Source of the DNA: Promethearchaeota archaeon
GTDB taxonomy: Archaea > Asgardarchaeota > Lokiarchaeia > Sigyniarchaeales > SOKP01
DNA length: 15,495 nt
Reading direction: 5' to 3'
Assembly (NCBI GenBank): GCA_008080735.1
Contig: SHMW01000094.1
Coordinates: forward strand, 1 to 15,495
Shown here: piece by piece, positions 1-15,495 of the stretch
Layout: the number at the start of each line of letters is the position of its first letter
Position numbering within the stretch: the first letter of the stretch is position 1
The notes under the pieces: generated by a model
What the model saw: only the letters and a program-made list of their open reading frames with translations
The model's database searches: none
What the model was told of the DNA's origin: nothing
Program-made: the position numbers and the translations under genes

Positions 1-73
1 AAAATCTTCATTTTTGCTTTTATTTTGATGAGATCTTTCATTATATTGACAATATCAGTTATTATATAAAAAA

Positions 74-1039
74 ATGTCCCTTCTAAAGTTTAAACATAAA
101 TTCGACAAGAAAGAAATAACAAAATTAACTCATAAAGACCATCAATTAATGAAAAAAAGCTATCCCTATTCTAGAAGGGGAGAACCGCATAATAATTTCT
201 TGTATGCGTTACTCTGTCTTATTTATGATGGAATACACGATCTTGCTAAAATTAAAGCAAAAATGAAGATTTTTTTCATCTCATCTACCAAACAATTAGT
301 TATCTCTGAGGAAGATATCGAAGAATATATACAAATTGCAAAAAGAGAGGGATTAATCGTAAAAAAAAATGAACATATTCTCGAATTGACTCAATCGGGA
401 AAAAAATTAACGGAGATTAGCTATATCAATAATTTGGAAGCTTCTTTCTATATGAGATATTTTTTTTCCGAAAACACTGTAATGCTGGCTTCTGCCGTCA
501 CTTTATTGGTTTTGTCTTTGCTCAAGATACTAATTGGCTTTCAATTGAATTCTCAAGCAATGAGTGCAGAAGGTTTTGAAAACTTAACAGACCTCGTGAA
601 GATTGCGATTATCGTTATTTTAGCTCTAAAATATAATAAAGAGAAACTCGCGAGTTTTATTATCATAACCTTAATGTTCTTTACAGGAGGGTCTTTGATA
701 TGGGCGGGAATTGAAGCTTTATTTTATCCCTCTGAAATAATACCTTCTGTTCAAGCGTTCCTCATTTCTTTTATATCCTTAATTCTGAATCTTGGTTTAA
801 TGTATTTAAAAGGAATGGTAGGGAAAATCTCTGGAAATTTGGCCATATTGAGCGATTCTAAAGATTCTCAATTGAATGTGATGCTTTCTGGTGGAGTGAT
901 AATAGGGTTGGTCTTTGCGATTTTTGGTTTTTATTTTGTTGATGCCTTTATTGGAATAATAATTTTTAAATTTTTTAAATTATTCGAATGCTATCAAATC
1001 ACGCTGGGTGGTTTTGATTGGAAGATTTCTCTAGATTGA
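74..1039 (+). CDS. Cation diffusion facilitator (CDF) family transporter with N-terminal winged-helix domain; probably C-terminally truncated
   Basis: CDF TM pattern: TM1 'LSLLKILIGFQLNSQAMSAEGFENLTD' (cf. K..G....S.A..ADA.H...D), TM5 'SGNLAILSDSKDS', TM6 start 'FYFVDAFIGIII'. N-terminal 'IAKREGLIVKK...LELTQSGKKL' matches a wHTH wing. No cytosolic C-terminal CDF domain. Confidence 0.8.
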   Translation: MSLLKFKHKFDKKEITKLTHKDHQLMKKSYPYSRRGEPHNNFLYALLCLIYDGIHDLAKIKAKMKIFFISSTKQLVISEEDIEEYIQIAKREGLIVKKNEHILELTQSGKKLTEISYINNLEASFYMRYFFSENTVMLASAVTLLVLSLLKILIGFQLNSQAMSAEGFENLTDLVKIAIIVILALKYNKEKLASFIIITLMFFTGGSLIWAGIEALFYPSEIIPSVQAFLISFISLILNLGLMYLKGMVGKISGNLAILSDSKDSQLNVMLSGGVIIGLVFAIFGFYFVDAFIGIIIFKFFKLFECYQITLGGFDWKISLD

Positions 1040-1147
1040 TTTATCTAAATTAGCCTAATTCCCGCAAGTGTCTGAATTATATCATTTATTGATTAAATTA
1101 ATTAGAAACTTCGATTTACTTATATTAAAAACAATCTATACTATAAA

Positions 1148-2437
1148 ATGAAAAATACAGAAAACGAGAAAACCGAAGATACGGATTCTTCAGAGACGGA
1201 TGAAGAAAAGGAAGAAGGTCAAACCCTAATTGATAAGATTCGGGGAAAAAAATCAGATAAGAAAAACCAAACACAACTCTTACAAGAAAAATTAGGCTTA
1301 GAGCCGGGATCCCTAGAGCAGATTGAACAAAAACTGTTTATGGCGCGTTTTATAGACTATTTCTCAGAAGAAACCTTTGATTTTATTTTCAGAGACAAAG
1401 AAATGGCAAAATATTTCGACCAAATTAAAGGAATTCTTGAAGGTTTTTCAACTAAATCGGAAGAAGACAAACTTATAAAACAAAGTTTTGAAAACAAGCA
1501 AATCGATCTTATTATGGAGCAATTAAAGGTAAAGGCAGAACAACGCGCACAAGAGAAAGGAATCACGAAATCAGTTGATAAACGTATGCGAAACTTGAGT
1601 ATTTATATAAGCATACCTATGTTTGTATTAGTTTTTGCATTATCACTAATCCCAGGTGTTAGTTATTTAATACTTTTTCCAATATTGTGTGTCTTTTGTA
1701 TGGTTCCAAACTTTATTAAGAGCTATCTGGTGAAAAAATGGCAAGAATTTAAGGAAGAGAATAAAATGGATTATTATTCAGCAAACAGGGAAGATATCAT
1801 GATACTTAAGGGATTTGTGGCTGATGTCTTAGAAAATATTCGTTCAAAACTCTTAGAATTGAGAGTTCCATTACAACTTATCAAATTTGTACTACACAGT
1901 AGGGATTATGAAAATCTAGATGTTATCAACCAAAAAACTCAGAGAGGCACATCTCAATATTTCCTTCAGTTTCAATATCCCGAAGGGGTAGAGCCTTATC
2001 CAATTCCAGATGCTATTGCCCAACAATATCAAGCATCTGAGAGATCACAAGAAATAAATAAAGAGGAAATACCAGAAAAAAATTTTATCGTATTTAAAAA
2101 CATCAAAGCTGAGGATGGAATTATAACAAGTTTTGTTCCAACTTTGAAAGATAATTTAGCAGATGAAATAAATGATATGCTAAATGAATGTAAATTTACT
2201 AAAGCAACGGATGACACAAGCATTATTCTTCCTAATTATAGTCCCGAAATGGCAATTTATTGCATATGTGGAGAAGTTGTCGAAATAGAAAATGTCCAGA
2301 TCTGTAATTGGAAAGAAATGTTTAAATTCTATCTATTCGAAGGTAAAGAATGCGATTGCGGAGAGAAGGTCTACGCTCTTTCTATGATGGATGAAAATCA
2401 AGAAATCCCTGAAGAATTGGAAAATATTTTTAAATAA
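1148..2437 (+). CDS. Hypothetical membrane protein (2 TM) with C-terminal CxCG/CxCG putative zinc-binding domain
   Basis: 429-aa ATG ORF with acidic N-terminus, helical region, hydrophobic hairpin at about aa 150-190, and 'YCICGE...ECDCGE' near the C-terminus. Confidence 0.8.
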   Translation: MKNTENEKTEDTDSSETDEEKEEGQTLIDKIRGKKSDKKNQTQLLQEKLGLEPGSLEQIEQKLFMARFIDYFSEETFDFIFRDKEMAKYFDQIKGILEGFSTKSEEDKLIKQSFENKQIDLIMEQLKVKAEQRAQEKGITKSVDKRMRNLSIYISIPMFVLVFALSLIPGVSYLILFPILCVFCMVPNFIKSYLVKKWQEFKEENKMDYYSANREDIMILKGFVADVLENIRSKLLELRVPLQLIKFVLHSRDYENLDVINQKTQRGTSQYFLQFQYPEGVEPYPIPDAIAQQYQASERSQEINKEEIPEKNFIVFKNIKAEDGIITSFVPTLKDNLADEINDMLNECKFTKATDDTSIILPNYSPEMAIYCICGEVVEIENVQICNWKEMFKFYLFEGKECDCGEKVYALSMMDENQEIPEELENIFK

Positions 2438-2447
2438 CTTGTTGTTT

Positions 2448-3821
2448 TTATTTACTTTTTATTTTTGAGTAATAATCATATAGAAGTCTATATCCGCGTA
2501 CAGCCCTTTCTACTTCATTTTCAAAAACAGGAATCTTTAGTTCTGAGGCACTTTCGATTACACGTTTAGCACCTTCAGTTTCTGCTTGAATTAAGGTTGC
2601 AATTATCGGTTTATTTGGGTATTCTTCTTTGATCTTTTTAAAGATGCTGAAATCAAATTCAATTTCAATAAAAAATTCGAGGGCGAGAATTAGACCATTG
2701 ACCGATTTATCTTCAAGTAGGGTTTTTGAGGATGTATTATAAATACTGCATACTTTCGTGCCAACAAATCGATCTGGGGGCCAATAATCAACTGGGTTTC
2801 CAGAAATACATGTTGATCCTCCTACTTTTTCTAATATTTTTTCACGATTTTGATTATTCAATTTTGCAAGCGATAAATTTTGCTTCCTCATTTCCTTTGC
2901 AATTATATGAATAGCTCCGCTGCTCGGTCCAATAATACCTAAATTTGGCCCTTTAGGTTCTGGACACCAAAGAAATATTTTTGCATAGTCGAATAACTCG
3001 ATATAATTCTCAACAGCAATCCCTCCTGCTTTTTTTAATTGCTCTTCCTTGTTGGTCTCCTTTCCAACATAAAAAAATAAAACGGGTTTTTTGGTTGCGC
3101 ATTTTGCCACGGCATCGATTAAATCATTAGAAATCTCTCTTAGGAATAGCAAAATGACATGCGTTTTTTTATCCTTAAAAAAATAATGAAGAATATTCGA
3201 TTCTTTTATATGAAACCCAAGACCTAAATGGATGACTTTGGAAATAGGTAAATCTTGAAAAGGCGACCACCAGCCTAGAGCTCCTGCTAAACCTCCAGAT
3301 TGCGCGATATAACTCGCACCAGCTTCGATATTTCTATTTTTCTTCATTATATGCTGGCGAACGGGAATTATTGAAGTTGTAAAGTTGTTTATGAAATTGA
3401 TTATCCCTATCATGCTTGGGCCCATATATTCTACATTATAGGTTTCAGCGATCTCATTTAATCGATTAATCCACCAAAAGTCGTGAGTTTGGGAAGGTGT
3501 TTGTTCTTCATAACTATTCTTTATTTCTGACTCAATTACAATATATTTAATACCTTTTCTCGCTAATTGCTCAAAAATTGAAAGAATATTCTTTCCTAAT
3601 ACAATTACCGCTAACTCGGGAATTTCGGGCAAGTCTTCTAAAGAATGATAAGATTTAATTCCCAATATCTCATCGGCATTAGGATTTACAATATAAATTT
3701 TCCCTCGATAAAAAATCTCTAAGAGGTTTTTCAAGATCGTATAATTGAATGTATATTCTTTCCTTGAAACACCTACAATCAAAATGCTTTCTGGGTTAAA
3801 AAAAGGTCGTAAATCAACCAA
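2448..3821 (-). CDS. ADP-forming acetate/acyl-CoA ligase alpha-subunit-like CoA-binding protein, probably catalytically inactive
   Basis: 'DLRPFFNPESILIVGVS', 'IYIVNPNADEILGIKSYHSLEDLPE', 'SYIAQSGGLA' and 'GNPVD' are hallmarks of ACD-alpha / succinyl-CoA ligase flavodoxin domains. The SHTG motif is absent. TTG start. Confidence 0.85.
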   Translation of the reverse strand: MVDLRPFFNPESILIVGVSRKEYTFNYTILKNLLEIFYRGKIYIVNPNADEILGIKSYHSLEDLPEIPELAVIVLGKNILSIFEQLARKGIKYIVIESEIKNSYEEQTPSQTHDFWWINRLNEIAETYNVEYMGPSMIGIINFINNFTTSIIPVRQHIMKKNRNIEAGASYIAQSGGLAGALGWWSPFQDLPISKVIHLGLGFHIKESNILHYFFKDKKTHVILLFLREISNDLIDAVAKCATKKPVLFFYVGKETNKEEQLKKAGGIAVENYIELFDYAKIFLWCPEPKGPNLGIIGPSSGAIHIIAKEMRKQNLSLAKLNNQNREKILEKVGGSTCISGNPVDYWPPDRFVGTKVCSIYNTSSKTLLEDKSVNGLILALEFFIEIEFDFSIFKKIKEEYPNKPIIATLIQAETEGAKRVIESASELKIPVFENEVERAVRGYRLLYDYYSKIKSK

Positions 3822-3980
3822 ATCTACATCAAATCTTTTTGATAAGTTTCTGATATATATAAAATATATTAATTGCTCTTATTGAATTTATAGACTTGTA
3901 TAGAATTCAAAAAAATAAGATATTCCGATGGTAAAATAAGATTTTTTAAAAATGAATATAGATAAATTATTGAAACGTTA

Positions 3981-4607
3981 TTAGGAAATTTCTATTTGGT
4001 GCAAACCAATCTCTCTTCGCTTATCCGCATTGTATAAAGGTAATCCCGCCCTTTTTAAGATATCTGTATCTTTGTATTTCAATAATACTATTTGACACGA
4101 GGTAGGAAGTTTATATGAGGCAACCTTCATACGCTTTTTAAGTAAGGGAAGATGGCGCATATCAACACCAACATCCATAATTACTTGTCCTGCTCGTACT
4201 CGTGCACACACTCCAGTCGCACGTCCGAAAGAATTTCTCATACCAGATTGAACTCTATCAGCTCCTGCAAAAGCCAACATTCTATTTTCTCTAAACTTTT
4301 GAAATGGTTTTGGTCGTACTCGGAGTCTGAAATTTTGTCTACCAACTTTTTTAAGGAGGGTCGCATTAACCGCCACTCTCATCGCTTCGAGTGCGTTAGA
4401 AGAGATTTGAACTTGATCCTCCACTTTGAGTCCCACCACGAGGTCGAATTCAGACCAATCTTTGAATTTATTACCACCCCAGAATCTTTGAATTTTACTC
4501 TGAGATCCTCCTCGGGCGAATTCTCTCCTGTGATTGGCAGAACGTTTATGCTGATACGGTCTTCTATTCCATTGACGGTAGCATCTCCATGGTCGCTTAT
4601 GTGCCAT
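3981..4607 (-). CDS. rpl10e: 50S ribosomal protein L10e (uL16)
   Basis: 'RPWRCYR', 'QISSNALEAMRVA', 'RENRMLAFAGADRVQSGMRNSFG', 'ARVRAGQVI' and 'ASYKLP' match the archaeal/eukaryotic L10e family. Confidence 0.97.
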   Translation of the reverse strand: MAHKRPWRCYRQWNRRPYQHKRSANHRREFARGGSQSKIQRFWGGNKFKDWSEFDLVVGLKVEDQVQISSNALEAMRVAVNATLLKKVGRQNFRLRVRPKPFQKFRENRMLAFAGADRVQSGMRNSFGRATGVCARVRAGQVIMDVGVDMRHLPLLKKRMKVASYKLPTSCQIVLLKYKDTDILKRAGLPLYNADKRREIGLHQIEIS

Positions 4608-4617
4608 TGTTATCTAT

Positions 4618-4661
4618 TCCTCAGTTGTAATTTATGATAATATATCTTATTTATAATAAAA
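4618..4661 (-). promoter_or_regulatory. Putative TATA box and SD-like site for rpl10e
   Basis: Minus strand TTTTATTATAAATA (4648-4661) and TGAGGA (4618-4623) about 10 nt before the ATG. Confidence 0.45.
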
Positions 4662-4824
4662 GTCAATTAGATAATAATTTTATTGTAATTAGTTCTATGA
4701 TTCCTAAAAATTAAATCTTTAGTTTTTTGGATCAAAAAAATAGCCCTTCTATTCGAAATTAATAATTTGAGAGAATAATTACCTTTTATAATCAATCTAA
4801 GAAAATAATTTGCTAGAAAAGTAT

Positions 4825-4848
4825 AGCTTAATAAATTAAGCTTATATA
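4825..4848 (+). promoter_or_regulatory. Palindromic operator-like site overlapping a putative TATA box
   Basis: AGCTTAAT-aa-ATTAAGCT (4825-4842, perfect 8-bp arms) overlaps CTTATATA (4841-4848) upstream of the OB-fold gene. Confidence 0.4.
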
Positions 4849-4908
4849 GATATTATGGATCGTTTAAAATAAGGAGAAATATAAAGTCTAATATTATTGG
4901 AGTTATTA

Positions 4909-5208
4909 ATGTCAAGGAAGGGAAAAAAAACCATAGAAGGAAAAATAGTGGAAGTGCGAGATGGATCAAGGCGAATAAGTCGAACCTATACATATGGGTA
5001 TCGATCACTTCGCATTATTTCTGGGAATGAATATTATTCAGTTTTAGTTAATACGAATAAATTTAACAAATATGGATTTATCCCGAAAGTCGGGCAGTGT
5101 ATCAGAGTGACGGGAAGAGTTTCGGAAAATGAAAATGAATTTTATGAAGCTTCAATCTCATGGGTTTCTCAATTAGAGCATATAGAGTGTCCAAAAAAAG
5201 GAAAATAG
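4909..5208 (+). CDS. Small stand-alone OB-fold nucleic-acid-binding protein
   Basis: OB-fold strand pattern 'TIEGKIVEV...SLRIISGNEYYSVLV...PKVGQCIRVTGRVSE'. ATG at 4909 is preceded by GGAG (4899-4902) and is preferred over the TTG at 4897. Confidence 0.7.
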   Translation: MSRKGKKTIEGKIVEVRDGSRRISRTYTYGYRSLRIISGNEYYSVLVNTNKFNKYGFIPKVGQCIRVTGRVSENENEFYEASISWVSQLEHIECPKKGK

Positions 5209-5516
5209 AGATGTTATTATTTGTTAAGCAAGAAAAAGTTGAATACACAAAGTACTTATTTAACCTCTGCTCGAATTTTCAGAGAATCCTATGGGATTCC
5301 TATAGAAAAAGTAAAAATTTGTAATTACTATGTTCTTAAGAATTACTTCATATACTGGATCACTAACCTTTTATTCACAAAAATTCATTTTTCTTTATAC
5401 ATAAAACATCTATTTATTCAATAACCTAATATTTTTAGCAATAGCATTTTTTTATAATCCTTAATATCTATGTAATAGTTCAATTAAGAAAATTCATCTC
5501 ATTTTCTCACATTTTA

Positions 5517-6668
5517 ATGACTAACATTATCTCAAATCTCAAGCAAAAAACGGAATTACTCTGTAAGGGACTCTACTTAGATAAGAATCTCATCGATCAT
5601 TACAAGAAACAAGGAATCGACCTTGATTTCGGCAGAAAAGGAGGAGCAGGACCATTAGGCGGACGTTATTTCTTATTAGAAGATAAATCCACTTTAGTAA
5701 ATGTGGCTTTATGGGATAATCCAGAAAGATCAAATCTTACCTTAAGTAGGAAAAAAGGGGATTTTTTCACGGTAGAAAATCGAACAACTAGTCAAGAGTA
5801 TGCTTCAATAAAATTAATCGACCATCCTAAATATTACTCGCCGCAATATAAAACTTCTGATGGGATTCCTATGAAGAAAATAGCTCTGGTGCACGGATTA
5901 GATTGTCTCGCCACCACGGTCTATCAAAAATGTAGATATTGGGCTTGTGGAGAAGCGTGTAAATTCTGTGGGATTGAGCTAAGTCTCACTTATGATACTA
6001 CTATAATAGAGAAATCAGCAAAACAAATCGCTGAAGTAATAACTGTGGCAAAAAGAGAAGGGAGATGTTCTCATATGACATTAACGAGTGGCACGGAAGA
6101 ATCTGAAGATAAAGGTGCGATAAGATATATGAATATCTTAAAAGGATTGAAAAAAAGGCATCCCAATATACCATTACATATTCAAATTGAACCCTTAAAA
6201 AATCTCGAATATTTAGAACAACTTAAAGAGGCAGGAGCTGATACTATTGGTATTCATATTGAACTATTAGATGAACAATTAAGAACACAAATCACCCCTG
6301 GAAAAGCAGAAATTCCATATGAAGATTTTGTGAAAAGTTGGAGAAAAGCAATAAAAATATTTGGAAATAATCAAGTTGAAAGCTTCATATTAACCGGCTT
6401 TGGGCAACCATATGAAACATTTATGGATAAAATAGATGAGGTGATCAAAATTGGGGTGATCCCATTCATTACACCTGTACGGGCTATACCTTCCAAAGAA
6501 AAAAAGACACCTCCCACAGATTATCAAAAATTACACAAGATTTATCAGAATGTCGCGCATTTAATGTTAAAATATAATATGAATCCTTTGGAAAATAAAG
6601 CGGGATGTGTGCGCTGTGGAGGTTGTTCTGCGATAACCGATTATTATAAATTTCAGAGTAAGGTGTAA
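5517..6668 (+). CDS. Radical SAM protein, MSMEG_0568 family (Nit1C-cluster type)
   Basis: 'GRKGGAGP', 'KIALVHGLDCLATTVYQKCRYWACGEACKFCGIELSL', 'HMTLTSGT...DKGA', 'ITPGKA' and C-terminal 'KAGCVRCGGCS' match the family as I recall it. Confidence 0.85.
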   Translation: MTNIISNLKQKTELLCKGLYLDKNLIDHYKKQGIDLDFGRKGGAGPLGGRYFLLEDKSTLVNVALWDNPERSNLTLSRKKGDFFTVENRTTSQEYASIKLIDHPKYYSPQYKTSDGIPMKKIALVHGLDCLATTVYQKCRYWACGEACKFCGIELSLTYDTTIIEKSAKQIAEVITVAKREGRCSHMTLTSGTEESEDKGAIRYMNILKGLKKRHPNIPLHIQIEPLKNLEYLEQLKEAGADTIGIHIELLDEQLRTQITPGKAEIPYEDFVKSWRKAIKIFGNNQVESFILTGFGQPYETFMDKIDEVIKIGVIPFITPVRAIPSKEKKTPPTDYQKLHKIYQNVAHLMLKYNMNPLENKAGCVRCGGCSAITDYYKFQSKV

Positions 6669-6706
6669 AATCTTTTTTTTAAAAACATTTTAATAAAAGG
6701 AGATTT
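6668..6706 (+). terminator. Putative oligo-T terminator after radical SAM gene
   Basis: TCTTTTTTTT immediately after the stop, with a weak hairpin AAATCTTTTTT...AAAAGGAGATTT. Confidence 0.35.
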
Positions 6707-6860
6707 GAGATAACTCATTTCTTATAACATAACACCGATAGAGAAAAATTAAAAGCCTTTTTTATTCCATTCTGTCGCAAAAAATTTAATAATTTGCTAA
6801 ATGTTATCTAAAACATAGTATTGTATTTTATAAATCTCTAAATTTAACTTTAGAATTATC

Positions 6861-8501
6861 ATGACTGAATCTAAAACTTCAAAAAAAGAAGACCTAAAAA
6901 CGGAGAAAGAAAAGACCCAACGGTCTTTTCGAAATCTTTCTGATATAGAAATAAAACGCCTCTATAAACCAGAGGATATAGATGATATTGACTATAATAA
7001 GGATTTAGGAGAACCAGGGCAGTTTCCATTTACCAGAGGACCATATGATAATATGTATCGTGGGAGATTATGGACTATGCGGCAATTTGCTGGGTTCGGC
7101 ACCGCCGACCAAACCAACCAACGATTTAAATTTCTTATTAACCATGGTCAGACAGGATTAAGCGTTGCTTTCCATTTGCCTACTATATACGGCTATGAAT
7201 CTACAGACGAGAAATCACTCGGAGAAGTCGGAAAAGAGGGTGTTGCGATAGATACTTTGGCAGATATGGAAACCTTATTTGATGGTATCGATCTCTCGAA
7301 AATATCTACTTCAATGACTATTAATGCTCCAGCCTCAATATTATTGTCAATGTATATTGTTGTAGGAAAAAAACAAGGAGTTAAACCTGAGCAACTTAGA
7401 GGGACAATCCAGAATGACATATTAAAGGAATATATTGCTCAAAAATCTTGGATTTTTCCTCCCGAGCCTTCAATGAGACTAATTGTTGATACAATTGAAT
7501 ACTGTACCGAGCATGTACCCCAATGGTATACAATCAGCATAAGCGGATATCATATCAGAGAGGCAGGATCAACAGCCGTTCAAGAGTTAGCATTTACCTT
7601 AGCTGATGGATTTGCCTACGTAGAAGCTGCGATGGAACGAGGGTTAGATGTAGATGATTTTGCTCCTCGATTATCATTCTTTTTCAATTCTCATAATAAC
7701 TTTTTCGAAGAGATCGCCAAATTTAGAGCTGCTCGTAGGATTTGGGCAAAACGTATGAAACATAAATATGCAGCAAAAAAGCCTGAATCAATGCGTTTAA
7801 GGTTCCATACGCAGACTGCTGGTGTCTCTTTAACTGCGCAAGAACCAGAAAATAATATAGTAAGAGTTACGCTCCAAGCGCTCGCTGCAGTTTTAGGTGG
7901 CACACAGTCATTACATACTAATTCATTTGATGAGGCATTGTGTTTACCTACGGAAAAAGCAGTTAGAATTGCCTTGAGAACCCAACAGATAATTGCTTAT
8001 GAATCTGGTGTTGCTGATACAGTCGATCCATTGGCGGGTTCCTATTATGTTGAATGGCTCACGGAAAAAATGGAAGAGGAAGCGGAGAGATATTTCGAAA
8101 AAATTGAAGAATTGGGAGGTGTTATTCCAGCGATTAAGAAAAACTTTTTCCAAAAAGAGATCGCTAATGCTTCCTATAGATATCAAAAAGAAGTCGAAAA
8201 AAAGGAACGAATTATCGTTGGAGTAAACAAATATAAACCAGAAAAAAAAATCCAGCCAGATATTTTAAAGATTGATGAAGAGGTCTCGATAAATCAAAAA
8301 CAGAGATTAAAACAAATTAAAAAGGATAGAAATAATCAAGCTGTAGAAGATGCCTTAAATGATTTGAAGGCGGCGGCTGAAGGAACAAAAAATCTTATGC
8401 CGTATATAATTAAGGCTGTAAAAACCTATGCATCTGTTGGAGAAATTATTGGAACCCTTAAGCAAGTATTTGGAACCTATACAGAAGACTCAATATTTTA
8501 G
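6861..8501 (+). CDS. icmA: AdoCbl-dependent acyl-CoA mutase large (substrate-binding) subunit, isobutyryl-CoA mutase type
   Basis: 'PGQFPFTRG...MYRGRLWTMRQFAGFG', 'GQTGLSVAFHLPT', 'TIQNDILKEYIAQ', 'ISISGYHIREAG', 'GGTQSLHTNSFDEA'. Specificity residues are F76/Q194. The family is certain; the substrate is inferred. Confidence 0.85.
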   Translation: MTESKTSKKEDLKTEKEKTQRSFRNLSDIEIKRLYKPEDIDDIDYNKDLGEPGQFPFTRGPYDNMYRGRLWTMRQFAGFGTADQTNQRFKFLINHGQTGLSVAFHLPTIYGYESTDEKSLGEVGKEGVAIDTLADMETLFDGIDLSKISTSMTINAPASILLSMYIVVGKKQGVKPEQLRGTIQNDILKEYIAQKSWIFPPEPSMRLIVDTIEYCTEHVPQWYTISISGYHIREAGSTAVQELAFTLADGFAYVEAAMERGLDVDDFAPRLSFFFNSHNNFFEEIAKFRAARRIWAKRMKHKYAAKKPESMRLRFHTQTAGVSLTAQEPENNIVRVTLQALAAVLGGTQSLHTNSFDEALCLPTEKAVRIALRTQQIIAYESGVADTVDPLAGSYYVEWLTEKMEEEAERYFEKIEELGGVIPAIKKNFFQKEIANASYRYQKEVEKKERIIVGVNKYKPEKKIQPDILKIDEEVSINQKQRLKQIKKDRNNQAVEDALNDLKAAAEGTKNLMPYIIKAVKTYASVGEIIGTLKQVFGTYTEDSIF

Positions 8502-8516
8502 AAGAGGTTAAGAAAT

Positions 8517-8918
8517 ATGGCAAATGAAAGAAGAATAAAAGTTCTAGTATGTAAACCAGGTTTAGACGGACATGATCGAGGGGCGAAGGTAGTGGCAAGA
8601 GGACTTCGGGATTCGGGAATGGAGGTAATTTACACGGGCCTTCATCAAACCCCCAAAGATATTGTTAATACCATCATCCAGGAAGACCCAGACGCCGTTT
8701 TATTAAGCATTCTATCGGGAGCTCATAATGCGTTATGCCCGAAAATTATGGAAGAATTAGAAAAGAATAACATTGATGATGTGTTAGTCGCCGTGGGCGG
8801 GATTATTCCAGAAGAAGATAAAGAATTTCTCCGAAAACATGGACTAAGAGGCTTTTATGGCCCAGGAACAGAGATAAAAACTATTGTTGAATTTGTGAAG
8901 AATAATCTAAAAAGATAA
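8517..8918 (+). CDS. icmB: Acyl-CoA mutase small (cobalamin-binding) subunit
   Basis: DxHxxG motif 'KPGLDGHDRGAKVV', 'LSILSGAH', 'VGGIIP', 'YGPGT'. AGAGGT RBS at 8503-8508; 15 bp after the large subunit. Confidence 0.9.
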   Translation: MANERRIKVLVCKPGLDGHDRGAKVVARGLRDSGMEVIYTGLHQTPKDIVNTIIQEDPDAVLLSILSGAHNALCPKIMEELEKNNIDDVLVAVGGIIPEEDKEFLRKHGLRGFYGPGTEIKTIVEFVKNNLKR

Positions 8919-8927
8919 GAAGTCAAT

Positions 8928-9935
8928 ATGGGGAATAGTTACAAAGATTTAATCACTCGATTGTTGGAAGGGGAATTAAGGGCAGCCGCACGATTGATAA
9001 CTTTAGCCGAAAATGATATAAAAACCGCAGAGGAAATTATCAATTCTATATACAAATATACTGGAAATGCCTACATAATAGGAATTACGGGTGCCCCTGG
9101 AAGTGGCAAAAGCACTTTTATCTCCACATTAGTAAAAAAATACACTGAGCAAGACAAAAAAATTGGAATTATCTGTGTAGATCCTTCTTCTCCATTAACG
9201 GGAGGTGCTTTATTAGGTGACCGAATCCGGATGAAACAACATTTCTCTTTGGAAAATGTATTCATTAGGAGTATGGCTAATCGAGGGCAATTGGGTGGCT
9301 TATCTCGTGCGACCGAAGATGTCATTAAAATATTAGACGCAAACAAATGCGATGTAATAATTGTTGAGACTGTAGGTGTTGGTCAATCTGAGGTCGATAT
9401 TTTCAAATCTGCTCATTCTGTGTTGGTTTTGTTAGTTCCTGGATTGGGAGACGATATTCAAACTATAAAAGCAGGGATCATGGAAATAACCGATATATTT
9501 GTAGTTAATAAAATGGATTTAGAGGGCGCTGATCGTAAAGTTGCAGAACTTGTTCAAATGCTTGAACTAAATATGAATTATAAGTTTAATTCTGAAGTTT
9601 TAAATGACGATTTTGCAAAAATTCGCAAATGGACCCCCGAAATTGTAAAAACAAATTCAATTACAGGAGAAAATTTTGATAAACTGCTCAAAATCATTGC
9701 AAAACATAAAGAATTTTTAGAGCATTCGGGTGTAATTCAGAACTATAAAAGAAATCGCATAAAAAGCGAGACCCTACAGATACTAAAATATAAGCTAACC
9801 GAGAAAATAGAACAATTATTTAAAGATAGTGAAAAGATTGAAGAATATATAAATAAAGTTATGGAAAAATCAATAGACCCCTATTCGATGGCAGAATTGA
9901 TTATAGAATTACTTGGTATTAATAACAACGTTTAA
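8928..9935 (+). CDS. meaB: MeaB/ArgK G-protein chaperone of B12 mutases
   Basis: P-loop 'GITGAPGSGKST', 'VDPSSPLTGGALLGDRIRM', 'ETVGVGQSE', 'GDDIQTIKAGIME', 'NKMD'. Confidence 0.96.
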   Translation: MGNSYKDLITRLLEGELRAAARLITLAENDIKTAEEIINSIYKYTGNAYIIGITGAPGSGKSTFISTLVKKYTEQDKKIGIICVDPSSPLTGGALLGDRIRMKQHFSLENVFIRSMANRGQLGGLSRATEDVIKILDANKCDVIIVETVGVGQSEVDIFKSAHSVLVLLVPGLGDDIQTIKAGIMEITDIFVVNKMDLEGADRKVAELVQMLELNMNYKFNSEVLNDDFAKIRKWTPEIVKTNSITGENFDKLLKIIAKHKEFLEHSGVIQNYKRNRIKSETLQILKYKLTEKIEQLFKDSEKIEEYINKVMEKSIDPYSMAELIIELLGINNNV

Positions 9936-9973
9936 AAGTTATTTTTAAAGAATAATTATCTTGTTTGATTATA

Positions 9974-10747
9974 ATGAATCTATTAATTGCTGGTGGAGGT
10001 AAGTTTGGGAAGAAGGCTATAGAATATGCCAAAAAATTAAATTATAGGGCAATTCTAATAGATAAAAATCCTAATTGTTTTGCCTCTACTCATACTCAGA
10101 CAACATTCAATAATGTAGATACACTTATAAAAAATTTTGATAATTATAATTCAGGGGATATGATATTTTTGAATGATAATATTTCTTCTATTAACAAGCT
10201 ACTTTTAAATATACAATTTGAATTTATCATTCCAGTTGTCCCCATCCATCTAACTGCTGTAATTATCAAAAATTATTTCAATTCATTTGAAATAGAAATG
10301 GATCTAAATTTTAAATCACTAGAAGAGATTACAGATAAAATTGATCCAAAATTGCTCTTGGACAGTATTCAGGATTCAGCAACCATTTATTTATCTTACG
10401 CAAAAAGAGATGAAATATGTCCCGATAATTGTTCTGGCCCTCCAAACTATTGTCCTAATTTTGATCGCGAAAAACCCATTACCATAACAAACTATTTAGC
10501 GGAATTCTTTAATGTTCCGGAACAGATTAGATTATCAAAAGGAAAAAAAAGAGTGTTTTTTTTAATTAAAAGCTATCAATTAAAAGCTGGGCTGGGAGGA
10601 TTAAAGGGTGAAGACATTTCTGAGGTCTTTAAGATGATTCATGATAATTCAGCATATTTTAAACAAGATAAATACGATATAATCATATCTACAAGTTGTA
10701 ATTGTCATGGAGTGATCTCATTTATGAAAAATAACCCCTCTGTTTAG
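9974..10747 (+). CDS. Uncharacterised NAD(P)-binding Rossmann (TrkA-N-like) protein with Cys-rich C-terminal metal-binding region
   Basis: 'LLIAGGGKFGKKA...ILIDKN' (GxGxxG plus acidic residue), 'CPDNCSGPPNYCP', 'SYQLKAGLGG', 'TSCNCHG'. ATG 9974 is preferred over TTG 9965. Confidence 0.8.
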   Translation: MNLLIAGGGKFGKKAIEYAKKLNYRAILIDKNPNCFASTHTQTTFNNVDTLIKNFDNYNSGDMIFLNDNISSINKLLLNIQFEFIIPVVPIHLTAVIIKNYFNSFEIEMDLNFKSLEEITDKIDPKLLLDSIQDSATIYLSYAKRDEICPDNCSGPPNYCPNFDREKPITITNYLAEFFNVPEQIRLSKGKKRVFFLIKSYQLKAGLGGLKGEDISEVFKMIHDNSAYFKQDKYDIIISTSCNCHGVISFMKNNPSV

Positions 10748-10794
10748 CGAATTCAGAAAATTTGTAATAAATCACGATTTAATAAGAACAGAAT

Positions 10795-11238
10795 CTATTT
10801 TTCAAATAAATTAATGCGAAGATTAAACTGTTTCGCACTATTCGGACAATTTAATTCGCAACAACCCGGAAGATATGAATAGACTTCAAATTTATCAATG
10901 GGAATAAGAAGATACATTAATGAATGAATTAGAGAACATGATTTATTTATCTCTTCTAATGGGCCATCACATAATGCAGTTTTATGTTCCCTCTTATTAA
11001 CATAGATGCATAATCCATCTTTTGGATAAAATCCAAATAAAAACTGAAATCGAGGTATCACGGGATATTTTAAAGTCTCCACTTTTCTTGAATAGGATAG
11101 TTGAATATGATTAAAATCGAGAGTGAACTTCAGTGCTTTATAGGAATCGGTTTGTTTATCCTCTTCACTTATGTCGTGCAAGATAAAATCCCGAGATACT
11201 GCGGTGTCGATGAGATTTTTTAAATCTTTTGAAATCAT
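10795..11238 (-). CDS. Hypothetical protein, Cys-containing
   Basis: 147-aa ATG ORF filling an intergenic gap, with six Cys including 'GCCELNCP'. No family recognised. Confidence 0.65.
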   Translation of the reverse strand: MISKDLKNLIDTAVSRDFILHDISEEDKQTDSYKALKFTLDFNHIQLSYSRKVETLKYPVIPRFQFLFGFYPKDGLCIYVNKREHKTALCDGPLEEINKSCSLIHSLMYLLIPIDKFEVYSYLPGCCELNCPNSAKQFNLRINLFEK

Positions 11239-11434
11239 TTTATTCTTTTTTCTTTTCTTTTAGAAAAAGATCATATAATAGGTTTTATTATCAATAAGCT
11301 ACTAAAATTGAATTATTATTTTTATAGTAATATGGTAATTTTTCCTTATATTTTTTTCTCCTCAAAATGTAGGAGTCTTAAGATAAAATTTTGAAGGGAG
11401 AGGATTTACTAGTTTAACTTTTTGTTAATAGAAT

Positions 11435-11701
11435 TTAGATCTTTATCAGTTTATCTTCTTTAGGGTCTATCCATTCTGAATATATCTCTGTAATTAGAGA
11501 ATTTCCTTTAGATCCACATTCCTCACATTTTTCGTCTTCTAATGTCTTGAACGTATAATCTCCTTTTTCAAATGGTCTTGTATGCTTGTTCTTACACTCT
11601 TTACATTGAATAACCGAATAGACCTTCTGGATAAAGCGGTCTTTTCGATCTAATATATCCCCTATTGCGGGTAAGGGTGGTAATTGTGGTTCCTCGCTCA
11701 T
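11435..11701 (-). CDS. Small archaeal zinc-ribbon protein
   Basis: 'CKEC...RPFEKGDYTFK...CEECG...ITEIYSE': two CxxC knuckles in a pattern seen in conserved archaeal hypothetical proteins. Confidence 0.8.
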   Translation of the reverse strand: MSEEPQLPPLPAIGDILDRKDRFIQKVYSVIQCKECKNKHTRPFEKGDYTFKTLEDEKCEECGSKGNSLITEIYSEWIDPKEDKLIKI

Positions 11702-11900
11702 AAGTGACTTCCTATTGGTTTATTATAATTATAAACTATATATAGTTTTGATATAATAATAAGACTAATCTAATATTTTTATGGATTATAAGATTTAGAA
11801 TAAATATGTTTCTCCTATTGGATTTACAAAAATAAAATACAGTTTATTAAATGTGAAAAATTAAACATTATATATCAACTAGAGTTATCTAACATTAGAT

Positions 11901-13085
11901 ATGAATTCTAAAGAATTAGTAAAAGCAGCATTATATTTTGAAAAGCCAGAAAGGGTCCCATACTTCAAAGATGTTAGAGGAGATATGATATTTCTAATTC
12001 TTCAACCATCTCAGAATTGGAAACCAGGGTGGAAAGATGGAGAAGAGGGATTGTTTCCCCACATTCGAACAAATTATGAGTGGAATAAACCTGAATGGGC
12101 CAAAAATAATACAAAATTTAAAAAGGACGAATGGAAAAAAATGCCTCATGAAGAAGTTGATGAATGGGGTTGCATTTGGAATATGACGGGATCCGATTAT
12201 ACAATGGGACACCCTGGTAGACCCATAATTGAAGATTGGAAAGATTTTGATGAATATCGAGAAAAATATTCCTTAGATCCATATGATGAAACTAGATATG
12301 AATTTGCTCATGAGTTAAAAAGAGCCTTCGGGAAAGACAAATACCTTTCAGCACTTCTAGCGGATTTTGGTCCATTTCAGCGATCTACTAACATAATAGG
12401 TTTCTCCAAATTCCTGATTGAACATAGAAAGAATCCTCAGATGGTTAGGAAGATATTGAATTGGGTTGCTGATTGGCATATTGATGCAATGAAAGGATGT
12501 TTTAAATACGGCTTAGATCCCGACGGATTTTTTATCGTGGATGATTTAGGTGAGCAATCTGGTCCCTTTTTTAGTCCCAAGACTTTTAAAGAATTCTATT
12601 ATCCTATTTACAAGAAGCTTGCCGATGAGGCGCATGAGCTAGGAACTGAAATTCACTTGCATTGTTGTGGAAAGGTAGATAAAATAATGCCCATCTTAAT
12701 AGATGCTGGTCTTGACGCTATAGAGTTTGACAGTCCCAGAATGACGGGTTATAACGATTTAAGACCATTTAGAGGGAAAATTATGATGTGGGGAGGGGTT
12801 AATATTCAATCAATATATACAAGAGGTACACCGGAGCAAGTGCAGCGAGAAGTATGGCATATGGTACGGAACCTTGGAACAAAAGAAGGGGGATTTGGCG
12901 CATATTTCTATCCCACTCCAACCGATATAAAAGCACCAAGCAAAAATATAAAGGCATTCCTTAGAGGATTAAAGAAGTATGGCGATTATTCTAAGATTCC
13001 AGAAGAATGGTGGGAATATCCCGTACCTCAAGAATGGAAGGATATGGAAGTGCCTCCTACGCCTCCAGGTGAAATAGTTAGTTGA
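11901..13085 (+). CDS. Uroporphyrinogen decarboxylase / MtaA-CmuA methyltransferase-like family protein
   Basis: 'MNSKELVKAALYFEKPERVP', 'DEWGCIW', 'DDLGEQSGPFFSPKTFKEFYYPIYKKL', 'HLHCCG', 'WGGVNIQ...GTPEQVQREV'. Confidence 0.88.
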   Translation: MNSKELVKAALYFEKPERVPYFKDVRGDMIFLILQPSQNWKPGWKDGEEGLFPHIRTNYEWNKPEWAKNNTKFKKDEWKKMPHEEVDEWGCIWNMTGSDYTMGHPGRPIIEDWKDFDEYREKYSLDPYDETRYEFAHELKRAFGKDKYLSALLADFGPFQRSTNIIGFSKFLIEHRKNPQMVRKILNWVADWHIDAMKGCFKYGLDPDGFFIVDDLGEQSGPFFSPKTFKEFYYPIYKKLADEAHELGTEIHLHCCGKVDKIMPILIDAGLDAIEFDSPRMTGYNDLRPFRGKIMMWGGVNIQSIYTRGTPEQVQREVWHMVRNLGTKEGGFGAYFYPTPTDIKAPSKNIKAFLRGLKKYGDYSKIPEEWWEYPVPQEWKDMEVPPTPPGEIVS

Positions 13086-13089
13086 CCAT

Positions 13090-13106
13090 CTTTTCTTTTA
13101 TATTTT
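13090..13106 (+). terminator. Putative oligo-T terminator
   Basis: CTTTTCTTTTATATTTT just after the URO-D-like stop. Confidence 0.3.
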
Positions 13107-13296
13107 AATAAAAATGTAGAAGATTAGCTCTATCTCACCCAAAAATCTTTTTAAACTCATAATCTTATGTATTTTTCTAAATTTTTCTAAAAAAAATTGG
13201 GTCTTATCAATCATAAATAACATATTATTAATTCACAATTTCTTGATAGATTATGAACAATATTAATGATTATAAGTTAAGTAAAAGTGGTTTTGT

Positions 13297-13503
13297 ATGA
13301 AAGAAAATAAAACTAAAGAGCCTGAGAAATTAAATGAAGAGGAGTATGAATGTTATAGATGTCATCATAAATTAACGGAAGCACGAGCTTTGCCGTTTGC
13401 GGGAAGGATTATTTGTCCTCGATGTTTAAGAAATTTATTAGCCCCTATACTAATCATCTTAACAGCAATAATTTTGGTTATTTTAGTATTAGCACTAGTA
13501 TAA
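13297..13503 (+). CDS. Small zinc-finger protein with C-terminal transmembrane anchor
   Basis: C-x2-C-x17-C-x2-C ('CYRC...CPRC') followed by a hydrophobic helix of about 22 aa ending at the stop. Confidence 0.75.
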   Translation: MKENKTKEPEKLNEEEYECYRCHHKLTEARALPFAGRIICPRCLRNLLAPILIILTAIILVILVLALV

Positions 13504-13521
13504 ACACAATGAGAATAAAAC

Positions 13522-14235
13522 ATGAAATCAAAGATAATATCCCAAATATATATTGGCATTTATACCCGTAAAAATTTTAAACGTTTCGTTTTGCCTATAT
13601 CATTTTCTATATTTTTTATACTCCTAATAACTTCACGTCTAATTTTCCCAGGATTCTATTCAATTTTTTCTAATACCATCAGTGATCTAGGGAATCCAAT
13701 ATTAAATCCTTTTCCGGGTTGGTTGTTTTTTTCTTTAGCATTTTGGTCGTTAGCCGTTTTATTTCCCCCATTATTTCTATATCTCCATCGTCGTTTAGTA
13801 GTGATTCATCAAATAGAGGCAAAAATTGGAACAAGTAGTAATATTATATCAATATTTGGCATGATTTTGCTAGGAATCTTTCCAAACCTTCCAGAGACTA
13901 ATTTTATGCATTTAATTGCAGCAATTTTATCATTTGCGGGGATGGGAGTAGCAATCATATTCTATTGGCTAGCGGTGATCCACGATTCAATACAAAAAGC
14001 GATGAGATATCATCATATTGGTATATCAATGATCTTAATATTTATTACCTTTCTATTTACAGCAATCACTTTTCTAGGAAGCCTTCAAATTGGTTCTGAA
14101 ATTTTTGATTTAAATATAATTTGGTTGTTTGATTTTCCATTCTGGGAATGGTTACTATTTATATTTCTCTCCTTTCAATTATTTTTCATTGGTATCATAA
14201 TTCCAGAACAATTTTCTTATGAAAAATCTACCTAA
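13522..14235 (+). CDS. DUF998 (Frag1/DRAM-like) multi-pass membrane protein
   Basis: 'PGFYSIFSNTISDLG', 'GMILLGIFP', 'HLIAAILSF', 'FWEWL'; about 6 TM helices. Confidence 0.78.
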   Translation: MKSKIISQIYIGIYTRKNFKRFVLPISFSIFFILLITSRLIFPGFYSIFSNTISDLGNPILNPFPGWLFFSLAFWSLAVLFPPLFLYLHRRLVVIHQIEAKIGTSSNIISIFGMILLGIFPNLPETNFMHLIAAILSFAGMGVAIIFYWLAVIHDSIQKAMRYHHIGISMILIFITFLFTAITFLGSLQIGSEIFDLNIIWLFDFPFWEWLLFIFLSFQLFFIGIIIPEQFSYEKST

Positions 14236-14516
14236 ATTCATAAGTTAAGATGGAAATGCAGATATAATTGGATTTAGCTATCAAATTAGAAATTAATATT
14301 AAGCAAAATAAAAATTCAATTTACCTGATTTTTAGGTCTTCGATAATAATTTAGATTTTGGACAAAAATTCCTTTAAAAAAAAAGATTTGCATGCAAATA
14401 AAGTTCTTTAGGAATAAAACTACATTTCAAAATTATCAAGAAAAATTGGAAGATAAAGAAGTTGAAGAATGAGAATTGATTATTGCTCTCTGTGATTTAA
14501 AAATTAAAATTAGGAT

Positions 14517-15266
14517 TTATTCTTCAGCATCTTTTATCTTACCATTTTCTTCTTCTTTTTCTTGTTTTTCACTCTCTTCCTCCTTGTTGCTATCTTCTTT
14601 TTCAGGTTCTGGAGGCTTTGGTTTTCGAGAAATGATTACTTTCGAATAGCGAATGACTTCCTTTTCAAACATCCAACCATCCTGTATTATATCAACGATG
14701 GTATTATTTGGAAGGTCGCCTCGTTCAAGAGAACTTAGAGCCTCGTGCTTATTATAATCAAATTTTTGTAACTCTTCGGTATGCATCGGATGGGCACCCA
14801 TCGATTTCATAATGTTCATAAATTGCTTATAAAATTGCTCAATATGGCCATCTGAGTCCTCATTTTCTACCGCACTTTTAAAGGAATCATAGAGTGAGAG
14901 AAAATTTTTAAGAGTATTTGCCGTATATTGGGTACGCAAATTTTTGCGTGACTTTTCCCAACGCTTTTGTGTATTCTCAAATTCTGCTTGCAGTCGCATA
15001 AATTTATCTTTCCAATCTTTATTTAACTTCTGTAATTCTCTAATTTCATCATCTTGGTTTGTCAATTCATCTTCTAATTTAATGATTTTTTCTATTAACT
15101 CTTCCCTTGATAAGTCTTTGAACTTTTCTTCTTCACTAAATTCATCTGCCATTTCTTTCTTCTCATCCTTAAATTCCACATCAGAGTCAGAAGTATTTTC
15201 CTTCTGCGAGTTTTCAGTTTCCACTTCTTCAGAATTATCGGATTTTTTTTGCTTATGTTTATTCAT
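14517..15266 (-). CDS. grpE: Nucleotide exchange factor GrpE
   Basis: Acidic disordered N-terminus, 'KDKFMRLQAEFENTQKR', 'FLSLYDSF', 'FDYNKHEAL', 'TIVDIIQDGWMFEKEVIRYSKVIIS'. Confidence 0.95.
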   Translation of the reverse strand: MNKHKQKKSDNSEEVETENSQKENTSDSDVEFKDEKKEMADEFSEEEKFKDLSREELIEKIIKLEDELTNQDDEIRELQKLNKDWKDKFMRLQAEFENTQKRWEKSRKNLRTQYTANTLKNFLSLYDSFKSAVENEDSDGHIEQFYKQFMNIMKSMGAHPMHTEELQKFDYNKHEALSSLERGDLPNNTIVDIIQDGWMFEKEVIRYSKVIISRKPKPPEPEKEDSNKEEESEKQEKEEENGKIKDAEE

Positions 15267-15495
15267 CTTACTTACCTTAGTATTGAATAAATTAGATAAT
15301 TAATAATCCTAAATGTAAAATACTTAGATAAATGAATTGTGGAAATTTTAAATTTTTTTGGATGATATGGAGATCATTTATAATTAGAGAAAATAACATA
15401 TTTATTATGAAAATACAGATTCTAAATCTTAGAAGAATTATCGAAATTCTTTTATATATAGAATGAAAATATAATATATTCTCTAATTATAAATA

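Follow-up and report, generated by a model that had tools for sequence, protein, structure and literature searches.

A PF27252 protein encoded behind a split isobutyryl-CoA-mutase-type gene trio in an Asgard archaeon as a candidate corrinoid-handling accessory

Our analysis suggests, with moderate confidence, that orfX, the last gene of a four-gene acyl-CoA mutase operon in an Asgard archaeon, encodes a corrinoid-handling accessory; it would most likely be a redox enzyme, supplying or repairing the cofactor of the mutase, and not an enzyme of the substrate pathway. Relatives of orfX in numerous other microbes are found in operons for B12 uptake and salvage, and therefore a role in cofactor preparation is probable and an action on the substrate is not. 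The operon lies in the window, i.e. the whole stretch of 15,495 nucleotides that we analysed, and has the following genes:

6861..8501, + strand: icmA-like acyl-CoA mutase large (substrate-binding) subunit, 546 aa, PF01642
8517..8918, + strand: icmB-like B12-binding small subunit, 133 aa, PF02310, with a DxHxxG motif
8928..9935, + strand: meaB, a MeaB-type G-protein chaperone, 335 aa, PF03308, with the P-loop GAPGSGKST
9974..10747, + strand: orfX, a PF27252 (AF_1314_C) protein, 257 aa, in an ORF that opens at 9965

The ORF list reproduces the four same-strand genes and the intergenic gaps of 15, 9 and 38 bp given by the sequence-only reading of this DNA; the gap between meaB and orfX is 29 bp if orfX starts at the TTG at 9965, its first ATG being at 9974. 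The four ORFs are genuine genes and chance ORFs are excluded, as the Pfam matches and the homologs and confident model of orfX indicate. The numbers of sigma-70 signals and intrinsic terminators are the same as in shuffled sequences, using scan models that do not cover archaeal signals.

By its Phe/Gln signature the large subunit is of the isobutyryl-CoA mutase type. Its Phe76 and Gln194 align with Tyr89 and Arg207 of the P. shermanii methylmalonyl-CoA mutase (MCM; alignment to 1REQ and 5REQ), and we take this pair to be the one defining isobutyryl-CoA mutase; the F/Q-type assignment made from the letters alone is thus supported. All 28 orfX-neighbouring mutases readable at both positions carry Phe/Gln. 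The protein matches PF01642 (MM_CoA_mutase) in Pfam with E 6e-232 and TIGR00641 in NCBIfam with 803 bits. Its closest solved structures are HcmA of HcmAB (PDB 4R3U, 565 bits over residues 17-546), which shares the Gln at the Arg207-equivalent position, followed by MCM (495 bits) and IcmF (314 bits). We rejected three other identities. Methylmalonyl-CoA mutase is contradicted by the replacement of Tyr89/Arg207 and by a score of 663 bits, under the cut-off of 876, for the MCM equivalog NF006944. 2-hydroxyisobutyryl-CoA mutase does not fit since Phe76 and Ala103 stand opposite Ile90 and Asp117 of HcmA, presumably the residues defining that enzyme. IcmF is encoded here by no single gene, and the three separate ORFs are each far under the cut-off of 1500 of the IcmF model NF045497 (390 bits for the large subunit). 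The mutase may interconvert isobutyryl-CoA and butyryl-CoA, or may act on pivalyl/isovaleryl-CoA or another apolar substrate. The passages of PMC2847961 covered here do not name the Phe/Gln signature residues.

The small subunit matches the B12-binding domain PF02310 (Pfam, E 2e-25) and TIGR00640 (NCBIfam, 163 bits, cut-off 57). Among 26 orthologs, H19 and G22 of its DxHxxG motif (D17, H19, G22) never vary and D17 hardly varies. The mutase is of the split type, with PF01642 and PF02310 on separate ORFs and the motif in the small subunit. The third protein is a MeaB, matching PF03308 (Pfam, E 7e-86) and TIGR00750 (NCBIfam, 341 bits, cut-off 241) and having the P-loop.

The B12, G-protein and mutase proteins cover positions 3-115, 147-444 and 516-1073 of the NCBIfam IcmF model, and in this respect the trio is the unfused IcmF equivalent that the sequence-only reading had seen in it. 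However, isobutyryl-CoA mutase in its classical, known form already consists of a split IcmA/IcmB accompanied by a MeaB-type GTPase, and the trio is hence not a novel system, although the operon had been named the best candidate for one. The window holds the same three modules as IcmF (PDB 4XC6), whereas its genes are unfused and in the order mutase-B12-G instead of B12-G-mutase, and its large subunit is nearer to HcmA and MCM than to IcmF. Like IcmA/IcmB of Streptomyces cinnamonensis, it has separate large and B12-binding subunits, the Phe/Gln pair (presumably Phe80 and Gln198 of that IcmA, at the substrate-specifying positions) and a MeaB-family GTPase. Unlike the Streptomyces system, the host is an archaeon, the three genes are contiguous and followed by orfX, and the activity is a prediction. 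Residue 105 also differs, being His in the window protein (Ser in some relatives) and Asp in the MCM, HcmA and paralog sequences compared with it. A Tyr/Arg paralog is encoded elsewhere in the same genome, on C18. Our literature search returned no paper joining isobutyryl-CoA mutase and Asgard.

Pfam and NCBIfam scans found no methylmalonyl-CoA epimerase in the window, in line with the lack that had been noted for the operon. None was detected anywhere in the 93%-complete genome (best score 50 bits, against the TIGR03081 cut-off of 115), and hence its lack in the operon says little and is a weak pointer to the achiral substrate with which it had been said to fit.

orfX is a cytoplasmic, cysteine-rich PF27252 protein with 104 database homologs. 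The label PF27252.1 comes from a precomputed Pfam column, in which 102 of the 103 other listed homologs are labelled alike, and the closest Atlas clusters (cosine 0.95) bear the family name AF_1314_C. This uncharacterised family is named for AF_1314 of Archaeoglobus fulgidus, and its link to B12 genes derives from the present neighbourhood survey: a full-text literature search on AF1314/AF_1314 gave nothing relevant, and the listings of B12-focused literature show nothing on the family. In our Pfam and NCBIfam scans nothing exceeded the thresholds, the best matches being a pre-ATP-grasp domain (E 0.003) and CCG (E 0.02). No match to the PduS, CobA, PduO, EutT or CblC families was found (Pfam/NCBIfam at E<=0.01, Pfam at E<=10), a result which concerns family membership only and says nothing on whether orfX works similarly.

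The N-terminal half of orfX is Rossmann-like, with a GGGKFG loop and Asp30, and the C-terminal domain has an invariant CX3CX6C...CXCH motif. The conserved residues of the latter are S141, C149-x3-C153-x6-C160, S200, G208 and C242-x-C244-H245, and all of these together with G7, G9 and G12 are common to orfX and the homologs in B12 operons. The predicted model has a mean pLDDT of 93.2, and 94.5 for the C-terminal domain alone. Searched as a whole, it matches generic Rossmann proteins only in Foldseek (best E 8.5e-4, TM 0.29), and reaches at best Z 7.1 over ~90 N-terminal residues in VIA-align, with no chain at Z >= 8; the Rossmann match of the modelled N-terminal half is thus a generic one of Z about 7. 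The N-domains of CysG, Met8p and SirC are among the many Rossmann folds at Z 6.1-6.5, which we note as a lead only. For the C-terminal domain alone the best hits are Z 3.6 in VIA-align (0 of 48,161 chains at Z >= 5) and E 0.31 in Foldseek. As modelled, this domain has no detectable counterpart among solved structures, which does not by itself prove a new fold.

The survey of orfX homologs covered 77 GTDB loci, most of them from outside Asgard and from archaea as well as bacteria. Corrinoid genes were found within three ORFs of the homolog in 23 of them, a raw count based on our own neighbour classes and simple ORF calling. These linked loci are non-independent, falling into about ten groups by lineage and context, and the remaining 54 of the 77 have no recognisable corrinoid neighbour. 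The neighbours cover BtuF/BtuC/BtuB-like proteins, CbiZ, CbiB, CobS/CobT/CobY-like proteins, CobA, RACo and MCM, for example in the following arrangements:

L101: BtuF-FecCD-ABC-orfX-CbiZ-CbiB
L110 and L123: BtuF-orfX-TonB(B12-like)-FecCD
L116 and L117: parts of the same BtuF-orfX-TonB(B12-like)-FecCD array, as far as the contigs reach
L122 and L154: CobS-CobY-like-CobT-orfX
L127: orfX-CbiZ-CobD-CbiB
L151 and L157: CobA near the orfX homolog
L098, L118, L130 and L156: RACo near the orfX homolog
L124 and L132 (Desulfobacteraceae): a Tyr/Arg MCM divergent to the orfX homolog

Cobalamin riboswitches (RF00174) head the homolog-containing operons in L101, L110 and L123, and head BtuFCD-like operons adjoining the homolog in L139 and L158. 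FecCD/Peripla_BP_2 transporters at loci where the riboswitch was not found may carry haem or siderophores. Acyl-CoA genes also occur near some homologs, i.e. ACD-like genes (L044, L050), enoyl-CoA hydratase (L039, L081, L141) and AMP-binding ligases in Desulfobacterales. The family occurs beside B12 uptake and salvage genes and beside Tyr/Arg MCM as well, and orfX is thus not specific to the Phe/Gln mutase.

In the host genome we found two adenosyltransferases of the CobA type, three large subunits of mutases and, at 93% completeness, no match to CbiZ, CobS, CbiC or PduO. Because of this combination, the host probably takes up complete cobamides, which it must then process. We infer from these contexts that orfX handles the cofactor; redox chemistry, a metal centre and a hand-off to CobA are speculative. 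The Rossmann-like half might bind a nucleotide or dinucleotide, and the invariant Cys/His residues might hold a metal or Fe-S centre. Using both, orfX would reduce or otherwise process imported or oxidised cobalamin, and the CobA-type enzymes would then regenerate AdoCbl, with which the mutase would be loaded by the help of MeaB, the GTPase that gates this step. PduS/PduO, CblC/MMACHC and RACo reduce or process cobalamin for adenosylation or reactivation and are encoded beside B12 enzymes. We regard PduS (with PduO), CblC/MMACHC and RACo as functional analogues of orfX by genomic context and proposed role only, as Pfam, NCBIfam, Foldseek and VIA-align detected no similarity to them in sequence or fold.

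A rather unlikely alternative is that orfX is a new type of enzyme that adenosylates corrinoids, or a protein that carries corrinoids or exchanges their upper ligand without redox chemistry, with ATP or another nucleotide in the Rossmann half and Cys or His residues on the cobalt. The operons in L101, L127 and the window need adenosylated corrinoid and have no recognisable adenosyltransferase gene, the invariant residues include five Cys and one His, and pre-ATP-grasp domains are among the weak sequence and fold matches. However, the CobA genes of the host and the CobA beside the homologs in L151 and L157 indicate that orfX is no simple replacement of CobA, and its being the sole adenosyltransferase of the genome is rejected on account of the two host genes. 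A GGGxxG loop with an acidic residue after it, where strand 2 ends, is more typical of dinucleotide binding, and the Pfam and NCBIfam scans of orfX showed no similarity to the CobA, PduO and EutT families.

Within the archaeal order, orfX was found in 34 of 154 genomes and the orthologous mutase in 121. orfX lies on the same strand at most 130 bp downstream of meaB in 24 of the 33 other genomes having it; these tight linkages span three families with orfX identities down to 24-35%, and in three of them (L051, L059 and L077) meaB and orfX share 4 bp. The sequence-only reading had named a lack of recurrent linkage of orfX homologs to cobalamin enzymes as refuting its proposal; our survey shows recurrent linkage. 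The suggested role of orfX as an accessory component gains from this linkage to the mutase, but orfX is no core component: it is facultative, and most relatives keeping the mutase do without it. We consider it unlikely that the meaB-orfX adjacency merely goes back to a single ancestral event and has been inherited since, orfX being a housekeeping gene with no tie to the mutase. Consistent with such an origin, all 24 tight linkages are within one order, orfX is missing from 87 of the 121 genomes that have the mutase ortholog, and many loci of the Deltaproteobacteria type have housekeeping neighbours only (Maf, TatD, YggS, CoaBC). orfX-like genes are also placed elsewhere in the other Asgard classes, where the flanks fetched at 20 of 20 loci contain no mutase and the neighbours are varied. 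This origin is opposed by the junction being kept at -4 to 130 bp over such divergence of orfX, by homologs lying independently next to MCM in Desulfobacteraceae and, in ten or more lineage/context groups, next to B12 genes, and by the three riboswitch-led operons holding homologs.

It is very unlikely that orfX belongs to acyl-CoA or short-chain acid metabolism as an NAD(P)-dependent oxidoreductase and acts on a compound formed by the butyryl/isobutyryl-CoA rearrangement or leading into it: its place in the mutase operon, the ACD-like CoA ligase directly upstream of the homolog in L044 and L050, the enoyl-CoA hydratases and AMP-binding ligases listed above, ETF near the homolog in L074 and the name 'NAD(P)-dependent oxidoreductase' given to one homolog in one source would fit, but the homologs inside btu operons led by cobalamin riboswitches, and those between CobT and CbiZ/CbiB/CobS with no adjacent acyl-CoA genes, would be left unexplained, and the partner mutases, being Phe/Gln in Asgard and Tyr/Arg in Desulfobacteraceae, have no substrate in common.

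The corrinoid-handling accessory can be extended to the whole family, more tentatively. PF27252 could possibly be an unrecognised, widespread corrinoid-processing enzyme of anaerobes among both archaea and bacteria, acting after the uptake or salvage of B12 and before the cofactor is loaded, either as a dedicated reductase of Co(III)/Co(II) that depends on Fe-S and a nucleotide or even as a fourth adenosylation factor, with a structurally new C-terminal domain and recruited to the mutase-MeaB operon in one Asgard order.

The reduction of imported cobalamin in anaerobes and its hand-over to adenosyltransferases and B12 enzymes are only partly understood, and unspecific reductants are mostly invoked. 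PF27252, a conserved family found in B12 uptake operons under riboswitch control, next to AdoCbl mutases and in archaeal clusters for cobinamide salvage and the nucleotide loop, would be a concrete candidate for the missing step. Likely annotations of the trio as 'methylmalonyl-CoA mutase' would be corrected to an isobutyryl-CoA-type enzyme. For the Asgard archaea, the host is an example of a probable cobamide auxotroph that has retained three AdoCbl mutases, one or more of which come with a predicted gene dedicated to the service of the cofactor.

The mutase-MeaB trio of this operon belongs to a known kind, and what sets the operon apart is its fourth gene, a member of the PF27252 family, which we call orfX (257 aa). 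The operon is carried on contig C94 of a 4.1 Mb genome that is 93% complete, with the following genes.

6861-8501, + strand: icmA, acyl-CoA mutase large subunit (PF01642, E 6e-232)
8517-8918, + strand: icmB, B12-binding small subunit (PF02310; TIGR00640 at 163 bits, cut-off 57)
8928-9935, + strand: meaB, MeaB GTPase (TIGR00750 at 341 bits, cut-off 241)
9965-10747, + strand: orfX, as given by the ORF listing, first ATG at 9974

The gaps of 15, 9 and 38 bp reported between the four genes in the sequence-only reading were recovered from the ORF coordinates. When the large subunit is aligned to solved structures, Phe76 falls opposite Tyr89 of the P. shermanii MCM, precisely at the column where 5REQ (the Y89F mutant) and 1REQ diverge, and Gln194 falls opposite MCM Arg207. 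We take the Phe/Gln pair at these two positions to be the mark of isobutyryl-CoA mutases. The closest solved relative by score is HcmA (565 bits), followed by MCM (495) and IcmF (314); HcmA differs in having Ile and Asp where the window protein has Phe76 and Ala103. Against the NCBIfam models the large subunit stays under the cut-offs of both the MCM equivalog (663 bits, cut-off 876) and IcmF (390 bits, cut-off 1500). The small subunit retains the DxHxxG motif. The three separate proteins match consecutive segments of the IcmF model, and hence the trio, as judged by sequence comparison, has the same domains as IcmF, arranged in the classical split form of IcmA/IcmB plus a GTPase. The earlier proposal of an unfused IcmF equivalent is right about the domain content, and this split form is already known. 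We also observed that IcmA residue 105 (DNA ~7173-7175), in the motif SVAF-H, is His, or Ser in some genera, while MCM, HcmA and both paralogs in the same genome have Asp.

These two further large-subunit paralogs are of different types. The one on contig C18 is a Tyr/Arg, MCM-type protein, while that on contig C30 (C30:13216-24135; loci L033 and L087) is divergent, with Phe in place of Tyr89 and Tyr in place of Arg207, and is accompanied by its own small subunit and MeaB. ACAD- and ETF-like genes, judged by N-terminal appearance alone, lie upstream of the C30 mutase, and two opposite-strand ORFs plus a CobA adenosyltransferase lie downstream. The sequence-only reading took the lack of a methylmalonyl-CoA epimerase in the operon to fit an achiral substrate. 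There is indeed none in the operon, but this is weak evidence because no match at cut-off level was found anywhere in the 93%-complete genome.

The suspected linkage between orfX and the mutase was borne out within the order. Of 400 genomes of the phylum searched in six frames, 54 have orfX-like genes, the window's own genome among them; up to 6 kb per side was fetched for the other 53 loci and the window genes were located by tblastn. The order icmA-icmB-meaB-orfX on one strand, with meaB and orfX tightly spaced (-4 to 130 bp), is seen in 24 of the 33 other orfX-bearing genomes of the order (the gap in L049 is an estimate from tblastn positions). The gap is 0.7-1.4 kb in two others, meaB is 3.6-5 kb away or on the opposite strand in three, and it is absent from the fetched stretch in four, i.e. 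two short contigs and two loci with orfX behind an ACD-like CoA ligase. In L051, L059 and L077, which come from three families, meaB and orfX overlap by 4 bp. All mutases adjoining orfX that are legible at both signature positions have the Phe/Gln pair (28/28). The tight junction is kept while orfX identity falls to 24-35%, which argues for co-expression of meaB and orfX in these lineages. At the same time orfX is an optional extra and not a core subunit, since an orthologous mutase (at least 69% identity) is present in 121 of the 154 genomes of the order versus 34 for orfX. In the other Asgard classes the 20 orfX-like loci, three of them weak and partial, have varied neighbours, with no mutase, small subunit or MeaB in the flanks that were fetched.

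Several other genes surround the operon.

2448-3821, - strand: ADP-forming acyl-CoA synthetase (ACD) alpha-like gene (CoA_binding and Succ_CoA_lig, below equivalog cut-offs)
5517-6668, + strand: radical SAM gene, MSMEG_0568 family (TIGR04043 at 283 bits, just below the cut-off of 304), 192 bp upstream of icmA
10795-11238, - strand: 147-aa Cys-containing protein, convergent, just downstream of orfX
11435-11701, - strand: 88-aa zinc-ribbon-like protein, convergent, downstream of orfX
11901-13085, + strand: URO-D/MtaA-CmuA-like gene (72 bits, under cut-off), 1.1 kb downstream of orfX

In L044 and L050 the gene directly upstream of orfX is a relative of the ACD-like gene. By tblastn, 10 of the 53 fetched Asgard loci carry the radical SAM gene upstream of the mutase, and every one of these comes from the family to which the window's genome belongs. 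The 147-aa and 88-aa proteins have no family match; the gene for the former stays beside orfX in 10 of the 53 loci and that for the latter in 13, among them L036, L040 and L043, where meaB is displaced. The URO-D/MtaA-CmuA-like gene comes from a corrinoid-dependent methyltransferase family, with about ten more paralogs in the genome.

The orfX protein itself gave no match above threshold in Pfam and NCBIfam searches. Its homologs number 104 at 90% clustering, 103 of them carrying PF27252.1 (AF_1314_C, 'uncharacterized protein AF_1314' in the Atlas), and those with a source name are all from Promethearchaeota-type (Loki- or Hermod-) archaea; a profile search of the family yielded 395 representatives at 50% identity. 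The whole protein is modelled at pLDDT 93.2, with residues 1 to ~95 forming a Rossmann-like unit that carries GGGKFG and Asp30, and fold searches with the whole model matched this unit to generic Rossmann proteins only. The C-terminal domain (residues 96-257), modelled alone at pLDDT 94.5, found no solved counterpart (best VIA-align Z 3.6, best Foldseek E 0.31). Invariant or nearly so across the family are G7, G9, G12, S141, C149, C153, C160, S200, G208, C242, C244 and H245, while D30, C35 and H92 are retained in most branches. The invariant set includes five Cys and one His, which points to a putative metal or Fe-S site.

Outside Asgard the family was surveyed by scanning a single genome of each GTDB species with a pattern; this gave 152 relatives, and 80 loci were retained. 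The archaeal sources are Ignisphaera, Bathyarchaeota, Nezhaarchaeales, Methanomethylicia and Methanosuratincola, Methanomassiliicoccales and Korarchaeota; the bacterial ones are Desulfobacterales and Syntrophobacterales, Verrucomicrobiota and Kiritimatiellaeota, and Calditrichales. A simple ORF caller recovered the homolog in 77 of the 80 loci, and the 391 ORFs within three positions of it were all scanned with Pfam and some with NCBIfam. Corrinoid genes occur within three ORFs of the homolog in 23 of the 77 loci, a raw count by our own classification that amounts to about ten lineage/context groups, as relatives are not independent. The contexts are as follows.

BtuF-FecCD-ABC-orfX-CbiZ-CbiB: L101
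BtuF-orfX-TonB receptor-FecCD(-ABC): L110, L123; partial in L116, L117
CobS-CobY-like-CobT-orfX: L122, L154
CobT, or CobY-like and CobT, directly upstream: L112, L113, L114, L121
CobY-like, CbiZ and CobT, divergent: L090
orfX-CbiZ-CobD-CbiB: L127
CobA nearby: L151, L157
RACo nearby: L098, L118, L130, L156
BtuFCD-like operon, convergent: L139, L158
Tyr/Arg MCM, divergent: L124, L132

The archaeal CobT was called by TIGR00303 (cut-off 240; 408 bits in L113, 317 in L090), and the best NCBIfam match of the TonB receptor is the B12 receptor, under cut-off. An Rfam scan of 16 of the 80 loci, picked for bacterial transporter or corrinoid neighbours, found a cobalamin riboswitch in five, and it heads the homolog-containing operon in L101, L110 and L123. 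CbiR is an AP-endonuclease-2 protein (PMC7733943); members of that Pfam family lie near the homologs in L130 and L140. The other 54 of the 77 loci have no recognised corrinoid neighbour, and many Deltaproteobacteria-type loci among them have Maf, TatD, YggS, nitroreductase or CoaBC instead. No link of PF27252 to B12 metabolism was found in the literature searched, mostly in the form of listings.

A DUF169 gene (PF02596) lies directly upstream of the homolog on the same strand in L133, L134, L135, L143, L144, L151 and L157, all from Desulfobacterales and related bacteria. The upstream side often has CobA, DUF1638 or a FAD/NAD reductase of the FNR-like kind, and the downstream side an AMP-binding ligase. 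This arrangement may be a second conserved module around PF27252.

The shared theme of the corrinoid contexts appears to be the handling of the corrinoid itself and not acyl-CoA chemistry, as they cover riboswitch-controlled B12 import, cobinamide salvage, nucleotide-loop assembly, CobA and RACo, together with AdoCbl mutases of two substrate types. We consider it likely that orfX is a corrinoid-handling accessory in the general sense; that it is specifically a reductase is a more tentative proposal. An adenosyltransferase-like or carrier role is unlikely, the genome already having two CobA-type adenosyltransferases, one of which follows the mutase-MeaB genes of C30 at a distance of ~2 kb. It is also rather improbable that the adjacency of orfX to the mutase is inherited without function. 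An acyl-CoA oxidoreductase is very improbable. A complex prediction for orfX, IcmB and MeaB returned no answer.

For the corrinoid-handling accessory, the most economical mechanism, given a nucleotide-binding half and a Cys/His site, would be a redox or ligand-processing step: the Rossmann-like half would bind a nucleotide, the invariant site would use it to act on imported or oxidised cobalamin, and the product would pass to CobA and MeaB-gated loading. Family searches of the 93%-complete genome found no match for CbiZ, CobS, CbiC or a PduO-type adenosyltransferase. The organism is probably a cobamide auxotroph, and its gene content suggests that finished cobamides are imported and then need reduction and adenosylation for the three AdoCbl mutases.
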